Shown here piece by piece: positions 1 to 64,000 of a stretch of 64,000 nucleotides of DNA. The position numbers were made by a program, and so were the translations under genes. The DNA lies in NCBI GenBank assembly GCA_022703425.1, contig JAKLDQ010000003.1:1729-65728 (forward strand). The letters are read 5' to 3'. This DNA comes from Patescibacteria group bacterium (GTDB taxonomy: Bacteria > Patescibacteriota > Minisyncoccia > Minisyncoccales > Staskawiczbacteraceae). Positions within the stretch are counted from its first letter, which is position 1; each line of letters begins with the position of its first letter. Below the pieces are notes generated by a model that saw only the letters and a list, made by a program, of their open reading frames with translations, did no database searches and was not told where the DNA came from.

Positions 1-677
1 AAAAGAATATAATAAAATATCTCGATAATGATGGCATTTTTGTCTTCGACAAAAAAAACAAAATACTGTCTGAATGGGCGGAGAAAACTGTCGGCAAAAG
101 TGTTGATCCTGCAGAACGCAATATTTTAAACGGTGTAAACGTGCCTTTAATCGGAGAACATAATTTAGATAATATACTGCTTGCGTGGTCTGTCGGCAGG
201 GAGCTGGGTATTGATGATGAGACGATCAAAAAAGCTGTGGAAAAATTTAAACCTTTGCCGCATCGTTTAGAGTTTGTTGGCGATTTCAAAGGAATTAAGT
301 TTTATGACGATGCGATATCAACTACCCCAGAATCGACAATTAAGGCAATCGAATCTCTCGAAAACATAAGCACAATTTTTCTGGGCGGGGAAGACAGGGG
401 TTTTGATTTTTCGGAGCTTGAAAAGGCGCTGCGGAACAACGGGATTAAAAACATTGTTTTATTTCCAAAATCCGGCAATCGAATCTTAAAATCCAGGAAG
501 GGTTTCAATATCTATCAAACAAAAAGCATGCAAAAGGCAGTGGAATTTGCTTTTAAATATTCCGAAAAGGGGAGTGTCTGTCTTTTATCTTGCGCATCCC
601 CGAGTTATTCGCTTTGGAAAAATTTTGAGGAAAAGGGGGACGAATTTAAAAAATTCGTTAAAAAAATCGGCAAATGA
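1..677 (+). CDS. murD: UDP-N-acetylmuramoylalanine--D-glutamate ligase, C-terminal part (5' end upstream of window)
   Basis: Frame is open from base 3. GEHNLDN...KPLPHRLEF...FYDDAISTTPEST matches Mur ligase middle/C-terminal domains. It is followed by ftsW-murG as in dcw clusters. Confidence 0.88.
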   Translation, partial: KNIIKYLDNDGIFVFDKKNKILSEWAEKTVGKSVDPAERNILNGVNVPLIGEHNLDNILLAWSVGRELGIDDETIKKAVEKFKPLPHRLEFVGDFKGIKFYDDAISTTPESTIKAIESLENISTIFLGGEDRGFDFSELEKALRNNGIKNIVLFPKSGNRILKSRKGFNIYQTKSMQKAVEFAFKYSEKGSVCLLSCASPSYSLWKNFEEKGDEFKKFVKKIGK

Positions 678-1795
678 AAAAACACCCAAATTATCATTTG
701 TTTCTAGCAATTTGCGGGCTTATCCTTTTTGGTATTCTTTTTTTGTCAACTTTGTCGGCAAATGAATCGTTGAAAATCTTCGGAAACACCAATTACTACC
801 TTTTTCACCAGCTTGCTGCTATTGGAATCGGTTTGGCTTTTGGTCTTATTGCATATAAAACTCCGGTTCCGGTGCTTAAAAAATTAGCGCCGTTTTTTCT
901 TCTGGTAAACCTCGTTTTGATTGTGCTTATCTTTTTGCCTTTTTTCGGAGTTAAGTTTTGGGGGGCAAAAAGATGGATAAATTTGGGTTTTACCACATTG
1001 CAGCCGTCTGAATTTTTGAAACTTACGTGCATACTGTATTTGTCTGCCTGGCTGTCGAGCCGAGTTTCCGAGAGCCATACAAAGGGCTGGATTTCCGGAA
1101 TGAAAAAAAGCTATTATAATTTGGCATATGTTTTGTTTCCATTTATAGTTGTTTTGGGAATAGTTGTTCTTTGTATGTATTTTCAGCGCGACATTACAAC
1201 TCTTGGAATAATGATTCTGACTCTTCTGATAATTTATTTTTGCGCCAAAACTCCATTGTGGCATACGATTTTGCTCGTTTCCGGAGCAGCGCTTTCATTG
1301 GCTGTTTTTATCGGGCTGGAACCCTACCGCCTAAGCCGGCTCTTAACCTTTCTAAATCCCGATCAGGATCCGATGGGAATGGGATACCAGGTAAAGCAAT
1401 CATTGATAGCCGTTGGGTCGGGTGGAATTTTTGGAAAAGGATGGGGAATGTCAAGCCAAAAATTTGGATTTCTTCCACAGGCAATGTCAGATTCAATCTT
1501 CGCTGTCTTAGGCGAGGAAACCGGCATTATTGGAGCATTTATTGTTCTTTCCCTATTTTTGGTATTTTTGTGGCTTGCCATATCGGTTGCAAGGAACTCA
1601 TCTGACCGCTTTGCGAAATTAACAGCCATTGGCATCGGTTCATGGATAACGATACAGGCATTTGTGAATATCGGCTCGTCTATCGGGCTTCTTCCTCTAG
1701 GCGGAGTCCCTTTGCCATTTTTCAGCTATGGCGGATCCCATGTAATGTCGGAAATTATTGCGATGGGAATTTTGCTGAATATTTCGAAATCATAG
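674..1795 (+). CDS. ftsW: SEDS-family lipid II flippase/peptidoglycan polymerase FtsW
   Basis: 373 aa polytopic membrane protein with SEDS motifs (GAKRWI, QPSEF.K, LPQAMSDSIFA, PFFSYGGS). ATGA overlap with murD; sits between murD and murG. Confidence 0.9.
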   Translation: MKKHPNYHLFLAICGLILFGILFLSTLSANESLKIFGNTNYYLFHQLAAIGIGLAFGLIAYKTPVPVLKKLAPFFLLVNLVLIVLIFLPFFGVKFWGAKRWINLGFTTLQPSEFLKLTCILYLSAWLSSRVSESHTKGWISGMKKSYYNLAYVLFPFIVVLGIVVLCMYFQRDITTLGIMILTLLIIYFCAKTPLWHTILLVSGAALSLAVFIGLEPYRLSRLLTFLNPDQDPMGMGYQVKQSLIAVGSGGIFGKGWGMSSQKFGFLPQAMSDSIFAVLGEETGIIGAFIVLSLFLVFLWLAISVARNSSDRFAKLTAIGIGSWITIQAFVNIGSSIGLLPLGGVPLPFFSYGGSHVMSEIIAMGILLNISKS

Positions 1796-1853
1796 GTGGA
1801 AGCTTTAAATTTCAGCAAACTTTGATATCATAAATGAAGTTATAAAAAGAATC

Positions 1854-2969
1854 ATGAAAATAGTTTTTACCGGCGGAGGCACCGGAGGGCACGTATTTCC
1901 GCTTGTTTCAATAATCAGAGAAATAAGGAGACTGTACCCAAAAAAAGATTTGGAGTGCTATTACTTTGGTCCCAAGGATGAGTTCGGGCTTATTTTACTT
2001 GCTCAGGAAGACATGATAATTAAAAAAATTGTTTCCGGAAAAATAAGAAGGTATTTTTCATTAGAAAACATTGTTGATGTTTTATTCAAAATTCCTTTTG
2101 GATTTATCCAGTCGCTTTTTTTGCTCGGTTTTATTAATCCGCAGCTTGTCTTCAGTAAAGGGGGATCGGGGTCAATAGCTGTTACGTATGCCGCGAGAGT
2201 TCTTGGTATTCCGGTCTTTTTGCACGAGTCGGACGTAGTGCCCGGCCTTTCAAACCAAATAACGTCAAAATGGGCAAAAAAAATCTTTACGTCGTTTGAG
2301 AAGACGGAATATTTTGACCTTAAAAAAGTTACTATTACGGGAAATCCAATCAGAAAAGAAATTTTGGAAGGGGACCTGGAAAAAGCAAAAAAAATATTTG
2401 ACCTTACGCTATCAAAACCTGTGATTTTATTTTCGGGCGGTTCACAAGGGGCACAGGCGATAAATGATTTCGTTTTACTTATTCTAAATGAACTTTTGAA
2501 GGAATTTGAAGTAATACACGTCTGCGGGAAGGATAATCTTGAGCAGGTCAGGAATGAGGCGCAGGTTGTGCTTGAAAAGGATCTTGAAAAATATTACCAT
2601 CCTGTGGGAATTTTGGACGAAGAAAAAATAAAGCACGCATATAAGGCAGCAGATTTCATAATATCCAGATCGGGAGCAGGATCTATATTTGAGATAGCTG
2701 CGGTTGGAAAACCCAGCATTCTTGTTCCTTTGCCTTCTGCTGCGGGAGACCATCAGGCGAAAAATGCGTATGTATACGCAAAAACCGGGGCCGCAGTCAT
2801 TCTTGAACAGGACAATCTCACGCCGCACTTTTTTTCTGAAAAATTTCACGGGCTGATTATGAAACCTGAAGTAATGGAAAAAATGTCCGAGGCTGCCCTG
2901 AGATTTTCAAAACCTTTTGCTGCCAAAGCAGTGGCGAGGGAAATACTTGAGTTTTTTTCTGTACAATAA
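1854..2969 (+). CDS. murG: UDP-GlcNAc:lipid I N-acetylglucosaminyltransferase MurG
   Basis: GGGTGGHVFP N-terminal motif, SRSGAGSIFE and DHQ..NA C-terminal motifs typical of MurG. Confidence 0.92.
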   Translation: MKIVFTGGGTGGHVFPLVSIIREIRRLYPKKDLECYYFGPKDEFGLILLAQEDMIIKKIVSGKIRRYFSLENIVDVLFKIPFGFIQSLFLLGFINPQLVFSKGGSGSIAVTYAARVLGIPVFLHESDVVPGLSNQITSKWAKKIFTSFEKTEYFDLKKVTITGNPIRKEILEGDLEKAKKIFDLTLSKPVILFSGGSQGAQAINDFVLLILNELLKEFEVIHVCGKDNLEQVRNEAQVVLEKDLEKYYHPVGILDEEKIKHAYKAADFIISRSGAGSIFEIAAVGKPSILVPLPSAAGDHQAKNAYVYAKTGAAVILEQDNLTPHFFSEKFHGLIMKPEVMEKMSEAALRFSKPFAAKAVAREILEFFSVQ

Positions 2970-2970
2970 A

Positions 2971-4482
2971 ATGAATATTTGGAAAAAAGAAAAAATAAGA
3001 GTTAGGATTGCACCGTCTCCGACGGGCGCTTTACATATTGGAACTGCGCGAAGCGCGCTTTTTAATTATTTGTTTGCAAAAAAGAACAAAGGATCATTTA
3101 TCCTCAGGATTGAAGATACCGACCTTGAAAGATCGGATTTGAAATGGACACAGGATATAATCGATGGTTTAAAATGGCTGGGAATTGAATGGGATGAGGG
3201 TCCTGATATCGGCGGTGCGTTCGGCCCCTATAAACAAACTCAGCGCATTGAGTCGTATACAAAATACCTCGAAAAACTTTTGGGCGAGGACAAAGCATAT
3301 TTCTGCTTTTGCTCTTCAAAAGATCTCGAAGAAAAAAGGCAGGAACAAATGACTAGGGGAGCGGCTCCAAAATATGACGGAACATGTGCTCATCTTTCAA
3401 AAGAAACCGTCAAAAAAAATATTTCGGAAGGGAGGCCGTCTGTCATCCGGTTTAGAATGCACGAGAAGAAAATAAAATTTAAGGACCTGATAAGGGGGGA
3501 AATCGAATTCGATACCGGACTGATGGGGGATATTGTTATTGCAAAAGACACAAAAACTCCGCTGTATAATTTTGCAGTGGTTGTTGATGATTATGAGATG
3601 CAAATTTCGCATGTAATCCGAGGCGAAGACCACATTGCAAATACGCCGAAACAAATGATGCTGCAGGATGCGCTTTCGTTTAAGCCGCCGGCATATGCCC
3701 ATATTCCTTTAATCCTTGCTCCTGATCGCTCAAAGATGAGTAAAAGGTATGGGTCTGTATCAATCTCAGATTATAAAAACATGGGTTATTTGCCCGAGGC
3801 AGTTATAAATTTTATGGCATTGCTTGGCTGGAATCCGGGAACTGAAAAAGAAATCTTTTCGCTGTCACAGCTTGAAAAAGAATTTTCGCTGGACAAGGTT
3901 CAAAAAGCGGGCGCCGTTTTTAACATTCAACGGCTGGATTTTATAAACGGATACTATATCCGCGAGAAATCGGATAAAAAGGTTGCTGAGCTTTGCTTGC
4001 CGTATCTGATGTCTGCCGGATTGATTGACGGGAACCGAAAAATCAAAGGAGGAGAAGAAGTTTCGGAAAAAAAGCTTGAAAAAATAATCCAGGCATACAA
4101 GGCGCGGCTGAAAAAACTTTCTGAAATTGTTGAACTTGCAGATTTCTTTTTCAAGGAAAAGCTGGAATACAACATGAATAAGTTAAAATGGGGGACTATG
4201 GATTATGCACAGACAATTGAATCGCTAAATTATTCAGAGAAAATATTGTCTGAAATTGATAATTGGGAGCAGAAGATTTTAGAAGAGAAGTTGATGGGTG
4301 CAGCAACAAAATTCAATTTGGAAAAAGGATATCCGGAGAAGAACAGGGGATACTTGCTTTGGCCGCTGCGAGTCGCCCTTTCTGCAAAGGAAGCGTCTGC
4401 CAGTCCGTTTGAGATTGCAGATATTTTGGGAAAGGAAAAAACGTTGCAGAGAATAAACGATGCAATAGAGGCGCTCGCCTAG
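2971..4482 (+). CDS. gltX: glutamate--tRNA ligase
   Basis: RIAPSPTGALHIGTAR (HIGH) and KMSKR (KMSKS) class I motifs. Start moved to ATG 2971 (MNIWKKEKIRVRIAPSPTG); the ORF-track start 2917 overlaps murG. Confidence 0.93.
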   Translation: MNIWKKEKIRVRIAPSPTGALHIGTARSALFNYLFAKKNKGSFILRIEDTDLERSDLKWTQDIIDGLKWLGIEWDEGPDIGGAFGPYKQTQRIESYTKYLEKLLGEDKAYFCFCSSKDLEEKRQEQMTRGAAPKYDGTCAHLSKETVKKNISEGRPSVIRFRMHEKKIKFKDLIRGEIEFDTGLMGDIVIAKDTKTPLYNFAVVVDDYEMQISHVIRGEDHIANTPKQMMLQDALSFKPPAYAHIPLILAPDRSKMSKRYGSVSISDYKNMGYLPEAVINFMALLGWNPGTEKEIFSLSQLEKEFSLDKVQKAGAVFNIQRLDFINGYYIREKSDKKVAELCLPYLMSAGLIDGNRKIKGGEEVSEKKLEKIIQAYKARLKKLSEIVELADFFFKEKLEYNMNKLKWGTMDYAQTIESLNYSEKILSEIDNWEQKILEEKLMGAATKFNLEKGYPEKNRGYLLWPLRVALSAKEASASPFEIADILGKEKTLQRINDAIEALA

Positions 4483-4493
4483 TTTTGCGGTTT

Positions 4494-4506
4494 TTATTGT
4501 GCGACA
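4494..4506 (+). repeat. 13-mer TTATTGTGCGACA, copy 1
   Basis: Exact copy, 11 nt after the gltX stop. GCGACA-17 nt-TAAAAT (4501-4529) could serve as promoter for the next gene. Confidence 0.9.
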
Positions 4507-4551
4507 AAATTGTTTATTTGTATTAAAATTTTATTTTATAAATAAGATAAA

Positions 4552-4944
4552 ATGCAAAGAAAAAACAGCGGATTTATAAAATATCTCGCATTAATAATTA
4601 TTGTTCTCGGTGTGGTTTTTGTGAGCCAGCAGCCGTATTTCAAAAAATATGGTGAAAATCTTGTTTCTGAGGGGGCAAGCATGGGCCAATCCTATATTGC
4701 GAGCGGTTCTGCATGGCTTAAGGATCATCTTTTGGAATCCCTATCGGGGGAAGTGGAAAAGAGGGGAGAGGCGGCAATGGACACCGTGGAAGAAACAAAG
4801 GAAAATATTTCCGATGGCGCTGCAACAAAAATAAAAGATTATTTTTCCGGAATAGTGGATGCAGTGATCCATCCGGGGAAAAGCGCGGTAACTGAACAGC
4901 CGGCAAATTGTCCGCCCGTTGCAAACCCTTATCCGACAAAATAG
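4552..4944 (+). CDS. hypothetical membrane-anchored protein
   Basis: 130 aa ORF with one N-terminal hydrophobic helix (YLALIIIVLGVVFV). No recognisable domain. Confidence 0.5.
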   Translation: MQRKNSGFIKYLALIIIVLGVVFVSQQPYFKKYGENLVSEGASMGQSYIASGSAWLKDHLLESLSGEVEKRGEAAMDTVEETKENISDGAATKIKDYFSGIVDAVIHPGKSAVTEQPANCPPVANPYPTK

Positions 4945-4965
4945 CCTTAGAGGCGTTTTTATGGT

Positions 4966-4994
4966 TTGACACGGCCTGGGGGACGGTTTAATAT
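4966..4994 (+). promoter_or_regulatory. sigma70-like promoter (TTGACA-17-TAATAT)
   Basis: TTGACA 4966-4971, 17-nt spacer, TAATAT 4989-4994, about 50 nt upstream of the ATG at 5045. Confidence 0.5.
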
Positions 4995-5044
4995 AGATAT
5001 AACAAAGTGAGTATAATATCTCTTACACTCAATTTATAAATATA

Positions 5045-6340
5045 ATGAATCAGAAATATTTAAGCAGAAAACCCATTATTGAACACATCGAACCCTTTCT
5101 ATTTTATTGTGCTCAGGAAGGGCTAAAGGAAAAAACAATCGTAAATTACAGTAGATTCCTAAATAAATTTTTGTTGTGGATTAAAGATAGGAATTTTGAT
5201 AGCCTACTCCCCCATCAATTAACATTAGACTATATAAATGACTACCGATTATACCTATCTAAAATTGAAAGTGCAAACCAAAAAGGTAAAAACCTTCATT
5301 TAATCACCCAGAACTACTATTTAATCGCTTTAAGGGCATTTTTAGGCTATTTTGTGGCCAAAGACGTACTTTCCCTACCCCCAGACAAAATAGCTCTTTC
5401 TAGGCCTGTTAATGGCTCCAAAGGCTACAAATATCCCACTAATAAAGAAATTGAGGCGCTTTTATCTGCACCTGATTTTAATAGTATTCTGGGTTTAAGA
5501 AATAAGGCTATATTATACACGATTGCTTTTACGGGCACTAAAGTTCAAAGGCTTGTTGCATTAAACAGAGATTCTTGTGACATTCTGCCCCAAACCATTT
5601 CAAATGTAGTAAAAAATTATTTGAGGTCAAGAAATGACTCAGAGGAAGCTTTGTTTATTAACTACAACGGCCGTAAAGATGCTTCACGCAGATTGACCCC
5701 GAGAATGATAGAAAGGATCGTAAAAAAATACGGAAACAAAGTTGGAATTTCTAATTTGACGCCCGAAAATCTTCGTTCAGCAAATATCATTTCTATGTGG
5801 AACAAAAAGGTTGACGTTGGTAATGTAAGCTGGAAGAAATTTGAAGGCCAGGTAGAAATTAATCATAATTTTTTAAAACAAAATATCTCTGTTTTGCCTG
5901 ATAGGTTTCGAAGCCAGGCTCCTTTAGCAAACCTAATAAGCTGCGATGATTGTGTATTTAGAAAAATTGCAATATTAATTTCTGCCAAAATTATAAGAGC
6001 TTACAGGGCCCGAATTTCAGATATATGGCCCGGCTTTTACTTTGATATGAGCGGGCAAAATTTCTCGCGCCACGGGAAGGAATGGCATCGTAAAATGATC
6101 GATGCGGTTGGGCAATATCATAAAAAAAACGGAGCGGAAATTTCAATTGAACCCGTTTTAGATTATGGGCGGGCAGACTTGGGTATTACAAACAAAAACA
6201 TTTATATTGAAATTGGCACTGTTTCGGTATTTAAGATTTGGTACAATTTAATGGTAATGCCAGAATGTACATTTATTCTTGTGCCAAGCGAAGACACTAT
6301 TATTAAGCTTGAAAAGCATGAAAATATTTTTACCACTTAA
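5045..6340 (+). CDS. degenerate tyrosine-recombinase-like protein fused to a C-terminal PD-(D/E)xK-like (putative nuclease-fold) domain
   Basis: The N-terminus resembles an integrase SAM-like core-binding domain. The catalytic-domain positions are substituted: TGTKVQRL instead of TGLRxSEL, PENLRSA instead of HxLRHS, and no LGHxxxxTTxxY. The C-terminal ~160 aa (HGKEWHRKMID...YGRADLGI...IYIEIGT) looks like a restriction-endonuclease fold. Confidence 0.6.
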   Translation: MNQKYLSRKPIIEHIEPFLFYCAQEGLKEKTIVNYSRFLNKFLLWIKDRNFDSLLPHQLTLDYINDYRLYLSKIESANQKGKNLHLITQNYYLIALRAFLGYFVAKDVLSLPPDKIALSRPVNGSKGYKYPTNKEIEALLSAPDFNSILGLRNKAILYTIAFTGTKVQRLVALNRDSCDILPQTISNVVKNYLRSRNDSEEALFINYNGRKDASRRLTPRMIERIVKKYGNKVGISNLTPENLRSANIISMWNKKVDVGNVSWKKFEGQVEINHNFLKQNISVLPDRFRSQAPLANLISCDDCVFRKIAILISAKIIRAYRARISDIWPGFYFDMSGQNFSRHGKEWHRKMIDAVGQYHKKNGAEISIEPVLDYGRADLGITNKNIYIEIGTVSVFKIWYNLMVMPECTFILVPSEDTIIKLEKHENIFTT

Positions 6341-7256
6341 AGAAGATTATTTGCTAAATCTAAAATCAAATAATTACTCCGACGAAACTGTCTATAATTA
6401 TGAGAGAGATATCGAGGTTTTTGAGAACTTTTTAAGGGATACCGGAGTAGCCTTTGATAAAATTGACAAAAAAACGATTTTAAATTATAAAGCTTATCTT
6501 ATCTCACGGGACCGGCAAACGCCCAAGGCTGGAAAAGGCCTTATAAAATTAAATGCCTTTTCCATTAACCGAATGCTATCTGCGTTGAGGTCATATTTGA
6601 AGTTCATTATTCAAATGGACTATATTTCTCCGATTTCGCCTACGAACATTGAATTAGTAAAAACAATAAAGAAACACCCGAGAGTTTCTGAGTTCGAGGA
6701 GGTCGTCAAAATAATTGAATCGCCTGATAAATTTGAGAAAGATGAGTTTGTTGCCAGAAGAAATCGGGCCATGCTTGAAATACTGTTCTCTACAGGTATG
6801 CGCATATCGGAATTATTAAATCTTAAAAAAGAGCAAATAGATAACACTGGTCGAATTTTCATTCGAGGCAAAGGCAAAAAAGAAAGGTTTGTCTATTTAA
6901 CGGAGCGCGCTCAAAAGCATATAAAAGATTATTTGGGTATAAGGGACTCCGATTCAGCGTATCTTTTTATTCCCCTTCGAGGGATGAATGCTCACAATAA
7001 AGACAAAAAAATCTCCGCGAATTATCTACAGGAGAGAGTGAAGAGATATAGAGAGCTCTTAGAAATTAACATTCCTCTGTCCTGCCACTCCATTAGGCAT
7101 GCGTTTGCAACCTATCTTGCAGAAAATGGCGCAAACCCTGCAGCAATTCAGATACTTCTCGGACACGAATCATTAGACACTACAACTAGATATGTCCATG
7201 CCTCGGATAGATATGCTGAAGATACGCATAAAAAATTTCATCCTTTAAAAAAATAG
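6318..7256 (+). CDS. site-specific tyrosine recombinase, XerC/XerD family
   Basis: ARRNRAMLEILFSTGMRISELLNL, GKGKKER, HSIRHAFATYL and LLGHESLDTTTRYVH together give the complete R-K-H-R-H-Y set. Its start overlaps the end of the previous gene. Confidence 0.88.
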   Translation: MKIFLPLKEDYLLNLKSNNYSDETVYNYERDIEVFENFLRDTGVAFDKIDKKTILNYKAYLISRDRQTPKAGKGLIKLNAFSINRMLSALRSYLKFIIQMDYISPISPTNIELVKTIKKHPRVSEFEEVVKIIESPDKFEKDEFVARRNRAMLEILFSTGMRISELLNLKKEQIDNTGRIFIRGKGKKERFVYLTERAQKHIKDYLGIRDSDSAYLFIPLRGMNAHNKDKKISANYLQERVKRYRELLEINIPLSCHSIRHAFATYLAENGANPAAIQILLGHESLDTTTRYVHASDRYAEDTHKKFHPLKK

Positions 7257-7294
7257 TTCCACAGCGGAAAAGACCTCAAGGAATAATGCCTGTT

Positions 7295-7307
7295 TGTCGC
7301 ACAATAA
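7295..7307 (-). repeat. 13-mer TTATTGTGCGACA, copy 2 (reads on minus strand)
   Basis: Exact copy 38 nt after the recombinase stop, in opposite polarity to that gene. On the plus strand TTGTCG(7294)-17-TAAAAT(7317-7322) forms a promoter-like element for the LAGLIDADG gene. Confidence 0.9.
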
Positions 7308-7344
7308 GATATTTGCTAAAATAAGGTTATTAAAACAAAACAAC

Positions 7345-7833
7345 ATGGAAAAAATCAACATTGCTGCGCTTGTAAATTCTGACGGATGCTTTGATTTGCA
7401 GTTCAGAAAAGACACAAGGCATGAAAGAACCAATGCGCCGACATACTACCGCTGGAAAATACAGTTTGTTGTGACCGGGCCGAAAGAAAGCGCCAAATTA
7501 ATGCAAAAAATAAAAAACGAACTTGAGTGTGGCGAGGTTCATATTACGCGAGACCAAGCGCGATTTTCCGTCCAGAAAATTGACGACATAACGTCTGTTG
7601 TAATTCCATATTTTACAAAAAACAAGTTGGCCGACAAAAAGAGGAAGGATTTTGAGTTGTGGCAAAAAGCAGTTGAAATAATTCATAAAAATAAAGGAAA
7701 ACGCCTGTCCGGCTGGAAAAAGAACGATCTCCACTCGTTGATTGAGATCCAAAAGTCGTGCTCAAAATACAAAAATAGGCCAAGGAGCTCAAAATGGCTG
7801 GAAATGGCTCAAACGCTCGCAAAAACGGTGTAA
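7345..7833 (+). CDS. LAGLIDADG-family homing endonuclease (single-motif type), free-standing
   Basis: IAALVNSDGCF (LAGLIDADG-like motif) and VVIPYFTKNKLADKKRKDFELWQKAVEII are typical of LAGLIDADG HEGs. Start set at ATG 7345. Confidence 0.8.
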   Translation: MEKINIAALVNSDGCFDLQFRKDTRHERTNAPTYYRWKIQFVVTGPKESAKLMQKIKNELECGEVHITRDQARFSVQKIDDITSVVIPYFTKNKLADKKRKDFELWQKAVEIIHKNKGKRLSGWKKNDLHSLIEIQKSCSKYKNRPRSSKWLEMAQTLAKTV

Positions 7834-7834
7834 G

Positions 7835-7868
7835 AAAAAACGGCTCAACGAGCGTTGAGCCGTTTTTT
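7835..7868. terminator. bidirectional intrinsic terminator, AACGGCTCA hairpin family
   Basis: A6-AACGGCTCAACG ag CGTTGAGCCGTT-T6. Confidence 0.75.
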
Positions 7869-7902
7869 AGTCCCCTACTTTATACTGGATTTGTAAGAAA
7901 AT

Positions 7903-7915
7903 TGTCGCACAATAA
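7903..7915 (-). repeat. 13-mer TTATTGTGCGACA, copy 3
   Basis: Exact copy 13 nt after the stop (7929-7931) of the minus-strand DUF3298-like gene, same polarity as that gene. Confidence 0.9.
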
Positions 7916-7928
7916 AACAGAGGGCAAT

Positions 7929-8744
7929 TTAATTCAATTTTGCAGAAAGCGGTCCGGCCGGATCAATGAAGTCTTTAAATTCGGGGTAAGGAATTGTTAC
8001 CTCCTGCGGGCCGGCGGCATATGCGGCAACCTGATATTGCTGGAACAAGATAATTATACCAAAATCATTAAAGCCGACATTGGTATTATAATTATCAGAT
8101 TTTGGCTCTGTCCCCTCTTTTACCCATTCCTCATTGGTCATGGCATTATCTCCCTTTGTAATGTTTGCAATCAAATAATCGCGTGAAAAATCAGATATTT
8201 TTTTTAAATACTCAGAATCGCTTTTAAACACACTATTCCACTCAACCGGCTTGCCGGTTGAAAGATTATAATTTAAATAAACATAATTGGTAGCACCGTG
8301 CGCGCCGCCGGTGAACCTGTAATATTCCATTCTGACAGATAAAATCCGATCAATCACATTGTATGCTTCCGGCAGCGCATAAAATTCACAGGTCCAGTCG
8401 GGGGCATTATCTCCCAGTTTTGAAAAATCGCAATTTTCTCTGGCATCGTTTTTAAACGATTCTGCAACCGCGAACACCGACGATTTGATATGAGCATTTA
8501 TATCTTCCTTTGCCTGACTGTCTCTGATGCCCGAGAACACGGGATAAGTCACTTCTGTTGTATAATTGTCGGCTTTATTTACCTCTTTTTCTGTAATGTT
8601 CTCTTTCGAAATTACAATCTGGTCTATCTGCCTGCTTGCAAGACTTCCGGCTATCGATTTTATTTGGTCCAAATATTCGATTGCTAAAAAAATTCCGGCT
8701 GCAAGTATGACTAATATTAATGCAATAGTAAATATTTTTCTCAT
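7929..8744 (-). CDS. DUF3298/DUF4163-like membrane-anchored protein
   Basis: N-terminal TM helix. YRFTGGAHGATNYVYLNYNLSTGK and FQQYQVAAYAAGPQEVTIPY match my recollection of the DUF4163/DUF3298 (RsiV/PdaC-like) pair. Confidence 0.7.
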   Translation of the reverse strand: MRKIFTIALILVILAAGIFLAIEYLDQIKSIAGSLASRQIDQIVISKENITEKEVNKADNYTTEVTYPVFSGIRDSQAKEDINAHIKSSVFAVAESFKNDARENCDFSKLGDNAPDWTCEFYALPEAYNVIDRILSVRMEYYRFTGGAHGATNYVYLNYNLSTGKPVEWNSVFKSDSEYLKKISDFSRDYLIANITKGDNAMTNEEWVKEGTEPKSDNYNTNVGFNDFGIIILFQQYQVAAYAAGPQEVTIPYPEFKDFIDPAGPLSAKLN

Positions 8745-8745
8745 T

Positions 8746-9432
8746 TTATTTGCCGAATCTTCTCTGGCGGCTGTCGAATTCCGCTAGTGCGGAATCAAAA
8801 TCCTTTTCCGAAAAATCAGGCCAGTATTTGGGAGAAAAATAAAGCTCGGAATAGGCCGCCTGCCAAAGCACGAAGTTTGACATGCGCTTTTCTCCGCCTG
8901 CCCTGATTACAAAGTCCGGACTTGGAAGGCCGGCAGTAGACAGATAATTTTCGAATAATTTTTCGTCGATTTTTTCTGCAGGAATTTTTTCATCGACAAT
9001 TTTTTTGATTGCCTGCAATATGTCCCATTTTCCGCCGTAGCTTATTGCCAGGTTCAAATGGAGATTTTTATTGTTCTTTGTTGCGTCCTCAGTAATTTTG
9101 ATTGCTTCCCGCAAAGGCGCCGGAAGCCTGTCTCTTTGTCCGATAACGCGCACCCTTACGCCGTCCTTGTTGTATTTTTCAATATTGTCCCGGAGGCATT
9201 TTTCAAGAAGTTTCATTAAATAGTCAACCTCTTCTTTTGACCGATTCCAATTTTCAGTTGAAAAACCGAACGCTGTGAGTGTTTTTACGCCCCTTTCTTT
9301 GCACCATTGCGAAAAATCCAGAAGATTGTTGTATCCCTGCTTGTGGCCTTCCAGCGTATGAAGGCCTTTCTCCCTTGCCCACCTCCGGTTGCCGTCAGGA
9401 AATAATACTATGTGTTGCGGTATATGCTCCAT
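8746..9432 (-). CDS. uppS: di-trans,poly-cis-undecaprenyl-diphosphate synthase
   Basis: HIVLFPDGNRRWA, TAFGFSTENWNR and IRAGGEKRMSNFVLWQAAYSELYF are hallmark UppS motifs. Confidence 0.93.
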   Translation of the reverse strand: MEHIPQHIVLFPDGNRRWAREKGLHTLEGHKQGYNNLLDFSQWCKERGVKTLTAFGFSTENWNRSKEEVDYLMKLLEKCLRDNIEKYNKDGVRVRVIGQRDRLPAPLREAIKITEDATKNNKNLHLNLAISYGGKWDILQAIKKIVDEKIPAEKIDEKLFENYLSTAGLPSPDFVIRAGGEKRMSNFVLWQAAYSELYFSPKYWPDFSEKDFDSALAEFDSRQRRFGK

Positions 9433-9545
9433 CTATTTGCAGCGGCTGTTTTTCCAGATACCTTGCGGCAATAAATCCGCAAGCGAACATTAACATGCCG
9501 ATTAAAATAATAATTAATGCCAGCAATATATCCGAATAATGCCCT

Positions 9546-9574
9546 TTGACAAATTCCGATATTTTTGCTAGCAT
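9546..9574 (+). promoter_or_regulatory. sigma70-like promoter (TTGACA-17-TAGCAT) upstream of rpmA
   Basis: TTGACA 9546-9551, 17-nt spacer, TAGCAT 9569-9574. Confidence 0.5.
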
Positions 9575-9603
9575 GAATAATCGTTAACATTAATATTATA
9601 CCT

Positions 9604-9879
9604 ATGTCGAAGACAAAACAAGGCGGTTCATCCAAGGCTCTCGGCAGAGATTCAGCGGCCCAAAGATTAGGGATAAAGGCTTATGCGGGAGAATCGGTAA
9701 AAACCGGAATGATAATTATAAGGCAAAGAGGAACAAAATTCATTGCTGGAAATAACGTGAAGAAAGGTTCTGATGATACTCTTTACGCTCTTAAAAACGG
9801 CGTGGTTTGCTTTACTACAAAAAAGAAAAAGCTTTTTAACGGGAAACAGAGATTGGCAAAGACTGTCAGTGTAAAATAA
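9604..9879 (+). CDS. rpmA: 50S ribosomal protein L27
   Basis: [26 protein letters not shown]...[10 protein letters not shown] is the canonical L27 sequence. Confidence 0.95.
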
Positions 9880-9919
9880 ATTGAAATTTAAAACCGCTGG
9901 GCTGCGCGCCGGGCGGTTT

Positions 9920-11536
9920 TTATTTTATCGCCGCTTTTATGAATTCTCTGAACAATGGGTGAGGATTTAGCGGCCTTGATTTAAATTCGGGATGAAATTG
10001 GCTTGCCACAAAAAACGGATGTCCTTTAACTTCAATTATTTCAACTAAATCCTTCTCAGGATTTAATCCCGCTATTAGCATTCCCTTTTTTTCAAGCGCC
10101 TCGCGATAATCATTATTAACTTCGTATCGGTGCCGGTGCCTTTCGGATATTTGTTTTTTTCCGTATGCCCTTGAACTGATTGTTCCTTCCGTCAGATTGC
10201 AATCGTAAGCGCCGAGGCGCATTGTCCCTCCATATTTTTTTTCTTTCAGCAAAACTTTTTGTTCGGGCATGACATCAATAATGATATTTTTTGATTTCTG
10301 TTTGAACTCGGCCGATGTTGCATCCTTATATCCGCACACATTTCTTGCAAACTCAATTACGGAAAGCTGAAGGCCGAGGCATAATCCCAAAAACGGTTTT
10401 TTGTTTTTTCTGCAATATTCGATAACTTTGATTTTGCCTTCAATGCCCCTGTTTCCAAATCCGCCGGGAACAATTATTCCGGCAAACGAGTCCAGCTCTT
10501 TTAACTCATCCGGATTCTTTTCATATTTTTCTGCCGAAAGCCATGTGATTTTTGCTTTTCTGTTGTGGGCGAAAGCGGCATGTTTTACAGCTTCAATTAC
10601 AGAAATGTATGAATCGAGCAGTGTAAAGCTGCCTGTCTCAAAATATTTTCCGACGATCCCGATCTCAACGGGTTTTGGCGAGTCATTTATCATTTTCACC
10701 AAGTCGTCCCATTCCTTTAGGTTGCTCTGTTTGGGTTTTAAACCGAATTTTTTTAAAATTCTGTTTCCTATATTTTCTTTTTCAAAATTTATTGGGACCT
10801 CATAAACAGATTTTACATCCGGGGCTGAAATTATATCTTCTTTTTCGACGTTGCAGAAATTCGAAACCTTCCTTTTTCTTGGCTCATCAAGAGGGAGAAC
10901 AGATCTTGCCAATATCATATCCGGCTGTATTCCCGCCGAATTTAGCGTTCTTACCGCATATTGCGTGGGCTTTGTCTTCATTTCGCCGATAATTGTTGGA
11001 ACGGGAAAGTAACTGACCAAAATAAAAAGCACGTCCTTTGGGTGCTGTAATTTGAGCATTCTGGCGGCCTCCAGGAAAAGCATGTTCTGATACTCTCCGA
11101 CGGTTCCGCCGATTTCTATTAAAACAAAATCTGCCTTAACTTTTTTTCCTGCTCTTTTGATTGTATCAATTACTTCGTTAGGAATATCGGGTACAACTTC
11201 AACACATCTGCCCTGATATTCAAGATTTCTTTCCCGGTTGATAACCGCCTGGTAAACCCGTCCGGTGGTCATGTAGTTGTCTGTATAAATATTTTCGTCT
11301 AGAAACCTTTCATAGTTTCCCACGTCCTGGTCGCACTCGATTCCGTCGTCGGTCACAAAAACCTCTCCGTGTTCCACCGGATTCATTGTTCCGGCATCGA
11401 CGTTTATGTAGGGGTCAATTTTAATGGCAGTTACTTTAAACCCTTTGCTTTTCAGTATTCTGCCGATTGATGCGGTAGCTATGCCTTTTCCGATTCCCGA
11501 CATAACTCCGCCTGCGACGAAAATATATTTTGCCAC
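9920..11536 (-). CDS. pyrG: CTP synthase
   Basis: KYIFVAGGVMSGIGKG N-terminus and a glutaminase domain (GLCLGLQ, HRHRYEVN). The ORF-track start 11572 adds 12 hydrophobic residues, so GTG at 11536 (giving MAKYIFV...) is more likely. Confidence 0.92.
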   Translation of the reverse strand: MAKYIFVAGGVMSGIGKGIATASIGRILKSKGFKVTAIKIDPYINVDAGTMNPVEHGEVFVTDDGIECDQDVGNYERFLDENIYTDNYMTTGRVYQAVINRERNLEYQGRCVEVVPDIPNEVIDTIKRAGKKVKADFVLIEIGGTVGEYQNMLFLEAARMLKLQHPKDVLFILVSYFPVPTIIGEMKTKPTQYAVRTLNSAGIQPDMILARSVLPLDEPRKRKVSNFCNVEKEDIISAPDVKSVYEVPINFEKENIGNRILKKFGLKPKQSNLKEWDDLVKMINDSPKPVEIGIVGKYFETGSFTLLDSYISVIEAVKHAAFAHNRKAKITWLSAEKYEKNPDELKELDSFAGIIVPGGFGNRGIEGKIKVIEYCRKNKKPFLGLCLGLQLSVIEFARNVCGYKDATSAEFKQKSKNIIIDVMPEQKVLLKEKKYGGTMRLGAYDCNLTEGTISSRAYGKKQISERHRHRYEVNNDYREALEKKGMLIAGLNPEKDLVEIIEVKGHPFFVASQFHPEFKSRPLNPHPLFREFIKAAIK

Positions 11537-11593
11537 AATATAAAACAAAAACCAAAATATATTGAATGACAATATATCAGGTTTTTATTGTGA

Positions 11594-12043
11594 TTACTGC
11601 TTTTCTTCCGAAACAAGCAATCTTATTTCGGCCTCTAAATTATGTTCTAAATTTATCTTGACCGGAAATTCTCCCAGCTCTTTAATTGGCTTTTCGAGTG
11701 TAATTTCGGATTTTTTGACTTCAAAACCCATTTCCTTCAGTTTCTCAGAAATTTTTTGTGTATTTACAGATTCAAAAAACTGGCCTTCCTCGCCGATTTT
11801 CATTGCAATATTTACCTCGAGGCCGTCCAGGTTTGAGGCCAGCTCCTGTGTTTTTTTCAGATCTTCTTCTGCTTCTTTTTCAATTACTTCCTTTTGGTCG
11901 TCAAGCCACTTTAAGGCCTGCTTTGTGGCCGGCTTTGCTAATCCGTTTGGAATTAAAAAATTTCTCGCATGGCCGTCCTTAACCTCTTTAACTTCGTACT
12001 TTTTTCCCAGATCTTCAACATCCGAGAGGAGAATTACTTTCAT
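11594..12043 (-). CDS. rplI: 50S ribosomal protein L9
   Basis: MKVILLSDVEDLGKKYEVKEVKDGHARNFLIPNGLA is the canonical L9 N-terminus. Confidence 0.92.
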   Translation of the reverse strand: MKVILLSDVEDLGKKYEVKEVKDGHARNFLIPNGLAKPATKQALKWLDDQKEVIEKEAEEDLKKTQELASNLDGLEVNIAMKIGEEGQFFESVNTQKISEKLKEMGFEVKKSEITLEKPIKELGEFPVKINLEHNLEAEIRLLVSEEKQ

Positions 12044-12076
12044 AGGTTTTGCTAAATTTTTTTATAATGCTTAATA

Positions 12077-13267
12077 CTACTTTATATTTTCCACAATTTC
12101 AAGTGCTTTAGAAAGCTGGGGATCTCTGTTCTGATTTTCATCTTCTTCGGTTATTTCAACCTTTACATCGGGGGTTAGTCCCACCTCTGAAATCGAGGCT
12201 CCTTTCGGTGTAAGCCATTTTGCGATTGTTATTTTAAGAAAAGAGCCGTCCTTCAGTTCCTGGACCTCTTGGACAGATCCCTTCCCGAAAGATTTTTCTC
12301 CAACCAGTTTTATATTTCTGTTGTCCCGCAAACAGCCCGCCAAAATTTCTGAAGCAGATGCAGATCCGCCGTTAATCAATACCACTAATGGATAATTTGC
12401 AAAAACTCCGCTTCCGCTTGTCTTGTATTCCTTTCTTTCTCCGCCTCCAAAATCCTCAATAGTGACAACTTTTCCTTTCTGTAAAAACCAGCCTGCAATC
12501 CATTGCGCCGTTTCCAGATATCCGCCCGGATTATCTCTTAAATCCAAAACAATTTTTTTTGCCGGACTTGCCAGTATTTCTTTGGCGGCATTTTGAAAAT
12601 CATTTTGAAGCGGATCATCAAATTGATAAATATGTATGTATGCAACGTTATCTTCTTTCAAGCTCCAGTCAATAGAGGGAATTTTTATTGTTCCACGGAT
12701 AATTTCGATGTCTTTGGAAGCAGAAAAACCGTCCCTGAAAATTGTCAGCGTTACGACAGTTCCCTTCTTTCCCCGTATAAGCGTGACGGCCTCTTCTGTT
12801 GTCATATCTGTTGTTTCCTTTTTGTCGATTTTTAAGATGGCATCTCCCGATTTTAACCCTGCTTTTTGCCCCGGAGTCTCAGGCAACGGCGCAATTACAG
12901 TCAGCTGTCCTTTTTTAATTCCAACTTCAACGCCAATTCCTTCAAACGAGCCGGACATATCCTGCCTGAATCTTTTTGCTTCTTCGGGGTCGAAAAATGT
13001 TGTGTAAGGATCACCGACGCTTTCGGCCATTCCTTCGATTGCGCCGTAAATAATTTTTTTAGCGCTTATCTTTGAAGGGTCGACAAAATCTTCCTGCAGC
13101 CGATTGTATGAATCCCAAAAAAGCGAAAAATCAAGCGAACCTGGCTGCGGAACATAATAATTGGAGCTTAATTTCCCAATTAAAAAACCGGCGCCAAAAA
13201 CCAATAGAACTCCGGAAATTACACCGGCAATTATAATAATTTTTTTATTTCCAAAATGAAACATCAT
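12077..13267 (-). CDS. ctpA: S41-family carboxyl-terminal processing peptidase
   Basis: N-terminal TM helix, PDZ region (GLKSGDAILKID) and S41 core (LINGGSASASEILAG, KSFGKGSVQ). ATG 13267 preferred over TTG 13285. Confidence 0.87.
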   Translation of the reverse strand: MMFHFGNKKIIIIAGVISGVLLVFGAGFLIGKLSSNYYVPQPGSLDFSLFWDSYNRLQEDFVDPSKISAKKIIYGAIEGMAESVGDPYTTFFDPEEAKRFRQDMSGSFEGIGVEVGIKKGQLTVIAPLPETPGQKAGLKSGDAILKIDKKETTDMTTEEAVTLIRGKKGTVVTLTIFRDGFSASKDIEIIRGTIKIPSIDWSLKEDNVAYIHIYQFDDPLQNDFQNAAKEILASPAKKIVLDLRDNPGGYLETAQWIAGWFLQKGKVVTIEDFGGGERKEYKTSGSGVFANYPLVVLINGGSASASEILAGCLRDNRNIKLVGEKSFGKGSVQEVQELKDGSFLKITIAKWLTPKGASISEVGLTPDVKVEITEEDENQNRDPQLSKALEIVENIK

Positions 13268-13307
13268 ATTACACAATAATACCAAAAAAAAATTTGCAAC
13301 GCAATTT

Positions 13308-13342
13308 AAAAAAAAGCGGCCCAGGGACAGAGTCTCCGGGCC
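13308..13342 (-). terminator. intrinsic terminator of candidate ncRNA B
   Basis: Minus strand reads GGCCCGG...CUGGGCC hairpin followed by GC-U8. On the plus strand the A8 run precedes the hairpin, so it is minus-specific. Confidence 0.7.
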
Positions 13343-13810
13343 TTAAAGCAGAAGAGATGTTGGAAGGCAGTCGTCACGACGGATCGGAAGTGGCTATTTT
13401 ATGCGCGTGTGTCAAAGTTCTTGCGTGGGTGTGTGTTGCTTTGCCGGTAATCGGCAGGCCAAGGGGAGGGTGGAGGTGTGTATAGGATCTCCCGCTTGGT
13501 AATTTAGTGCATAACACAGCGTCAGGCACAGCTTTGAAAACACGGACGCATATCCGTAAGGATTTGCGGGCGCCGCCAGTGGCGCCATCACAGGGGCAGG
13601 ATGAGATGTTGTGAACGTTGGGCGGCCAAAAGGGAATGCCGAGATGTCAGGCAGGCAAACTGCGGCCCGGCTAAACCTCCGCAATTTAATTGCGGAACGG
13701 GACAAATGTCCTGTGAAAACATAATCGACAGCATTAGCAATGCTGTTAAAAACAACAAACAGACGCCTATCATTGATTTCCTCCGTGTACTCTTCTGGAA
13801 GGTGCTGATT
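13310..13810 (-). ncRNA. candidate structured ncRNA B (~500 nt), class unknown
   Basis: G+C-rich with no credible ORF. Bounded by its own consensus promoter and terminator. 5' CCAGAAGAG..GGAGG pairs with 3' CCUUCC..CUCUUCUG, and there are many local GC helices. Confidence 0.45.
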
Positions 13811-13816
13811 CGATTG

Positions 13817-13845
13817 ATTGTATATTTTTTATAAAACCGTGTCAA
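13817..13845 (-). promoter_or_regulatory. sigma70-like promoter of ncRNA B (TTGACA-17-TACAAT)
   Basis: Minus strand: TTGACA 13845-13840, 17-nt spacer, TACAAT 13822-13817. Confidence 0.6.
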
Positions 13846-13873
13846 ATGGCAGCAACCCCCTTGGGGTGTGAAT

Positions 13874-13911
13874 AAAAAAAAGAGGCATATCCAACATTTG
13901 TTGGATATGCC
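13874..13911 (-). terminator. intrinsic terminator of candidate ncRNA A
   Basis: Minus strand reads GGCAUAUCCAAC-AAAU-GUUGGAUAUGCC (12-bp perfect stem) followed by UC-U8. Confidence 0.8.
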
Positions 13912-14503
13912 CTGCGCAGTGCCTGATGGTGCGTTCGGTTGCACCGGTCGGGTACAGACATCTGCGCCTGAGGCAAAACGCTGTTTGCGGATGCGATAGA
14001 AATCGCGGATGGGTGCGGCAAAGTTTTTGCGCCGGAACCCCGACGTCTCGCAAGACGCGTTTGCCTTATGGAAAACAGCTATTTTAGTTGTCGGTGCCTC
14101 TGTTTTCCTGACAGGCACCTATGTAAGGTCGCCCACTATTTATCTCCTGTGTTGGGCGTTTGGGCTTTTTCCGGTGCAGTACCCGGTCTTCGATTGTTGG
14201 GTGAACTGCGGCGGATGAAAGCCGTTCGAGGGGAACCGCCCTCGAGCAGTAATTTGTGTCATAGCGCTTTTACTGCAAATGCGCTCAAATAGTCGTCCAA
14301 TGCACACAATACTCCATTGCTAGGGCCAGGCAGTAAGGCTCGTTTGTTGCCTTTCATACCCCTGGCCGGTTTCCGCGGCCGTCGTCGGGGAGCCATTTAA
14401 TAAGCAAATCGATAGCTTTGTCTTAGCATAAGCCGTTCCTTTCTAGCCAGCTGTGTCCCATAGGTGAAGGGATTTCGCCAGCGGTAAAGTGTGCAACCTT
14501 CCT
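13876..14503 (-). ncRNA. candidate structured ncRNA A (~630 nt), class unknown
   Basis: G+C-rich and ORF-free, bounded by a consensus promoter and a strong terminator on the minus strand. Confidence 0.45.
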
Positions 14504-14510
14504 AGTATTA

Positions 14511-14539
14511 ATAATATCATATAAGCAAGGCCTTGTCAA
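14511..14539 (-). promoter_or_regulatory. sigma70-like promoter of ncRNA A (TTGACA-17-TATTAT)
   Basis: Minus strand: TTGACA 14539-14534, 17-nt spacer, TATTAT 14516-14511. Confidence 0.6.
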
Positions 14540-14589
14540 GTGGCATAAAAGCAATCAAAAACAGGGCTCTTTCGCCCCCGCTTTTTAAA

Positions 14590-14602
14590 TGTCGCACAAT
14601 AA
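14590..14602 (-). repeat. 13-mer TTATTGTGCGACA, copy 4
   Basis: Exact copy 1 nt after the stop (14604-14606) of the GT2 gene, same polarity. Confidence 0.9.
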
Positions 14603-14603
14603 A

Positions 14604-15317
14604 CTATTCTTTGTATCCGAACCTATACTTAAATATGTCAGATTTAATCGGTCCTTTTAAAATCATGTGTGCCTCGCATAAAACATATTTTGTTGCAATG
14701 TTCAGCCGGCCGTCTTTTTCAAACCTGCGCACCGAAACAAGTATCGGATACGATTCCAGAAAACCAAAGCTTCCATTTTTGCTTGCCCTGTCGGCATAAT
14801 CATGATCCTCAGCCAATTTTACTTCTTCATCAAATCCGCCGATTGATTCATGGAGTTCTTTCTTGATAAATATGCAAAATCCCGGCGCATGCGTTAAAAG
14901 TGGCTTCATTTTCTGGATATAAAAATTTGCCACCTGATGAAAAAGTTTGTCTATTGCATTTTCTGACAAAGGCACGATTGCGCATGTTGCCATGTCAAAT
15001 TTTTTTTCTCCAAATTCGGCAACGCATTTTTCTAGGAAATCGGGAGCAGGCAAAACAACGTCTGCATCCAAAAAAAGCAGTATCTCTCCCTTGGCCGCTT
15101 TTGCTCCGTTGTTTCGTGCTTTTGCGGGAAGGCCGCCCTCAACAACCTTTGCCCCGAAAGATTTTGCGATTTCGCGGGTTTTGTCTTCAGAATTATTGTC
15201 TGCGACAATTATTTCCAGATCAATGTTCTCCTGGTTTTTTATTGACTCCAAAAGATACGGCAAAAGTTTTTCCTCGTTCAGCGCGGGTATGATTACAGAA
15301 AGTTTCGGATTTTCCAT
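14604..15317 (-). CDS. family 2 glycosyltransferase
   Basis: LSVIIPALNEEK...NQ, ADNNSED, LFLDADVVL and KLAEDHD are typical GT-A/GT2 motifs. Confidence 0.85.
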   Translation of the reverse strand: MENPKLSVIIPALNEEKLLPYLLESIKNQENIDLEIIVADNNSEDKTREIAKSFGAKVVEGGLPAKARNNGAKAAKGEILLFLDADVVLPAPDFLEKCVAEFGEKKFDMATCAIVPLSENAIDKLFHQVANFYIQKMKPLLTHAPGFCIFIKKELHESIGGFDEEVKLAEDHDYADRASKNGSFGFLESYPILVSVRRFEKDGRLNIATKYVLCEAHMILKGPIKSDIFKYRFGYKE

Positions 15318-15386
15318 ATATTTAAATTATATGCCCTTTATCCAAAAAAAACAGCCCTCGCGTGCCTTTGCAGCGAGGGCATCCAG

Positions 15387-15956
15387 TCAGTATGTTCGCG
15401 CGGGTTTTTCTTTGTAGAAGTCCAGCAGGTTCACTGCGCCCAGGGCCGGATTCCCGGAAATACTGATCCCCGTTTGGTAGAGATGATAATCGCGTCCGCT
15501 TAGGTTTATTCTTTCGGGGAAATTTTTTGCGTTGTGCACTCTGAGCGCAACACCCACTTCCGGATGCGCAGATTTTGATACTTCAAATTCAACCGGGTCT
15601 GAGCAATCATCTCCCCAAAATATCCTGCAGATTTCTGTCTCATCTTCATCTGTCAGGTGCCAGTCATGTCCCATGGCATACCAGAGATAACTGGGTACTG
15701 TTCCCATGTAAAGCTTTTCAAAAAATTCTTTCTTTCCGGTCGGGTCTGTCCAGCTGTCTCCTCTCAGAAGGGGCCTGCAGATGGTTACCATATCTCTCCA
15801 GAGAGCCATGTTTTTAAGCATTCCGTTTTGTTTCTCCTCAAATGAATTTTCTGCATCAAGCAAACTCTTTTTTAAATTTCTGAATCTGTATGCCACGTAA
15901 ATTCCGACGCATACAGATATGACGCCAACCAAACCTAAGAGGCGGACTCCGTTCAT
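15387..15956 (-). CDS. hypothetical membrane-anchored protein
   Basis: ATG 15956 is preceded by AAAGGAGAACTCA. One N-terminal TM helix, G+C-richer than the surroundings, with its own GC-rich terminator (15335-15368). No recognisable domain. Confidence 0.5.
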   Translation of the reverse strand: MNGVRLLGLVGVISVCVGIYVAYRFRNLKKSLLDAENSFEEKQNGMLKNMALWRDMVTICRPLLRGDSWTDPTGKKEFFEKLYMGTVPSYLWYAMGHDWHLTDEDETEICRIFWGDDCSDPVEFEVSKSAHPEVGVALRVHNAKNFPERINLSGRDYHLYQTGISISGNPALGAVNLLDFYKEKPARTY

Positions 15957-16048
15957 TGAGTTCTCCTTTGCAAACAATTGTTAGGTGCTGATTAAATATT
16001 ACGCTTTTTAAAACAAAAAGCGCAGAACAATGTTCTGCGCCATACACA

Positions 16049-16699
16049 TCAGAGAAATCCGGCGCTTTCCCAAAGCCACTTTAGGTAAAACGCGGTTTCT
16101 GCGAACGTCGCAACGTCTCCCTTTGCCTGATAACTGCAGATTCTCTCCATTTCCTGCCTTGCCAGTTGCCATGCGTCCAGGTCTGTTTCTGTAATCTTGT
16201 TTGGAGAAACAGGCACAGGAACAGGGATAATCGGAATGAATCCGTACCTCGAATCCATTAGGCATTTAACCGTCGTGCAGAACACGCGCAGGACATGGAA
16301 TGGCGAAGTAAACACAGCCAGGCTTGATATTTTCTTTTTCATAACCTGGTCTATGACCCATTTTGCCTGCTCGAAAGTGTTTGGCGTTGAAAGAGTAAAC
16401 GTTACTCCTTCCAATCTCTTCAGGCAAAATGGGTCTTTCATCAGCATTTGAGCGCTGAGGTGCGTGTAGGGCAGATTTTCGTGATATTGCTCGGCAATAA
16501 GAAGAACTCTTGAGCACGAGCGGTGGCTGTGCCATACACGGATTGCTTCAACAATTCTTTCTGCTTCCCCCATTCCGCAGTAAACTGCAAGGGCTTCGCA
16601 GTCGAATTCGTATCTTGGCAAAGTTAATACCATTGTTGCCATCTGATACAACTCAGATTCTGTTATCGGCGGGCGCGAAGGCAACGTTAATTCGGGCAT
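16049..16699 (-). CDS. YdcF/DUF218-like protein
   Basis: SD AAGGAGT upstream. LSTPNTFEQAKW and LAVFTSPFHVLRVF resemble the DUF218 S-x-NT-x-ENA and VTS..H..RA motifs (from memory). Confidence 0.5.
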   Translation of the reverse strand: MPELTLPSRPPITESELYQMATMVLTLPRYEFDCEALAVYCGMGEAERIVEAIRVWHSHRSCSRVLLIAEQYHENLPYTHLSAQMLMKDPFCLKRLEGVTFTLSTPNTFEQAKWVIDQVMKKKISSLAVFTSPFHVLRVFCTTVKCLMDSRYGFIPIIPVPVPVSPNKITETDLDAWQLARQEMERICSYQAKGDVATFAETAFYLKWLWESAGFL

Positions 16700-16828
16700 T
16701 TTTTACTCCTTGTATTAAGGTTCTAAACCGTTTTTCTTTTACCATAAGTGTGCTCGAAAGTCAATGCAAGAAAAAGTCAATGCAAAAGAAAAGCGGGCAG
16801 TTTTCGTTCTGCCCGCGAATGGTTGTTC

Positions 16829-17380
16829 TCAGAAAAGTTCTTTGATCATATTGACGCGGTCGGCCGGCTGGCCGTTCCACATGCCCGCATCCCTGAGAAC
16901 TCCGCCGAGTTGCTCGAATCCGGCATCCTCATAAATCCTGATTGCGTGTTCGTTGGCGACGGTTGCCTGCAGAAATATGGTGCGAGGCTTCAGAATGGTT
17001 TTTGCCTGCTCAATTCCCTGCTCAAGCAACGTCCGGCCGATTCCCTTGCTTCGCCACGCCTGCGTCACCGAAACCATAAATACGGAGACTTCGCCAGATT
17101 CAAGCGGTTTTCCCGGTGGAAGTCCGATACCGATGTATCCGACAATATGGAAATCCACCTCTGCGACCAGAACGACAGAATGCCGCTGGTCAATCGGTTT
17201 TGACAACAGCTCCACCCAAAACTTTCTTGTCTCATCTGTGATTTCTTTTGGAGGCCTGTTGTTTGCTCTCCCCCGTTCTTCGTAGAGCGCTCGTACAATT
17301 GCGAGAATCCCAGTGAGATCCCGCCTGCACGCATGTCGGAAATCGACTCTGTGTCCCAACGCAATGAAGCTTTTAAGCAT
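16829..17380 (-). CDS. GNAT-family N-acetyltransferase
   Basis: VSVTQAWRSKGIGRTLLEQGIEQAK (acetyl-CoA motif A Q/RxxGxG/A) and NEHAIRIYEDAGFE. Confidence 0.85.
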   Translation of the reverse strand: MLKSFIALGHRVDFRHACRRDLTGILAIVRALYEERGRANNRPPKEITDETRKFWVELLSKPIDQRHSVVLVAEVDFHIVGYIGIGLPPGKPLESGEVSVFMVSVTQAWRSKGIGRTLLEQGIEQAKTILKPRTIFLQATVANEHAIRIYEDAGFEQLGGVLRDAGMWNGQPADRVNMIKELF

Positions 17381-17603
17381 TTGCTCTCCCTTCCTGTTAG
17401 AACAACTTGTAAACGTTCAATATTTGATTATAACATAATAATAGAATGATGTCAAATCATTTGCACAACAAAAAATCCGGTAACCCCGGATTTTTGTGTG
17501 CGCTGTTTTCCTGCACGGGAGGAAACATTTCCTCCCGACCCCTCCTTTGAGTTCGAGTCTCCTCATAATTTAAAATGCCCCCAGTTAAGGGCATTTTAAT
17601 TAG

Positions 17604-17676
17604 TGGACCCAAGGAGACTCGAACTCCTGACCCCTTCTATGCCATAGAAGTGCTCTACCAACTGAGCTATGGGCCC
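17604..17676 (-). tRNA. tRNA-Ala (anticodon GGC)
   Basis: Hand-folded cloverleaf: GGGCCCA/TGGGTCC acceptor with G3:U70, D arm GCTC-AGTTGGTA-GAGC, anticodon loop AUGGCAU, T arm AGGAG-TTCGAGT-CTCCT. CCA is not encoded. Confidence 0.9.
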
Positions 17677-17762
17677 AAGTTATATTTATATTACCCGCTA
17701 ATCCCCTATTTTTCAAGAAAAAAGCCATGACAGGGTCTGTGTCACGGCGAACGGCGATGGCG

Positions 17763-17900
17763 CTACAAATTGAACAATCTGCAAACTACCTCCGCCGTTC
17801 TAGCGGGAAAAATCGCGGCGATCGCGCTGGCAATAAAGATAGCCAGCACGAGCCATGGTATGCCCGCATCTCCTTCGAGGCCGAAAATGCGCTTTGTCAT
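17763..17900 (-). CDS. hypothetical 45-aa single-pass membrane peptide
   Basis: ATG 17900 has GGAG 9 nt upstream. MTKRIFGLEGDAGIPWLVLAIFIASAIAAIF... A GCACAAT-N5-ATTGTGC palindrome lies just upstream. Confidence 0.3.
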   Translation of the reverse strand: MTKRIFGLEGDAGIPWLVLAIFIASAIAAIFPARTAEVVCRLFNL

Positions 17901-18003
17901 TTTCGTTCTCCAAGAGTTCGCACAATAGTCCATTGTGCAGGAATATTGAGGAAATCCCAATATAATTAATTATAGCATGGTTATGGCTTAAAGTCAATAG
18001 ACG

Positions 18004-19104
18004 TTATTTCCTCAAAAATCTGCGCATTTTCTCGATTGTCTCATCATATGTAGATTTATCAACAAAGTATGGAGTGCCGTCCTTTCCGCCGTGCGCAAAA
18101 GAATATCTTGCAGGGTCTTCGTACGAGGGTTTTGCCCCGTAAATTACTTCTGCAACAAGCGCCAGCGCGCGGATTGTTTTTGGACCCACTCCTTCTGTTG
18201 CCAAAAGTTTTTCGTAGCTTTCCGGCTGTCTGTCGCACAGATGCCATAAAATTTTTTCGAGGTATTTGCTTTTTGCAAAATCTTCGTGGATGACAGGATG
18301 GTATTTAAATTCTTTATTTTCAAGATTAAGCAATGTGAGCTGTTCTTTTCCTTTTTTTACTTTTACCATCTGCGTGAGTGGAGTATAATATTTTCTCAAA
18401 AGTTTAATATCCTTCATCAAAGTCTGATAGCTCTGCGAAACCAATTCTGTGCTCACTTCCCTGCTCTTTCCGCTCAGGTTGGCCGTCATATCCAAAACAT
18501 TTTTTATTTTTACGGCGCTTGTGATTCCAGAATGCGGTTCTTCTATTAAATCGTTTAAGTCTTTTGAATACCAATGATATCGTCTCGCAGATTGCGCCTG
18601 CGTGTTCATTCCCTGCTGGACCACCGTCCACGCGCCGTTTTTTGAAAAGAAAAATGCGTGGTGATAAATCTGGAATCCGTCCTGCACGAGCGAGCTGTCT
18701 ACTTTGGCCGCCATTTTCGAGTTATAAACCAGAGCGTTGGCGTAAGATGGCGCCATCGAAATTCTTTCTGCCCAGCTCAAAATCTGTTCTGGAGTTTTGC
18801 GGGATGTTTTTCCTTTTCCTCCGCAAATAAAAACTCCAAGATCCCTTTCAGATCCTTTAATTGCCTCTTTTATAGCTGCTGTCAAAATTGTTGTCAGGCC
18901 GGAAGCATTCCAGTCGAAAGCCAGAACCGTTCCCAAAGATTGGAACCAAACCGGATCTGAAATGCGTTTTATAAATTCGTCCGGGCCTTCTTCTGCAATA
19001 ATCGCGTAAATCATTCTTTTGGACAGCAAAACCATCCGGTCGAATAACCATTTCGGACACTTACCAAAATCCAACGTAAAGGTGGCGATGCCTTTGTCTA
19101 CCAT
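18004..19104 (-). CDS. DUF763-family protein
   Basis: FGKCPKWLFDRM...EEGPDEF..RISDPVWFQSLG..LAFDWNASGLTT matches my recollection of DUF763. The ORF-track N-terminal extension runs through a terminator hairpin (19166-19189), so the start is set at ATG 19104. Confidence 0.65.
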   Translation of the reverse strand: MVDKGIATFTLDFGKCPKWLFDRMVLLSKRMIYAIIAEEGPDEFIKRISDPVWFQSLGTVLAFDWNASGLTTILTAAIKEAIKGSERDLGVFICGGKGKTSRKTPEQILSWAERISMAPSYANALVYNSKMAAKVDSSLVQDGFQIYHHAFFFSKNGAWTVVQQGMNTQAQSARRYHWYSKDLNDLIEEPHSGITSAVKIKNVLDMTANLSGKSREVSTELVSQSYQTLMKDIKLLRKYYTPLTQMVKVKKGKEQLTLLNLENKEFKYHPVIHEDFAKSKYLEKILWHLCDRQPESYEKLLATEGVGPKTIRALALVAEVIYGAKPSYEDPARYSFAHGGKDGTPYFVDKSTYDETIEKMRRFLRK

Positions 19105-19187
19105 AACAGCGTATTTTAACATTATTACGAGAATTAAAGAAACAACAGTAATCCACAGACTTAAATAAAAAAACAGCATTTCTGCTG

Positions 19188-19454
19188 TTATATCTTGTGA
19201 AGCTTTTTGCTTTTTCTTATTCTGCGCGTCCTCCGGTAAATTTTGACATCGCGGAAAAATCTGAAGTTGTGGAAGGAAAATAGCCACCAGCTGATAAACA
19301 AGATCCCAAGCCCGAGAATCATAAAGTAGATGCCCGAAAGCAGATTTTCTTCTCCAAAAAGGCGGATCATTGCCCCATAAACAAAAAATGCGAGCCCGAC
19401 GAAGAAGAAAATACTCAAAGCAAAAAATCCTTGTATCCGGTGCGAAATTCTCAT
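19188..19454 (-). CDS. hypothetical small membrane protein (2-3 TM)
   Basis: GGGAG SD before the ATG, hydrophobic helices and a basic C-terminal tail. Flanked by identical 24-nt terminator sequences. Confidence 0.45.
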   Translation of the reverse strand: MRISHRIQGFFALSIFFFVGLAFFVYGAMIRLFGEENLLSGIYFMILGLGILFISWWLFSFHNFRFFRDVKIYRRTRRIRKSKKLHKI

Positions 19455-19538
19455 AATTTTTCTCCCAAAAGAAAGTTGTTTAAGAGCTGATTTTATGCTA
19501 ACTCTTTTTTAATAAAAAAACAGCATTTCTGCTGTTGC

Positions 19539-19739
19539 CTAGCTTATTTGGTGCACTTTTATTGCCTTGCTCGCAACCTCAATCTCTCCGATTTGATCCT
19601 TGCTTCCGACTTCTGTCATAAAAAATCGCCTTCCATCTATGCCATTAAACATCAGATCAGGAAACCTTTCCTGCAAATCACCCAAAACTCTTGAAGGCAG
19701 ATAACCTTCCTTTACAGTAATCAGAAGCGATATGCCCAT
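19539..19739 (-). CDS. hypothetical small protein
   Basis: 66-aa ORF with AAAGGAAAAAAAC before the ATG and a terminator hairpin directly after the stop. Confidence 0.4.
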   Translation of the reverse strand: MGISLLITVKEGYLPSRVLGDLQERFPDLMFNGIDGRRFFMTEVGSKDQIGEIEVASKAIKVHQIS

Positions 19740-19903
19740 GTTTTTTTCCTTTCAGTTAAGTTTTGAAAAGAGCTATTCTTTCCTCCCGGCCCCTCCATTG
19801 CGTCCTCGTCGCAACTAATGACAGGGTATCCTCTGTGGTGCCACGTAATAAATTAAAATTTAAACGTGGCTACCACGTTAATTTTGCTCTGCAAAATTTT
19901 ACG

Positions 19904-19978
19904 TGGTGCCCCCGCCGCGACTCGAACGCGGAACCAATAGCTTAAAAGGCTACTGCTCTACCATTGAGCTACGAGGGC
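19904..19978 (-). tRNA. tRNA-Lys (anticodon UUU)
   Basis: Hand-folded: GCCCTCG/CGGGGGC acceptor, anticodon loop CUUUUAA, T arm CCGCG-TTCGAGT-CGCGG, 3' CCA encoded. Confidence 0.9.
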
Positions 19979-20039
19979 AAATATTAAAACTCCCTTTCTA
20001 AGGGAAATTTTAACATATAATTTCAGGATTGTAAATTGC

Positions 20040-21119
20040 CTACAACCCTTCCTTTTTTAATTTGTTTAGCAGGTCTTTCTGCTCTTTCGTGAGTTTTTTT
20101 GGCGTTCTGATTCTAAGTTCAACAAATAAATTTCCTCTGCCGTATCCGCCGAAATGCGGAATGCCTTTTCCAGAAATTCTTAAAATCTTGCCCGACTCTG
20201 TTCCCATCGGAACCTCAAGCGAAAGTTTTGTCTTGTCGAGAGTCTCGATTTCAACTTCGCTCCCTAATACTGCGTCGGAATAATTTATCATTAGTTCAAG
20301 ATACAGGTCGTCTCCCCTTCTCTCAAAAACGGGATGCTCTTTTATTAAGATTCTTGTGTATAAGTTTCCCGCTTTTCCACCCTTTTTACCTGCATCACCT
20401 TTTCCTTCAACTTTTATTACCTGGTTCATATCAACTCCGGCAGGGACAAAAATCTCGAATGTTTCATCGTTTTTGATTCGTCCCTGTCCTTTGCAGACAT
20501 TGCACGACTTTTCTGGAATTGTTCCTTCGCCCTGGCATTCGGGACAAACACCGACCGAAGTGTAAGATCCAAAAAAAGTTTTTTTGACCTGCTGAACCTG
20601 TCCTGTTCCTCTGCACGAAAAGCACTCCTTGATTTTTGCGCCTGGCTCGGCACCCTGTCCATGGCATCTCTGGCATACGGACATCTTGTTCAATGTGACT
20701 TTTTTTATGGTTTCCTTCAGTGTGTCTTCAAGATTCAGTTCTATGTCGATCTGAATATCTTTACCTTTTCTGAGGTCCTTTTTTGTTGCCTTCCTTCCGC
20801 CGAAACCAAAAAAATCCTCGAAGACGTCACTAATATCCTCAAAATCAAAATCCTGGTAATTTTTGTTGCCCCACGCCCAATTAAAATCAAATCCCTGTCC
20901 TCCGCCGGGCTGTCCGCCTTCAAAAACTCTTCCGAACTGGTCATATTGAGCTCTTTTTTGCTTATCCGAAAGCACCTGATAAGCTTCGTTTATCTCTTTA
21001 AACTTTTTTTCATCTCCGCCTTTGTCGGGATGATATTTGTGTGCCAGCTTGTGAAAAGCTTTTTTTATGTCTTCTTGGGAGGCGTTTTTTGACACCCCCA
21101 AAATTTCGTAATAGTCCAT
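20040..21119 (-). CDS. dnaJ: molecular chaperone DnaJ
   Basis: J domain (DYYEILGV...HPD) and four CxxCxGxG zinc-finger repeats. Confidence 0.95.
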
Positions 21120-21173
21120 TTTTAGTGTAAAAGCGTAAAAACATAATTCATACGCTTTGAACCTAATTTCATT

Positions 21174-23075
21174 TTACTTTTCAGTGTATTTTCCCTCTTC
21201 CGCGTTGTTTCCGTTATCATCTTTTTTGTCCTTATCATCAGGATTTTGTCCGGGCTGTTGTCCCGGCTCTGGTTTTGACTTATAGAGATCGGCGCCTGCT
21301 TTCTGGATTGTCTCTGAAAGCTCCTGAGTTTTAGACTTGATATCGTCAATGTTATCAGTTTCCTTCGCCTTTTTCAATGCCTGTATTTTCTCTTCAACAG
21401 AGCTTTTTACGTCTGTAGAAATTTTATCACCGGCGTCTTTTATTGCCTTTTCAGATGTATAAATCAGGTTGTCGGCAATGTTTCTTGCTTCGATAATAAG
21501 CTGCTTTTTCTTGTCTTCCTCTGCGTGCAGTTCAGCCTCCTTTTTCATTTTTTCAACTTCCTCTTTAGAAATTCCTGCAGATCCCTCAATCTTGATTGAT
21601 TGGGATTTGCCTGTTGCCTTGTCTTTTGCGGACACATTCAAAATTCCGTTTGCATCAATATCAAACGAAACCTCAATCTGCGGAATGCCTCTCGGAGCCG
21701 GCGGAATTCCGTCTAAAATGAATCTTCCGAGTGTTTTGTTGTCTTGTGCCATTGGCCTTTCGCCCTGCAGAACATGGATTTCAACCTGTGTCTGGCTGTC
21801 GGCTGCAGTTGAGAATATCTGGGTTTTTGCCGTGGGAACGGTTGTGTTTTTTGCAATTAAAATCGTGTCCACGCCTCCGAATGTTTCAATTCCCAAAGAA
21901 AGCGGTGTTACGTCCAAAAGTAAAACGTCTCTAACCTCGCCCTGCATTATTCCGCCCTGCACGGCAGCTCCGATTGCAACAACTTCATCCGGGTTAACGC
22001 CTTTGTTCGGCTCTTTTCCGAATAATTTTTTCACCTCTTCCTGCATTCTTGGCATTCTTGTCTGTCCGCCCACCAAAACCACCTCATCGATATCTTTTGC
22101 CGACAAACCGGCTTCTTTCAAGGTGTTTCTTACAAGGTCGATTGATTTATCAAGATAATCCTGAACCAGGCTCTCAAACTGCGCTCTGGATAATTTGTAA
22201 AGCAGATGCCTTGGTCCGGACTGGTCTGATGTTATAAACGGCAGGTTTATTTCTGTTTCCATGCTCGAAGACAATTCTATCTTGGCTTTTTCCGCAGCTT
22301 CTTTGATTCTCTGCAGTGCAAGATTGTCTTTTGACAGATCAATTCCGTTTTCTTTTTTAAATTCGTTTACAACCCAGTCCATTATTCTCTGGTCAAAATC
22401 ATCTCCGCCCAAATGTGTGTCTCCGCCTGTTGCCTTCACCTCAACTGTATCTGCGCCGACATCCAATATCGAAATATCAAAAGTTCCACCGCCAAAATCA
22501 TAAACAACGATTTTCTCGTCTTTCTTTTTTGTAAGCCCATAAGCCAGAGCTGCGGCCGTCGGTTCGTTGATTACTCTTTTTACATTAAACCCTGCAATCT
22601 CACCTGCGATTTTTGTTGCTTTTCTCTGCGAGTCGTCAAAATATGCCGGGCATGTAATGATAGCCTCTGTGATTGTCTCTCCAAGCTTTGCTTCTGCATC
22701 TGCCTTTAATTTCTGCAAAATCATTGCAGAAATTTCGGCGGGATTTAACCATTTGTCTCCCATCTTAACTTCCACTCCCCCGTCTGCAGACTCTCTTATT
22801 TCATAAGGCAAAAGTTTTTTGTCTCTTTGCACTTCTGCATCCGAAAATTTTCTGCCGATCAATCTTTTTACAGAAAAAATCGTGTTCTGCGGATTTGTCA
22901 CTGCCTGTCTTTTTGCCAAAACGCCCACAACCCTTTCTCCAGATTTTGTTAACGCAACAATCGACGGAGTTGTTCTTGCTCCTTCTTTGTTTTCGATGAT
23001 TTTCGGCTCGCCCGATTCAACGACGGCCATTGCTGAAAATGTTGTTCCTAAGTCGATACCTAATATTTTTGCCAT
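21174..23075 (-). CDS. dnaK: molecular chaperone DnaK (Hsp70)
   Basis: GIDLGTT.S, DLGGGTFD and [10 protein letters not shown] signatures over the full length. Confidence 0.97.
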
Positions 23076-23163
23076 ATTTTTATATTTATTATTTGTTGAC
23101 TTTTAATTATATTCGTTATATAATATAGACTAGTTCTGTAACAATCTTTCTACGAGGTGATTT

Positions 23164-23394
23164 ATGCAGTGCAAGAATGAAGTTGCGTGCGATGGAACAG
23201 TTGACACCGGAAATTCTATTCCTCTTCGGACAAGCTGTTCATCATTTCGGGCAGCACATCCTTGTCAAAAGTGTGGTCGTTTGCATTGGGAAAATGGCAA
23301 GCCGGTATTCAATCGGCAGGACCATCGTGCCTTTTTCGAAGGTGGCACTATTGTCCATCGCGACAATGACAATGTCGAAACGTGCAGGTTTTGA
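23164..23394 (+). CDS. hypothetical small Cys-rich protein, antisense-oriented between dnaK and grpE
   Basis: Strong SD GAGGTGA 5 nt before the ATG and an intrinsic terminator GCCGCTATC-TCTG-ATAGCGG-T6 at ~23414-23440. 76 aa with 6 Cys including CQKC. No family recognised. Confidence 0.4.
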   Translation: MQCKNEVACDGTVDTGNSIPLRTSCSSFRAAHPCQKCGRLHWENGKPVFNRQDHRAFFEGGTIVHRDNDNVETCRF

Positions 23395-23472
23395 TTGCCC
23401 TGGCTAACCATTTTGCCGCTATCTCTGATAGCGGTTTTTTATTTTTATCCTCCGGCAAGCTCAGAATGAAAA

Positions 23473-23910
23473 TTACTTCGTAATTTTCACTTTGGCGGGG
23501 CGGATTACTTTTCCGTGCATTGTGTACCCGCGCTGGATTTCTTCTGAAACTTTCTCGCCTTCACCGTCTACTGCCTCCATTGTGTTAGGATTAAATGGCT
23601 TGCCAATGGTCTCGATTGCTTCAATCCCCTCTTTTTTCAAAAAATCTTCGAGCTGTTTCTTAATCTGTTCAATTCCTGGATCTTTGACGTGACTTGCGGC
23701 AAGACATAAATTATCCAGTATCGGCAGAATTTCCAGAATGAGGCCTTCGTTTGCATACTTAATCAGATGGCTCATTCTTTCTGCCTCGTCCTTTTTATAA
23801 TTCAGGAAATCAGCCCTCTCTCTTTTCCACCCGTTCAGATATTCGTCGCATTTATTTTTAGCCTCCTCAAGTTCGCTAATTTTTTTTTCGTTGTTTTTTT
23901 CTTCGGCCAT
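23473..23910 (-). CDS. grpE: nucleotide exchange factor GrpE
   Basis: RERADFLNYKKD, LPILDNL and a C-terminal beta domain (GYTMHGKVIRPAKV). Confidence 0.93.
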   Translation of the reverse strand: MAEEKNNEKKISELEEAKNKCDEYLNGWKRERADFLNYKKDEAERMSHLIKYANEGLILEILPILDNLCLAASHVKDPGIEQIKKQLEDFLKKEGIEAIETIGKPFNPNTMEAVDGEGEKVSEEIQRGYTMHGKVIRPAKVKITK

Positions 23911-23912
23911 AT

Positions 23913-24407
23913 TTATAGTTTTTTAAGTTCCTCAATTAAGGAATTTATCAAATTTATATTTTTATCGTGCACAGTTTTTGATGAGCCGATAATTATCATA
24001 ATGTCATACAGTTCATCTTTTTCGGGTAAACTCCTTTTTTCCAGAGTTGATGACATTTCCAGAAGCGACTGCATTAATTTTTCGGCAAGGTGCATTTCCT
24101 CGTGAATTTTTTGTCTGGCGTATTCTATCTCCCTGTTTATAAAATCTGCAAGCATTCCTTGTTCCCTCTCCAATATTTCGTGCGCAAAAAACCTGTATGC
24201 CTTGTTTGTCGGCACTCTTCCCGCGGAGGTATGAGGTTGGATAATCAATCCCATCTCGGTCAGTTCCTGAAGCTCATTTCTTATTGTTGCCTCGCATACA
24301 TCCAAACCGGCGCTCTTTTTCAACAGCTTTGAACTTACCGGCTCGGCTGTTTCAAGATATTCTTTTACAAGCGCGTTTAAGATTTTTTGCTGCCTTTCTG
24401 TAATCAT
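23913..24407 (-). CDS. hrcA: HrcA-like heat-shock repressor, short form (164 aa)
   Basis: MITERQQKILNALVKEYLETAEPVSSKLL winged-helix N-terminus, first gene of hrcA-grpE-dnaK-dnaJ. It is only about half the usual HrcA length. Confidence 0.75.
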   Translation of the reverse strand: MITERQQKILNALVKEYLETAEPVSSKLLKKSAGLDVCEATIRNELQELTEMGLIIQPHTSAGRVPTNKAYRFFAHEILEREQGMLADFINREIEYARQKIHEEMHLAEKLMQSLLEMSSTLEKRSLPEKDELYDIMIIIGSSKTVHDKNINLINSLIEELKKL

Positions 24408-24416
24408 ATATATTGT

Positions 24417-24445
24417 ATCTTATATTTATCACTCATGCTTGTCAA
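24417..24445 (-). promoter_or_regulatory. hrcA promoter (TTGACA-17-TAAGAT), near-leaderless
   Basis: Minus strand: TTGACA 24445-24440, TAAGAT 24422-24417, with only 9 nt to the ATG at 24407. The -35 box lies inside the CIRCE-like spacer. Confidence 0.55.
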
Positions 24446-24452
24446 GTGATAA
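24426..24452. promoter_or_regulatory. CIRCE-like inverted repeat (HrcA operator variant)
   Basis: TTATCACTC-N9-AAGTGATAA compared with canonical TTAGCACTC-N9-GAGTGCTAA, overlapping the hrcA promoter. Confidence 0.6.
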
Positions 24453-24502
24453 AAACAACAAAAAAGCCCGATTTAAAAATCAGGCCCCTGTGATGGTGGT
24501 TT

Positions 24503-24823
24503 TCAGACGGTGCAAAGAGCCCCTTGGGGACTCATCATTTCGAGAAGCTGTGCTTTTAGGGCGTTAAATTCGGTAAGAAGTTTGTTGATGCGTCTTGTTT
24601 TGTCGCACTTTCTTATGTTGCGGAAATCCACTTCATCCATTTGACCCAAACACCGGATCATCTTATCAATTGCTTTTTCGGCCTCAATGCTCAGGCCGGA
24701 GCTGCTTCTTACGCGCTCAACGATAAGATATCGTGTCTGGGCGATTGCCCCCGGTTCGTCAATTGCAAAGTTTACAGCCAGCCGCTGAATGAGTTCGTCG
24801 TTAGTTCCTACTAGGATCGACAT
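24503..24823 (-). CDS. hypothetical protein
   Basis: GGAGG SD 6 nt before ATG 24823, G+C-richer than the surroundings, terminator after the stop. No family recognised. Confidence 0.45.
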   Translation of the reverse strand: MSILVGTNDELIQRLAVNFAIDEPGAIAQTRYLIVERVRSSSGLSIEAEKAIDKMIRCLGQMDEVDFRNIRKCDKTRRINKLLTEFNALKAQLLEMMSPQGALCTV

Positions 24824-25061
24824 AGCCAACCTCCTCGGCAGAAATGAATACGTCGGGCCAACCTCCGTTTGCCTCTTCCCTCATCCTTCGTATCATTTCG
24901 TCTGCGATCTCGTCGGTAAATTCCGGGAATCTTGAGTCCTTTCTGCACCTGTTAATGTTGCTGATTGCCTTTTCCATTGATTCTCTTGTATAGAAAATCT
25001 TAAAAAGACGACCTGTTTCGTGCGAAATAAAGGCGACCATGTTCACATATTCTTCTTCCAT
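24801..25061 (-). CDS. hypothetical protein
   Basis: ATG 25061 (MEEEYVNMVAF...) with AAGGA upstream. The ORF-track N-terminal extension overlaps the tRNA-like gene and is rejected. Confidence 0.4.
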   Translation of the reverse strand: MEEEYVNMVAFISHETGRLFKIFYTRESMEKAISNINRCRKDSRFPEFTDEIADEMIRRMREEANGGWPDVFISAEEVGYVDPSRN

Positions 25062-25114
25062 GATTACACCATCCTTAATTGGTGAAAAGAGCAAAAAGCC
25101 CCGATTGGGTTGAA

Positions 25115-25274
25115 TGGAGTCGGCAGGACTCGAACCTGAAACCTCTTGCTTATTTCCATCGGCCTCAGATGATTTCCCGGGAGCCCAATTCCATTGGGCA
25201 TTGCGATTACATCTGAGAAGCTGGTACAAGCCGTGGAAATTTTGCAAGCGCTCTCCCAATTGAGCTACGACCCC
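25115..25274 (-). tRNA. tRNA-Ala-like gene with a 94-nt structured segment in place of the 7-nt anticodon loop
   Basis: GGGGTCG/CGACTCC acceptor (G3:U70), D arm GCTC-AATTGGGA-GAGC, anticodon stem CTTGC/GCAAG, variable AGGTT, T arm TCAGG-TTCGAGT-CCTGC. 94 nt lie between the anticodon-stem strands and fold into nested helices. Confidence 0.6.
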
Positions 25275-25346
25275 GATAACTTACTCTATGGTATAAAATA
25301 TTAAGTTTTTCGTCAACAAAAAATCGCGCCCTTTCGCGGTTGCAAA

Positions 25347-25904
25347 TTAACCCTTTTTAAAGCTCACCTCGACGGCATCGTGGTCAAAATCAAAATTCTG
25401 GCTCTCATATTTGTCGTTTTCGCGCACATATTCCAGATAGTCCCTTACCTCATTTTCAAATAGTTTAACATTGTCAGCAACGACGATCGCCCTGCTATCC
25501 AACTTATTTTCTGCCAGAAGCAGATAACTGTAATACTCCTCTTTTTCAGCATCCAAAAAGACCATGTCAAATTTTTCATCGAGTTTTGGAATAACCTTCA
25601 TTGCATCGCCGTTTAAAACCTGTACCGATTTTTCAACACCGGCCTTTTTTAGATTTTCTCTTGCAATGGGAATTACCTTTTCTTTGATTTCTATTGTTGT
25701 TATTTTTCCTCCTTTTGGAAGGTGTTGTCCCATTAATATTGCCGAGTAGCCAACCAAAGAACCCACCTCAAGAATATTTTTGGGCTTGTATGTTTTTACA
25801 ATTTTCTCCAATAACTTGCCTTTTTCAGGTCCTATAATAGACCATGATGCGGCTTCCGCCTCTTTTTCAATCTTTTTTAGGACTTGTTTTGATGCAGTAC
25901 TCAT
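25347..25904 (-). CDS. class I SAM-dependent O-methyltransferase (family 3-like)
   Basis: ILEVGSLVGYSAI (motif I), FDMVFLDAEKEEY and IVVADNV are typical of the caffeoyl-CoA OMT-like family. Confidence 0.85.
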   Translation of the reverse strand: MSTASKQVLKKIEKEAEAASWSIIGPEKGKLLEKIVKTYKPKNILEVGSLVGYSAILMGQHLPKGGKITTIEIKEKVIPIARENLKKAGVEKSVQVLNGDAMKVIPKLDEKFDMVFLDAEKEEYYSYLLLAENKLDSRAIVVADNVKLFENEVRDYLEYVRENDKYESQNFDFDHDAVEVSFKKG

Positions 25905-25979
25905 TTAAATGCAAGGATGCTTATTTTCCTAATACGCAAAAAGGCATCAATTCCATGATGCCCTTGTTCTGCGTTTAAA

Positions 25980-26405
25980 TTACCGCTTGATTGTCATTAA
26001 TATAGCCCCCGCCGTAATTAAGAGCGCGCCGGCTGCGGTAAACAAAGTAAGCTTCTCGCCCAAAAACAAAATAGAAAAAACTACAACGAAAACCACGCTC
26101 AGTCTGTCGAGCGCAGCAACTCCCGAAGCAACGCCCGTTTTAAGTGCAAAGAAATAAAATAGCCAAGACAGCGCCCCCGAAATTCCAGACAATATTATAA
26201 AAAACAGAACCTTGTTTTTTATTGTGTTTAAATATCCGAACTTTCCCAGCGAGAGCGATACGAAAAGCAGAAAAAGAGCCATTACAAATGCTCTTATTGT
26301 TGTCGCCAGCGTAGAATCGATGTTTTGCAGGCCTATTTTGCCAAAAATCGCAACAAGCGCAGCAAAAACGGCTGAAAGCAATGCGTAGATAATCCAAAGC
26401 TCCAT
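25980..26405 (-). CDS. EamA/DMT-superfamily small transporter
   Basis: 141 aa with 4-5 TM helices and an EamA-like pattern (YALLSAVFAALVAIFGKIGL...). Confidence 0.7.
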   Translation of the reverse strand: MELWIIYALLSAVFAALVAIFGKIGLQNIDSTLATTIRAFVMALFLLFVSLSLGKFGYLNTIKNKVLFFIILSGISGALSWLFYFFALKTGVASGVAALDRLSVVFVVVFSILFLGEKLTLFTAAGALLITAGAILMTIKR

Positions 26406-26444
26406 ATCTGTATTATATCAAACTGCCGGCTTAATAAACAATTA

Positions 26445-26470
26445 AACGGCTCACTCCGGAGTGAGCCGTT
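26445..26470. terminator. 26-nt perfect palindrome AACGGCTCACTCCGGAGTGAGCCGTT (hairpin family)
   Basis: Identical to 58039-58064 and located after the stop of the 26485-26790 gene. Confidence 0.7.
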
Positions 26471-26484
26471 TCTGATAAAGGGTT

Positions 26485-26790
26485 TTAGCCGTTTTCAGCA
26501 AAGTCTGACCAAAGCTTATTTGTTTTTTTCATCAGCTGATCTACGCTCTCTTCTTTTAAATTATTCATTTTGCAAAACTGCTGGGCTGCCTTTTCCATCA
26601 TACCCTTATACATTCCCTCCTCCATTTTGATCTTTGGGGCAATATAATCGTATACCCCCATCGCCATGTCTTTTGCCTTCTTTTGTGTCTGCTTGCCTGC
26701 TTCAGTCTCTAAAAACTTTTTTACGGCAATAGTTGTACCGATTCCCAGGGCCATTCCGCCTAAGAACTTCGCCATTTCTCTATTCATCAT
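26485..26790 (-). CDS. YtxH-like small protein
   Basis: 101 aa with a glycine-zipper-like N-terminal helix (FLGGMALGIGTTIAV) followed by a charged helical region. Confidence 0.45.
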   Translation of the reverse strand: MMNREMAKFLGGMALGIGTTIAVKKFLETEAGKQTQKKAKDMAMGVYDYIAPKIKMEEGMYKGMMEKAAQQFCKMNNLKEESVDQLMKKTNKLWSDFAENG

Positions 26791-26828
26791 AATATTTAAA
26801 AATTAATAATTTTTTACGACCTTTAGGG

Positions 26829-27062
26829 TTAAGTTCGCCTGAACCTGTTAATTATACGGCCAAAAAGTTTTGTAAAATTTAAGCTGTCAGCGATATTTTC
26901 AAAGGTTTTCTCTGCCCGCTTAAGGTTTTCAACCAGCACGGAAGTAATTTTTATTAATGCAAAAATCAATACAACAATCAGCGCCAGCAAAACCAGAAAA
27001 GCTGCGGATGCAGAGTAGAAAAAAACAATCTGTGATATTGCTAAAGCAGTTTGGATATCCAT
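26829..27062 (-). CDS. small membrane protein (DUF948-like)
   Basis: 77 aa with an N-terminal TM helix and a short helical tail. Adjacent to the YtxH-like gene, as in ytxG/ytxH pairs. Confidence 0.4.
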   Translation of the reverse strand: MDIQTALAISQIVFFYSASAAFLVLLALIVVLIFALIKITSVLVENLKRAEKTFENIADSLNFTKLFGRIINRFRRT

Positions 27063-27146
27063 ACATAAATAATCACAGGTTCTGAATTAAAAAAAGGTTA
27101 ACTAAAAAACCGCACTATTAATACGGCTTTTTATAAAATTGATTTT

Positions 27147-27587
27147 TTAATTTATTCCCATCAGCTCAACATCGAATATCAATGTCGAATTTGGCGGGAT
27201 TACCGGAGGATAACCGCCTGCTCCGTATCCAAGCTCAGAAGGAATTGTAAGCTTTCTCTTCTCACCCACTTTCATTCCTGCAACTCCCAGATCCCAGCCT
27301 TTAATTACCTGGCCGGTGCCGAGCTGAAATGAAAACGGCTGTCCCCTGTCGATGCTTGAATCAAATTTCGTTCCGTTTTCAAGAGTGCCTGTATAGTGCA
27401 CGCTTACTGTGTCGCCTGCCTTTGCTTCTTTGCCTGCCCCCTCATTTAATATTTCTATTTTCATTCCCTGTATGTTAATTATATTTTGTTTGTTTTGTCC
27501 GGAATTTGCGGGTTTCTGCAGAAAAAACAAAATCCCTGCAATTACCGCTAAAACTGTCAATATTAAAACTATGGTTATTTTTTTCAT
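27147..27587 (-). CDS. FKBP-type peptidyl-prolyl cis-trans isomerase, membrane/secreted
   Basis: [35 protein letters not shown]...LIFDVEL is the canonical FKBP domain, preceded by a signal/anchor helix. Confidence 0.92.
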
Positions 27588-27593
27588 GCCCTT

Positions 27594-27938
27594 TTATTTA
27601 ATAATATTTCCCGGAGGAATCTCTCTGTCCGGGTGCAAAAGCGCCGGTTTGCCGTCGGCATCGGACGGACAGAGGATCATTCCCTGGCTTTCGAGCCCTT
27701 TTAATGACTTTGGCTCAAGATTATATGCAAAGGGACATTGCTTGCCTACAAGCGACTCGGGTTCATAAACCTTTCCTATCCCTGCAATTATCTGCCTGAT
27801 TATTCTGCCTTCGTTTTCCTCACCGAAACTCACTTCCATTTTTAAAAGCTTGTCTGAACCTTCTACTCGCTCAGCCTTCTCAATTCTTCCGATTCGTATT
27901 TCCAATTTTTTAAAATCGTCAAAATTTATTGTTTCCAT
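27594..27938 (-). CDS. tRNA-binding domain protein (CsaA/EMAP-II-like)
   Basis: F.KLEIRIGRI..AERVEGSDKLLKMEVSFGEE...GMIL matches the OB-fold tRNA-binding domain. Confidence 0.85.
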   Translation of the reverse strand: METINFDDFKKLEIRIGRIEKAERVEGSDKLLKMEVSFGEENEGRIIRQIIAGIGKVYEPESLVGKQCPFAYNLEPKSLKGLESQGMILCPSDADGKPALLHPDREIPPGNIIK

Positions 27939-28001
27939 GTTATATGAATTAATAATCTCATTTTTTTAGGAAAATAAAAAGGGCGGGGAAAGCCCTTACT
28001 T

Positions 28002-28310
28002 CTATGCAAAAAAGAAAAACCAAAAAATCAGAATTGGTGCAACGAGTGCGGCGCTTGACCAAAAACAGCTTATTGTCTTCAGTTTTTCCCGGCGCCGGAA
28101 AATTTTTTTGCATTTACAGTAAAGCAGATAGAAATACAGCAGCACGTAAAGAATAACGCAGGCGCAGGCAGTTTTTTTGAGGTCCCAGAAATCTTCGCAA
28201 TCATATGTTTTCAGGCTGAAGAGAGTCAGCCAGAGAAAAACAGAAAAAATGACGCTGTATAAGAAGTTGTAAATTGCTTCTTCGATGATGATCCGCGTTG
28301 CAAGTCTCAT
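28002..28310 (-). CDS. hypothetical membrane protein
   Basis: ATG 28310 preceded by AAAGGAGCAACC. Three hydrophobic helices. Confidence 0.45.
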   Translation of the reverse strand: MRLATRIIIEEAIYNFLYSVIFSVFLWLTLFSLKTYDCEDFWDLKKTACACVILYVLLYFYLLYCKCKKIFRRREKLKTISCFWSSAALVAPILIFWFFFFA

Positions 28311-28409
28311 GGTTGCTCCTTTTTGCGGAGAAAATATATAAAGTGCTTTTTTACAAATAACATTTTTTATGATTTCAGTCAACAAAAAAGCCCGTTACCG
28401 GGCTTTTAG

Positions 28410-29345
28410 TTAGCTTGCAAAAAGACGATTTTTAAAGCGGGTTTTCAGATAGTCTGCAAATCCTGCAATGCTTCCCGAGAAATATAAATATATAAGCAGA
28501 ATTAAAATGAAAAGCGGAATTATAAAATAATCTGTAAAAATATTATTGCTGATGCCTGTATCTATTTCTGTCGGACCGACAAAATACGCTGCCTGGTCGG
28601 GCGGTAGAAACATATCTTCCCCCGCCTCAAACGTTCCTCCAAAGTCAATTCCAGCGGTAAAAAATTCGACATCCCGGCCATAAATAATATTTCCTGCGCT
28701 GTCCTGTCCAACCGCGCGATAGTGGTATTCTGTTCCCGGGAGCAGGCCAAAAACATGCTCATTAAAAAATCCTTCATCGTTCATCGGCGCCCGGAGAGTC
28801 GAAAAATTATAATTAATCGGATCTGTTCCCCACTCAAACCAAACAAGATTTTCATCCGGTCCGAGCTCTAAAACGCTTCCGTTAAGTATGGCGTCTATTG
28901 CAGAAACTTCGCTGGCAGGAAGTGATTCGACACGCAAATATCCGGAATCCTCCTGCGCCATTGCCAGATAGTCGGAGCTTTCGGATATTGTTGTAAAAAC
29001 CTGGTCCTGGCCGTAAAAGATTCCGTTATCTGTCTCAACAACGGCCCTGTAATGATAATCTTTGCCCGGCTGGAGCCCGATGGTATTTTCGTATTGCGCG
29101 CAGGGCCCGGAAATGGTTTCTTCAAGCGATGAATTTCCGTACTGGCTGGTCGGTCCCCATTCAAACCAAAACATTGCCTGGTCATTATCTCCCATATCTG
29201 AAACGAAACCATTCAATATTGCCGAGCCGTCGGTAATGTCTGAAGCTTCACCCGTGAATAAAACAACCTCGGACGCAAGAATCACTGCAACCGGCAGAAA
29301 TAAAAATCCGAGCAACGCCGCAAAAAATAACTTTCTTCTCTTCAT
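28410..29345 (-). CDS. secreted repeat protein (two FN3-like modules) with C-terminal sorting-like module
   Basis: Signal peptide from MKRRKLFFAALLGFLFL. Two modules end in Y-H-Y-R-A-V...YG.D..F.T. The C-terminus TEIDTGISNNIFTDYFIIPLFILILL... resembles that of the giant protein at 44 kb. Confidence 0.65.
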   Translation of the reverse strand: MKRRKLFFAALLGFLFLPVAVILASEVVLFTGEASDITDGSAILNGFVSDMGDNDQAMFWFEWGPTSQYGNSSLEETISGPCAQYENTIGLQPGKDYHYRAVVETDNGIFYGQDQVFTTISESSDYLAMAQEDSGYLRVESLPASEVSAIDAILNGSVLELGPDENLVWFEWGTDPINYNFSTLRAPMNDEGFFNEHVFGLLPGTEYHYRAVGQDSAGNIIYGRDVEFFTAGIDFGGTFEAGEDMFLPPDQAAYFVGPTEIDTGISNNIFTDYFIIPLFILILLIYLYFSGSIAGFADYLKTRFKNRLFAS

Positions 29346-29497
29346 AGTTTTGATTCCATTGGGAATCTGTTTAAGAATTATCCGGCGATAAAAAAACGCC
29401 TGTGATTTCAGACGTAACAGGAATTCAATTAAAATAACATTAAGCCGTAAATTCTGCAATCACGGCGCGGATTTCCCAGCGCCGTGATTTGAATTGC

Positions 29498-30289
29498 CTA
29501 ATTTTGCGGAGCGGTGCTTTGGCCGTTCCCCTGTGGCTGGACCTTGATTTCACTTCTGGCCTTTAGCGCTTTCAAGATTTCTCCGGCTGCATTTCTTGCA
29601 GAGCGCAGGTCTGCGTCTGCTTCCTTAATTTTTGCCCGTGCACTTTTTAAAGCGGCATTATTGGCCTTAAGAATCGTTTGGTTTCCTCCGTCGGGCTTTA
29701 ATCCTATTATTATTTCAACTGCGCTTTGCGCTTTTGTTTTTGCATCGGAAATCTTTGTGTCAAAAATCGTAAGATTTTCCTGGGCGGAGGATTTTATTTC
29801 ATCATCTGTTATGGCGTTGATTCTCGTATAAAGCTTTTCGGAAATTTTTTCCATCGCTTCAGCAATCGAAAGCGCTCTGTCAGAAAACGAAATAATTGCC
29901 GCCTGGGGCATTATGAGCAAATAAATTCTCGAAGATTTTGGTATTTCAAGCGCGTCCTTTTTTAGCGTGGCAAGATCGGTATCGGCAATGATTTTTGTCC
30001 TTAAGGCATCAAGCGTGCCGGCCAGTGACTGGAGCTCCTGCTGTATGGCTCCCTTTTGCGCACCGGATATCTTTTTAAGCAAATTTATCCTAACCAAAAA
30101 CTCGTTTATTTTGTTTAATTTCTGGGCGATTTCAGTTTCTGATTTCTGCTTTAATATTTCGAGTGCGGAGGTTTGCGGATTCTGGCTTGTTACAGGCGTG
30201 TCACCCACATTCGTCTGCGCAATGGCGGCAGCAGCGGATGCCAAAATTGCAAAAACCAGAAAAAGAGAAAAAATATTTTTTACATTCAT
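29498..30289 (-). CDS. secreted coiled-coil protein, hypothetical
   Basis: Signal peptide (LFLVFAILASAAAAIA) followed by Ala/Lys/Glu/Ile-rich helical sequence. Confidence 0.55.
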   Translation of the reverse strand: MNVKNIFSLFLVFAILASAAAAIAQTNVGDTPVTSQNPQTSALEILKQKSETEIAQKLNKINEFLVRINLLKKISGAQKGAIQQELQSLAGTLDALRTKIIADTDLATLKKDALEIPKSSRIYLLIMPQAAIISFSDRALSIAEAMEKISEKLYTRINAITDDEIKSSAQENLTIFDTKISDAKTKAQSAVEIIIGLKPDGGNQTILKANNAALKSARAKIKEADADLRSARNAAGEILKALKARSEIKVQPQGNGQSTAPQN

Positions 30290-30304
30290 AAATTTGCAAT
30301 TAGA

Positions 30305-30598
30305 TTATTGGGCCGACATCTGTTGGTCTATGCTGTCAGAGTCTTTTTTTAGTTCAGAAAGCTCCCTGTCCAGAATCGACACATCTGTTTCCAATGCACC
30401 GTCGGTATTATCGCTGTCGTCAGTTGTCAAAAGCAAAGTTGTGCTTTTTGGCAAAGGCGGCTGTTCCTGTTGTTGTGATGCCGTATCCACCTCGACGGGC
30501 ATTTCTGTAGTTGAGGCATACTGCCACCACATTGCCCCGCCGGTAACAACGGCAACAACGGCTATTAATGTTCCGACAACTATTAAACTTTTTGGCAT
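30305..30598 (-). CDS. small membrane-anchored acidic protein, hypothetical
   Basis: 97 aa with an N-terminal TM helix and an acidic Ser/Asp-rich tail. Confidence 0.45.
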   Translation of the reverse strand: MPKSLIVVGTLIAVVAVVTGGAMWWQYASTTEMPVEVDTASQQQEQPPLPKSTTLLLTTDDSDNTDGALETDVSILDRELSELKKDSDSIDQQMSAQ

Positions 30599-31048
30599 AT
30601 CTTTAAAAATTTTTAACGCGACCTTTTGTTTATATAAAATTCCAGCTTCCGTCGTTTATTAAATTTTCTCCGTTCTTTTGCTTTTTAAAATCCTTTTTTG
30701 TACTATACTTTGTCACAGTCAGTCCATTTCTCGGAATCGCAAAATCAAGGTGTTGTTCGGATTCATTTTCTCCGCGGGTTTTTTTAGGTTTAAAAAATCA
30801 AGCATCATTTTTTCTGCGTTTCTCCCGCGAATTTCGTTTTTTTCCTGCTCTGAATTTTGAATTGTTTCTTCGGACGCTGAGTTACCGCCCGAAAAACTTT
30901 CGGGGTTGTGCATGGCTTTAAAAATATGTGTTATGTTTATCTATTTTGCCAATTTAAATTTTAAATTGCAAATATTTTTTTCCCAATCAAAAAACCGTCC
31001 TGCAAAAGGAGGTTTTTTGAAAAGGTTTTACAAATATCTTTTTTGTAT

Positions 31049-31819
31049 TTACGTCGGCCTTCTTTTTGAAAGCCAGCTTATGAGGTAAATTACCAAACCG
31101 ATGATTATAATCCAGATAATTAAGCCCCATGCAATGCTTCCTGTTCCCCATGTCAGCCATCCTGGCGCTGCGGGAGCTCCGCCGTCTCCGCCATTTACTG
31201 TAACTGTATACGTATCGGATGTGCCGTCTTCAGCTGTGACCGTATATTCAACGGGTGTGCTGAAATCCTGCGGTTCTCCGGATGCGGGCACAACAGTTGA
31301 TCCTTGGGTAGTTTCTATCGTTGGTGTAAGATTTGTGACGTCTGTGCCGGCGGGAACGTCAACGGTTATTCGTTTTCCGGTCTGGTCAATATTTCCCTGA
31401 GAGGGCGGGTTTGTTTGGTCGAATGTGAATGAGGTTATATTTTTTTCGCTTGACCCTGTTTTGATCGTTGCCGTATATCTTTGAGTTGAACCGTCCTGCG
31501 CGCGGACCGTATATGTAACCGGATTTGTAAAATCCTGAGCAACTTCAGAGGCCGGAGTTACCGTTGCGCCCTCCGAGACTGAAATTGTAGGAGTTAAATT
31601 TGTTAAATCTGTTCCAGTGGGGACAAAAGCGGTAATTGTTTTGCTTGTCTCGTCTATTGTTGCATTAACGGGCGGACTCAACTCATCAAGAGTGAACGAA
31701 GTTATGGTTTTTTCATTGGAATTCTGCGTTTGCCCAGAAACTGTTGAAACGTTTGCGATTGCCAAAATCATCAGTCCTGCAACTGCCAAATAAAGAGAAT
31801 TTTTTATAAATTTTTTCAT
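31049..31819 (-). CDS. cell-surface protein with two Ig-like repeats and a C-terminal TM anchor
   Basis: Signal peptide. Two ~95-aa repeats (ITSFT.D...GTD.TNLTPTI...QDF..PV.YTV.A.DG....YT.T.). C-terminal WGLIIWIIIIGLVIYLISWL-KRR. Confidence 0.6.
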   Translation of the reverse strand: MKKFIKNSLYLAVAGLMILAIANVSTVSGQTQNSNEKTITSFTLDELSPPVNATIDETSKTITAFVPTGTDLTNLTPTISVSEGATVTPASEVAQDFTNPVTYTVRAQDGSTQRYTATIKTGSSEKNITSFTFDQTNPPSQGNIDQTGKRITVDVPAGTDVTNLTPTIETTQGSTVVPASGEPQDFSTPVEYTVTAEDGTSDTYTVTVNGGDGGAPAAPGWLTWGTGSIAWGLIIWIIIIGLVIYLISWLSKRRPT

Positions 31820-31918
31820 AAATTTGCTCTAAATTACTCGCAATCGACCTTTCAACATAAATATTACGACCCGAAATATTAAAATTATGTGAAATCCCAG
31901 CGTTCAACGGCAAATTCT

Positions 31919-31944
31919 AAACGGCTCAACGGCGGTTGAGCCGT
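31919..31944. terminator. hairpin AACGGCTCAAC-GGCG-GTTGAGCCGTT (hairpin family)
   Basis: Shares outer arms with the hairpins at 7839, 26445 and 58039. Lies downstream of rnhA, 13-mer copy 5 and a first terminator (CCGGTACGGACAGCCGG-T6, ~31960-31985). Confidence 0.6.
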
Positions 31945-31989
31945 TTAATTTAAAGCAAAAAACCGGCTGTCCGTACCGGTTTGGCATTT

Positions 31990-32002
31990 TGTCGCACAAT
32001 AA
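31990..32002 (-). repeat. 13-mer TTATTGTGCGACA, copy 5
   Basis: Exact copy 3 nt after the rnhA stop (32006-32008), same polarity, followed by a terminator hairpin. Confidence 0.9.
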
Positions 32003-32005
32003 AGA

Positions 32006-32608
32006 TTATCTGTGAAATCCCAGATCGGCAGGATTCTGTCCTCCCGAAATCAATTCAACTTTTCCTCCCTCAATTTCGAATTTTTTGCGCAGATCCTTGA
32101 CTTTCATTGATAAACTTACTGTCTCAGACGGCAGATTTTCCTTCTTAATATATCCTTTTGACCAAAAATCAATCACCAGCTTGCTGTCGCCAAAAATATT
32201 TTTAATCCCCTCACCCATCGCAATTTCCAGGGCGTACTTGCATGCAAGTAATTCGCCATAGTTATTGGTGTTCTCCCGTCCCAAAAGATGAAAACCGCGC
32301 GCGTTTATATCGTTTTTGTCCAGCACTTTATGAAGAAGGCTTTTCCCATCCTCATCTGTTACGCTGATTTCGACGCCTTCGCCTGCCCCCGTACCCGCGT
32401 CAAAATAGATGCCCTTTTCAAGCGCGACATGTTTTACCTTATAATCCGCTCCTTTTTCGAGCCATTCCTTCGCCTCTTTTTCACTCTCAAAGCCCTTATA
32501 GCGGGCTCCAGGCACGCCAGAAACGGCTTTTTCGCACTCAGCCCAGCTTGTGGCGATTCCCTGTCCTTTTTGCGTGGAATAGGCGTAAAATTTCTGTTTT
32601 TTTGCCAT
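32006..32608 (-). CDS. rnhA: ribonuclease HI with N-terminal hybrid-binding (RNase H1 N-terminal) domain
   Basis: KFYAY..G...GI..SWAECEKAV.G..GARYKGF.S..EA..W N-terminal domain. The RNase H core has DAG / GELLA / GDSKLV / NPAD acidic residues. Confidence 0.82.
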   Translation of the reverse strand: MAKKQKFYAYSTQKGQGIATSWAECEKAVSGVPGARYKGFESEKEAKEWLEKGADYKVKHVALEKGIYFDAGTGAGEGVEISVTDEDGKSLLHKVLDKNDINARGFHLLGRENTNNYGELLACKYALEIAMGEGIKNIFGDSKLVIDFWSKGYIKKENLPSETVSLSMKVKDLRKKFEIEGGKVELISGGQNPADLGFHR

Positions 32609-32746
32609 ATCAAAAAAGCCCTTCCGGGCGATTTGAACGAAATTTATCTTCTTTTTTGTACTACGCGAGACTTTCTTTTCTTTCTGAGTTTTCTCGCTGC
32701 TCTTTTTCTATTTGCCCAAGTCATTGATTTTATTTTTAATAATATG

Positions 32747-32817
32747 TTCCGGGACTTGGATTCGAACCAAGATACTGGCCTCCAAAGGGCCATGTCCTAC
32801 CATTAGACGATCCCGGA
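32747..32817 (-). tRNA. tRNA-Gln (anticodon UUG)
   Basis: Hand-folded: U1:A72 acceptor TCCGGGA/TCCCGGA, anticodon stem TGGCC/GGCCA with loop CUUUGGA, T arm CTTGG-TTCGAAT-CCAAG. Confidence 0.88.
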
Positions 32818-32890
32818 ATTTACCTGATTATACAATTTTACAGCGATTTTTTCAATACAAAACCGGCCCCCTGTATGGCCGGTTTTTTTG

Positions 32891-34741
32891 TTATTTACAA
32901 ACGGTATACGTATTAATGCATTTTGTGACACCTGTTCCGTTCTTGCCTGCGCACATATATGTGCCGTCGGGAAGCTGGGTTGAAACGCAGAAGTTTTGCA
33001 CTCCTGCAAAACATGCCGGCTTGCCTCCTCCGCTGCTGATAATATCTGAATTAAATGCCAGCAGCGAATTTCCGTGATTTTCGAGATATCCGTTCAGCAG
33101 ACCTCGGTTGCACAGTTTGGAATAGCTTTTATTTGCATCGTACGTGTCGCCTGCCACTGAAGCGATCTGCCAAAGGCTTTTTCTTATTTTTTCTTTTTGT
33201 AAAATCGGCAGAATAACAAATTCGATTTTTTGAGAATCAATCGGTTCCTCGATTATAACTGGAGTATTAAAGTTAGAATTGTCCGCTTTTATATAAACAG
33301 ACACTTCTTTTTCAGGAATTCCGATGGCGAAGACTTTTTCAAACCTCAGACTGTAAAGCATATTGTCTTTTTTACCTATCCAAACATCAAAATTTAAGTC
33401 TCCCATTTGCTCCAAAATGCCGTTTATGATCTCTGATGCAAAAGACGCTGCCATCGCGTTTTCCTGTGCGGCCATGCTGTCGGAAATAAATTTTTTAACA
33501 TTATCTTTGTCGACTTTCAAAATATAATGATAAGCGTCGACGTTATTGATTTTTTCATCGGGCAGCTTTTTGTCAAATACCAAAAACGGTCTTAGAAACT
33601 GCAGATTTCCCGCCTTGTTAATCTGTTCTGAAGCGGGCAAACTAATATTTTCTGCCTCTGAAAGAAATCTTGCGGATTCCTCGTCAATTTTTAGCCACCT
33701 GCCCTGAATCCCGGATAGATCAGAAAATATTTCCGGCGCATTGGGCACAAAAAGATTATTTATCTTAGCGTAAAAATTTTTGTTTGCTGTTATTAGATTT
33801 ATATTGGCGATTGCTGTATTTTGCGGTACTCCCGACATAGAAGACTCAGCCAAGAGATCAAATGTGATATTTGCTTTGGGGTTGTTTTTATCAGTTGTGC
33901 CGTTTTGACTGTCAATTGCAATAGAGGCTGTGCCCTCGGGAGCTGAGAAAGACATATTCAGTTTTGTGCTGTACGATGCAGCTGACATTTTCTCAAACAT
34001 CGTATCAATTACCGCCTCGGGGGATTTGCCGAAAAAATCCCATGCTAAAATTGCATTCAAATCAAAAGTATTTGTGACAACCAGAACTCCGGCGGCTCCC
34101 AAGAAAATCACAAAAATCAGGGATATAATAACAATTGCGGCAAAAAACCCGCCCTTTTTTCTTGCGCGTGGCTGGAAATAATCTTTTTGCATTATCGATT
34201 CGGTTTTTGGAGCAGATTGGATATTTGGCGAAAAAGAGGGTTTCTCAAATGGTTTTTGAGGTTCTGCATCGGCGGATCTTTTTATTTCAACCCGTTGCTG
34301 CTGAAAATTCGGCTGAGCTGGTCCTTGTTGCGCGGGCCTCCGTTCAGCTTGCTGAAACGGCTGCTTTTCAAAATTTGGCCTTGGCTGTTGTTGCGAAGGC
34401 TGTTGAGAAAACTGCCTTTCAGGTTGAAACTGCTTTTCAAATGCCGGTTTTGTATTTTGCTGAAGGTTTTGTTTCTGGACCTGTTCGTGCGTATTTAAAT
34501 TTGTTTCCAATGGACGGCTTTGCTGTGACGATTGCGGTTTTGGGGAAAATTCCTGCGGTTTTGCCGAGCTATCTTGAACGGGCGGAACTGATTGCGGAGC
34601 CTTGCCTGAAACTGCGTCAAAATTTTCCTGGACTTCTTTCTCCGTCCACCCCGCATCAAGCAAAACTTTTCTTATTTGTTCGTCTGTCTGGCCAAGCGAA
34701 CGGACCTTTTTTATAAATTCGATTGCTTTTGGATCAGCCAT
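32891..34741 (-). CDS. hypothetical membrane protein with Gln/Pro-rich low-complexity linker
   Basis: Small N-terminal helical domain, about 150 aa of Q/P-rich repeats, one TM helix, a large extracytoplasmic domain and a Cys-containing C-terminus. Start set at MADPKAIEF. Confidence 0.6.
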   Translation of the reverse strand: MADPKAIEFIKKVRSLGQTDEQIRKVLLDAGWTEKEVQENFDAVSGKAPQSVPPVQDSSAKPQEFSPKPQSSQQSRPLETNLNTHEQVQKQNLQQNTKPAFEKQFQPERQFSQQPSQQQPRPNFEKQPFQQAERRPAQQGPAQPNFQQQRVEIKRSADAEPQKPFEKPSFSPNIQSAPKTESIMQKDYFQPRARKKGGFFAAIVIISLIFVIFLGAAGVLVVTNTFDLNAILAWDFFGKSPEAVIDTMFEKMSAASYSTKLNMSFSAPEGTASIAIDSQNGTTDKNNPKANITFDLLAESSMSGVPQNTAIANINLITANKNFYAKINNLFVPNAPEIFSDLSGIQGRWLKIDEESARFLSEAENISLPASEQINKAGNLQFLRPFLVFDKKLPDEKINNVDAYHYILKVDKDNVKKFISDSMAAQENAMAASFASEIINGILEQMGDLNFDVWIGKKDNMLYSLRFEKVFAIGIPEKEVSVYIKADNSNFNTPVIIEEPIDSQKIEFVILPILQKEKIRKSLWQIASVAGDTYDANKSYSKLCNRGLLNGYLENHGNSLLAFNSDIISSGGGKPACFAGVQNFCVSTQLPDGTYMCAGKNGTGVTKCINTYTVCK

Positions 34742-34906
34742 AATAACAACCAAGCGTAATGAAACAATTTACTTTTGTATAAATATTTCATAGGCGAGGC
34801 AAAAAATTGTGAGTATTATTAATTATACCACTTTTTAAATTGCAACAGGAAATGTCAAGGTGTGAAAATCTTTTGCATTAAAAAGCCGCCCTTCCGGGCG
34901 GTTTTT

Positions 34907-36034
34907 TTAGGATTGCTGATATGTTATGTTGACAACCGCAAGCTCAAGCGGAAGCTGGCTTATTGTGGCATATTTTATCCTGTTCTCTGCATCAATAAAC
35001 ATTTCAATCAATTTGTGAATATCCACCTCTGAAAATCCAGCCGTTTGAGCCTTCATTTTATCAATTTCATCCCGCGAAAACCCCGAGTTTTGCAGATTTA
35101 AATACACAGGATTAATCTTCAGAAGCAGCGATTGCCTCAGATAAAAAACCAAAGTTTTTGTGAATTCCTGCAGATCGACGCCGGAATCTACAAGCGTACC
35201 TATAAAGGTTATGGCGTCTTTTGTATTTTTTTGCACAAGATAATCCACAAATTGGGCCACCTGCCCTACTTCAACGATTCCAAGCAACTCTTTAATGCTT
35301 TCGGTTTTTATCGTGCCAATATTTCCAGAAAAACTTATGCATTCGTCAAGCAAAGATTCTGCATCGCGGAAAGATCCGCGCGAATTTAATGCGATTAAAG
35401 ACAATGCTGATGGCTCAAACTGGATTTTTTCTTTTTTGGAAATGTATTCAAGCTTTTTTACGATTTCTGGCACTTGCAACTTCTTAAAATCAAATCTCTG
35501 GCACCTTGATGTGATTGTTGCAATCATTTTGTGAGCTTCGGTTGTCGCCAGAAGAAAAATTGCATGAGCCGGCGGTTCTTCAAGCGTTTTTAGCAACGCG
35601 TTTGCTGCGGACTTTGAAAGCTGGTGGCATTCATCAATTATAAAAACCTTATATTTTGATTTTACCGGAGCAAACTTGATTCCCTCTATCAATTCTCTTA
35701 CATTATCAACTCCCGTATTTGAGGCCGCATCGATTTCTATTATATCCATTGACCTTGACTGCATTATTTCTGTGCATGAGGAGCATTTGTTGCAGGGCTC
35801 GAAACTTGTCACTGTTTGCTGGTTACCAGTTGCTGGTTTTTCACAGTTAATTGCTTTTGCAAAAAGCCGGGCAATCGTCGTTTTTCCCGATCCCCTTGGA
35901 CCGGAAAACAAATATGCATGCGAAATTGAATTGTGTGCGATTGAGTTTACAAGCGTTTTTACCACATGCTCCTGCCCCACTACCTCGCCAAATGTTTGTG
36001 GCCGATATTTTCTATATAAAACTAAATTAGACAT
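34907..36034 (-). CDS. dnaX: DNA polymerase III subunit gamma/tau (short form)
   Basis: YRPQTF.EVVGQEHV, GPRGSGKTT (Walker A), zinc module C..C..C, IIDECHQLS and SRCQRF. Confidence 0.92.
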   Translation of the reverse strand: MSNLVLYRKYRPQTFGEVVGQEHVVKTLVNSIAHNSISHAYLFSGPRGSGKTTIARLFAKAINCEKPATGNQQTVTSFEPCNKCSSCTEIMQSRSMDIIEIDAASNTGVDNVRELIEGIKFAPVKSKYKVFIIDECHQLSKSAANALLKTLEEPPAHAIFLLATTEAHKMIATITSRCQRFDFKKLQVPEIVKKLEYISKKEKIQFEPSALSLIALNSRGSFRDAESLLDECISFSGNIGTIKTESIKELLGIVEVGQVAQFVDYLVQKNTKDAITFIGTLVDSGVDLQEFTKTLVFYLRQSLLLKINPVYLNLQNSGFSRDEIDKMKAQTAGFSEVDIHKLIEMFIDAENRIKYATISQLPLELAVVNITYQQS

Positions 36035-36037
36035 ACG

Positions 36038-36050
36038 TGTCGCACAATAA
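36038..36050 (-). repeat. 13-mer TTATTGTGCGACA, copy 6
   Basis: Exact copy 1 nt after the gtrA-like stop (36052-36054) and 3 nt before the dnaX ATG (36034). Confidence 0.9.
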
Positions 36051-36051
36051 G

Positions 36052-36648
36052 TTATTTTTTGAAAACGAAAAATTTATATCCTGCAAAGTTCCAGACGGCG
36101 GCAGCAAGAGCGGCAAAGATTATGCTTAAATCCCTCCAGACAACAACAGGAATATTATACTGCGGTCCCAAAATGGCGGTGAAATAGTAAAAAGCGGACA
36201 AATCGATGGCCAGTCCGACCAGCGTCACGGCAAAAAATTGGATAATTTCTCTTATGATTCCGTCTGTTTCCAATTTTAGAAACGCCCAATGCTTATTCCC
36301 CCAATATTTTACCAAAGTTGCCATTAAAAAGGAAATCGTTTTTGCAATCAGCGGCAGAGTAAGCGCAAATATTCCAAAAATTAATGTCGAAAGCTGAAAA
36401 ATCTTAATATCAACAACAGCAGAAAATGCGCCAATCAAAAAATATTTTCCGGCCTGGAATATAAAAATAAACTTTTTACCGAGCAGATAAGTTATCCACA
36501 ACCCAAAAAGCGCTGTTATCGGCAGAATCCAATGAATGAACCATATCCACCACCCTATTTCCAGCTCCATGCCTCTCAAAATATCTCCTGCGATCCACGC
36601 CACCGCCCATCCGCAAATTAACGCAAAAATTACGTCTACAATTTTCAT
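36052..36648 (-). CDS. GtrA-family membrane protein
   Basis: KYFLIGAFSAVVD...KYWGNKHWAF...VWNFAGYKFFVFK matches the GtrA-like domain, with two extra N-terminal TM helices. Confidence 0.8.
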   Translation of the reverse strand: MKIVDVIFALICGWAVAWIAGDILRGMELEIGWWIWFIHWILPITALFGLWITYLLGKKFIFIFQAGKYFLIGAFSAVVDIKIFQLSTLIFGIFALTLPLIAKTISFLMATLVKYWGNKHWAFLKLETDGIIREIIQFFAVTLVGLAIDLSAFYYFTAILGPQYNIPVVVWRDLSIIFAALAAAVWNFAGYKFFVFKK

Positions 36649-36738
36649 GTAAATTACCTTAACATATCACAAAGGATGCAAATTTTAAAGTGTGGACTAA
36701 AACGAAAAAAAAACTTAGAATGGAATAATTTAAATCTT

Positions 36739-38523
36739 ATGAAAAACATAAAAAGATTTGCAGTTTTTTGCATCATTGGACTTTTTTTGTCTTTGCCGGT
36801 TCTTGCATTCGAGCGGGATTCTTCAGAAATTACAGATTGGTATATTAGGGATTTTGAAAGCGAGATAATTGTAAATAAGGACTCATCTCTTCTAATTACA
36901 GAAAGGATTACAGCTGACTGCGGAGATCTGCCCGGCAAACACGGGATTTTTCGCGTTCTGCCCACAAGAGTAAAAGCAGGATCCCAAATCTTTCGCATGC
37001 CTGTAGAACTTGTCAGTATTGCAGACTTTTATGGTAATCCGTACAAGTTTCAGATATTAAAAAACGGAAACGCAGGAACAATAACATGGAAAATCGGAGA
37101 TCCCGACATTACCGTAAAAGGTAAAAATCAATATAAGATAATTTATAAAGTGAGGAATGCCGTTCGCACGGAAAAGCAAAATTATGACGAGTTCTACACG
37201 AATTTAATCCGAAACTTCTGGGATCTGGAAAATAATAATTTGCGCGTGACAATTAAATTTCCTGAAGAGATAAACAGCCAGAATACCGACATCTCATATT
37301 ATTCGGGCGTTTTGGGATCAAAAGGCACGAGTTTGGCAATTTACAGCTGGACATCCACCAATACACTTGAGTTTACTTCGACCGGAAAACTCAAAAAGAA
37401 TGAAGGAATAACTGCATCTGTGACCATGCCGAAAGGAATTTTTGCCCCATACCAAAAAACATTCTTTGAAAAATACAACGAAATATTCGGGAATTTATTC
37501 TTTTTTCTGCCCTTAATCTCGCTTATTTTTATGTATCTTTTGTGGAGAAAATTCGGCAGGGACCCAAAGATAAAAAGCCCGGTTCCGCCAGAGTTCGGAA
37601 TCCCGCAGAATATTTCGCCCGTTCAAATGGCAACAGTCATAAAATCGGGCTCCTGGAGAGACAGCTCGATAACGGCTGCAATAATAAATTTTGCTGTCAA
37701 AAAAATTCTGGTTATTAAAGAGCTTAACGAAAAAATTCTTTTCTTTAAATATAAAGACTTAAAATTAAGGCTTATTGCAGATTATAAAAATGTGGGGCTT
37801 ACAGAAACTGAAATTTTGATTTTGGACACATTGTTTCCAGACGGAAAAAATGAAATAAAACTTTCTGAAATAAAAAAAGACAGGGTTGTCGCAGAAAACA
37901 TTTCTGAAATCAAAAGATCTGCTTTTAATGATTCGGTTAAAAATGGCTGGCTGGCAGGATCGTCCGTATATATGCCGGCGCTCCTCGTAGGCCTTGCAGC
38001 GGGCGTTGTTTTCATTCTTGTTCTGCTATCGGTGATTTTTCTTGGCATTACTGACGGCGATTATCTGACATTTTTCGTTAAAATGGATGCAAACCTGGCA
38101 GCATGTGCTGTAATCATCATATTATTTGCTCTTTTAATGCCCAGACGAACGCAAAAAGGAGCCGATCTGATGTTTCAGATTCTGGGATTTGAAAGATATA
38201 TGAAGCAGGCAGAGGACTACCGCCAGCAGTTCTACGAGAAGGAAAATATCTTCGATAAATTTTTGCCATATGCGATTGTTTTTGGTATAACCAGCTTATG
38301 GATAAGGAAAATGGAGGATATTTACGGCAAGGATTTTTATAAAAACTATCATCCTGCCTGGTATGCCGGAGCCATATCCTCGACTTTTGACGCAGACAGC
38401 TTTACGTCCCAGATAAACTCCATCGCTCACAACATTTCATCGAGTACTTCGTCTTCCAGCGGAGCCGGAGGCGCAGGCGGTGCCGGCGGAGGAGGAGGCG
38501 GCGGTGGAGGCGGAGGATGGTAA
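36739..38523 (+). CDS. DUF2207-family membrane protein
   Basis: Signal peptide, large extracellular domain, three TM helices and a terminal Ser/Gly tail (SSSGAGGAGGAGGGGGGGGGGGW) typical of DUF2207. Start at ATG 36739. Confidence 0.78.
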   Translation: MKNIKRFAVFCIIGLFLSLPVLAFERDSSEITDWYIRDFESEIIVNKDSSLLITERITADCGDLPGKHGIFRVLPTRVKAGSQIFRMPVELVSIADFYGNPYKFQILKNGNAGTITWKIGDPDITVKGKNQYKIIYKVRNAVRTEKQNYDEFYTNLIRNFWDLENNNLRVTIKFPEEINSQNTDISYYSGVLGSKGTSLAIYSWTSTNTLEFTSTGKLKKNEGITASVTMPKGIFAPYQKTFFEKYNEIFGNLFFFLPLISLIFMYLLWRKFGRDPKIKSPVPPEFGIPQNISPVQMATVIKSGSWRDSSITAAIINFAVKKILVIKELNEKILFFKYKDLKLRLIADYKNVGLTETEILILDTLFPDGKNEIKLSEIKKDRVVAENISEIKRSAFNDSVKNGWLAGSSVYMPALLVGLAAGVVFILVLLSVIFLGITDGDYLTFFVKMDANLAACAVIIILFALLMPRRTQKGADLMFQILGFERYMKQAEDYRQQFYEKENIFDKFLPYAIVFGITSLWIRKMEDIYGKDFYKNYHPAWYAGAISSTFDADSFTSQINSIAHNISSSTSSSSGAGGAGGAGGGGGGGGGGGW

Positions 38524-38527
38524 AACG

Positions 38528-39145
38528 ATGAAAAAGAAACTCGCAAAATTTCAAAAATTTCTTGAAAATGTCGACAGTTACCGGGACAGGGTGCTTTTTG
38601 TTTTTATAAAACCTTATTGGCCAAGGGCAATAACTCCAAACCATATTACGTATATCAGGGTTGTCATAGGGGTTTTGCTTTTTGTTTTGCTTTTTTATTT
38701 TAAGATTGAAAACAAGACGCTTATCCTTTCGTTGTTTACTTTCGGAGTTCTGACTGATTTGATTGACGGGCCTGTCGCACGTGGAACAAAAAGAGTTACC
38801 GAGTTTGGCGCAACGCTGGATTCAACTGCCGACAGGATTATTTTAGCTCCGATAGCAATCTACAGCCTTTTTCTTCACGGACATCAATGGCTTCTGCTTA
38901 TTCTTGTTTCTATGGAGCTGATAAACGGAATTTTTGCCATATATTACAGAACGAAGGAAATTTATTTGGAGTCCAATATTTTCGGAAAAACCAAAATGGT
39001 ATTGCTTTCTGTCCCTTTTATTGCGATGCTGTTTTATTGGCCGAATTTTCCTCATCCGTTTTTTTTGTGGATGCTTTGGGTAACAATCCCCTTCTCCATT
39101 CTAAGTATTTTATCGAAAGTATTAGATTTGAAACAACATGCCTAA
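38528..39145 (+). CDS. CDP-alcohol phosphatidyltransferase family protein
   Basis: DLIDGPVARGTKRVTEFGATLDSTADR fits D-G-x2-A-R-x8-G-x3-D-x3-D. Start at ATG 38528. Confidence 0.85.
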   Translation: MKKKLAKFQKFLENVDSYRDRVLFVFIKPYWPRAITPNHITYIRVVIGVLLFVLLFYFKIENKTLILSLFTFGVLTDLIDGPVARGTKRVTEFGATLDSTADRIILAPIAIYSLFLHGHQWLLLILVSMELINGIFAIYYRTKEIYLESNIFGKTKMVLLSVPFIAMLFYWPNFPHPFFLWMLWVTIPFSILSILSKVLDLKQHA

Positions 39146-40562
39146 AATAAATCACAAAATAAAAATTTTTAATACGCTTACGCAGGAAAAGGATTTGATA
39201 AAACCGATAAAAGGAAAAAAAATCAATCTCTTTGTATGTGGTCCCACGGTGTATGATTATTCGCATCTGGGACATGCCCGCAACTATGTGATTTTCGATG
39301 CATTTGTAAAATATCTGCGTTTCTGCGGCTTTAAGGTGACCTATTTACAGAACATAACGGATGTTGACGATAAAATAATAGCCCGGGCCCGCGAAAAAGG
39401 AGTGAGCTCTAAAGACCTTGCTGTTGCGTTTGAAAAAGAATATCTTGCCGACATGAAAAGCATAGGCATTACCAGCGTTTCAAAGTATGCCCGCGCAACT
39501 GCACATGTAAAGGAGATCATAAACCAGGTTGAAAGACTTATCAAAAAAGGATTTGCCTATGAGCTTAAAGATGACGGAATTTATTTTGATATCGGCAGAT
39601 TTCCAGATTACGGAAAACTATCGGGAAGGACTGCAATCGAGGCCGAAGATGCAGTGTCGAGAATAGATTACAGCAGGAATAAAAAAAACAGAGGTGATTT
39701 CTGCCTATGGAAAATCTCGAGCAATGAAAATGAGCCGTCATGGGATTCACCTTTCGGCAAGGGAAGGCCGGGATGGCACGTCGAAGACACAGCAATTACA
39801 GAAAAGTTTTTTGGACCGCAATATGACATTCACGGAGCCGGCAGAGATTTGATATTTCCCCACCACGAGGCGGAAATATCCCAAATGGAGGCCGTTTCGG
39901 GAAAATCCCCCATGGCAAAATACTGGATGCATGTCGGCTTTTTAACAATCAATGGCCAAAAAATGTCCAAATCACTGAAAAATTTTATCACATTGAAGGA
40001 TTTTTTAAGGAGGTATTCTGAGAAATATTTAAGGTATTTCATTATAAGAAATTTGTGGCGCTCTCCGGTTGATTATTCGGAGTCAACAATGATTGAGGTG
40101 AAGTCATCACTTTCAAGAATCGAAGAGTTCTTAAGGCGTGTGAATGAGATTAAAAAGCGCGCAAAAACGGTAAAAAGCACGGGCGCACTCAAATTGGTTC
40201 AAAAAGCCAAAGCAGATTTTTACAGCGAGCTGGATGATGATTTTAATACCCCAAAGGCGTTTGCAGTTCTGTTTGACCTCATTAAGGACATCAATAAATT
40301 TATTGATGAAAATAATCTTTCTAAGAAGGAAGCAGCCGAGGTTTTTAAGCTTTTTCAGGAAATTGATAAGATATTCAGCATGATAGATTTTAAGATCATC
40401 CAAAAAAGCATTCCGGCCTCCGTAAAAAAACTTGTTCAGCTGAGGGAAAAATACAGAAAGGAACAAAGCTGGAAAAAATCTGACGAAGTACGCCTTCAAA
40501 TAGAAAAGCACGGCTATGTTGTTGACGACACGAAAGACGGCCCCGTAATCAGAGTTATGTAA
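39138..40562 (+). CDS. cysS: cysteine--tRNA ligase
   Basis: CGPTVYDYSHLGHAR (HIGH), WHVEDT and KMSKSLKN (KMSKS). Confidence 0.95.
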   Translation: MPKINHKIKIFNTLTQEKDLIKPIKGKKINLFVCGPTVYDYSHLGHARNYVIFDAFVKYLRFCGFKVTYLQNITDVDDKIIARAREKGVSSKDLAVAFEKEYLADMKSIGITSVSKYARATAHVKEIINQVERLIKKGFAYELKDDGIYFDIGRFPDYGKLSGRTAIEAEDAVSRIDYSRNKKNRGDFCLWKISSNENEPSWDSPFGKGRPGWHVEDTAITEKFFGPQYDIHGAGRDLIFPHHEAEISQMEAVSGKSPMAKYWMHVGFLTINGQKMSKSLKNFITLKDFLRRYSEKYLRYFIIRNLWRSPVDYSESTMIEVKSSLSRIEEFLRRVNEIKKRAKTVKSTGALKLVQKAKADFYSELDDDFNTPKAFAVLFDLIKDINKFIDENNLSKKEAAEVFKLFQEIDKIFSMIDFKIIQKSIPASVKKLVQLREKYRKEQSWKKSDEVRLQIEKHGYVVDDTKDGPVIRVM

Positions 40563-40611
40563 AAAAGAAAAACCACTGGGAGCAGTGGTTTTATTTTGCA
40601 TGAATGTTCTT

Positions 40612-40905
40612 TTATTTTCTCTTCTCTTTGATGAATTTACGGATTTTTGATTCTTCCTCCTGAAGATTTTGGATCTCGTGGAGCATCCTGGTCCGATGCG
40701 CCGGGTTTTTGGTTTTTTTAAGCTTACTGTTTAGTATTTTTATTCTGGAAATCCGGTTATCCAGTGCCGACTTCGGATCTCTGCGGACTTCGTCGATAAA
40801 TGATGTTGGAGTTGCTTTGGTCAGATTTCCTGCGCTAACTATCACTATTTCTCCGTCGATAATTTCAACTGATTCGGGGTCGATAATATCCAAGTCGTCT
40901 GACAT
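40612..40905 (-). CDS. hypothetical small protein
   Basis: 97 aa from ATG 40905 (MSDDLDIIDPESVEI...) with a basic helical C-terminus. Bidirectional terminator at ~40568-40596. Confidence 0.4.
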   Translation of the reverse strand: MSDDLDIIDPESVEIIDGEIVIVSAGNLTKATPTSFIDEVRRDPKSALDNRISRIKILNSKLKKTKNPAHRTRMLHEIQNLQEEESKIRKFIKEKRK

Positions 40906-41029
40906 AGAGAATGCCTTCCATGCAAAAGGTGAGAAAGTGTTGGGAATGTTCTGGAATCTTTTATAACATAAAAAATAGACACTTGCAACCATTGCGTCCA
41001 TCCGTTGATTTGTAATATACTAGTGTATT

Positions 41030-42397
41030 ATGGCCAACAATCAGCAGCTTCCCGATAAGCTTCCTCCGCAAAATGTTGAGGCAGAGCAATGCCTGCTCGG
41101 CTGTTTGATGTTGGACAAAGACGCTATTATAAAAGTCGTTGACTTCATTAGGTCTGAGGATTTTTATAAGGATATCCACCAGAACGTGTATCAGGCGATG
41201 GTTGACCTCTATTCCAGGGCAGATCCGATTGATATTCTGTCTGTTTCGGCCAGACTTAAAGAAAAGAATCAGCTTGATGATCTTGGCGGTTCCGCATACC
41301 TGACCGCGCTGATAAATACTGTTCCGACAGCCACCCACGTCTCAAATTACGCAAAGATCGTGAGGCACAAGAAAATTCTAAGAGACCTTATTTCTGCATC
41401 ACACGAAATCGGACTTTCAGCCTTTGACGAAGCAGAAGATGTGGACAGTCTCCTCGACAAGGCGGAAAAAACTGTTTTTAGTATTGGACAGCGCGCACTG
41501 ACACAGAGCTTTACTGCAATCAAGGATATATTGCCCGAAACATTCGAGCGTCTCGATGCGCTTTCAAAGAACCAGGGCGACCTTCGGGGAATTCCTACGG
41601 GCTTTAAAGGGTTAGACAATATACTTGCGGGACTTCAAAGATCTGATTTGGTTATTCTTGCTGCCAGGCCGTCTATGGGAAAATCATCATTGGCAATGGA
41701 TATTGCAAGGCAGGTCGCAGTATTTCAAAATATTCCTGTGGGAATTTTCAGCCTTGAAATGTCAAAAGATCAGTTGGCTGACAGAATGATTGCCAGTGTT
41801 GCGAATATCGATTCATGGCACCTGCGGACAGGCAGATTGCAGGACGATGATTACCAGAGGATTCAGCATGCAATGGGCACGCTTTCAGAAGCCCCGATAT
41901 ATATAGATGATGCCGGATCTGTTAATATTCTGCAGATGAGAGCTATGGCCCGAAGATTGCAGGCAAACAAAGGACTGGGACTCCTTATCGTTGATTACCT
42001 GCAATTAATGGAGCCGTTGAACAAATTTGCATCACCCGTTCAGCAGGTTTCAGAGAGTTCGAGGGCGTTAAAAATTTTGGCGAAGGAATTGAATGTTCCA
42101 ATATTGGTTCTGTCTCAGTTATCCCGTGCTGTCGAGCAAAGAGTGCCTCAGATCCCCCGCCTTGCCGACTTGAGGGAGTCCGGAGCTATCGAGCAGGACG
42201 CAGATGTTGTTTTGTTTATTTATAGAGAAGACAGGTACAACGAAAACAGCCTAAAAAAGAATATTGCTGAAATAATAATTGCAAAACATAGAAACGGTCC
42301 GCTTGGAACAGTTGAGTTATACTTTGATGAAAAGCGCGTGAGCTTTAGAAATCTCGATAAAAACGAATACGCAGAATTTGCATCAGAAGGAATTTAA
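41030..42397 (+). CDS. dnaB: replicative DNA helicase DnaB
   Basis: PPQNVEAEQCLLGCLM, ILAARPSMGKSS (Walker A), LLIVDYLQLM, SQLSR and the arginine-finger region. Confidence 0.95.
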   Translation: MANNQQLPDKLPPQNVEAEQCLLGCLMLDKDAIIKVVDFIRSEDFYKDIHQNVYQAMVDLYSRADPIDILSVSARLKEKNQLDDLGGSAYLTALINTVPTATHVSNYAKIVRHKKILRDLISASHEIGLSAFDEAEDVDSLLDKAEKTVFSIGQRALTQSFTAIKDILPETFERLDALSKNQGDLRGIPTGFKGLDNILAGLQRSDLVILAARPSMGKSSLAMDIARQVAVFQNIPVGIFSLEMSKDQLADRMIASVANIDSWHLRTGRLQDDDYQRIQHAMGTLSEAPIYIDDAGSVNILQMRAMARRLQANKGLGLLIVDYLQLMEPLNKFASPVQQVSESSRALKILAKELNVPILVLSQLSRAVEQRVPQIPRLADLRESGAIEQDADVVLFIYREDRYNENSLKKNIAEIIIAKHRNGPLGTVELYFDEKRVSFRNLDKNEYAEFASEGI

Positions 42398-42401
42398 AAA
42401 A

Positions 42402-43037
42402 ATGGATTCAATAGAAAAACTTGCAAATATATTCAAAAAATTTCCGACGGTCGGCCCGAGGACGGCCAGCCGTTTTGTTTTTTACCTGATGAAACAGCCG
42501 AAGGAAAAAATTGAGGAATTCGCACAGGCAATTGTCGAGCTTAAAAATCAGATTAAATTTTGCCGATTTTGTTTTAATCCGTTCCAGCCGGACAGCACTA
42601 CGCCCGGGGAATTGTGCCATATCTGCCAAAATGCATCGCGGGAAAGAAAAATTTTGTGTGTTGTTGAAAAGGAAACAGATTTGGTTTCCATTGAAAAAGC
42701 AAAAAAATTCAAAGGAATTTATTTTGTTCTCGGCGGGTTGCTGGCTTCATATAAAAAAGAGGACATGGATAAAATCAGAATTGAGGAGTTGAAAGAAAGA
42801 ATAAAAGAATCATACAGATTCGGCATGCCAAAAGTTGATTTTGAAGAAGTTATAATTGCGATCAATCCAACTCCCGAGGGAAATGCAACGTCAATGTATG
42901 TTGAACGCGAATTGAAACAAATAACATCTCCCACCCCGTTTAAAATCACTCATCTTGCAAAAGGAATTCCTGTCGGAGGCGAACTCGAATATGCCGACGA
43001 CGAAACATTGGAATCTGCCTTTGAAGGAAGGAAATAA
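42402..43037 (+). CDS. recR: recombination protein RecR
   Basis: FPTVGPRTASRFVFYL (HhH), C4 zinc finger (C..C...C..C) and a Toprim domain. Start at ATG 42402. Confidence 0.93.
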   Translation: MDSIEKLANIFKKFPTVGPRTASRFVFYLMKQPKEKIEEFAQAIVELKNQIKFCRFCFNPFQPDSTTPGELCHICQNASRERKILCVVEKETDLVSIEKAKKFKGIYFVLGGLLASYKKEDMDKIRIEELKERIKESYRFGMPKVDFEEVIIAINPTPEGNATSMYVERELKQITSPTPFKITHLAKGIPVGGELEYADDETLESAFEGRK

Positions 43038-43124
43038 CCTTAGGAGTAAAACCGTTCGAAAAATTTCGGGCTTTGTTTTTTTGTATCTTTTTGAATTGAT
43101 GATACATGAATGTAGAAGAAAAAA

Positions 43125-43566
43125 TGCAATAAAAGAGCGCCGAGTCGCTCCTTTGGACGGGGGTGAAATATCCAAAGGTTTGCGAAACGGCGCATTACAC
43201 GGCTTCTTGTGCTTCTTAGTTATGGTTCAAAGCGCGAGCCAAAAGCTTGGTCTGGGCTCATACAAGAAGCCGAATATTTGATGAGGAGGGGCCTCCGGAA
43301 AGGTGGTTCCGGTGCGAACGGGTTCCCGCTCCTCATCCGAGAGCTACAGCAGCTCTCGACTTATATTATAAGCTGACGGACGTCCGAGGATCTCGGGATA
43401 ATCGGAAGAGGGCATTTCTGCATATGCAGAGGGTTCAGAGTGGAAACTCGCGGGCCCGAGAAAATTGCGAGCACTATCTAAACCTGCCATACGGCCGTAC
43501 GGCAATGCGCTAAGCAGGCGCCCTTTCTTCGGGGTCCTGCTTTCCGTCAGCTAAAAGAGCAATGTT
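43125..43566 (-). ncRNA. candidate structured ncRNA C (~440 nt), class unknown
   Basis: G+C-rich, ORF-free block between recR and a convergent gene, with a minus-strand promoter and terminator. A 9-bp helix AGCUGACGG/CCGUCAGCU closes a ~200-nt 5' domain, and an 11-bp helix CGGCUUCUUGU/ACAAGAAGCCG lies in the 3' half. Confidence 0.42.
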
Positions 43567-43572
43567 TGCTCG

Positions 43573-43601
43573 TATAATAGCATAATAAAAAACAGGCGTC
43601 A
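43573..43601 (-). promoter_or_regulatory. sigma70-like promoter of ncRNA C (TTGACG-17-TATTAT)
   Basis: Minus strand: TTGACG 43601-43596 (inside the upstream terminator loop), 17-nt spacer, TATTAT 43578-43573. Confidence 0.5.
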
Positions 43602-43615
43602 ACCCGCCTGTTTTT
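43586..43615. terminator. bidirectional intrinsic terminator
   Basis: A6-CAGGCG-TCAACC-CGCCTG-T6, overlapping the last codons of the 43599-43982 gene. Confidence 0.75.
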
Positions 43616-43982
43616 TACGTCTTTGTTTTTCAGCACTCCTCACTTGGTGCTCGTCCATTCCGAAATGATGCGCTATTTCATGCCATACTGTATCTTTAAT
43701 GGCTTTTCTAATTGCATCGGGCGTCACGAATGCCTGCTCGATTGGATTTTTGAAAATTGTAATTTTATCTGGCAGAACCTGTCCGTATTGTTCTCTTTTT
43801 GTTAATGGAATGCCTTCGTATAATCCAAAAAGAAGCGCTCCTCTAAGCCTTAATTTATGTATCTGCTCAGGCGAGGGATTGTCTTCGATAACAATATCGA
43901 CGTTTTTCAATCTCTGCAGAAATTTTTCGTCAATCGCTTCAATTCCCTCTTTCACCAGATTCTCGAATTCTTCGTATGTCAT
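43599..43982 (-). CDS. minimal zinc metallopeptidase-like protein (DUF1025/zincin-like)
   Basis: HEIAHHFG (HExxH) near the C-terminus and IVIEDNPSPEQ...LFGLYEGIPLT, typical of this small family. Start at MTYEEFENL (43982). Confidence 0.72.
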   Translation of the reverse strand: MTYEEFENLVKEGIEAIDEKFLQRLKNVDIVIEDNPSPEQIHKLRLRGALLFGLYEGIPLTKREQYGQVLPDKITIFKNPIEQAFVTPDAIRKAIKDTVWHEIAHHFGMDEHQVRSAEKQRRKKQAG

Positions 43983-44038
43983 ATCAGCATTATACAAGCA
44001 AAAAAGCGTTTTTTCAACGCTTTTTTGCAATCATTTAA

Positions 44039-47000
44039 TTATAATGTCGGCCAGGGTTCGCTGGATTTAATTTTTGCGATTCTGGCTTTAAGTTCTTTAT
44101 TTGCCTTGAAGTCCTCGTTTTTTGCTTTTTGTGAATCAAGCCAAGCATTAAATCCCAAAGCTCCCGACTTGTACATCCAAATTCCGAAAAGTCCGAGAAG
44201 CAGCGGGATAAAGAACGAGTCAAACAGTAAATTGTTTGTCAGACCAGTATTAATGTCTGTTACCCCCAATACTCCGGTTCTGGTTACAACGATATTTGCA
44301 TTGCCGGTTATCGGATTTGAACTTTCGGCTGTAACCGTGACGCTGTTTGTAAGAGTTGTTGTGCCGTATGAAAAGTTTGCGGCCGAAGCAACCTGTGCGG
44401 AATATGTTATTGTCACCATCTGGCCGGCAGGAATTGAGTTTATCAAGACTCCGTATACGATATCATTTCCGCTGTAGTTATAATTTGCTCCGCTTACAAC
44501 CACGCTGTTATTCTGCAAAATCAATCTTGATGGCAAAAGGTCCTTTACAACAACATTTCTCACCTCCTGAGAGCTGTTTGCCTGGATTGTAATTGTAAAG
44601 TTCAGGATATCTGATGGCGAAGCTGCTGCGCTTGTTGACCAGTTGAAGTTGCCCGATGAAAGGTTTCTGACAGTTTTGTTTACCGTCAAAAGATTTCCAA
44701 CATTGCCTGTTGAAAATGTCATGTCCTGCCCGTAAATCGGTCCGCCTGCACCCTGCGCGACGGCTCTGAAGTGATAATAAGTGTTTGCTGATAATCCTGT
44801 AATGTTCTGGCTGAATGTGTTGTTATAATTCATCTGCTGGTGCTGAGTTTCATACCCGTATGAAGTTGTTGTTCCCCACTGGAACCAGACATAAACATTA
44901 TTGTAGTATCCGCTGTTGTATCCGTTATATCCGGACAGATATCCGTTTAATGTTGCCTGATTTGTAGATATGTTTGTCGCCGAATTTGTCTGGACTGAAA
45001 GTGTTTGCTGGATGCAGGATGAGTTTTGGCATCCGTACTGGCAGTATTCAATCAGTTCGTCCTGGTTTCCGCAGGAATCAAACCAATATAATGAATTACC
45101 AACGCAGCTTCTATAGTTATGGTCTGTGCAGGTTGTCTGGCAGCTTCCATTTGAACATTGCTGGTTGGAAGAACATTCTGTTGTCAGCCTGTCTTCTGTC
45201 GAGCTTGAGCAATTTGAATTGACTGTACCGGCATTATTGCAGATATAGGTTCTGTATGTTTTATAAACATCTCCATTCTTACAGAAAGGATTTCCGATAT
45301 ATCCGTTTGTTCCGCAATCTGCATTGCTATCGCAGGCGATATCAACATCCTCGCATTGGCCGTTTGAACAGGTCTGTGTTGAAGAACAGTTTGTTGCCAA
45401 TCTGTTTTCTGTGTTGGTCGAACAGCTTGAGCTTGGAGTGCCGGGATTGTTACAGACATATGTTCTGTATGTTCTGTAAACGTCGCCGTTCTGGCAGAAT
45501 GGATTTCCTATGAATCCGTTGGTTCCGCAGTCAGCGTTGCACGAGCAGGCAATATCAACATCTTCACATTGTCCGTTTGAACAGGTTTGCGAAGAAGAGC
45601 AATTAGTCTGAAGCCTGTCTTCTGTCGTATTTGAGCAAGAAGACGAAGGAGTTCCCGGATTTGTACAAATGTATGTTCTAAATGTCTTATAAACATCTCC
45701 GTCTCTGCAGAAAGGATTTCCGATGTAGCCATTGGTTCCGCATTCAGCATTTGAACTGCATGCAATTTCAAGATCAATACAGCTTCCTCCGCTACAGGTC
45801 TGATTTGACGTGCAATTTGTTAAAAGCCGGTTTTCATTATCTGTTGAGCAAGATGAATTTGGCGTTCCGGGATTGTTGCAGACGTATGATCTGTAAGTCT
45901 TGTAAACATCACCGTCATAACAAAATGGATTTCCGATGTAGCCATTGGTTCCGCATTCAGCATTTGTAGAACACTCTATATGCAAATCCTGGCACTGCCC
46001 GTTAGAGCACGTCTGGTTTGCTGTGCAATTTGTCATGAGTCGGTCTTCCTGAGAAGAAGAACATGAAGATGCAATTGTACCAGGGTTGTTGCAGGTGTAA
46101 ATTTTGAACGTTTTATAAACATCTCCGTTCCTGCAAAAAGGAGAGCCGATATATCCGTCTGTTCCGCAATCTGAATTTGAATCGCATGCGACGTTTGCGC
46201 ATTGTCCGTTAGAACAGGTTTGTCCTGATGCGCACGTTGTGATTAATCTGTCTTCAGTTGTATTAGTACAGGATGAAGCGGGAGTCCCCGGGTTTGCACA
46301 AATATATGTTTTATATGCTCTGTAGACATCTCCGTCTCTGCAGAACGGGTTTCCGATGTAGCCGTTTGTTCCGCAATCTGAATTGCATCTGCAGGCAACG
46401 GGCAAGTCCTGGCACTGTCCGTTAGAACATGTCTGGCTGGTTGTGCACTGGGTAACTAAAGTTGGCACAGTTGCATTTGAACAAACTGATGCAGGTGTTC
46501 CGGGATTTGAACATGTATATGTTTTTATATTTTGATATACTCCATTGCCTTGGCAGAAAGGGCCGCCAACTGGACCGTCTGCTCCGCAGTCAGAGTTTCT
46601 ATAGCAGGCAATATTTACACACTGTCCGTTAGAGCATGTTTGGCTCGATGTGCAATTTGTCATCAGCCTGTTTTCTGTTGAATTCGTGCAGGCAGATGCC
46701 GGTGTTCCGGGATTTGAACATGTGTATGTCTTGTAGGCTTTATAAACATCTCCGCTCTGGCAGAAAGGATTTCCAATATATCCGTCTGTTCCGCAGTCGG
46801 AGTTTCTATAACAGGTTACATTTGAACACTGTCCGTTTGAACAAACCTGATTTGTTAAACAGGATGTTACCAGTCTGCTCTCCGTTGAGTATGTGCAATT
46901 TGAAGCAGTTGTTCCCGGATTTACACAATCATATGTTTTATATGCTTTGTAGACATCTCCGCTCTGGCAGAAAGGATTTCCAATATATCCGTCTGTTCCG

Positions 47001-47596
47001 CAATCTGAATCGGTGCGGCAAACAATGTTTACACACTGAGCATTTTGGCACACCTGATTCGATGCACATGTTGTATAGATTTCTTCGCGATGTCCGCACG
47101 AATCGTACCAGTAAATCGCATTTCCGACGCACTGTTTGCTGGCATGAGAATTACAATTATGTCCGCACCTGAGCGTGCTTAACCATCTGTTGCCATATGT
47201 GCATGCGCTTCCAATCACGAAGTTATTTTGTGATGTACTCCATTTGCCAAGCACATTGTCACAGCATGAGCTCCATCCGCATCTTCCGCCATCAAAATAG
47301 CTGACGCAATCCATGTGCTCAACCTTGTCAAAACCTGCCAGCTGACAAACCTTCAATGCGGTTGTGCTGTCTAGGTTTAAAGCTCCCTGTCCGTGGTATT
47401 CGGAAGGAATTCTTCTATACCCGTACTGGGAAGCCAGGCTGTTTACGAAATCTCGGATTCCCATGGGATCCTTGTACCAATCCCCGATTGTGCTTGCCTG
47501 AACCGCCGAGCTGAAAGAGAAAAACAGCACAAAAATGGCAAGAGTGGCAAACCCCGCCTTTAATATTAAACCGAAAACATTTTTTTCTGCTTTCAT
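44039..47596 (-). CDS. giant secreted Cys-rich repeat surface protein with FN3-like and DUF11-like domains and a C-terminal sorting-like module
   Basis: Signal peptide and nine ~73-aa tandem repeats (C...[DE]CG[TA][DN]G.[IV]G.PFC..G.VY...[KR].Y.C.N.GT..S.C......RL.T.C...Q.CS.G.C). Then a Y-H-F-R-A-V FN3-like module and a DUF11-like repeat, ending ...TDINTGLTNNLLFDSFFIPLLLGLFGIWMYKSG. Confidence 0.85.
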   Translation of the reverse strand: MKAEKNVFGLILKAGFATLAIFVLFFSFSSAVQASTIGDWYKDPMGIRDFVNSLASQYGYRRIPSEYHGQGALNLDSTTALKVCQLAGFDKVEHMDCVSYFDGGRCGWSSCCDNVLGKWSTSQNNFVIGSACTYGNRWLSTLRCGHNCNSHASKQCVGNAIYWYDSCGHREEIYTTCASNQVCQNAQCVNIVCRTDSDCGTDGYIGNPFCQSGDVYKAYKTYDCVNPGTTASNCTYSTESRLVTSCLTNQVCSNGQCSNVTCYRNSDCGTDGYIGNPFCQSGDVYKAYKTYTCSNPGTPASACTNSTENRLMTNCTSSQTCSNGQCVNIACYRNSDCGADGPVGGPFCQGNGVYQNIKTYTCSNPGTPASVCSNATVPTLVTQCTTSQTCSNGQCQDLPVACRCNSDCGTNGYIGNPFCRDGDVYRAYKTYICANPGTPASSCTNTTEDRLITTCASGQTCSNGQCANVACDSNSDCGTDGYIGSPFCRNGDVYKTFKIYTCNNPGTIASSCSSSQEDRLMTNCTANQTCSNGQCQDLHIECSTNAECGTNGYIGNPFCYDGDVYKTYRSYVCNNPGTPNSSCSTDNENRLLTNCTSNQTCSGGSCIDLEIACSSNAECGTNGYIGNPFCRDGDVYKTFRTYICTNPGTPSSSCSNTTEDRLQTNCSSSQTCSNGQCEDVDIACSCNADCGTNGFIGNPFCQNGDVYRTYRTYVCNNPGTPSSSCSTNTENRLATNCSSTQTCSNGQCEDVDIACDSNADCGTNGYIGNPFCKNGDVYKTYRTYICNNAGTVNSNCSSSTEDRLTTECSSNQQCSNGSCQTTCTDHNYRSCVGNSLYWFDSCGNQDELIEYCQYGCQNSSCIQQTLSVQTNSATNISTNQATLNGYLSGYNGYNSGYYNNVYVWFQWGTTTSYGYETQHQQMNYNNTFSQNITGLSANTYYHFRAVAQGAGGPIYGQDMTFSTGNVGNLLTVNKTVRNLSSGNFNWSTSAAASPSDILNFTITIQANSSQEVRNVVVKDLLPSRLILQNNSVVVSGANYNYSGNDIVYGVLINSIPAGQMVTITYSAQVASAANFSYGTTTLTNSVTVTAESSNPITGNANIVVTRTGVLGVTDINTGLTNNLLFDSFFIPLLLGLFGIWMYKSGALGFNAWLDSQKAKNEDFKANKELKARIAKIKSSEPWPTL
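45130..47025 (-). repeat. tandem ~220-bp coding repeats (9 units) inside the giant surface-protein gene
   Basis: Repeated nucleotide blocks such as ggatttcc[ga]at[ag]ta[gt]cc[ag]t[ct][tg]gttccgca[ag]tc recur about every 220 bp. The borders are approximate. Confidence 0.75.
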
Positions 47597-47652
47597 GTAT
47601 TTTGCCCCAATCAAAGCAAAAAGCCGAATTATGGGCAGTTAATTATAGTAGT

Positions 47653-48327
47653 TTATATATCAAGTTTTGCTTCCACGGCAATCCTTTGCAGGTTTTTGCC
47701 CGGAGGCCAACAACTCACTAACACTAGCATACTGTCAGAATTTGTCAATCCTGACGGTGAGATTTCACTCCCTTTTGCTATTATCGATTTCCTAGTGACA
47801 GTATACGAAAATTGCTTGTGATTTACAACCAGGTGAACCTTGCTTCCCTCTGTTAGGTCATTTAGGTCGGAAAAAACCCAGTCATGTTTTATCATGGGCC
47901 AATTTTCTGGAGCTGAATGTCCCAGTATGATTGTTTGTCCGTTCTCACCAGGATCGGCAGATCCAGGATATACAATTACACCTTTGTCGAGCGCAGCAGA
48001 AAGTGTGCCGAGGTCAGCTGATTGAGGAAATGAAACGGGAACATCAATATTTATTTCTGGAATGCGGATGCTATTTTCTCTCTCAGAATAAACGAAAATC
48101 TCTTTTTTAATTTCCGCATTTTCCTGTGAGCTCTTTTGGTAAACAACATTGGGATTCTGCGAGTCAGCATTTGCGTTTTGGTATGGATAAATAAAATCAT
48201 TAAAAATTGCAGATATTGCACGATAATTAAAAATCCACGAAACATCAGCCCAGTTTATAATCAAAAAGCTTAGGACGTATACTATTCCAAAAACAAGAAA
48301 TAATTTTTTTGCCTGTTTTTTTGTCAT
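47653..48327 (-). CDS. sortase-family transpeptidase
   Basis: N-terminal TM anchor, IRIPEINIDVPV, QTIILGHS (catalytic His), LVLVSCWPPG (TLxTC-type Cys) and QRIAVEAKL (Arg). Confidence 0.8.
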   Translation of the reverse strand: MTKKQAKKLFLVFGIVYVLSFLIINWADVSWIFNYRAISAIFNDFIYPYQNANADSQNPNVVYQKSSQENAEIKKEIFVYSERENSIRIPEINIDVPVSFPQSADLGTLSAALDKGVIVYPGSADPGENGQTIILGHSAPENWPMIKHDWVFSDLNDLTEGSKVHLVVNHKQFSYTVTRKSIIAKGSEISPSGLTNSDSMLVLVSCWPPGKNLQRIAVEAKLDI

Positions 48328-49382
48328 TAAATTGAAACCTCGTGAGGGATAAATGTTGCAATTGAAGCCCTGTCAAGCATCGCTGTCGCAATGAGAATTG
48401 CGATTATCAATGCAGATCTGGCGAGCATGATTCTGTCGTTTATTCCCATGTTCACAAATATGTTAAGCAAGAAAGCAGAAATTACAATAGATAAAACAGA
48501 AAATACAATAACTTCAAGCAATTCGTCATATCTGTAAAGCGCGAAATTAAAAAACTTTAAATATAAATTATCTGATTCGCCCATCGGCATTCTGAAAGCG
48601 TCGCTTTCGGACAGGACTATTCCGCTTTCCTGATTTTCTGTTAAATTTTTCTCAGCAACTTGTGACGATACCTCTGCTATTTGCCCTGAACCCGTTTCGC
48701 TTTCTTCCTCAACAGGCGTTTCGGTTATTTTTTCTTCGTTATTGATGATATTTTTTTCGTTGTTAACATTTAGTGAAACAGCAGTTTCTCTCGGCGTTCC
48801 CAGAAGCTGAACCACAACAGTGGCATTGTTATCGCCAAATCCTTTCAAAACTGCAATCCCGATTTCGTGGAAATTGGGATTTAAAATATTTTCTCTGTGA
48901 GAAAGCGAATTTATCCAGGCGTCATAAACCTCCTTTGATTCCAGGAATCCGATGGCGAGGTTCTCACCGGCGTACTTGTATGAATATCCGGTTTTTAAAA
49001 ACCAAAACCACGGAGTTTTTCCCGTAGGGCTGTTATGACTGAAATATCCGTTTTCTACCATATCCTGCGCCTTAAGCTTTGCTGCTTCATCCAATTTCAT
49101 GCTTTCCTTAAGAATTGGAAGGCCAGCCTGCGATCGGGTATCATTTGTGAGGTTAATTATTGCATTTCTTGTAATGTCAGCAAAAAGCAGGTTAGATGGA
49201 AAATTAAATGACAATATTAGCAGCAGAAACTTTACTGCAAACAAAAATACCGCAAAATAAAACAAAGTGTTGCTTTGCAAAAATTTTGGTTTGAAATCAT
49301 TTCCTTTATTCGGGACAAAGGAATGCCTGAATTTCAACGCCAAATAGTCGAACAAATCTTCGTTTTTGAACGAATAGTCCAT
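48327..49382 (-). CDS. CAP/SCP (PR-1-like) domain protein with membrane anchors
   Basis: AQDMVENGYFSHNSPTGKTPW......YAGENLA....S..EVYDAWINSLSHRENILNPNFHEIGIAV is the CAP-domain signature. TM helices near both ends. TATAAT lies 7 nt upstream of ATG 49382. Confidence 0.75.
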   Translation of the reverse strand: MDYSFKNEDLFDYLALKFRHSFVPNKGNDFKPKFLQSNTLFYFAVFLFAVKFLLLILSFNFPSNLLFADITRNAIINLTNDTRSQAGLPILKESMKLDEAAKLKAQDMVENGYFSHNSPTGKTPWFWFLKTGYSYKYAGENLAIGFLESKEVYDAWINSLSHRENILNPNFHEIGIAVLKGFGDNNATVVVQLLGTPRETAVSLNVNNEKNIINNEEKITETPVEEESETGSGQIAEVSSQVAEKNLTENQESGIVLSESDAFRMPMGESDNLYLKFFNFALYRYDELLEVIVFSVLSIVISAFLLNIFVNMGINDRIMLARSALIIAILIATAMLDRASIATFIPHEVSI

Positions 49383-49529
49383 ATCTTTAATTATACACCA
49401 AACAAAAAGAAATGTCAAGTACATTTCCTTTCCTTATGTATTTGTTTAAATTACCCTATTTTGCCAATTTTTACCCCTTTTTGCAACAAAAAACCGCATT
49501 TTGCGGTCAATTGATTTCCAATATTTATA

Positions 49530-50366
49530 CTACTTATAATACGCTCTGTCTTTAAAGCGCAGATCGATATATTGCAACCCCCTCCTCTGCTCCGGGGCGA
49601 TCTCGTCATTCAGCAGCGAATTCATTCGAGTAATCTGCGCAGACGCATCCGCTTCGAGATTAAAATAAATCTGCCAATCTTCTGATGTTTGTATGTTTAA
49701 CCGTAAAGGATTTGTCACAAGCGCATCCATCACATCAATATCGAAATTACTTTTCAGATTTTTATCTATCTCTGAAATAAAGGCGATGACTTTTGAATTA
49801 ACAACATTTTCGCCCGTGGAAATGTCTGACTTTGAAAGGTCTTGTCGCACAATAGCCATGTCGGCCGGAATATCATAAATCTCCTCGTAAATAATCCCAC
49901 TTGCGTCCATTAAAAAGCATTTTTCACCCGAAATCTCGCTTAAAAAGGCGCAAAAAACAGCGGTCGGCGTACGCTCCTTAACTAAAACCGAAATTGTTTC
50001 CGGCCAGCTTTTTTTAACTTGTGCGCTTCCAATCTTCGGATATTCTGCCAGAATGTGCTGGCTGATGGCACCCGTATTCACAAGCAGCATGCTTTTGGTT
50101 GAAACCTTCCAGCCAAAGAGATCGATTAGCCTTATTTCTGAATCTAGATTTACAAGTTTTTTTATATCGTTTGTCGCAATCTGCACATTCCCGGCAATAT
50201 TAATATTGTTGACCTGAATTTTTTTAAAAAACAAAGTAAAATAAATTGCGCTGATTAAAAGCACGACAGCCAAGGCAAGATACCAAAAAAACGCCATTAA
50301 ATAAAACGGAGTTTTTGGCTTTATCTTTTGGATTTTTCTCTTTATATGCCCTTTTCTATATGACAT
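49530..50366 (-). CDS. ftsQ: cell division protein FtsQ (POTRA domain)
   Basis: Basic N-terminus, single TM helix and POTRA-like segment (VNNINIAGNVQIATNDIKKLV), in a murF-proximal context. Confidence 0.78.
   Translation of the reverse strand: MSYRKGHIKRKIQKIKPKTPFYLMAFFWYLALAVVLLISAIYFTLFFKKIQVNNINIAGNVQIATNDIKKLVNLDSEIRLIDLFGWKVSTKSMLLVNTGAISQHILAEYPKIGSAQVKKSWPETISVLVKERTPTAVFCAFLSEISGEKCFLMDASGIIYEEIYDIPADMAIVRQDLSKSDISTGENVVNSKVIAFISEIDKNLKSNFDIDVMDALVTNPLRLNIQTSEDWQIYFNLEADASAQITRMNSLLNDEIAPEQRRGLQYIDLRFKDRAYYK
49843..49854 (-). repeat. 13-mer family, 12/13 copy (TATTGTGCGACA) inside ftsQ
   Basis: In the sense orientation of ftsQ, encoding ..AIVRQ.. Confidence 0.6.
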
Positions 50367-50381
50367 CCGAGAAAATAAAAA

Positions 50382-51419
50382 TTATAGCCCGCGTTTAATC
50401 TTGCGTAATAGTTCTATTATATAATTAATCCAGTATTTTTGCGAAATCACGTAATCCTGCGTTTTTATGTATTCCTTTTTAAACCCGCCGTATCCCATTT
50501 TAAAGAGAGTCGGTCCTGCCCAGGGGTGATTCGGATTTTCCTTCGGATCAACAAATCCCCAAAAATCATACAGCTCGCATCCCCTGCTCTTTGCTTCCTT
50601 TATTGCTTCCCATTGCAATAAGTAAGGAATTGAATGCTTTGAAAACTCCTCCAACGAAGCCGCCTGATGATAAAAGCCGATGCCAGACCAGAAAATTACC
50701 AAAGCGCCCGCCGCAACCTCTCCTTTATATTTGCCCAGCAACAAAAGTGCCTGTCCGTCCTTGTTAAACGCATCAAACTCGTCATTTATAAATTTATCTG
50801 AAAAAGGAACGAATTTCTGGCGCTCAGAAACTTTTTTATTCAGTTGTTGATAGATTGCAATGTCAGACGGATTTTTGCTTTTTTCAATCGAGATATCCCG
50901 GCTGTCAGATGTTTTTTTGATCAGATAGCGCGTGGTCTTTCGCATATTCTTTAACAAAACATCTTCTGACTGGTTTATTTTCAGCTTCCATGTCGCTTCG
51001 TAGGCGGAAGCGTGCATCAGCGACTTCCTGAATTTTAAACCAGAAAAAATCTTTTCGTTCTCTGCGCTGTTTTCGAGCAAAGGCGCAATGCGGGCAAAGC
51101 TGGCATTCTCTTTTTTTGCATTTGACCTGAGCCATCCAACGAGCGTTTGTAAAATTTCCTTTTTTTCGTTTGCTGGCAGGTCTTCTGACATTACCGGACC
51201 ATGTGGAATTAAAAAGAAAGTCCCGCGTTTTGCAGAAATTTTAACAACCAAAGCTACGGCAAACGGCGCGCCGTCTGAATATATTCCGATTCTCCAGATT
51301 TTGTTTTTCTGTAATTTCTGGAATTCACCCCAATTCCATGACTGCAAAAACGTCTTTTCCTCGTGCAAAGACAAAAAATCCTCCCATTCCTGTTTGTTTT
51401 GTATTTCCTTAATCTGCAT
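50382..51419 (-). CDS. FemAB-family peptidoglycan interpeptide-bridge peptidyltransferase
   Basis: FLQSWNWGEFQK start and full-length similarity pattern to FemX/FemAB (..FYHQAAS.., YDFWG..). Confidence 0.82.
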   Translation of the reverse strand: MQIKEIQNKQEWEDFLSLHEEKTFLQSWNWGEFQKLQKNKIWRIGIYSDGAPFAVALVVKISAKRGTFFLIPHGPVMSEDLPANEKKEILQTLVGWLRSNAKKENASFARIAPLLENSAENEKIFSGLKFRKSLMHASAYEATWKLKINQSEDVLLKNMRKTTRYLIKKTSDSRDISIEKSKNPSDIAIYQQLNKKVSERQKFVPFSDKFINDEFDAFNKDGQALLLLGKYKGEVAAGALVIFWSGIGFYHQAASLEEFSKHSIPYLLQWEAIKEAKSRGCELYDFWGFVDPKENPNHPWAGPTLFKMGYGGFKKEYIKTQDYVISQKYWINYIIELLRKIKRGL

Positions 51420-52662
51420 TAGCTAAAAATTTTACTATTCTTTCTGCGTCTTTTTGGGTTATGTTAATGTGTGTCGGCAGATTTAATGTGACATCTGACA
51501 GGTATTCGGCGTTTTTGCACGAACCCTTTTTATAATCCATTTCAGACAGTTTTGTATCAAAAGGCGCAATTACCGTCGTATACCAGTCTCCAAGCAAAAT
51601 GTTCTGTTTGTGCCAGGCTTCATAAATGATATCGTGAGCCTTCGGATGTTTTACTGTGAACCGCAAGTAGCTTTGCTTTCCGTTTTGGAAGTTTTCAGGA
51701 AGATCAAATGACGTCTTTTTCAATTCATCTGCATAGTATTCGAAAATTTTTCTTCTGTGGGCGTGGAATTTATCAATTTTGTGCAACTGGTGCAATGCGA
51801 GTACAGCCAAAGCTCCGGGAAGAGCCTTGGGAAAATAATCAGGCCTTTGTCCCCTTTTTTCCTTCCAGTGAACCGCTTTAGATAAAATATACGCCCATTG
51901 GGAAAATACGAGCAAAATCTTTCCTGCATTGAAAAAATTATAAATCGGTAAAATCATAAAGTGCAGAAGTATCGGGTGTAGTAACTGCTGGAAAATCCAG
52001 AATATTCCCGGCTGGCCGAATTCTTTTTGTGCCTGCCTTAAATTTTTTGCAAGTTCGTCATCATTTGTTACAGCCATTCCGCCATAAACAGACGAGATAA
52101 CTTTATCGCGCGAAAAGCTGAAAAATCCCGCCTTCCCGAATGTTCCCATCTTTTGCCCCTTCCACTCTGCACCCAAAGCATGCGCGCAATCCTCGATTAA
52201 AATTAAATTGTTTTTCGCTGTAACCTGCAAAATCTCATCCATATTTACTGGCAAGCCGAAAGTATTTTGTGTTAGTAAAACCTTTGTTTTTTCGCCTATC
52301 CTGCTTTTTATGCTGTTAATATCGATGTTAAAATTTTCCTTATTGCAATCTGCGTAAACGGGCTGCAGTCCGAGCCATAAGATAGGATTTGAGGCGGCAT
52401 TGCAGGTGAATGCCTGCAAAATAACCTCGCTTTTGCTCTCCAAATTAAGCGATTTTAAAATAGCCAAAAGAGAACTTCTTCCGCTGTTAAATGAGATTGC
52501 ATGCTTTACTTTCAGATATTTTTTGAATTCATCTTCCAGCTCCGAAATTCCCGCGGTTCTGTTCCAAAGCCATGGCCGTATAATCAAATTCAGGGCGAGT
52601 TTTACATCGTCCTTTTCAACATTCGGCGACAATGATATCGATATTGGCTTAAATCTGTTCAT
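51409..52662 (-). CDS. DegT/DnrJ/EryC1/StrS-family PLP-dependent aminotransferase
   Basis: IEDCAHALGA and FSFSRDKVISS (PLP-lysine region) are typical of the DegT family. Confidence 0.83.
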   Translation of the reverse strand: MNRFKPISISLSPNVEKDDVKLALNLIIRPWLWNRTAGISELEDEFKKYLKVKHAISFNSGRSSLLAILKSLNLESKSEVILQAFTCNAASNPILWLGLQPVYADCNKENFNIDINSIKSRIGEKTKVLLTQNTFGLPVNMDEILQVTAKNNLILIEDCAHALGAEWKGQKMGTFGKAGFFSFSRDKVISSVYGGMAVTNDDELAKNLRQAQKEFGQPGIFWIFQQLLHPILLHFMILPIYNFFNAGKILLVFSQWAYILSKAVHWKEKRGQRPDYFPKALPGALAVLALHQLHKIDKFHAHRRKIFEYYADELKKTSFDLPENFQNGKQSYLRFTVKHPKAHDIIYEAWHKQNILLGDWYTTVIAPFDTKLSEMDYKKGSCKNAEYLSDVTLNLPTHINITQKDAERIVKFLANAD

Positions 52663-54297
52663 TTAATTTTTTGTGAGCAGTTTTATCAATTTTTCGGGTA
52701 CCCTGCCCTCGAGCAGGACAGTGTCATCCTTTTTGCACAAAAGCGTTATGGTCTGGTAAATATCCTTTGAATCCTCGCAGTATATAATATTTCTCTCTTT
52801 CATTCCAGTCTCCATAGCTCCTCTTTTGATGTCATTAAATCTTTCCTTTGTTGTAATTATGCACATATCACATATTTCCCCGATTTTTTTTCCAAGCTTA
52901 TAATGAACTTCGGCGGATTTTTTTCCCAATTCAATAAGACAAGGCATTACAACAACTTTCTTTTGGGAGAAAATATTTAAATAATCGAGATCTGCCAAAG
53001 CGCCATCCGGGTTCGATGAATAAGATGAATCAATCACATTAATCCCGTGCACACCGGTTTTCTTTATCATTCCCGCCATTTCCTCCTTTATTTCTGAACA
53101 GGCCTCGGAAATTTGAGTCAAACTCATTGAAAGCTCCCTGGCAGTCAGAATTGCACCAAGCAAGTTCTCGACGTTTTGTCCGCCCAAGACATTTACCTTA
53201 AAATGGCCTATTTCTCTTCGCTTGTTTATCGTAACAAATGAAATTTGATTTTCAGTGATAGAGATGTCCTCTGTCCAGATGTCCAGATCAACGATTCCCT
53301 TCTCTCTTCCATAAATCCTCCGGTTTCCGACAGGAGGCAGGTCTGCGCGCTTATATAAATCAAGACAATATCTGTTATCTCCGTTTAAAAATAAAATCCC
53401 GTTTTTGCCGAGAGCGTTTGCTAATTCTCCTCCGCCTTCTGCCGACAACAGATTTTCCATTGTGCCGAACAATGACAGGTGCTGTTCGTTGACTCCGGTA
53501 ACAATTCCGAAGTCCGGCTTTACTATGTCGCACAATAAACTTATTCCTCCTTTGTTATATGATCCCATTTCCACAATAAAAATTTCGTGTTCTTTTTTTA
53601 AGTCGTTCAAAATACAATTCGCAATTCCAATCTCCGAATTCTGGTGCTCTTTTGTGCAAAGCACATTGTATTTTTTTGAAAGAATGGCAGTTAAAAATTC
53701 CTTTGTTGATGTTTTTCCGTAGGATCCTGTAATTGCAATTACCTTCGGTTTTCCGTAAACCGTTTTGAAATTTGCCATCTTTATTGAAGCTTTTTTCAGG
53801 ATTATGCTTCTCAGCAAAACAAAAAACGGCTGAAACGCCAGAACGATTGCAGAGACTACAAAAACAAAAAAGATATCGAAAACCAGTATATATAAAAGCG
53901 CCTGAGCATCATTTGTTATAAATACAGAGACCCATGTGATAAACAGAAAAACAATAATTAATGAAGCAAGCGACAGCAAGAGCGTTTTGGATGTTTTCTT
54001 CGGCTTTAAAACTGATTTTCGGTATATCGCGCGAAAAAATGATGCCGATTCAAAAACGTAAATTAAGAACAGCGCAGAAAAAAGATAAGAAATCAGCCAT
54101 GGAGAAAAAATAAGCAAAAAAGCGATTAAAATTTTTGAGTAAAACCAAAAATTAAAAATCAGCTTTCTGCCTTTGCTTGTTCTAAAGTGGTCAACAAATC
54201 GGCCGACGTGATAATCCTTCAGCTGCCAAAGAAAAAGCCAAAAAAGGACAAATTTTACAGTCCTAAAAAGCCAAACTGTGTTTAGAAGCAAAAACAT
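52663..54297 (-). CDS. murF: UDP-MurNAc-tripeptide--D-alanyl-D-alanine ligase (MurF-type Mur ligase) with polytopic membrane N-terminus
   Basis: AITGSYGKTSTKE P-loop at residues ~188-200, with Mur ligase middle and C-terminal domains. The first ~170 aa are 5-6 hydrophobic helices. Confidence 0.85.
   Translation of the reverse strand: MFLLLNTVWLFRTVKFVLFWLFLWQLKDYHVGRFVDHFRTSKGRKLIFNFWFYSKILIAFLLIFSPWLISYLFSALFLIYVFESASFFRAIYRKSVLKPKKTSKTLLLSLASLIIVFLFITWVSVFITNDAQALLYILVFDIFFVFVVSAIVLAFQPFFVLLRSIILKKASIKMANFKTVYGKPKVIAITGSYGKTSTKEFLTAILSKKYNVLCTKEHQNSEIGIANCILNDLKKEHEIFIVEMGSYNKGGISLLCDIVKPDFGIVTGVNEQHLSLFGTMENLLSAEGGGELANALGKNGILFLNGDNRYCLDLYKRADLPPVGNRRIYGREKGIVDLDIWTEDISITENQISFVTINKRREIGHFKVNVLGGQNVENLLGAILTARELSMSLTQISEACSEIKEEMAGMIKKTGVHGINVIDSSYSSNPDGALADLDYLNIFSQKKVVVMPCLIELGKKSAEVHYKLGKKIGEICDMCIITTKERFNDIKRGAMETGMKERNIIYCEDSKDIYQTITLLCKKDDTVLLEGRVPEKLIKLLTKN
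53526..53538 (-). repeat. 13-mer TTATTGTGCGACA, copy 7 (inside murF)
   Basis: Exact copy in the sense orientation of murF, encoding ..SLLCDI.. Confidence 0.9.
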
Positions 54298-54300
54298 GAA

Positions 54301-55050
54301 TTAAATAATGTTTTCTAAAACTTTTTCGGCGACAATCTCAGGCTGTTTTCTGTTTAAGTCGTGCCCGGCGCCGGGAATTACGATTAATCTAGAATTCTTG
54401 ATGTTTTTATTTATCAGATGCGCGTCTTCAAGCGGAGTCGAATCATCTTTGTCGCCCCAAATTATGATTGTCGGCACTTTAATGAATGACAGGTGAAAAG
54501 ACAAGTTCTCGGAAATTATATTCAAATATGTCTGTTTCATAATTCCGCTGACGTGGGTGTAATCCGATTTTCTAATGATAAATTTGTAAACTGCTTTTCT
54601 GAAAAAATTGTAAAAAGGCAAAAAGTAAAAAATCTTTACGATCTTAGCTATTGAAGCAAGAAAACTTTTTTTGCCAGTCCTCCTTCTTATGCAGGCTGCC
54701 GACACCAGGAAAAGCTGCTTTACATCCTGAGGGTGCTTTACTGCAATTTTTGACGCCAGAGCTCCGCCAAATGAGTGCCCCAGCAGATAATACTCGTTTA
54801 AATTTAGCGTTTTGGTAAAACCCTCAAGCCATGTAACATACTTATTTGTATTCCACGGCACAGGAATAGGTTCTGAGGTGCCAAATCCGGGCAAGTCAAC
54901 GATGAAAACACGATATCCTTTTTCGGCAATCTTTTCTGCCACCTCAGTCCACCTTTCGATATTAGATCCCCATCCATGCAAAATTAAAAAGGGATGACCA
55001 TCCCCGATTACCTCGTAATTTGTTTTTACGTTATCAATTACAATTTCCAT
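54301..55050 (-). CDS. alpha/beta-fold hydrolase
   Basis: HGWGSN, nucleophile elbow GHSFGG and C-terminal GAGHD. Confidence 0.85.
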   Translation of the reverse strand: MEIVIDNVKTNYEVIGDGHPFLILHGWGSNIERWTEVAEKIAEKGYRVFIVDLPGFGTSEPIPVPWNTNKYVTWLEGFTKTLNLNEYYLLGHSFGGALASKIAVKHPQDVKQLFLVSAACIRRRTGKKSFLASIAKIVKIFYFLPFYNFFRKAVYKFIIRKSDYTHVSGIMKQTYLNIISENLSFHLSFIKVPTIIIWGDKDDSTPLEDAHLINKNIKNSRLIVIPGAGHDLNRKQPEIVAEKVLENII

Positions 55051-55063
55051 TGCGGTTTCAGAA

Positions 55064-56299
55064 TTATTTTATAACTTTCAATCCTGTATATTTTTGCAGA
55101 ACCTTAGGCACTTTTATGCTTCCGTCCTTCTGCTGGTAATTTTCCATTATCATTATTAAGATTCTGCCTATCGCAAAAGCGGTTCCGTTAAGCGTATGCA
55201 CAAACTGCACCTTTCCTGCCTTATCGCGGTATCTGATATTAAGCCTTCTTGCCTGAAAATCTGTGCAGTTTGATGTTGAATGAGTTTCTCTGTATCTTTT
55301 TTCTGAAGGCAGCCATGTTTCGATGTCGTATTTTGCCGCCGCGGGCCTTCCTAAATCTGCCGTGCAGATATTAATCACCTGATAAGGCAATTCGAGCGCC
55401 TTCATCAGTTTTTCTTCAATAGACAAAAGCAATTGGTGTTCTTTTTTTGAGTCTTCAGGCTTTGAAAAAATAACCATTTCCATTTTATCAAACTGGTGCA
55501 CGCGCAAAATTCCTCTTGTATCTTTTCCATAAGATCCGGCCTCTCTGCGGAAGCATGTCGAGAATGCCACATATCTCAATGGCAGGTCTTTTTCGTTCAA
55601 AACTTCGTCTGAATGCATTGCAACCAGTGGCTGTTCTGATGTTCCCGCCAGATACATATCATCCTGTGGCAGATAATAAGCTTCCTGTTCGTCGGCTGCC
55701 TCAAAATATCCTGTTCCACGCGCCATTTTGTTTTTAAGCATTACGGGCGGAATTACTGGAATAAATTTCTCCTTTCTTACGGTGTCGAAGACCAGATGAA
55801 CGAGTGCAAATTCAAGCAACGGAAGTTCATTTTTTAAATAACCGAACCTCGAGCCGGCAACTTTTCCTGCGCGCTCTGTGTCAATCAAATCCAAACTTTC
55901 GCCCAATTGCATGTAATCCTTATTTGCTGAAACCGTTTTTCCCACTTTCCTTAAAACAACATTTTCTGAATCGTCTTTTCCGACAGGTACGTCATCAAAC
56001 GGAATGTTGGGAAGCTCAAGAAGCAAAAGATTAAGCTCTTCGTCAATTTTTTTGAGCTCGGGCTCCAATTCCTTAATTTTTTCCTTCAGTTCCTTTGCCT
56101 GAGAAATTAAAACATTGTTGTCTTTTCCTCCGCGCGAGATTTTATTCTGTTCGGATTTTAGAGCCTCAATTTCTGTCAGCAGTCCCCTCTTCTTTTTATC
56201 CAAGCTCAAAACTTTATCCACATCAACATGCGCCTGCTTTTTCTCGCAGGCTTCTTTTACCTTTTGCGGATTTTCCCGGATAAAATTTATATCAAGCAT
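55064..56299 (-). CDS. serS: serine--tRNA ligase
   Basis: N-terminal coiled-coil arm and class II motifs (FRRE.GS.G.DTRG..RVHQF, TLNGTA.A.GR). Confidence 0.95.
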   Translation of the reverse strand: MLDINFIRENPQKVKEACEKKQAHVDVDKVLSLDKKKRGLLTEIEALKSEQNKISRGGKDNNVLISQAKELKEKIKELEPELKKIDEELNLLLLELPNIPFDDVPVGKDDSENVVLRKVGKTVSANKDYMQLGESLDLIDTERAGKVAGSRFGYLKNELPLLEFALVHLVFDTVRKEKFIPVIPPVMLKNKMARGTGYFEAADEQEAYYLPQDDMYLAGTSEQPLVAMHSDEVLNEKDLPLRYVAFSTCFRREAGSYGKDTRGILRVHQFDKMEMVIFSKPEDSKKEHQLLLSIEEKLMKALELPYQVINICTADLGRPAAAKYDIETWLPSEKRYRETHSTSNCTDFQARRLNIRYRDKAGKVQFVHTLNGTAFAIGRILIMIMENYQQKDGSIKVPKVLQKYTGLKVIK

Positions 56300-56326
56300 G
56301 AAATGAGTGTTTATTTTGTAATAATA

Positions 56327-57787
56327 TCATTTCGGACGCATTAATGGAAAAATCTGGCACTCGCGGGCAGGTTTATCCATTAAGAATGCAAACAATCTTT
56401 CAGAAACACCGAACCCGCACGTCGGGGGCATTCCGTGTTCTAATGCCTCGATAAAATCTTTGTCGTATCTCTGGGCTTCTTCGTCTCCGAGTTCTCGAAG
56501 CTCCTGCTGTTTTGCAAATCTTTCTGCCTGGTCAATTGGATCGTTCAGTTCAGAATAGCCTTTCCCGTTTTCTGATCCCGCCAAAATAACTTGAAATCTT
56601 TGAACCAATTTCGGATTTTTTTCCATTTTCTTTGCCAATGGCTCCATAATTATCGGCACATTAATCAAAAAACCGGGTCCTGCAATGTTTTTTCTGCAAT
56701 ATTTCCAGAGATTATCAATAGCGCGGGTTATATTAAATCCTTCTTTATCGTATTTTATTCCAATTTTTTTTAATGCTTTCTCAATTTCGGGTAATCCGGC
56801 TTCGGCAATATTCACACCGGTGTATTTTGCAATTGTAGATTGATAATCGTATTTCTCCCACTTTTTATCCAAATCAATATCAAATCCCTTTATCTTGAAT
56901 TTAAGCGTTCCGAATGTTTTTTTGATTACGTATTTGTACATTTCCTCGACGAATTTCATTCCCTGCTCGTAATCGGCATACGCCCAATAAAACTCCATTT
57001 GCGTATAATCCTGCAAATGTTCTGCATCCATTCCCTCGTTTCTGAACTGTCTTCCGATTTCAAAAACCTTTTCAAATCCCGCAACCATTAATCTTTTTTG
57101 CCAAAGCTCGCCCATTGAAATGCGCATGTATAAATCCATATCCATTGCATTGTGGCGGGTGGTAAATGGTCTTGCATCTGCTCCTCCGGGAGTTGTTTCC
57201 AGAACGGGCGTTTCAACCTCCAAAAATCCTTTACTTGCCAGAAATTCGCGCATAGAATTCCAAAAAACAGACCTTTTTACAATCATATCCTTTACTTCAG
57301 GGTTAAAAACCACATCAAGATATCTTTTTCTTAAACGTTCTTCCACATCCTGAAGTCCGTGCCATTTTTCGGGCAATGGTAATAATGATTTTGCCAGCAT
57401 TTTATAATCCTCGGCTTCAATTGTCTTCTCTCCCCTTTTTGTTTTAAATAAATTTCCCTTTATTTCAATAAAATCTCCGATGTCAAAAACATCCTTAAAA
57501 AATTCAAAACCTTTCGGCCCCAATTTATCCTCCTTCAGCAGAACCTGAATTTTTCCTGTTCCGTCCTGAATATTCAAAAAAATCATTTTACCATGCTCGC
57601 GGATTGCCATAACTCTTCCTGCTAAAACGGCGTTTTTAAGTTTCCCGAAAACTTTGTCAAAACTTTTCAGCGCTTCATCAATCGAGTTTGTTTTTTTTGT
57701 TTTGGCCGGATACGCCAAAATGCCGGCTGCTTCCAGTTTTTTTAATTTTTCTATCCTTGTTTGCCGTAATTCTTCTATTGATGGCAC
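56327..57787 (-). CDS. lysS: lysine--tRNA ligase, class II
   Basis: OB anticodon-binding domain and class II motifs (FLEVETP, FRNEG, GFGVSERL). GTG start. Confidence 0.95.
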   Translation of the reverse strand: MPSIEELRQTRIEKLKKLEAAGILAYPAKTKKTNSIDEALKSFDKVFGKLKNAVLAGRVMAIREHGKMIFLNIQDGTGKIQVLLKEDKLGPKGFEFFKDVFDIGDFIEIKGNLFKTKRGEKTIEAEDYKMLAKSLLPLPEKWHGLQDVEERLRKRYLDVVFNPEVKDMIVKRSVFWNSMREFLASKGFLEVETPVLETTPGGADARPFTTRHNAMDMDLYMRISMGELWQKRLMVAGFEKVFEIGRQFRNEGMDAEHLQDYTQMEFYWAYADYEQGMKFVEEMYKYVIKKTFGTLKFKIKGFDIDLDKKWEKYDYQSTIAKYTGVNIAEAGLPEIEKALKKIGIKYDKEGFNITRAIDNLWKYCRKNIAGPGFLINVPIIMEPLAKKMEKNPKLVQRFQVILAGSENGKGYSELNDPIDQAERFAKQQELRELGDEEAQRYDKDFIEALEHGMPPTCGFGVSERLFAFLMDKPARECQIFPLMRPK

Positions 57788-57907
57788 TTTATAATAGCTT
57801 TCAGTTTTTGGCTGTCAGCTGGTTAGAAATATTGTATAATTGTAGCAAAATTAAAAACAGCGGTAAAGATTGTTGACATTACACGGAGAAAATGATATAT
57901 AAATTCA

Positions 57908-58029
57908 GAAAGCGGAAACTGCCTTTAGGGTTCATATTACAATTACAAGGAAATGCCTCCCAGGCAAGGCGCCGTCATGCACTTGTGTTCACCCGACACT
58001 CCCACAAGAGCATACGGCGCTCTTTTTTT
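57908..58029 (+). ncRNA. candidate ~120-nt sRNA, antisense to the lysS upstream region
   Basis: TTGACA(57873)-17-TATATA(57896) promoter and a terminator ending ...CGGCGCUCU-U7 at 58007-58029. The 3' ~65 nt are homologous to the 3' module of ncRNA C. Confidence 0.35.
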
Positions 58030-58038
58030 GCATGGCTG

Positions 58039-58064
58039 AACGGCTCACTCCGGAGTGAGCCGTT
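58039..58064. terminator. 26-nt perfect palindrome AACGGCTCACTCCGGAGTGAGCCGTT (hairpin family)
   Basis: Identical to 26445-26470. Lies just after the mrdA stop. Confidence 0.7.
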
Positions 58065-58075
58065 TGCGAATCTGC

Positions 58076-60004
58076 CTATCTTGAGAAATACCAATTTAAT
58101 ACATCATGGGCAACAGGCAGTGTTGCAGAGCGAAGCCCCGAAACACGCTCGATTGTCACAGTTATGACAATTTCCGGGTCATCATACGGCGCAAATGCCG
58201 AAGTCCAGGTGTTATAATGCCCCTCAACGCCGATTTCAGCCGTTCCTGTTTTGGATGCAACAGAAACCGGCAGCGAACTTAAATAATGAGCCGAACCGTC
58301 GGCTTTTGTCACCGCCATACGCATTCCCTCGCGAACAATCTGAAGATTTTCGTCGTCAATAAAATTACTTCTAATAACTTCGGGCTTGAACTCCTTCAAA
58401 ATTGACGGAGAGCCGGACGATGTATCTATTACCTTTTGAACAATTTGCGGACGATAAAGCGTTCCGTTGTTTGCAATTGCGCAATAAGCTGCCGCAACCT
58501 GCAAGGGCGTCACCATCAGATCTGACTGTCCGATAGATAAGTTATAAGTATCGCCGTTCCACCACGGCTCTTTTTTTGTTTGTTTTTTCCATTCAGGAGT
58601 CGGAATAAAACCCGAAAACTCTCCGGGCATGTCAACGCCTGTTTTTTCTCCCCAGCCGAAAAGCTCAAGATATTTTTTAATTCTTGCCGGTCCTAATCCC
58701 TGCTGATCTCCATATCCGCCTCCGACTGTGTAAAAATAAATGTTTGATGACACGGCGATTGCCTCTCTCATATCAACCATTCCGTGCGGAGTAACCCCGC
58801 CGAACCGATAAGACACGCTAGGGTCATTTTGACTGTAAACGACAATATACCCAGGGTCATTTATCTTTTTTAATGGAGAAATAAGTTTCTCCTGCAAGGC
58901 GCCCGATGCCTCAAACGGTTTTATCGTTGAACCCGTTGGATATTGGGCGGCAATTGCCCGGTTAAAAAGCGGCCGGTCGGGATCGTTTTGAATTTTGTTG
59001 TAATCGTTTAATGAAATTCCTTTTGAAAATAGATTGTTGTCATATGAAGGATAGGAAACCATTGCCAAAACAGCGCCCGTGCGCGGATCCATTGCAACTG
59101 CCGCACCTTTTTTTGAGCCGATGCTTTTTATGCTTTTTTCAAGCGAGTTGTATAGCTGGGTTTGAAGATCTGCGTCTATGTTTAAAACAATATTGTTTCC
59201 TGAAACCGGCTCTTTAACGATGTCGTTGCTGACCTCCTGGCCCAGAGCTGTTCTGTTTGCTTTTAATTCGCCCGGCTTTCCCCTTAAATAGCTTTCATAA
59301 GATTTTTCTATGCCTGTTTTTCCGAGATAGTCATTGAGCGCATATCCGCTTACCTGTCCGAGTTCTTTCTCGTTAATTCTTCCGGTATAACCCAAAACGG
59401 GAGACATAATTTCTGCCAGCGGATATTCCCGCGAGGTGTTTTTGTCTATCCGACAAGCAGTAAGCCGGTTCATTTTTGTTTCCAAAACCAGAAGATTTTC
59501 CTGCGGAATATTTTCAGCCACAAGAACCTGCGGAGATATGGATACATCAAATAGAGCGGAAATTTCCGTTGTCGGCTTGCCGAGAGAAATAGCTAATTCG
59601 TTAAAATAATCAAAAGCGCTGCTTTGAGATTCGATTTTTCTTTTATCACAAATCAGGTCGTATGCGGGCGAGTTAAAAACCAGCTTCTTTGAGTTCCGGT
59701 CATAAATAATCCCGCGCTCAGGCCTAATAAACGCAATTGCGCCCTTGTTGTTCTCTGAAATGTTCAGATACGCCGCTCCTTGGATCGCCTGAAGAAAAAA
59801 AGTTTTGGAAAATAATATTCCGGCGAACACAAAAAAAATAAAAAAGAGGGAATATGCAATTTTCTCCTGCAACGGAACTTCGAGTTTCTTTTCAGAAATT
59901 CCCATTTCGATCTGGCTTGTGTGCGCCATTTTATCCAAAAAAACTTCATGCGGTTCAATGCTTCCGTAGGAACTGTGAATTTTGTAATTTTTTTTGAAAA
60001 ACAT
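58076..60004 (-). CDS. mrdA: penicillin-binding protein 2 (class B transpeptidase)
   Basis: N-terminal anchor, PBP dimerisation domain, STIKPF (SxxK), SSN and KTGTA. Follows mreC-mreD. Confidence 0.92.
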   Translation of the reverse strand: MFFKKNYKIHSSYGSIEPHEVFLDKMAHTSQIEMGISEKKLEVPLQEKIAYSLFFIFFVFAGILFSKTFFLQAIQGAAYLNISENNKGAIAFIRPERGIIYDRNSKKLVFNSPAYDLICDKRKIESQSSAFDYFNELAISLGKPTTEISALFDVSISPQVLVAENIPQENLLVLETKMNRLTACRIDKNTSREYPLAEIMSPVLGYTGRINEKELGQVSGYALNDYLGKTGIEKSYESYLRGKPGELKANRTALGQEVSNDIVKEPVSGNNIVLNIDADLQTQLYNSLEKSIKSIGSKKGAAVAMDPRTGAVLAMVSYPSYDNNLFSKGISLNDYNKIQNDPDRPLFNRAIAAQYPTGSTIKPFEASGALQEKLISPLKKINDPGYIVVYSQNDPSVSYRFGGVTPHGMVDMREAIAVSSNIYFYTVGGGYGDQQGLGPARIKKYLELFGWGEKTGVDMPGEFSGFIPTPEWKKQTKKEPWWNGDTYNLSIGQSDLMVTPLQVAAAYCAIANNGTLYRPQIVQKVIDTSSGSPSILKEFKPEVIRSNFIDDENLQIVREGMRMAVTKADGSAHYLSSLPVSVASKTGTAEIGVEGHYNTWTSAFAPYDDPEIVITVTIERVSGLRSATLPVAHDVLNWYFSR

Positions 60005-60005
60005 A

Positions 60006-60533
60006 TTAAAACAGCCTCAGTTGCGGTTTTTCTCGGCGGTAGAATTTCTTAAACAAATTAAAAAACGCAAACGCGATCAGCAGATTTAGGAAAAGCTCAG
60101 CCACAGATTTCCAGTCGAATCCGATAAAAACATCGGACAAACCGAGCAGTTTCAATACTACATTAAGCGACAGCGCATAGGCAATAAAACAGACCGTAAA
60201 CATCGGCAGAAAATACTCCAGAGGATGGCGCTCGTCAGTCTCCCGGAGTCCCAGAAGAATTTTTTTAATCAAAACACCCAGAAAAACCAGCAATATTATT
60301 GATACGCCAAAATACGCATTTGAGAGCAAATCTAAAAAAAATCCTGCTATCAGCGCAGAAAAAAAACCCTGGTCAAAATTTTCATATTCCTCGAAGAAGA
60401 CAAATAAAAAGAAAAAAATAAACAACAGATTTGGAATAATTCCTAAAAACGCAAACTGAAAAAAAAAGCTTGTTTGAAGCAAAGAAATAATATAAAACGA
60501 TGCAAGAATAGCCAAATATTTTACCCAACTCAT
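60006..60533 (-). CDS. mreD: rod shape-determining protein MreD
   Basis: 175-aa polytopic membrane protein between mreC and mrdA. Confidence 0.72.
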   Translation of the reverse strand: MSWVKYLAILASFYIISLLQTSFFFQFAFLGIIPNLLFIFFFLFVFFEEYENFDQGFFSALIAGFFLDLLSNAYFGVSIILLVFLGVLIKKILLGLRETDERHPLEYFLPMFTVCFIAYALSLNVVLKLLGLSDVFIGFDWKSVAELFLNLLIAFAFFNLFKKFYRREKPQLRLF

Positions 60534-60534
60534 A

Positions 60535-61365
60535 CTATTCTTTTTTATAGTCCAAAATTACGAAGAGCTTGTTTGCGGTTTTTGCGTCAAAAAACGGCTG
60601 AACTTTTGCCTGCTGAAAAGGCTTCTGATCATCCTTAAAACATGCTGTAATTCTGCCGACAAGCAATCCCTTTGGGAAAATTCCTTCAAGCGCGGATGTC
60701 ACGAGAGTATCGTTTTCATTAATTTCGCAGTTAAACGGGATTAAATCCAGAAACAAGCCTAATTTTCCATCACCTTTAATGACGCCATAAACGGGAGGGG
60801 CCATTGGATCCTCGTTTAAAATTTTTACATCTACAACACTGTTTTTATCGGAAATAAGTACAATTTTTGAAAAATTTTTATAAACCTCCGAGACTTTTCC
60901 AAAGAGAACCTTTTCGGCATTTATGACTGCCATATTTTCTGATACTCCGTCCAGCGCGCCTTTATTAATCAGAAGTGAATTCTGATAGGTATCAAAACCG
61001 ATGGCTTCAACAGCCAGCAAATCAAAATTTCTTTCGGGATCGGATAAAATCATGCCTCTGATTGCCTCTGTAAGCTGTTGTTGTTCCTGTAAGTTGGAAA
61101 CTTTTGCCAGAAGCGCCTGATTTTCCTCGCGGAGTTTGAAATTTTCGGCAGAAATTTTCCCCGCGTTTAAAAAAGAAGCAATAAATCCCGAGGCACTCTC
61201 CCCTGCCCTCCAAAATTTCTGTTGCAAGGGCGAGGACGATGAATAAAAAATGTTCCTTAGGTTTTGCGCAAAAAGATTTAGCCCGGCGACAAGGATAAGC
61301 AAAAATACAATTCCAATCAAAAACTTCGGTAACGCTATTCTTTTTTTATTTAGAAAAACATCCAT
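60535..61365 (-). CDS. mreC: rod shape-determining protein MreC
   Basis: TM anchor, coiled coil (ENQALLAKVSNLQEQQQL) and beta-barrel region (VVDVKIL...GVIKG, GIFPKGLLVGRI). Confidence 0.88.
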   Translation of the reverse strand: MDVFLNKKRIALPKFLIGIVFLLILVAGLNLFAQNLRNIFYSSSSPLQQKFWRAGESASGFIASFLNAGKISAENFKLREENQALLAKVSNLQEQQQLTEAIRGMILSDPERNFDLLAVEAIGFDTYQNSLLINKGALDGVSENMAVINAEKVLFGKVSEVYKNFSKIVLISDKNSVVDVKILNEDPMAPPVYGVIKGDGKLGLFLDLIPFNCEINENDTLVTSALEGIFPKGLLVGRITACFKDDQKPFQQAKVQPFFDAKTANKLFVILDYKKE

Positions 61366-61489
61366 GCCGTTTTTTTTGGCTTTAATCTTTTGTCATTTTA
61401 TACTGCGTATTTTATTTATGCAAATTATTTATGCACACAGCACTAATTAAATATTAATTAACGCAAAAAAAATCCGCATTTCTGCGGTT

Positions 61490-61711
61490 TTATGTTTGCG
61501 AGATTGCGAAGGTTATTATTCTGAAAGCCTCGGCATAAGATATGCCCGGCACAAATGCACCGAAAAGTTTTCGATGTTTTGCCTCAGGTGTTTTTGGGGG
61601 GTCCCGAAGAATCTCTCTAAGCTTTGCTATCGCCTTGCCGTGTTCGTGAGTCCTGTGTGGAATGGCTTCCGTTGCCATTATTACTTTTTGAATGAGGTAC
61701 GGATAGTTCAT
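61490..61711 (-). CDS. hypothetical small protein
   Basis: ATG 61711 preceded by AAAGGAAACTCC, giving 73 aa. It overlaps the tail of the upstream ORF in another frame. Confidence 0.3.
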   Translation of the reverse strand: MNYPYLIQKVIMATEAIPHRTHEHGKAIAKLREILRDPPKTPEAKHRKLFGAFVPGISYAEAFRIITFAISQT

Positions 61712-61940
61712 GGAGTTTCCTTTTTCTGATGAAGGACTTGAGAATTTCGTGGCATACAATAACAGCGATTGCCAAAGAACATACGGCGAAAAATGCGCCC
61801 GTAATGCCGAGAAAAGCATCGCCCGAATCCAAAAATTCGCTTAGATGCTTGCATCCGAATGCAAGCAACACTGCGCACATTGACACCGCGAGAAAAAGAA
61901 AGCCTCTTTCACTTTCCCTTTTCTTTAATCCGGTAACCAT
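61617..61940 (-). CDS. hypothetical 2-TM membrane protein
   Basis: GTGAGGTAGGATT precedes the ATG. Two hydrophobic helices. The low-complexity tail may be an over-extension. Confidence 0.35.
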   Translation of the reverse strand: MVTGLKKRESERGFLFLAVSMCAVLLAFGCKHLSEFLDSGDAFLGITGAFFAVCSLAIAVIVCHEILKSFIRKRKLHELSVPHSKSNNGNGSHSTQDSRTRQGDSKA

Positions 61941-62082
61941 AATCCTACCTCACTTCCCTGCAAAAACTATTCCTGGGGGGGGTAAATTGTCAAAAGAACC
62001 GTTGATTTAGACACTAGCATAAATTCCAAAAAATGCAATCTGGTGAAAATCTGCAAATAAAAAAATGCCCGGAATTGAGCAT

Positions 62083-62277
62083 TTAAAAAATAGTTCTTTT
62101 TATATAAATGATGTTCCAAATATATGTGGCTGAGAGCGTTCCAAAAATGCAAACCAAGAAAATACTGGGGAAATTCTGTACCTTCAATGCCGAAATCAGA
62201 CAATAAATAAATAGAAAAAAACTGATGGCAAACAAAATAAGGTTGATCAAAATATAATCACGGATGATTTTTCGCAT
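62083..62277 (-). CDS. hypothetical small 2-TM membrane protein
   Basis: ATG 62277 preceded by AGGAG 8 nt upstream. The ORF-track extension would overlap the 5S rRNA. Confidence 0.35.
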   Translation of the reverse strand: MRKIIRDYILINLILFAISFFLFIYCLISALKVQNFPSIFLVCIFGTLSATYIWNIIYIKRTIF

Positions 62278-62320
62278 TCTAGAACTCCTGCCTAAATCAA
62301 GGTACAAAAAAATTGAGCAC

Positions 62321-62433
62321 TTTAGTGGCAACTACCTACTTTCGCGAAAACACTATCATCGGCCTTGGAGTATTTCACTTCTGAGTTCGAAATGGGATCA
62401 GGTGGGACAACTCCAGTATAGTCGCCACTAAAA
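62321..62433 (-). rRNA. rrf: 5S ribosomal RNA
   Basis: The reverse complement contains CCCACCUGAUCCCAUUUCGAACUCAGAAGUGAAA, and helix I pairs UUUAGUGGCGAC.../...GUUGCCACUAAA. Confidence 0.9.
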
Positions 62434-62544
62434 CGCTCAATTAATACGCTTTTTTTCAAAAATACACAAAATCTGTATCTATCTTCCGCAAAGTGCGGAG
62501 AAACCTACATGTGAAATATGCATTTAATATGCTCATCCTGAGTT

Positions 62545-64000
<1,456 letters not shown>

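Follow-up and report, generated by a model that had tools for sequence, protein, structure and literature searches.

A Patescibacteria (CPR) bacterium carries, in the 64,000-nucleotide stretch of DNA analysed here (the window), a pair of overlapping genes, ORF1 and ORF2, which on balance probably belong to a dif/Xer chromosome-dimer-resolution module in which ORF2 would be the catalytic recombinase and ORF1 a non-catalytic, nuclease-like accessory protein. The directly observed features are the gene structure, the loss of catalytic residues from ORF1, the conservation of the locus, the 28-bp site, the adjacency of xer2, the switch in GC skew, and the split and fused architectures found among relatives.

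Both ORFs lie in 5045-7256, where a reading made earlier from the sequence alone (the sequence-only reading) had placed them (Table 1). The frame of ORF2 is open from a TTG at 6279, and the public gene call starts at the ATG at 6318; with this start, the overlap claimed for the two genes amounts to 23 nt. The promoter announced by the same reading corresponds to a candidate, consensus-like element, and the homing endonuclease that it had placed after the pair is a LAGLIDADG_1 gene. L016, L018 and L007 likewise have TTGACA/TTGACT-17-(-10) elements, seen on inspection of the sequences, ahead of their first xer gene.

Table 1. Coordinates of the features of the locus, counted from the first nucleotide of the window.
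Feature	Position	Strand	Description
Polar motif TTGTCGCACAATAA, copy in opposite orientation	4494..4507	-	Left of the dif-like site
Sigma-70-like promoter, TTGACA-17-TAATAT	4966..4994	+	Predicted by consensus scan, 10/12 matches; precedes the dif-like site and the operon
dif-like site, AGTGAGTATAA TATCTC TTACACTCAAT	5006..5033		28 bp, 11-6-11; 11 nt upstream of the ORF1 ATG
ORF1	5045..6340	+	431 aa; Xer1-type recombinase paralogue, catalytically degenerate, with the CTD fused to it
ORF1 core-binding (SAM-like) domain	5096..5383	+	Residues 18-113; Pfam PF13102 4.7e-05, PF13495 7.6e-05
ORF1 catalytic-domain remnant	5426..5809	+	About residues 128-255; from alignment with seven intact Xer proteins
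ORF1 C-terminal domain (CTD)	5825..6337	+	Residues 261-431, ~170 aa; PD-(D/E)xK-like
ORF2	6318..7256	+	312 aa; intact Xer2-type tyrosine recombinase
Polar motif TTGTCGCACAATAA	7294..7307	+	Just before the LAGLIDADG gene
LAGLIDADG homing-endonuclease gene	7345..7833	+	Likely start ATG 7345; LAGLIDADG_1 Pfam 1e-14, PADLOC HEase 8e-15
Polar motif TTGTCGCACAATAA, second exact copy	7902..7915	+	After the LAGLIDADG gene; the stop codon of the convergent gene 7929..8744 is 13 nt away

Residues 1-255 of ORF1 have the tyrosine-recombinase fold, comprising the core-binding domain and the catalytic-domain scaffold that the sequence-only reading had proposed. The SAM-like N-domain is the sole Pfam match above threshold; partial XerA/XerD profile matches cover residues 18-185 and 183-247, and a partial XerS match was also obtained. 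A profile search of the PDB returned XerC-like, XerD and XerA proteins at 3e-24 to 7e-20. The AF2 model of ORF1 (pLDDT 91.5) retrieved tyrosine recombinases including Int, XerH and Cre with Foldseek and, at E about 1e-3, YopR, MrpR and SroF, which are repressors with an inactive recombinase fold. ORF1 and ORF2 are 23% identical across 246 residues (E 7e-10), and the closest intact relatives of the N-terminal part of ORF1, among them P0105, the Xer1-type protein of L016, are 45-47% identical to it (three such proteins aligned).

In the alignment, Arg-I is replaced by Lys and His-II by Glu, the β-hairpin Lys is deleted, Arg-II is kept as the R of PENLR, and the segment with His-III and Tyr is deleted. 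The six catalytic positions read K, deletion, E, R, deletion, deletion, which is not the set of an active tyrosine recombinase. The earlier claim that the Arg, His and Tyr positions are lost thus stands for Arg-I, His-II, His-III and Tyr, with the hairpin Lys gone in addition, but not for Arg-II; apart from Arg-II the aligned residues are substituted or deleted rather than shifted. A tally of 66 family members gives Lys at Arg-I in 60, Glu at His-II in all 66 and a deletion of the hairpin Lys in 46. The additional deletion of His-III and Tyr is found in the window's subclade (11/66). Because Tyr is kept in 54/66, His-III in 55/66 and Arg-II in 66/66, longer members of the family may keep residual chemistry. 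ORF1 is no chance ORF, since it has more than 100 full-length homologues (31-53% identity) with many invariant residues. The family was seen in Patescibacteria alone and lacks a Pfam model, and its members diverge faster than their neighbours: ORF1 orthologues are 31-45% identical across loci where ORF2 orthologues are 66-75% identical. Judged from these alignments, ORF1 is a Xer-derived tyrosine-recombinase paralogue that is catalytically degenerate and carries an additional domain at its C-terminus. The sequence-only reading had not recognised such a fusion, and indeed no description of one was found in Pfam, NCBIfam, PADLOC or the searched literature.

The C-terminal extension noted by that reading is a separate, confidently folded domain (AF2 pLDDT 91.3, pTM 0.86) in which the motifs IEP, RADLGI and IYIEIGT are all present. 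Its predicted core has an α-β-β-β-α-β topology, built from a helix (residues 345-361), three strands (366-368, 379-381 and 386-390), a second helix (395-404) and a last strand (409-415). This predicted core, with an Asp in strand 2 and a Glu in strand 3, would correspond to that of the PD-(D/E)xK superfamily (PDDEXK_9/DUF1703, VRR-NUC, YraN, Hjc, Vsr), and the GRADLG...YIEVGT motif, in which D378 and E389 provide the D...E, resembles the GRxDl...iiElK type of these nucleases. The CTD differs in that the canonical Lys position of (D/E)xK is a Gly, K397, a putative substitute, and N401 being conserved in the next helix, and in carrying an extra N-terminal helical half (W..E..WL, CxxC..RKIAILI) without any match. 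In an alignment of fused and stand-alone CTDs (A5), W263, E267, R306, W347, H348, G375, D378, E389 and N401 are invariant; K397 is invariant among fused proteins and nearly so overall. The invariance of D378, E389, H348 and N401 in fused and stand-alone proteins alike suggests a functional pocket.

Database searches with the CTD gave matches below threshold. PDDEXK_9 matched 10 of 32 family members over EP..GRADLG..YIEV, VRR_NUC and YraN matched once each, and weak Foldseek matches were enriched in PD-(D/E)xK proteins, including Hjc, I-Bth0305I, Vsr, a 'PD-(D/E)XK nuclease' and restriction-endonuclease-like proteins. No PD-(D/E)xK family profile matched at significance, the best Pfam value for the CTD family being that of PDDEXK_9 (E 0.0025, about 17 bits against a cut-off of 25.5); with the window's CTD alone, Pfam gave no match at E<=10. 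The structure search likewise returned no significant match (best Foldseek E 0.17 in the PDB and 0.011 in BFVD). A sequence-profile search of the PDB with alignment A5 gave noise only, searches of PHROGs, NCBIfam and PADLOC gave no consistent match, and hhalign of the CTD profile against the single Hjc sequence of P. furiosus (1gef) gave a probability of 1%. The predicted topology, the D...E motif, the PDDEXK_9 matches and the excess of PD-(D/E)xK proteins among weak Foldseek matches agree with the resemblance that had been suggested, but none of the matches is significant and the Lys is a Gly; of the two parts of ORF1 that the sequence-only reading had proposed to search separately, residues 1-255 have a recombinase fold, and the CTD stays below threshold. 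Because every profile and fold match is below threshold, the CTD has a nuclease fold probably rather than provably, and any enzymatic activity would be putative.

A search of 1.84 billion representatives with the CTD returned 147 clusters, whose members carry the domain either on its own or joined to an Xer-like protein. In 14 of 15 fetched loci, and in L143 and L144 too, the gene immediately after the ORF1-like one is ORF2-like. The survey of neighbourhoods that the sequence-only reading had called for thus confirmed the pairing, but it also revealed what that reading had missed, a stand-alone CTD gene of 160-190 aa adjoining an ORF2-type gene in sister lineages. In L017 and L018, the CTD is its own gene in the order xer1-CTD-xer2, with both recombinases active. 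L019 has the order xer2-CTD-degenerate xer, L020 a matching xer-CTD-xer order, the short contig L021 a CTD gene followed by a degenerate xer, and L073 xer2-CTD alone. Because sister lineages encode the CTD separately beside an ORF2-type gene, ORF1 is, by its architecture, a degenerate second Xer to which an accessory protein associated with Xer has been fused. The second Xer paralogue beside the CTD is degenerate in at least two lineages, being of Xer1 type here and of a third type in L019 and L021. Since many relatives hold the site and the ORF2-type gene with no CTD or second Xer detected nearby, ORF1 is best regarded as accessory to a dif/Xer module, rather than as a curiosity standing alone.

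The description of ORF2 as an intact Xer-type recombinase proved accurate. It comprises a SAM-like N-domain (PF02899, 2.6e-11) and a catalytic domain (PF00589, 2.2e-37) with the full set of Arg-I, Lys-β, His-II, Arg-II, His/Trp-III and Tyr, and its motifs TGMR, GKGKK, HSIRH, LGH and RYVH align with intact Xer proteins. Its NCBIfam scores are below the equivalog cut-offs for XerC (198.8 vs 335.15 bits), XerD (194.4 vs 329.6), XerA (184.3 vs 220) and XerS (96.9 vs 267 bits). ORF2 is accordingly Xer-related, in a subgroup distinct from these equivalogs. It possibly belongs to the 'Cand' Xer subgroup mentioned in PMC8138268; the literature searched on Xer/dif in CPR or on recombinase-nuclease fusions yielded nothing beyond this mention. 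ORF2 is presumed to be the catalytic enzyme for the dif-like site.

The site was discovered as the most conserved non-coding 22-mer across loci. The sequence-only reading had advised a search for a dif-like 28-bp site, and the candidate at 5006-5033 lies in the region of the promoter that it had noted. Two inverted arms of 9-11 bp surround a 6-bp centre, as in the architecture of dif, and the consensus of 113 distinct sites is AAnTGAGTATAA TAwCyC TTACACTCAnTT. E. coli dif, GGTGCGCATAA TGTATA TTATGTTAAAT, has the inner positions ATAA-N6-TTA in common with the site of the window. With at most 4 mismatches, the site is present in 14 fetched fused-type loci (L001-L006, L008-L015), usually 5-16 nt before the first gene, although the ORF1 proteins of the same loci are only 31-45% identical; no site could be convincingly defined in L007 and L018. 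Elsewhere in the window, the best match to the site has 8 mismatches. A metagenome scan retrieved at least 120 stretches with the site, each with one copy, so that single-copy status applies per retrieved stretch. An ORF2-type gene adjoins the site in every public locus with enough sequence, typically 18-100 nt away. In 25 of 39 classifiable loci the site and xer2 occur with no CTD or second Xer gene detected, this class being defined over at least 900 nt after xer2. As the site is equally conserved in loci whose xer2 has no detected ORF1-like or CTD gene nearby, its conservation is independent of ORF1. Both arms are alike and co-vary symmetrically (e.g. in L003), a pattern consistent with an Xer2 homotetramer, in which no arm is obviously available to ORF1. 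We infer that the 28-bp site is dif; the invariable adjacency to ORF2-type genes supports its presumed binding and recombination by the cognate Xer.

GC skew is positive to the left and negative to the right of the site in 11 of 12 loci and, in another count, in 13 of 17, a measure that is confounded with gene orientation, which also switches at the site, and that was taken from fragments and not from complete genomes. In L143 and L144 (21 kb each), the called genes, all of them or almost all, point towards the operon from both sides, and the cumulative GC skew of the window has its maximum at about 7-8 kb. The dif-like site thus combines one copy per retrieved stretch with a skew switch and converging genes, and these switches would resemble those of a replication terminus. 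Neither FtsK nor SMC was found among the large ORFs of the window.

In the reading that we prefer, the Xer2-type ORF2 would be the sole catalytic tyrosine recombinase of the module and would act on the nearly palindromic 28-bp site, at or near the replication terminus. ORF1 would be an accessory subunit, an Xer1-type paralogue without an active site that has kept its DNA-binding core-binding domain and most of its scaffold, and to whose C-terminus a small PD-(D/E)xK-like protein has been fused. Its recombinase-type module might bind at or beside dif, or bind Xer2, and would thereby put the nuclease-like CTD into the synaptic complex. There, the CTD could process a DNA intermediate, such as the Holliday junction from one pair of Xer2 strand exchanges, or alternatively control the timing of Xer2 firing. 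Both the entry of ORF1 into the Xer2-dif complex and the enzymatic activity of the CTD are what we infer; as most relatives seem to need just the site and Xer2, ORF1 may play no part in recombination.

XerS/difSL of streptococci and lactococci and XerH/difH of Helicobacter and Campylobacter are single-recombinase dimer-resolution systems, whose sites are imperfect palindromes of roughly 28-31 bp with a 6-bp centre, located beside the recombinase gene at the terminus. Most relatives found here likewise comprise one catalytic Xer with the site beside its gene, whereas the lineage of the window has, in addition, a second, dead Xer that is joined to a PD-(D/E)xK-like domain. The locus resembles XerC/XerD-dif in its two paralogous Xer-family proteins, 11-6-11 site and terminus location. 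In XerCD, however, both partners are active, the arms differ, the genes lie away from dif and FtsK-γ exerts control; in the present locus, one of the two is inactive and has an additional domain, and the arms differ little. A functional analogy is offered by TnsA, a restriction-like nuclease that works with TnsB, the transposase of Tn7, since the CTD would likewise be a small nuclease-fold protein associated with a recombinase of a different type.

A possible but unlikely alternative is that ORF1 is a terminus-organising factor that does not act at dif. Its Xer1-derived module would read the dispersed polar motif GTCGCACAAT flanking dif, and the CTD would act at the copies, for instance in a fork trap, SMC unloading or KOPS-like orientation. 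Eight exact copies occur in the window where 0.09 are expected. In terminus-proximal DNA, to which the counts are confined, fused-type loci have 13 copies in 152 kb, whereas 208 kb of xer2-only loci contain none and 55 kb of xer2-CTD loci a single one; L144 has 10 in 21 kb. All 10 copies left of dif are on the minus strand and 22 of the 23 to its right on the plus strand (32/33 switching at the site), and this polarity holds for copies inside genes, sense and antisense alike. KOPS/FtsK, skewed 'architecture imparting sequences', Tus-Ter and RTP-Ter are polar terminus-related motifs; GTCGCACAAT resembles them in its strand switch, but is longer than KOPS (10-14 nt) and mostly intergenic, just after stop codons. 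GTCGCACAAT also equals the left arm of a palindromic candidate site upstream of active Xer1-type genes in L016 (GGTCGCACAATGTAGGTTAAGCGACG) and L017 (TGTCGTATAATGTACGTTAAGCGACA), and P0105 of L016 is close to the N-terminal part of ORF1. We give a low probability to a version in which the dead-Xer::nuclease-like protein reads copies of GTCGCACAAT derived from an Xer1-type dif half-site and flanking the terminus in opposite orientations. Phylogeny confounds the association of the motif with ORF1-type genes, as the fused-type genomes make up a single clade, and the Xer1-type candidate site is based on two loci. Moreover, the intergenic copies lie mostly just 3' of stop codons near terminator hairpins, where a transcript-related role is possible, and copies precede LAGLIDADG genes too and look like a -35 element. 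This reading would also leave unexplained why lineages that have no dead Xer1 encode a stand-alone CTD next to xer2. The 14-nt motif is not dif itself, being multi-copy. Were ORF1 a reader of GTCGCACAAT, Patescibacteria would have turned a decommissioned recombinase and a PD-(D/E)xK module into a terminus-organising system, be it a fork trap, a system that unloads SMC or orients a translocase, or a site-directed nuclease acting on unresolved chromosomes.

Somewhat less likely still, ORF1 could be a transcriptional autoregulator or architectural protein, whose dead recombinase fold represses at the leader palindrome in the manner of SPbeta MrpR/YopR/SroF and whose CTD is a non-catalytic oligomerisation or ligand-sensing domain. 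The site follows the promoter-like element and precedes the start codon and, because it can form a hairpin in the 5' leader of the operon, it may have an operator or RNA role, although an Rfam search of the leader gave no known RNA element. The Foldseek matches to YopR, MrpR and SroF, the missing (D/E)xK lysine and the much faster evolution of ORF1 than of ORF2 would all agree with such a function. It is at odds with the equal conservation of the site in loci lacking any detected ORF1-like or CTD gene around xer2, and with the invariant D378, E389, H348 and N401; in addition, the orientation of the site relative to the gene is reversed in some xer2-only loci, which is unusual for an operator or leader element. 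The streptococcal XerD-like protein (NF002685) is catalytically inactive, and B. subtilis XerD unloads SMC at XDS sites. These proteins, like YopR, MrpR and SroF, make non-catalytic use of the recombinase fold, as a module for sequence-specific DNA binding, but none is known to carry or be co-encoded with a PD-(D/E)xK-like domain or to stand in an operon with an active Xer beside dif; NF002685 itself has no match in ORF1 and matches ORF2 weakly. Finally, a prophage or mobile-element integrase module, or a decaying Xer pseudogene in the case of ORF1, is highly improbable: tandem recombinase genes with a neighbouring homing endonuclease are common in mobile DNA and the catalytic residues of ORF1 are lost, but the housekeeping synteny murD/ftsW/murG/gltX ... 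pair ... uppS/L27/pyrG is kept in many genomes, none of 2.9 million viral contigs contains the site, no phage gene was found among those examined in the window, and the ORF1 family is large, full-length and conserved, with invariant residues.

The preferred reading, of a dif/Xer module with an accessory ORF1, bears on chromosome dimer resolution in Patescibacteria/CPR, on which the searched literature yielded nothing. A candidate dif and its recombinase, readable from sequence, would provide a terminus marker for the mostly uncultured, fragmentary CPR genomes. For the field of tyrosine recombinases, the locus raises the question of what a restriction-nuclease-like protein does beside Xer, and why the second Xer next to the CTD, a compact conserved domain without a Pfam family, degenerates in at least two lineages and once fused to it. 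Nuclease processing of the Holliday junction might replace the second tyrosine-recombinase exchange; an FtsK-independent control device or a terminus-organising role are other possible answers.

The LAGLIDADG gene is probably an insertion outside the Xer module. Its cassette is not an IMEX, because its flanks carry the dispersed 14-bp motif TTGTCGCACAATAA instead of two 28-bp dif-like sites. The gene is absent from the four homologous loci first examined (with gene calls) and from L143, and is found at the same position in L144, where it is 49% identical.

ORF1, a recombinase-like protein with a C-terminal domain (CTD, residues 261-431), and ORF2 overlap by 23 nt when ORF2 starts at ATG 6318; the ORF2 frame is open further upstream, from a TTG at 6279. 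The overlapping pair, the consensus-like promoter in front of it (recovered by a consensus scan) and the LAGLIDADG_1 gene behind it all lie where the sequence-only reading had placed them. The surrounding genes are housekeeping genes (gltX, uppS, L27, pyrG, dnaK, dnaB, PBP2 and a Mur ligase), and all source-named ORF1 homologs are assigned to Patescibacteria, Parcubacteria or Paceibacterota. A small ORF between gltX and the dif-like site is hydrophobic near its N-terminus and belongs to no Pfam family; in most homologous loci this slot likewise contains small ORFs (100-146 aa) that lack annotation.

Features of the window and, where a locus is named, of homologous loci
Feature	Position	Strand	Details
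Motif copy, left of the dif-like site	4494-4507	-	
Small ORF	4552-4944	+	130 aa
Promoter-like element	4966-4994	+	TTGACA-17-TAATAT
dif-like site	5006-5033		28 bp, AGTGAGTATAA-TATCTC-TTACACTCAAT
ORF1	5045-6340	+	431 aa
ORF2	6318-7256	+	312 aa, start as in the public annotation
Motif copies flanking the LAGLIDADG gene	7294-7307, 7902-7915	+	
LAGLIDADG_1 gene	likely start ATG 7345	+	after ORF2
Terminator-like hairpin with T-run	7835-7868		aaaaaacggctcaacgagcgttgagccgtttttt
Motif copies further right	14589-14602, 31989-32002, 36037-36050, 49842-49855, 53525-53538	+	
Xer1-type candidate site	L016, 4860-4890		GGTCGCACAATGTAGGTTAAGCGACG
Xer1-type candidate site	L017, 4007-4034		TGTCGTATAATGTACGTTAAGCGACA
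Region of the LAGLIDADG gene and motif copies	L144, 12237-13034		gene 49% identical to that of the window

ORF2 is a complete tyrosine recombinase (Pfam PF00589, 2.2e-37, with a SAM-like N-domain), and the second gene is thus an intact Xer-type recombinase, as first read. It belongs to the Xer group. Its scores of about 195-199 bits against the XerC and XerD profiles are under the equivalog cut-offs, and by NCBIfam cut-offs it is not an XerC, XerD, XerA or XerS equivalog. A 'Cand' subgroup comprises Xer-related recombinases of candidate phyla (PMC8138268).

Only the SAM-like N-domain of ORF1 is significant in Pfam, with partial Xer profile matches at residues 18-185 and 183-247. ORF1 is 23% identical to ORF2 over 246 residues. 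A search of 5.8 billion proteins returned more than 100 full-length relatives (418-502 aa, 31-53% identity, query coverage 96-98%). We aligned 66 family members with seven intact Xer proteins. Arg-I is Lys in 60 members and Arg in 6, the β-hairpin Lys is deleted in 46, His-II is Glu and Arg-II is kept in all 66, His-III is kept in 55 and deleted in 11, and the Tyr nucleophile is kept in 54 and deleted in 11. The window ORF1 has Lys at Arg-I and Glu at His-II, lacks the hairpin Lys, keeps Arg-II and falls in the 11-member subclade in which the entire His-III to Tyr segment is deleted. Thus, as judged from the alignment, it cannot perform tyrosine-recombinase chemistry, and its description as catalytically degenerate stands. 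The family is conserved, not decaying: invariant residues are many. Between-locus identity is 31-45% for ORF1 orthologs versus 66-75% for ORF2 orthologs of the same loci. The AlphaFold model of ORF1 (pLDDT 91.5, pTM 0.75) retrieves Int, XerH and Cre with Foldseek, and also the inactive recombinase-fold repressors YopR, MrpR and SroF. Two recombinase types, Xer1 and Xer2, occur at these loci, ORF2 being of the Xer2 type. Since its N-terminal part is 45-47% identical to the intact Xer1 type and only 23% to ORF2, ORF1 is an Xer1-type paralog that has lost catalysis and to which an accessory protein has been fused.

Modelled alone, the CTD adopts a confident fold (pLDDT 91.3, pTM 0.86) comprising a helical N-terminal half, a helix (345-361), three strands (366-368, IEP; 379-381, ADL; 386-390, YIEIG), a further helix (395-404) and two strands (409-415 and 418-424). 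The α-β-β-β-α-β order of this predicted structure is that of PD-(D/E)xK nucleases. W263, E267, R306, W347, H348, G375, D378, E389 and N401 are invariant in fused and stand-alone members and K397 nearly so; a Gly occupies the canonical Lys position of (D/E)xK. Pfam PDDEXK_9 is matched by 10 of 32 members, all sub-threshold (best E 0.0025, about 17 bits against a cut-off of 25.5), and the matches span exactly EP..GRADLG..YIEV; VRR_NUC and YraN are each matched, also sub-threshold, by a single member. Foldseek retrieved Hjc, I-Bth0305I, a Vsr-like protein and Vsr from the PDB at E 1-3.4, and from BFVD a 'PD-(D/E)XK nuclease' (E 0.025, probability 0.93) together with Vsr-like, DUF559 and restriction-endonuclease-like proteins. 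The fold evidence is consistent but sub-threshold. We consider the PD-(D/E)xK fold, first read from the sequence of the extension, likely, and an active nuclease possible but somewhat doubtful.

Searching all of 1.84 billion representative proteins with an HMM of the CTD gave only 147 clusters. In those examined, the CTD lies behind an Xer-like N-terminal part or stands alone (160-190 aa), and the stand-alone genes sit within Xer operons. The order is intact xer1, CTD, intact xer2 in L017 and L018. In L019, an intact xer2 (product 63% identical to ORF2) is followed by the CTD and a third, degenerate Xer of 271 aa, an order shared by L020; the short contig L021 carries the CTD and then a more degenerate Xer (266 aa). 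L073 has xer2 and CTD and nothing else, L007 has an intact Xer1-type gene followed by a fused degenerate gene, and L016 has a lone intact Xer1-type gene (P0105) in the same syntenic slot. An ORF2-type gene directly follows the fused gene in 14 of 15 loci, plus L143 and L144. The CTD is a module associated with Xer, and ORF1 arose by gene fusion. Literature searches turned up neither a description of dif or of a dead Xer partner in CPR nor one of a PD-(D/E)xK-like protein associated with a recombinase. Two proteins, P0201 (298 aa) and P0241 (273 aa), show the reverse domain order, the N-terminal part of the CTD (cut off after strand 2 in P0201) preceding a recombinase-catalytic-like segment; they could be genuine CTD::Xer fusions, or could result from frameshifts or misassembly of adjoining genes.

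A comparison across loci for the most conserved non-coding word near the operon yielded a 28-bp dif-like site. It lies 11 nt upstream of the ORF1 start, downstream of the promoter-like element. Like dif, it has an 11-6-11 architecture with inverted arms; its inner positions, ATAA-N6-TTA, are shared with canonical dif. The site precedes the first gene, with at most 4 mismatches, in 14 fetched loci of the fused type (L001-L006, L008-L015), and precedes xer2 in L019 and L020 too. An exact-pattern scan found at least 120 metagenome stretches with one copy each, and no copy among 2.9 million viral contigs. Wherever a retrieved locus extends far enough, the site has an ORF2-type gene starting beside it, typically at 18-100 nt and in either orientation. 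Among 39 classifiable loci, 7 share the window's arrangement and 7 have site-xer2-CTD(-xerX); the other 25 carry the site and xer2, neither a CTD nor a second Xer gene being detected in the 900 nt or more that follow xer2.

Of 12 metagenome loci with 2.5 kb or more on each side of the site, 11 have positive GC skew to its left and negative skew to its right, as do 13 of the 17 loci compared earlier; this pattern is confounded with gene orientation. In two 21-kb loci (L143, L144), the called genes run towards the operon from both sides with few or no exceptions. Within the window, cumulative skew reaches its maximum at 7-8 kb, and the genes turn from + to - at 7833/7929. The skew peak and flip, at about 5000-8000 in the window, recur in L143, L144 and 24 other loci, and the converging genes show conserved synteny (murD-ftsW-murG-gltX ... 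xer ... uppS/pyrG/L9). Thus, a cell-division/wall gene cluster ends at the probable replication terminus in these Patescibacteria. Given its arms, conservation, single copy per retrieved stretch and adjoining ORF2-type gene, together with the skew and converging genes, the site is most probably the dif of an ORF2-type (Xer2) single-recombinase system. In xerS/difSL and xerH/difH, too, a single recombinase is used and dif abuts its gene.

Many relatives carry the site and Xer2 without a detected nearby CTD or second Xer, and the arms are near-identical; sequence comparison therefore points to Xer2 as the catalytic enzyme at the site, probably binding both arms. In xer2-only loci, changes at outer positions of one arm are mirrored in the other, which fits one protein on both arms, or base pairing. 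The site lies in the operon leader, is hairpin-capable and has no Rfam family match. Its orientation relative to the genes is constant in window-type loci (20/20). The gene-proximal outer arm reads CTCATAA in 12 of these 20 versus 0 of 25 xer2-only loci and might mark a different occupant, a comparison confounded by phylogeny and start-codon proximity.

The CTD is an add-on, present in about a third of sampled loci either by itself or attached to a dead Xer. A second Xer paralog beside it is degenerate in at least two lineages (Xer1-type in the window, the third type in L019 and L021), and in the window's lineage is also fused to it. This repeated degeneration and fusion speaks for a physical partnership, in or close to the Xer2-dif complex, between the CTD and a DNA-binding module of the recombinase type. 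We favor a model in which ORF1 would be a non-catalytic accessory subunit carrying the nuclease-like domain to the synapse, where this domain might process an intermediate or gate Xer2 activity. SPbeta repressors share the non-catalytic recombinase fold but are without ORF1's nuclease-like module. Other non-catalytic uses of the fold are the streptococcal XerD-like protein and B. subtilis XerD at XDS sites; neither is known to have a nuclease-like module of the ORF1 type.

A polar motif, TTGTCGCACAATAA (core GTCGCACAAT), is found in the window in 8 exact copies where 0.09 are expected, and is also present in L001, L003, L010-L012, L015, L030, L054, L073, L092, L101, L143 and L144. Its form is (TT)GTCGCACAAT(AA), 10-14 nt. 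Fused-type DNA has 13 copies of the core in 152 kb, against a single copy in 55 kb of xer2-CTD DNA and none in 208 kb of xer2-only DNA; L144 has 10 copies within 21 kb. Left of the site 10 of 10 copies are on the - strand and right of it 22 of 23 are on the + strand, so that 32 of 33 copies across genomes obey a strand switch at the dif-like site; intragenic copies, sense and antisense, are included in these counts. The core is also the left arm of a palindromic candidate site before the intact Xer1-type genes of L016 and L017, and the L016 protein, P0105, is among the closest intact relatives of the DNA-binding part of ORF1. This identity, the polarity switch and the absence from xer2-only DNA make a circumstantial case, confounded by phylogeny, for a rival to the accessory-subunit model, in which ORF1 may read polar half-site-like motifs around the terminus. 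The candidate-site consensus, GTCG(C/T)A(C/T)AATGTA(G/C)GTTAAGCGAC, differs from the 28-bp dif-like site. GGTTCGC(A/T)T(A/T)A-type sequences, with no clear site, occur in L007 (about 1990-2030) and L018 (about 3960-4000), and L007 has TTACACT and GAGTATAA elements in swapped order.

Alternatively, the motif could be a 3'-UTR or terminator-associated element. Intergenic copies lie mostly 1-13 nt past a stop codon, beside terminator-like hairpins; the perfect hairpin after the LAGLIDADG gene was missed by a simple terminator scan. The motif may also be a -35-like element in the promoter of the LAGLIDADG gene (TTGTCG-17-TAAAAT), or the homing target of that gene, which lies just after a motif copy in both the window and L144. 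Two exact 14-bp direct copies bracket the gene, and the resulting 608-bp unit looks like an insertion between xer2 and a convergent PdaC-like gene. The gene is absent from L143 and from the first four homologous loci examined with gene calls. In L144, its counterpart occupies the same place, just after motif copies.

Follow-up and report, generated by a model that had tools for sequence, protein, structure and literature searches.

Candidate small-ORF-bearing structured RNAs encoded upstream of ctpA in Staskawiczbacteria-like Parcubacteria

Two back-to-back minus-strand transcription units, A and B, fill positions 13308-14539 of the window (the whole 64-kb stretch of DNA analyzed here), upstream of ctpA. 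We tentatively read them as belonging to a lineage-specific class of small-ORF, translation-gated structured RNAs of Staskawiczbacteria-like Parcubacteria, and not as pure ncRNAs. The layout common to the units comprises a strong promoter, a 30-90-nt structured leader, a Shine-Dalgarno (SD) site with an AUG, and a short ORF whose stop codon is closely followed by a hairpin region (GGCGCC/CCGGCG), then a very stable structure of 250-500 nt and an intrinsic terminator (Table 1); the transcription starts and the translation of both units are predicted from sequence. Genomes of Patescibacteria (CPR) measure ~1 Mb and, to our knowledge, contain almost no annotated regulatory RNA. If right, the small-ORF and fold-back reading would extend hok-like toxin mRNA architecture and dual-function RNAs to the Patescibacteria, and would make RNA-based regulation in uncultured episymbionts accessible to concrete tests.

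Table 1. Features of units A and B, in window positions
Feature	Position	Strand	Remarks
Unit A promoter: TTGACA, 17-nt spacer, TATTAT, TG before -10	14511..14539	-	sigma-70-type, 11/12
Unit A transcription start, predicted	~14505	-	
Unit A transcript, predicted	13874..14505	-	~632 nt, GC 0.52
Unit A 5' domain common with L002: ACCGCNGGCGAAAUC, small hairpin, GCUGGC/GCCAGC-type stem	14430..14490	-	aligned locally with L002
Unit A SD site GAAAGGAA	14436..14443	-	anti-SD duplex -10.2 kcal/mol
Unit A leader ORF: AUG, 10 codons (MLRQSYRFAY), UAA	14397..14429	-	
Unit A GC-rich element CCCCGACGACGGCCGCGGAAACCGGCCAGGGG	14359..14396	-	immediately 3' of stop
Unit A second SD-like site (UGGAG) and mini-ORF GUG CAU UGG ACG ACU AUU UGA	14285..14316	-	
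Unit A intrinsic terminator: 13-bp stem (13912-13883), 4-nt loop, U8	13874..13912	-	
Unit B promoter: TTGACA, 17-nt spacer, TACAAT	13817..13845	-	sigma-70-type, 11/12
Unit B transcription start, predicted	~13812	-	
Unit B transcript, predicted	13308..13812	-	~505 nt, GC 0.52, C-rich; RNA-strand GC skew -0.18
Unit B 5' fold-back partner CCAGAAGAG..GGAGG	13780..13798	-	SD GGAGG at 13784-13780
Unit B ORF: AUG, 61 codons, UGA; peptide MIGVCLLFLTALLMLSIMFSQDIC...	13588..13773	-	hydrophobic N-terminus
Unit B hairpin GGCGCC-ACUGGC-GGCGCC	13569..13586	-	begins 1 nt past UGA stop
Unit B hairpin, 20-nt loop exposing anti-SD-like ACACCUCCACC	13459..13499	-	MFE and centroid
Unit B 3' fold-back segment CCUUCCAACAUCUCUUCUG	13349..13367	-	pairs with SD region (13798-13780 with 13367-13349)
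Unit B intrinsic terminator: GGCCCGG(...)CUGGGCC, GC, U8	13308..13342	-	in MFE fold

Transcription units, composition and database searches

A sequence-only reading of this DNA had proposed two independent minus-strand units of ~630 and ~500 nt, and for each a promoter and a terminator were indeed found at the coordinates in Table 1, with predicted transcripts of matching length. The unit A terminator hairpin, earlier counted as 12 bp, has one more base pair in our terminator scan; the unit B hairpin, also recognized earlier, was overlooked by the scan because its loop exceeds 8 nt. Promoter sites scoring at least 11/12 number 9 in the whole window (both strands), against 3.3 in shuffles, and the chance of two of them within 1.2 kb is ~0.002 (Poisson estimate). 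The L27 gene in these genomes is driven by the same promoter type, TTGACA-N-TGCTAnnAT.

G+C content is 0.50-0.55 inside the region and 0.36-0.44 in its flanks (genome, 0.41), and the plus strand is the G-rich one (skew up to +0.30), both as the sequence-only reading had described. Its reading of the units as structured also holds, and exceptionally so: folding z-scores (dinucleotide shuffles) lie between -4.5 and -7.1 in unit A and between -3.6 and -4.0 in unit B. Eight coding segments of the same window score +0.5 to -2.0, and a 23S segment scores -2.6. A third strongly promoted, structured unit lies in the window at 43131-43602, and across 10 units (this one and nine of the shared layout) z ranges from -3.0 to -8.0. 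The body of each RNA, mostly noncoding, is, to judge from these z-scores, under selection for structure. In all, ~1.6 kb of the window is taken up by three structured RNAs with no database match.

Rfam cmscan of the whole window at the gathering score returned rRNA and tRNA only, positions 13200-14650 at E<=10 gave five chance matches of 12-17 bits, and the loci with related units yielded tRNA only. The class had been described as unrecognized and so it remains, with no match to RNase P, tmRNA, SRP, 6S, OLE, ROOL, GOLLD, raiA, HEARO or group I/II introns, all of which are in the scanned library. Identities as tmRNA, SRP RNA or RNase P were ruled out by eye and by Rfam or ARAGORN (which found no tmRNA), and no Rfam covariance model of a riboswitch matched the units. 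PADLOC returned nothing, and Pfam gave one sub-threshold, TM-driven match (DUF5345, 17.6 bits; cut-off 27). Looking for CRISPR, TIGR arrays and the repeats of ToxI-type type III antitoxins, we found no tandem repeats, and 12-19-nt direct repeats were at chance level.

It is very improbable that the region is pseudogene debris or recent foreign DNA, or that it acts in cis on the ctpA-rplI-pyrG operon as a long leader/attenuator. Its G+C content is above the genome average, it always lies immediately upstream of ctpA, and the closing hairpin of the L042 unit has a poor U-run (weak terminator), all of which would suit such an origin, but no frame has any protein similarity (3882 ORFs from related loci gave only noise in tblastn, 24 bits at best), in line with the earlier view that this is not debris. 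Matches to the units are absent from phage and plasmid collections, and the GC-rich layout is kept in seven diverged genomes and is therefore not recent. Downstream of unit A comes another promoter, that of unit B; ctpA has its own conserved TGGTATAAT-type -10; and an opposite-strand gene lies between unit and ctpA in L002, L048 and L053. A transcription attenuator of the downstream operon was rejected given this promoter, this opposite-strand gene and the ~470 nt from the unit A leader-ORF stop to the terminator stem.

Translation signals and the unit A family

When the first 130 nt of each unit are searched for the strongest SD-like site, an AUG comes 0-8 nt after that site in eight of nine units (window and six relatives), for which we estimate a chance of ~1e-5; in control unit C, the strongest SD-like site has no such AUG. 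SD-start sites total 13, where shuffles give 4.5 +/- 1.9. A GC-rich box follows the stop codon at a distance of 2-15 nt in eight of the nine units, L004u having no box. With the 61-residue ORF of unit B, these signals do not support the earlier description of the units as ORF-free ncRNAs in the form given: since each has a predicted ribosome start site and a short frame, they look translation-linked regulatory or toxin-like, and are better called small-ORF-bearing structured RNAs (dual-function, translation-gated or toxin-like).

Comparison of the loci upstream of ctpA confirmed that the position of unit A is kept in related genomes, with A-like units in the same orientation and place in seven Parcubacteria (window, L002, L004, L040, L042, L048 and L053), and by this comparison unit A is probably a member of a fast-evolving family in related Parcubacteria. 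In A-like units a strong promoter is followed, 43-90 nt past the predicted start, by a conserved SD site and an AUG that opens an ORF of 10-28 codons. The stop codon is UGA in 5/7 and in 6/7 precedes a GC-rich CCGGCGCC-type box by 2-15 nt; 300-500 nt of stable structure and a terminator come next. Position, promoter, SD-AUG, ORF, stop/box, body and terminator are all present with two exceptions: neither promoter nor GC box was identified in L004, and the terminator of L042 is weak. In the relatives, the units sit in a variable intergenic hot spot beside tRNA genes.

Sequence common to the A-like units is concentrated in short elements. The -35 and spacer (TTGACAAGG...ATATG) are common to the unit A, L002 and L053 units, GAAAGGA is the most shared 7-mer (five of the six A-like units compared), k-mers common to most units are enriched at k=6 (5 observed, 0.4 expected from shuffles), and CCGGCG occurs at nt 138-150 in three units. 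Local alignment of the window with L002 gives z=11.7, most A-like pairs give z<3.3, and most units are unalignable past the promoter, SD-AUG and GC box; part of this family could be a convergent layout. When both units were compared with all fetched loci by nhmmer and blastn, unit A matched L002 alone (E=1e-5) and unit B matched nothing. A global MAFFT alignment of the A-like units was discarded as unreliable past the promoter. RNAalifold of the 5' domain yields only one 6-bp stem, before the SD, compatible in four sequences (few are alignable) and with no double changes, and the inner hairpin has one C-G to G-C swap between the window and L002; predicted structure conservation is based on this one compensatory pair in the 5' hairpin and on thermodynamics.

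Three further candidates were rejected. The GC-box look-alike of A-like candidate L048:9486, at 9570-9600, lies inside an ordinary, protein-like ORF of ~110 codons, an example of how short motifs can mislead, and L010:11769 and L053:2101 contain plausible ordinary small-protein ORFs. A metagenome-wide exact-pattern scan with the conserved 21-mer ACCGCNGGCGAAATCNCTTCA gave eight matches, all by chance and in contigs of 58-68% GC, and none in viral contigs.

Within unit A, the conserved 5' domain stops right before the start codon, and the short peptides of the A-like units (10-28 residues) show no sequence conservation. The GC-rich element past the stop is the positional equivalent of the relatives' CCGGCGCC box and may pair locally or with 14325-14340. 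Farther downstream, the mini-ORF core UGCAYUGG is common to unit A, L002 and L040 (MHWP-stop). We infer that in unit A the peptide itself would be irrelevant, and that ribosome loading and termination at the foot of the GC box would matter; a ribosome there would open or occlude alternative helices, and this change would set the conformation or stability of the body, or access to its second SD and mini-ORF.

These data bear on a somewhat unlikely alternative, that the units are pure structured ncRNAs of a new class, their SD-like tract a 30S-binding 5' stabilizer or part of the fold and their ORFs incidental. Such a 30S-binding 5' stabilizer is the STAB-SD of Bacillus cryIIIA mRNA. In eight of the nine units the strongest SD-like site has downstream of it, at canonical spacing, an AUG and no other triplet, which argues against incidental ORFs, as does the in-frame position of the UGA with which the box of four A-like units begins (AUG-UGA distance 42-84 nt). 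Further, the TM-like ORFs described below are exactly the SD-linked ones. The extreme folding z-scores, the conservation of the 5' leader and not of the peptides, and the lack of a homologue for the 61-residue ORF would instead be expected of an ncRNA; likewise AUGGCC of the first ORF in L002 and L040 offers a pairing partner for the conserved UGCACUGGCCGUA element, and there is therefore an RNA-level reason for the conservation of this element. Readthrough of UGA as a sense codon was considered and rejected, the extended frames meeting further stops in L002.

Fold-back and hydrophobic ORF of unit B

Pairing between the two ends of unit B, proposed earlier by eye, is present in both the MFE and centroid structures and includes the CCUUCC segment just upstream of the terminator. 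In the ensemble, the pairing mass of SD-AUG to the 3'-proximal region is 0.61 for window unit B and 0.98 for L048 unit 1, and in the latter the SD-to-3' pairing is also in the MFE. The SD-to-3' duplex energy is no better than in shuffles (z=0.1 for window unit B; 11/200 for L048 unit 1), and the pairing is therefore kept as an ensemble prediction only. The 61-residue peptide has an 18-residue uncharged N-terminal stretch (maximum 15-residue Kyte-Doolittle mean, 2.75), and when every sense ORF of 18 or more codons in the nine units is considered, only two have a TM-like segment, the SD-linked ones of window unit B and L048 unit 1. These two hydrophobic peptides show no homology to each other, and HMMER of the 61-residue peptide against 1.84 billion representatives returned only itself and two repeat-driven matches. 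On the translation-gated reading, the SD of unit B would be held in the 5'-3' fold-back and the membrane-like peptide kept untranslated; translation would await RNA processing or refolding, as in the hok and AapA1 toxin mRNAs.

Type I toxin mRNAs are described in T1TAdb by SD/anti-SD, 5' stem-loops, a 3' terminator and a 5'-3' long-distance interaction (PMC8594479), and they are subject to inhibition by fold-back (PMC6733600). Like hok/sok of plasmid R1 and aapA1/IsoA1 of Helicobacter pylori, the units are independent, structured and probably stable mRNAs of a few hundred nt in a variable intergenic location, and unit B has a small ORF with a hydrophobic N-terminus and an SD predicted to be paired by a segment beside the 3' terminator. 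The unit B ORF is a small hydrophobic one, and its 61 aa are at the upper end for type I toxins (typically under ~60 aa). Unlike in these systems, the 3' untranslated body of unit B is longer (~280 nt), unit A has no hydrophobic ORF, and no antisense antitoxin RNA was found here. No type I system in Patescibacteria is described in the literature searched for this group.

Unit B, and possibly unit A, could be the toxin half of a type I toxin-antitoxin locus whose antitoxin sRNA went unrecognized, but we consider this improbable. The small hydrophobic ORF, the predicted sequestration of the SD by a 3'-proximal anti-SD, the structured mRNA, the strong terminator and the variable hot spot beside tRNA genes are all as expected, and RNA from a weak plus-strand promoter-like site at 13746-13773 would be antisense to the SD and 5' UTR. 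This site, however, scores only 9/12 and has no terminator, the analogous L048 unit has no antisense promoter, the unit A ORFs are not hydrophobic, and there is no tandem duplication. Unit A as a trans-antitoxin of unit B was rejected, their complementarity being no better than that of shuffles in the window and in L048. With no antisense promoter/terminator pair and no complementarity between A and B, no complete type I module is therefore demonstrated.

Quite improbable, too, is the reading of the units as ordinary mRNAs that encode small proteins or micropeptides and end in long structured 3' UTRs, the unit B peptide being secreted or membrane-bound and perhaps CtpA-protease-related. Genuine small-membrane-protein genes do occupy the same hot spot in other genomes, with homology between the L003 and L039 peptides (E=6e-8), L053 has two small TM ORFs, and the SD-AUG signals are strong; but the genuine hot-spot genes are AT-rich and short and have no 300-500-nt GC-rich tail, the unit A peptides share no sequence, and most of each RNA is noncoding, yet apparently selected for structure.

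Relation to other RNA classes

Dual-function RNAs include Staphylococcus aureus RNAIII (514 nt, delta-haemolysin), Bacillus SR1 and Escherichia coli SgrS. The units resemble these in having their own promoter and terminator, a length of 200-500+ nt, and a small ORF toward the 5' part, ahead of a large structured domain, and the C-rich, anti-SD-like loop ACACCUCCACC of unit B resembles the C-rich loops of RNAIII that bind target SDs. They differ in having no sequence or Rfam relationship to them, in their unconserved peptides, and in the stop codon beside the GC box, a feature that those RNAs do not have. Leader-peptide and translational attenuation leaders (trpL, pheL, ermCL, cat/cmlA leaders) likewise have a short ORF with a largely irrelevant peptide sequence, a stop that borders on alternative GC-rich helices and, farther downstream, a second SD. 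In contrast to those leaders, the leader ORF and the terminator lie 300-500 nt apart here, the units contain no regulated structural gene and no run of regulatory codons, and a new promoter follows unit A.

It is conceivable, though we think it unlikely, that the three window units (A, B and 43131-43602) represent an undescribed class of large (430-630 nt) ribosome-sensing RNAs in Patescibacteria. A ribosome would load on the conserved SD-AUG, read a throw-away ORF and terminate at the GC-rich box, and termination would switch the conformation of the large RNA body. The output could be to sequester SDs or 30S subunits, to control stability, or to gate a membrane-toxic peptide. We know of very few protein regulators in these organisms, and if true, such RNAs would be an RNA-level gauge of translational capacity.

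With OLE, ROOL, GOLLD, raiA and HEARO, the units have in common a length of 450-630 nt, a GC-rich composition in an AT-rich genome, and a location often near tRNA genes, and, like those ornate ncRNAs, they are recognized by a long GC-rich intergenic signature (approach in PMC8632094). The units differ from these RNAs in having a canonical SD-AUG and short ORF, very low sequence conservation beyond the 5' 110 nt, and no covariance-model match even at E<=10.

A search for strain variants yielded no close ones: loci L040 and L041 were identical, as were L042, L043 and L044. As a practical point for annotation, gene callers covered several of these units with spurious ORFs of 55-176 aa. In the cluster of the 176-aa ORF, the second member lies on the same contig and differs only in start-codon translation.

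Transcription signals and setting of units A and B

Units A and B are tandem predicted transcripts in a 1.3-kb region between the GT2 gene and ctpA, which is followed on the same strand by rplI and pyrG (coordinates in the table), of a Patescibacteria genome (Parcubacteria, Staskawiczbacteria-like). Every sequence feature listed for 13308-14539 by the sequence-only reading was found, including both promoters, both hairpin-plus-U8 terminators, a G+C content above that of the flanks (measured at 0.50-0.55 versus 0.36-0.44) and a G-rich plus strand. Promoter sites of this quality (at least 11/12) occur 9 times in the 64-kb window versus 3.3 in shuffles. The rpmA (L27) promoter TTGACAAAnnnnnnnATTTTTGCTAACAT, which recurs nearly unchanged at the corresponding position of most related loci, can serve as a yardstick for strong promoters in this lineage. 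JGI contig Ga0116241_10002059 encodes the GT2 protein; a JGI call of a 176-aa gene was rejected as spurious because it runs across the unit A terminator and unit B promoter. The closest CtpA relatives in a search of 5.8 billion proteins are just 64-70% identical and labelled Staskawiczbacteria or Patescibacteria.

The units match no curated family, in line with the unrecognised class proposed by the same reading, and literature searches directed at this group gave no description of them. Across the window, the sole matches to Rfam (v15, 4227 models) are rRNA and tRNA, and at E<=10 there is nothing above 17.5 bits in 13200-14650. No tmRNA was found by ARAGORN, and units A and B contain no tandem or interspaced repeats. 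Origin of the units as pseudogene debris, foreign DNA or a ctpA leader is unlikely; tblastn with 3882 ORFs from related loci gave only noise (best 24 bits), phage and plasmid records showed no similarity, and ten ORF fragments had no Pfam or PADLOC match except one sub-threshold, TM-driven match. Elsewhere in the window, an Rfam tRNA (45 bits) has an anticodon-loop region of 94 nt versus 7, indicating an insertion or intron of ~87 nt; it is absent from ARAGORN output and overlaps a 152-aa ORF call (24801-25259).

Coordinates of the units and associated features (L numbers are fetched loci around ctpA homologues in related genomes)
Locus	Feature	Coordinates	Detail
Window	GT2 gene	15317-14604 (-)	
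Window	Unit A	~14505-13874 (-)	
Window	Unit A promoter	14539-14511 (-)	TTGACA-17-TATTAT, 11/12
Window	Unit A terminator	13912-13874 (-)	13-bp hairpin, U8
Window	Unit B	~13812-13308 (-)	
Window	Unit B promoter	13845-13817 (-)	TTGACA-17-TACAAT, 11/12
Window	Unit B terminator	13342-13308 (-)	GGCCCGG..CUGGGCC, U8
Window	ctpA	13285-12077 (-)	
Window	rpmA promoter	9546 (+)	
Window	LAGLIDADG gene region	~7300-9400	
Window	tRNA	25115-25274 (-)	
Window	Unit C	43131-43602 (-)	promoter TTGACG-17-TATTAT, 10/12; terminator 43154-43131
L002	A-like unit	4506-5037	
L004	A-like unit	569-940	
L040	A-like unit	7444-7947	
L042	A-like unit	4457-4945	
L048	A-like unit (u2)	4206-4682	
L048	Second unit (unit 1)	3724-4197	tandem with u2
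L053	A-like unit	4136-4598	
L003	Membrane-peptide unit	5546-5797	
L039	Membrane-peptide unit	891-1150	
L004	AT-rich unit	360-568	
L048	Small opposite-strand ORF	4690-4945 (-)	
L053	Small opposite-strand ORF	4644-4865 (-)	

Related units upstream of ctpA

Among loci around ctpA homologues, taken from species genomes and metagenome contigs, the downstream order ctpA-rplI-pyrG-rpmA-uppS is conserved and the upstream side is variable. In six further genomes, a unit of 370-500 nt, rich in G+C and poor in ORFs, lies directly upstream of ctpA and in the same orientation, with a TTGACA promoter and terminator in most; L048 has two in tandem, like the window. These units had no Rfam match. A-like units (unit A and these counterparts) use the same promoter type as rpmA, and the promoter spacer TTGACAAGGnTTnnnnnATATG is common to the window, L002 and L053. 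Similarity to unit A reaches significance solely in L002 (nhmmer E=1e-5; z=11.7 by local alignment) and is marginal in L004 (z=3.2). The family is defined by seven to nine very divergent sequences, all collected around ctpA. One short-motif look-alike was ruled out, as it sits within an ordinary ORF.

In L003 and L039 the same hot spot is occupied by a unit of ~230 nt whose product, a membrane peptide of 26-35 residues, is conserved (GW[LV]F..YCA..AV..FF, BLASTP E=6e-8). The unit is followed by its own terminator, then a promoter and tRNA, and has the appearance of a real small-protein gene missed by annotation. The A-like unit of L004 is directly preceded by an AT-rich unit of ~180 nt that combines a TTGACA promoter with a U-run and a long-range hairpin (GAAACGGUUCACUAAAUUGAG / CUCAGUUUAGUGAACCGUUCC). 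In L048 and L053, small opposite-strand ORFs (about 70-90 aa) with no Pfam match separate the A-like unit from ctpA; judged by eye, that of L048 starts hydrophobic and turns very basic. In L002 this place is taken by an opposite-strand gene of 279 aa. A free-standing LAGLIDADG endonuclease gene keeps its position downstream of uppS in the window, L039, L040, L042, L045 and L048, adjoined in most by a XerC/D-like integrase gene; such stability across diverged genomes is unusual for a homing-endonuclease gene.

Translation signals and folding

The units had been described as ORF-free, which was not borne out: a Shine-Dalgarno (SD) site, AUG and short ORF are present in both. When the 10-mer with the strongest anti-SD complementarity was picked from nt 1-130 of each unit, regardless of start codons, an AUG followed within 0-8 nt in 8/9 units (A, B and their relatives) and not in control unit C. 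SD-start pairs are enriched across A-like units (13 vs 4.5 +/- 1.9 in shuffles); their SD-linked ORFs (10, 14, 12, 22, 25, 18 and 28 codons) share no common peptide sequence. In eight of the nine, the stop precedes by 2-15 nt a GC-rich element of the type CCGGCGCC/GGCGCC/CGGCCG (GC box), which L004 lacks; unit B obeys this rule (UGA 13590-13588, then UGGCGCCACUGGCGGCGCC). The box itself starts with UGA, in frame with the AUG, in L002, L040, L042 and L048 u2, at variable AUG-UGA distances (42, 66, 75 and 84 nt). Five k-mers (k=6) are common to most units versus 0.4 expected in shuffles, and three units have CCGGCG at nt 138-150.

Units A and B fold with z of -4.5 to -7.1 and -3.6 to -4.0, respectively (dinucleotide shuffles), and the relatives' units with -3.0 to -7.5, compared with +0.5 to -2.0 for eight coding segments of the window and -2.6 for a 23S segment. 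Both strands fold well, as helices would predict, and strand was therefore assigned from promoters, terminators and translation signals. The 5' stem of A-like units shows only G-C/G-U changes among compared sequences; strain variants retrieved were identical. A third ORF-poor unit, unit C (~440 nt, GC 0.53), is the most structured of all (z -7.9), a helix AGCUGACGG/CCGUCAGCU closing its first ~190 nt; it lacks both an SD-AUG and any Rfam match at E<=10.

Most units have a second SD-like site and mini-ORF downstream, with a core (A/G)UG CAY UGG in the window, L002 and L040 whose differences are start-to-start, synonymous or stop-to-stop. This element can alternatively pair with AUGGCC of ORF1, so both coding and RNA-level explanations are possible. 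The main rival, a pure ncRNA whose SD-like tract merely stabilises the 5' end, is credible, if on the unlikely side. The best-supported reading places A and B in one lineage-specific architectural class, in which a strongly transcribed, highly structured RNA would combine a functional site of ribosome entry with a short ORF ending at a GC-rich structural element. In unit A the peptide is unconserved but the SD, AUG and stop/box relation are kept, which points to the act of translation itself as the putative functional event.

A predicted hydrophobic peptide and fold-back in unit B

In unit B, a frame of 61 codons starts at AUG 13773, preceded by SD GGAGG (13784-13780); its first 19 residues (MIGVCLLFLTALLMLSIMF) include no charged residue. 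When every sense ORF of 18 codons or more in the nine units is compared, a TM-like stretch occurs solely here and in the SD-linked 64-codon ORF of L048 unit 1; the two peptides are not homologous, and a search of 1.84 billion representatives gave no relative for the 61-residue peptide. In both, the predicted MFE structure joins the SD-AUG region to a segment located ~40 nt from the 3' end, just before the terminator, with ensemble pairing mass of 0.61 (unit B) and 0.98 (L048 unit 1), and duplex energies no better than shuffles. T1TAdb recognises type I toxin mRNAs by the same layout (PMC8594479), the mechanism of which was dissected for aapA1 (PMC6733600).

The hydrophobic peptide and predicted fold-back suggest that unit B may be a translationally locked mRNA like that of hok, a type I toxin. 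No antitoxin was found for unit B, the sole candidate being a 9/12 plus-strand promoter-like site (13746-13773) without terminator; L048 has no candidate promoter, and complementarity between units A and B is no better than in shuffles. Type I toxin mRNAs and dual-function sRNAs already show the component parts: a small ORF, an anti-SD fold-back and a structured body. The 20-nt loop of a unit B hairpin (13459-13499) is predicted to expose ACACCUCCACC, which resembles an anti-SD.

What the first reader, a model, noticed from the sequence alone, without database searches (positions are those of the whole stretch)
25115..25274. tRNA-Ala-like gene whose anticodon loop is replaced by a 94-nt rod-like structured segment
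The tRNA body is canonical: acceptor GGGGUCG/CGACUCC with the alanine identity pair G3:U70, D arm with GG, variable loop AGGUU, and T arm with UUCGAGU. Between the anticodon-stem strands CUUGC (25248-25244) and GCAAG (25149-25145) lie 94 nt instead of 7. These fold as AUUUCCA-CGGC/GCCG-A-UGGAAAU, then CUCAGAUG/CAUCUGAG, then GCCCAAU-GGA-AUUGGGC. No position gives a sensible 7-nt anticodon loop (no U33, no Ala anticodon) after removal of a canonical 37/38 intron. The segment is far too short for a group I intron, and I see no bulge-helix-bulge motif. It could be an unusual intron, a tRNA-derived ncRNA with an extended anticodon arm, or a tRNA gene disrupted by a small palindromic insertion. Two small G+C-rich hypothetical genes follow on the same strand.
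Basis: partly seen in the sequence, partly recalled or inferred. Interest (0 to 1): 0.7.

Follow-up and report, generated by a model that had tools for sequence, protein, structure and literature searches.

The report
Anticodon-less alanine tRNA-like RNA gene
This is a real, conserved gene for a tRNA-shaped RNA that keeps every mark of an alanine tRNA except the anticodon, so it probably cannot read codons and likely does some other job; similar genes occur in related ultra-small bacteria and in large phages.

Summary
Window 25115-25274 (- strand) is a cloverleaf tRNA body (Rfam tRNA, 45 bits) carrying the AlaRS identity set (G1-G4, G3:U70, A73, G20). The 7-nt anticodon loop is replaced by a 94-nt rod (arm -41 kcal/mol, z = -5). 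It is not an assembly artefact: three independent assemblies are identical. It is not a repeated element, and no family other than tRNA matched it in Rfam, so no known intron.

The decisive evidence is comparative. Four relatives near Candidatus Staskawiczbacteria have a homologous gene at the same locus, between a promoter and a ~100-aa ORF upstream of hrcA-grpE-dnaK. None has an anticodon loop. Their arms end in 3-5-nt loops or a 32-nt hairpin.

All five anticodon-stem pairs covary, while G3:U70 is invariant. The body is better conserved than the neighbouring genes. Large-phage tRNA arrays hold similar G3:U70 genes.

Best reading: a non-decoding, tRNA-Ala-derived RNA whose anticodon arm evolves freely, with the window holding the largest arm seen. 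It is probably processed like a tRNA and alanylated. What it then does is inferred only: an alanine donor outside translation (a FemAB gene is in the window), a decoy, or a 5' processing module. I found no published description in the literature I could search.

The parts
25288..25316 (-). Sigma-70-like promoter of the unit: TTGACG, 17 nt, TACCAT. It ends about 13 nt before the first base of the tRNA-like gene.
   Evidence: Consensus scan. Similarly placed TTGCAA/TTGAAA -35 boxes and AT-rich -10 boxes precede the homologues in L101, L109, L116 and L120 (read).
25115..25274 (-). The whole tRNA-Ala-like gene (160 nt): a cloverleaf body with the anticodon loop replaced by a rod.
   Evidence: Rfam RF00005 at 45 bits, model positions 1-71. 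Covariation of all four helices across homologues.
25244..25274 (-). 5' body: acceptor 5' strand GGGGUCG, U8 A9, D arm with G18 G19 G20, G26, and anticodon-stem 5' strand CUUGC.
   Evidence: Sequence; alignments A1 and A4.
25150..25243 (-). 94-nt lineage-specific extension of the anticodon arm. From the base outward: a 3x2 A-rich internal loop; helix AUUUCCA-CGGC/GCCG-A-UGGAAAU; a 12-nt one-sided loop; helix CUCAGAUG/CAUCUGAG; a 10x11 internal loop; and hairpin GCCCAAU-GGA-AUUGGGC.
   Evidence: Fold of the arm, z = -5.0. No other copy anywhere in the data held.
25115..25149 (-). 3' body: anticodon-stem 3' strand GCAAG, variable loop AGGUU, T arm UCAGG-UUCGAGU-CCUGC, acceptor 3' strand CGACUCC (U70), and discriminator A73. 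CCA is not encoded.
   Evidence: Sequence; Rfam alignment.
24801..25061 (-). ORF86, an orphan gene found only in this lineage. It has an AAGGA ribosome-binding site and lies between the tRNA-like gene and the conserved small ORF.
   Evidence: ORF list. Only a self hit among 5.8 billion proteins. AlphaFold single-sequence model with pLDDT 74 and a beta-beta-alpha-alpha fold. No PDB fold match.
24503..24823 (-). ORF106, a member of a ~93-108-aa helical small-protein family. In relatives this ORF directly follows the tRNA-like gene and precedes hrcA.
   Evidence: Alignment A3 with the L100, L101, L103, L109, L116 and L120 ORFs, 20-29% identity, shared motif around M-D/E-x-x-D-x-D and LLxRM. Sequence searches find no wider family.
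24462..24489 (-). Intrinsic terminator that closes the tRNA-like/ORF86/ORF106 unit. The separate hrcA promoter lies at 24445-24417.
   Evidence: Terminator scan: 12-bp stem plus a T run; sequence.

Best explanation
The locus is a gene for a non-decoding tRNA-like RNA that descends from tRNA-Ala(UGC). It belongs to a small family found near Candidatus Staskawiczbacteria (Patescibacteria). Look-alikes occur in large-phage tRNA arrays.

In this family, the acceptor stem, D arm, T arm, variable loop and a 5-bp 'anticodon' stem are kept. The anticodon loop has been lost, and the tip of that arm evolves freely: a 3-5-nt cap, a 32-nt hairpin, or the 94-nt rod seen here.

Shown:
- The RNA has its own promoter.
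- The cloverleaf is maintained by compensatory changes.
- The AlaRS identity set (G1:C72, G2:C71, G3:U70, G4:C69, G20; A73 in 4 of 5) is invariant while neighbouring pairs change.
- No member can form a U33-NNN-R37 loop.

Inferred from established tRNA biology:
- The transcript is trimmed by RNase P and RNase Z, receives CCA, and is charged with alanine. AlaRS reads the acceptor stem and not the anticodon.
- Because it has no anticodon, it cannot be selected on a codon.
- It therefore acts outside decoding.

Candidate roles, none tested:
- Most plausibly, a dedicated Ala donor for an aminoacyl-tRNA-dependent transferase. A FemAB-family gene sits in the window's cell-wall cluster.
- Alternatively, a body-mimic decoy or regulator for tRNA-binding proteins.

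The 94-nt rod is a lineage-specific elaboration. It may be a protein-binding platform. ORF86 is equally lineage-specific, but that link is speculation.
For: Real tRNA body:
- Rfam tRNA at 45 bits, full length.
- Identical in three independent assemblies.

Homologues at the same locus in relatives (HrcA 57-59% identical to the window's), none with an anticodon loop:
- L101 4411-4509: UCUGA + 32 nt + UCAGA.
- L109 1666-1737: UCCCG-CUUG-CGGGA.
- L116 843-915: CCCCG-CUAAG-CGGGG.
- L120 1932-2002: CCCCG-CAG-UGGGG.
- Sources.

Covariation on the five bodies:
- 97% of cells are paired.
- 9 of 21 pairs have double changes, including all 5 anticodon-stem pairs.
- 0 of 500 shuffles reach the observed covariation score.
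- Slid registers give 44-58% pairing.
- G1-G4 with C72, C71, U70 and C69 never vary, while pairs 5:68, 6:67 and 7:66 do.
- With four phage genes added, 12 of 21 pairs covary.

Purifying selection:
- Body identity is 73-78% between the window and the others, against 66-68% for hrcA DNA and 56-59% for the small ORF.
- Among L109, L116 and L120 it is 94-97%, against 84-88% for hrcA and 65-85% for the small ORF.
- Their differences fall in the anticodon arm (27:43, 31:39 and the cap) plus one T-stem base (position 50).

Transcription unit:
- Promoter and terminator bracket the unit.

Possible consumer:
- A FemAB-family gene lies at 50382-51419 (99.6 bits).

Look-alikes in phages:
- G3:U70 genes with encoded CCA and capped or extended arms occur in phage tRNA arrays. 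Two arrays also hold a normal tRNA-Ala(UGC) (L131, L148; L131 also has GGC). The genes are in L126, L131, L147, L148 and L251.
Against: - No expression, processing or charging data exist. Alanylation is inferred from identity elements only.
- There are only five bacterial members, and three of them are close relatives. That makes about three independent lineages, so 'G3:U70 invariant' rests on few events.
- L101 has G73 instead of A73.
- The phage members were retrieved with a pattern that demanded GGGG...CTCC. Their Ala identity is therefore by construction.
- Several syntenic relatives have the small ORF but no tRNA-like gene (L100, L103, L111). The RNA is therefore dispensable at this locus, or lies elsewhere in those genomes.
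- The T stem carries a mismatch in three of five members (U49.C65 in the window; U50.U64 in L109 and L116). This could mean decay as easily as tuned EF-Tu avoidance.
- FemAB also occurs in a relative that has no tRNA-like gene at the hrcA locus (L097). There is no co-occurrence evidence.
- I could not see whether the source genome has a normal tRNA-Ala(UGC). Only 64 kb is available.
Confidence: 0.62

Rival explanations
1. It is a cis-acting tRNA-like module in the 5' leader of the small-ORF mRNA. RNase P and RNase Z cut it out, which defines and stabilises the 5' end of the downstream message. The released RNA has no function of its own.
For: - The element always lies between a promoter and the small ORF, 53-76 nt upstream of the first ORF's start codon.
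- A small hairpin follows the discriminator.
- No strong terminator separates the RNA from the ORF.
- tRNA genes are embedded in operons here; for example tRNA-Lys follows dnaJ in the window and in L097.
- The anticodon tip is unconstrained, as expected if only the RNase P/Z substrate shape matters.
Against: - Processing enzymes do not need G3:U70, G2:C71, G4:C69 or G20, yet these never vary while pairs 5-7 do.
- Relatives express the same small ORF from a plain leader without the element (L100).
- Phage look-alikes sit in tRNA arrays with encoded CCA, like working tRNAs.
Confidence: 0.2
2. It is a decaying tRNA-Ala pseudogene. A former tRNA-Ala(UGC) lost its anticodon loop, and in this lineage picked up a palindromic insertion. 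It persists only because its promoter drives the small ORFs.
For: - There is no anticodon.
- T-stem mismatches occur in 3 of 5 members.
- Several syntenic relatives lack it.
- Its distribution is patchy. Two collection scans for Ala-type bodies with 79-109-nt inserts found no further case.
Against: - Nine pairs show compensatory double changes, and 97% of cells are paired.
- The body is better conserved than hrcA DNA and far better than the adjacent ORF.
- The tertiary-contact bases U8, A14, G18, G19, U54-U55-C56 and A58 are intact in all members.
- The insert is single-copy.
Confidence: 0.1
3. It is an intron-containing decoding tRNA. The 94 nt, or part of it, is spliced out to give a working tRNA. 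ARAGORN's intron mode proposes tRNA-Ser(GGA) with an 85-nt intron at 31/32.
For: - ARAGORN -i builds such a model.
- Patescibacteria are rich in tRNA group I introns, including at unusual sites (PMC13011429).
- A phage tRNA-Ala (L152) has 94 nt at the same place. Removing 87 of them regenerates a UUUGCAA loop.
Against: - The ARAGORN model shifts the anticodon stem by one base, removes position 26, makes an 8-nt variable loop, and pairs a Ser anticodon with an Ala acceptor and no long variable arm.
- No simple excision gives U33.
- There is no group I or group II match at the gathering score or at E <= 10.
- 94 nt is less than half the size of a group I core.
- By my own reading of the sequence, there is no staggered bulge-helix-bulge motif.
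- Insert-free homologues still lack an anticodon loop.
Confidence: 0.04

Closest known systems
Canonical bacterial tRNA-Ala(UGC)
   Same: - Acceptor stem GGGG.../...CUCC with G3:U70, A73 and G20.
- D arm GCUC-...GGGA-GAGC and G26.
- Anticodon stem CUUGC/GCAAG, compared with CCUGC/GCAGG in E. coli.
- Variable loop AGGUN and T loop UUCGAnU.
- The Rfam tRNA model matches full length.
   Different: - There is no 7-nt anticodon loop, no U33 and no UGC anticodon.
- The arm is extended by 94 nt here, and capped by 3-5 nt in homologues.
- There is a U49.C65 mismatch.
tRNA-like domain of tmRNA (SsrA)
   Same: Both are non-decoding RNAs that carry Ala identity through G3:U70, lack an anticodon, and are processed and charged like a tRNA (tmRNA facts from reviews PMC3985003 and PMC3929946).
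   Different: - tmRNA has no D stem or anticodon stem.
- Its acceptor stem is formed by the two ends of a ~350-nt RNA that encloses pseudoknots and a tag ORF.
- It needs SmpB.
- Here the cloverleaf is complete and local, there is no tag ORF, and ARAGORN's tmRNA mode finds nothing.
Non-proteinogenic tRNA-Gly isoacceptors of Staphylococcus used by FemXAB for peptidoglycan bridges (PMC7826273)
   Same: - The concept is the same: an extra tRNA gene kept out of translation that serves an aminoacyl-tRNA-dependent cell-wall transferase.
- A FemAB-family gene is present in the window.
- The T stem is irregular.
   Different: - Those tRNAs keep a normal anticodon loop. From my own knowledge, this is expected because GlyRS reads the anticodon.
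- They escape translation through weak EF-Tu binding.
- Here the anticodon itself is gone.
- No functional link to FemAB has been shown.
Group I intron-containing tRNAs of Patescibacteria (Nakagawa et al. 2026, PMC13011429)
   Same: Same phylum. Both are tRNA genes missed or mis-called by standard tools because of an insertion in the anticodon region.
   Different: - Those inserts are self-splicing group I introns whose removal restores a normal anticodon loop.
- Here the insert is 94 nt, has no group I match, and restores no loop.
Minihelix-Ala / anticodon-independent AlaRS substrates (synthetic, from established aminoacylation biochemistry; review PMC9976931)
   Same: They show that an RNA with only the G3:U70 acceptor helix is alanylated. 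That is why an anticodon-less RNA can stay chargeable for Ala.
   Different: Those are laboratory constructs. This is a natural gene with a full L-shaped body.

Membership tests
tRNA (Rfam RF00005) | Cloverleaf with acceptor, D and T arms and the conserved tertiary nucleotides | tested here: met
   45 bits against a gathering score of 29, model positions 1-71. U8, A14, G18, G19, U54-U55-C56 and A58 are present.
tRNA (functional decoder) | 7-nt anticodon loop with U33, an anticodon and a purine at position 37 | tested here: not met
   94 nt replace the loop. All 8 possible junction loops lack U33. Homologues have 3-5-nt loops.
tRNA-Ala identity (AlaRS substrate) | G3:U70 with G2:C71, G4:C69, A73 and G20 | tested here: met
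   All are present in the window. They are invariant in the five bacterial members, except G73 in L101. Actual charging is not testable with these tools.
Group I intron in tRNA | Intron of roughly 200 nt or more with a P3-P8 core; excision restores the anticodon loop | tested here: not met
   No Rfam family other than tRNA (and two chance sub-threshold matches) is reported for this stretch, at the gathering score or at E <= 10. The insert is 94 nt. No loop is restored.
Archaeal-type (BHB) tRNA intron | Two 3-nt bulges separated by a 4-bp helix at the exon-intron junctions | tested here: not met
   By my reading of the predicted fold, the junction is a symmetric-position 3x2 internal loop (AAA / AA), not staggered bulges. 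The window's rRNA matches the bacterial LSU model. Presence of a splicing endonuclease was not tested.
tmRNA | tRNA-like domain formed by the 5' and 3' ends, a tag reading frame, and pseudoknots | tested here: not met
   ARAGORN's tmRNA search finds none. There is no Rfam tmRNA hit.
Miniature mobile or palindromic repeat insertion (MITE/REP-like) | Multiple dispersed copies; terminal inverted repeats with a target-site duplication | tested here: not met
   There is a single copy in 64 kb and in all fetched loci. Only the window is available, not the whole genome.
Y RNA-like (YrlA) | Match to RF02553 at or above the gathering score; adjacent rsr gene | tested here: not met
   16.7 bits against a gathering score of 69, E = 1.2. 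It is a chance overlap with the T arm.
Non-proteinogenic tRNA for FemAB-type transferases | A FemAB-family transferase in the genome | tested here: met
   Window 50382-51419, PF02388 at 99.6 bits.
Non-proteinogenic tRNA for FemAB-type transferases | The charged RNA is used by the transferase and excluded from EF-Tu or the ribosome | not testable with these tools
   This needs biochemistry. T-stem mismatches in 3 of 5 members are only suggestive.

The most novel reading that the evidence does not exclude
Anticodon-less, AlaRS-chargeable tRNA-like RNAs form an unrecognised functional class shared by Patescibacteria and large phages. They would be dedicated alanine carriers (or acceptor/elbow mimics) that work outside codon reading, for example by feeding FemAB-type cell-wall transferases or by diverting tRNA-targeting enzymes. 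In this reading the free tip of the anticodon arm is a site for lineage-specific add-ons, such as the 94-nt rod here.
Probability: 0.25. Interest if true: 0.85.

Novelty: new variant of a known kind. Interest (0 to 1): 0.66.

Why it matters
Apart from tmRNA, I know of no described natural bacterial RNA that keeps tRNA-Ala identity while having no anticodon, and my literature searches found none. From established aminoacylation biochemistry, alanine is one of the few amino acids whose synthetase ignores the anticodon. It is therefore where a chargeable but non-decoding tRNA could evolve.

A conserved family of such genes would matter in three ways:
- It would extend the known non-translational uses of aminoacyl-tRNAs.
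- It would explain some of the 'undetermined' tRNA calls in genome annotation.
- It would provide a compact natural scaffold: a tRNA body with a freely replaceable arm.

It also makes a concrete question testable: is an anticodon-less tRNA charged and used in vivo, and by what?

Tried and rejected
Collection scans:
- Genome-contig scan for Ala-type bodies with 79-109-nt inserts: 76 loci. Nearly all were tandem tRNA genes; the rest were partial tRNA-Ala copies or chance upstream matches next to a real tRNA, plus one archaeal intron (L049). There was no homologue.
- Metagenome-contig scan with a non-U33 filter: 15 loci, no homologue.

Downstream ORFs:
- ORF86 and ORF106 searched against 5.8 billion proteins: self hits only.
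- phmmer of ORF106 against 1.84 billion representatives: no family.
- ORF106 as a single sequence gave pLDDT 44.
- The ORF86 model (pLDDT 74) has no PDB fold match.
- Pfam gives only a sub-threshold DUF1940 hit for ORF86.

Other checks:
- The ARAGORN intron-mode call tRNA-Ser(GGA) was examined and rejected.
- The weak Rfam hits to YrlA and mir-932 are chance.
- Literature searches for anticodon-less or tRNA-like RNAs in Patescibacteria found no prior description.
- The idea that the window's insert and the same-length (94-nt) insert of phage tRNA-Ala L152 are related was dropped. The folds differ (a rod against a three-way junction), and only L152 regenerates an anticodon loop.

Full report
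**Observation.** On the - strand, window 25274-25115 reads GGGGUCG-UA-GCUC-AAUUGGGA-GAGC-G-CUUGC-[94 nt]-GCAAG-AGGUU-UCAGG-UUCGAGU-CCUGC-CGACUCC-A.
- Rfam's tRNA model aligns it end to end at 45 bits (gathering score 29), with a 94-nt insertion in place of the 7-nt loop.
- Default ARAGORN misses it.
The energy is -41.2 kcal/mol against -24.5 +/- 3.3 for shuffles (z = -5.0).
- Every coordinate in the finding is correct.
- The same 1-kb sequence was assembled independently in two JGI samples and one ENA sample, so it is not an assembly artefact.

**Organism and setting.** The window is bacterial: it holds bacterial 23S and 5S rRNA. The HrcA homologues place it near Candidatus Staskawiczbacteria in the Patescibacteria, with the best non-self hits at about 60% identity. 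On the - strand the gene order is:
- EamA transporter
- O-methyltransferase
- promoter (TTGACG-17-TACCAT, 25316-25288)
- the tRNA-like gene
- ORF86
- ORF106
- terminator (24489-24462)
- a separate hrcA promoter, followed by hrcA-grpE-dnaK-dnaJ and tRNA-Lys

**Not an intron, not a mobile insertion.**
- None of the eight ways of joining insert ends into a 7-nt loop gives U33 or an Ala anticodon.
- ARAGORN's intron mode forces a tRNA-Ser(GGA) model. To do so it shifts the stem register, deletes position 26 and inflates the variable loop. The model also conflicts with the Ala acceptor and with the long variable arm that bacterial tRNA-Ser carries.
- No Rfam family other than tRNA gives a meaningful match, even at E <= 10.
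- The stem/insert junction is a 3x2 internal loop, not a bulge-helix-bulge.
- The insert has no second copy in the window or in any fetched locus.

**Comparative evidence.** I used HrcA homologues to fetch syntenic contigs. Four further, distinct versions of the same gene turned up. Each lies behind a promoter-like site and in front of a homologue of ORF106, upstream of hrcA.

| Locus | Coordinates | Anticodon arm |
|---|---|---|
| L101 | 4411-4509 | UCUGA + 32-nt hairpin + UCAGA |
| L109 (Staskawiczbacteria GCA_001821995.1) | 1666-1737 | UCCCG-CUUG-CGGGA |
| L116 | 843-915 | CCCCG-CUAAG-CGGGG |
| L120 | 1932-2002 | CCCCG-CAG-UGGGG |

None has an anticodon loop.

On the five bodies:
- 97% of cells pair.
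- 9 of 21 pairs carry changes on both sides, including all five anticodon-stem pairs.
- No shuffle of 500 reaches the observed covariation score.
- Slid registers pair at 44-58%.
- G1:C72, G2:C71, G3:U70 and G4:C69 never vary, while 5:68, 6:67 and 7:66 do.
- G18, G19, G20, the variable loop AGGUU and the T loop are constant.

The body is better conserved than its neighbours:

| Comparison | Body | hrcA DNA | Small-ORF DNA |
|---|---|---|---|
| Window vs the other four | 73-78% | 66-68% | 56-59% |
| Among L109, L116, L120 | 94-97% | 84-88% | 65-85% |

Within the L109/L116/L120 group the differences fall in the anticodon arm (its cap and two stem pairs) plus one T-stem base (position 50). That is the opposite of a working tRNA, where the anticodon loop is the most constrained part.

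Some syntenic relatives keep the small ORF but have no tRNA-like gene there (L100, L103, L111).

**Wider occurrence.** Pattern scans of viral contigs found G3:U70 tRNA-Ala-like genes with encoded CCA and no anticodon loop, inside tRNA arrays of large phages:
- L131: a 5-bp stem with an AUAU loop. The same array carries normal tRNA-Ala(UGC) and tRNA-Ala(GGC).
- L126: a 13-nt arm.
- L148: an 8-bp stem capped by UUCG, next to tRNA-Ala(UGC).
- L147: a 47-nt continuous hairpin.
- L251.

The pattern imposed the Ala acceptor on these, so only their existence and arm shapes are evidence. At least 120 normal-length tRNA-Ala genes match the same pattern. In the 154 viral loci held, ARAGORN left 12 of 888 tRNA calls undetermined. 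With these four phage genes added, 12 of 21 pairs covary.

**Mechanism.**

*Shown:* a separately promoted, structurally maintained tRNA-shaped RNA gene that has Ala identity elements and no anticodon.

*Inferred from established knowledge:*
- RNase P, RNase Z and the CCA-adding enzyme act on the acceptor/T-arm/elbow, which is intact.
- AlaRS recognises G3:U70 and neighbouring acceptor bases independently of the anticodon. Minihelices and tmRNA are both charged (PMC9976931, PMC3985003).
- The RNA should therefore be alanylated but cannot be selected on a codon.

*Speculative:* what the charged or uncharged RNA then does.
- The window encodes a FemAB-family aminoacyl-tRNA-dependent transferase in a Mur-ligase/FtsQ/PBP cluster.
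- Staphylococci are known to reserve special tRNA-Gly species for such enzymes (PMC7826273).
- A dedicated Ala donor is therefore the most concrete proposal, but no co-occurrence supports it (L097 has FemAB without the RNA at this locus).
- The phage copies suggest a decoy or hijack role as an alternative.
- The 94-nt rod and ORF86 are both unique to this lineage. A physical link between them is possible but untested.

**Rivals.**
- *A pure 5'-leader processing module for the small ORF.* This fits the position and the free arm tip. It does not explain the invariant AlaRS identity set or the phage array copies.
- *A decaying pseudogene.* This fits the T-stem mismatches and patchy distribution. 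It does not fit the compensatory changes or the above-background conservation.
- *An intron-bearing decoder.* This is contradicted by the insert-free homologues.

**Comparison with known systems.** It is tRNA-Ala in every respect except the anticodon. It resembles tmRNA in idea only. It is not a group I, BHB, MITE or YrlA case; each of these was tested and not met. The searchable literature describes Patescibacteria tRNA group I introns (PMC13011429) but nothing like this.

**Verdict.** This is a genuine, conserved, non-decoding tRNA-Ala-derived RNA gene. The window carries its most elaborate version. I rate it a new variant of a known kind (tRNA-like ncRNA). There is a reasonable chance that it marks an unrecognised functional class.

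Noticed in passing
L101 3985-4320; L109 1195-1520; L120 1405-1845: A 300-440-nt GC-rich, gene-free, conserved block with its own promoter and terminator lies just upstream of the tRNA-like gene in three relatives. It has a long-range helix GUGUGAAGAGGGGCUCU/AGAGCCCCUCUCACAC and a motif AAGGAGACCCCAGAUAUGA, which is duplicated in L120. There is no Rfam match at E <= 1, and its AAGGAGACCCCAGA motif is absent from the window. It is probably an undescribed structured RNA.
   Followed up: partly
L131 9262-9334; L126 844-915; L148 (- strand, record 4540-4615); L147 (- strand, record 1586-1687); L251 9189-9270: Large-phage tRNA arrays carry G3:U70 tRNA-Ala-like genes with encoded CCA whose anticodon arm is capped by a tetraloop or extended into a hairpin. 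Normal tRNA-Ala genes lie in the same array in L131 and L148.
   Followed up: partly
L122-L146 (for example L123 4383-4451, L136 1927-1995, L134 3445-3515, L124 6052-6118): About 16 distinct phage tRNA-like genes have 11-15-nt anticodon arms and non-Ala acceptor stems. ARAGORN labels several as undetermined or as odd tRNA-Cys(ACA). In the viral loci held, about 1.3% of tRNA calls are undetermined.
   Followed up: partly
L152 2395-2553: A phage tRNA-Ala has 94 nt between the anticodon-stem strands. Removing 87 nt regenerates a perfect UUUGCAA (UGC) loop. The 5' exon ends in U and the intron ends in G, as in group I introns, yet 87 nt is far too short for a group I core. The insert folds as a three-way junction (z = -5).
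   Followed up: partly
L006, L029, L031, L044, L075, L085, L091, L093, L095: In Chitinophagales and related Bacteroidota, a partial 5' copy of tRNA-Ala (positions 1-53) lies directly upstream of a real tRNA-Ala(GGC). In the copy, the anticodon loop is replaced by a UCCCGAAAGCAUUCGGGA-type hairpin. The arrangement is conserved across genera.
   Followed up: no
L089 768-896: A soil-metagenome tRNA-like gene with G3:C70 has a 98-nt insert between the anticodon-stem strands and no U33 at the junction.
   Followed up: no
window 50382-51419 (-): A FemAB-family aminoacyl-tRNA-dependent transferase lies in a cluster with a Mur ligase, a DegT aminotransferase, FtsQ and PBP2. SerRS and a class II (Asp/Lys/Asn-type) synthetase are nearby.
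   Followed up: partly
window 27594-27938 (-): A free-standing 114-aa tRNA_bind (PF01588, Trbp111/CsaA-like) protein lies 2.3 kb upstream of the tRNA-like gene. The position is conserved in the near-identical contigs.
   Followed up: no
window 24801-25061 (-): ORF86 has no homologue among 5.8 billion proteins. Even so, it gives a fairly confident single-sequence AlphaFold model (pLDDT 74, beta-hairpin plus two helices) with no PDB fold match. Like the 94-nt rod, it is unique to this lineage.
   Followed up: yes
window 23076-23472: A 397-nt gene-free gap lies between grpE and dnaK, with GC up to 0.48. Relatives have either extra small genes (DUF3467) or a similar gap there.
   Followed up: no
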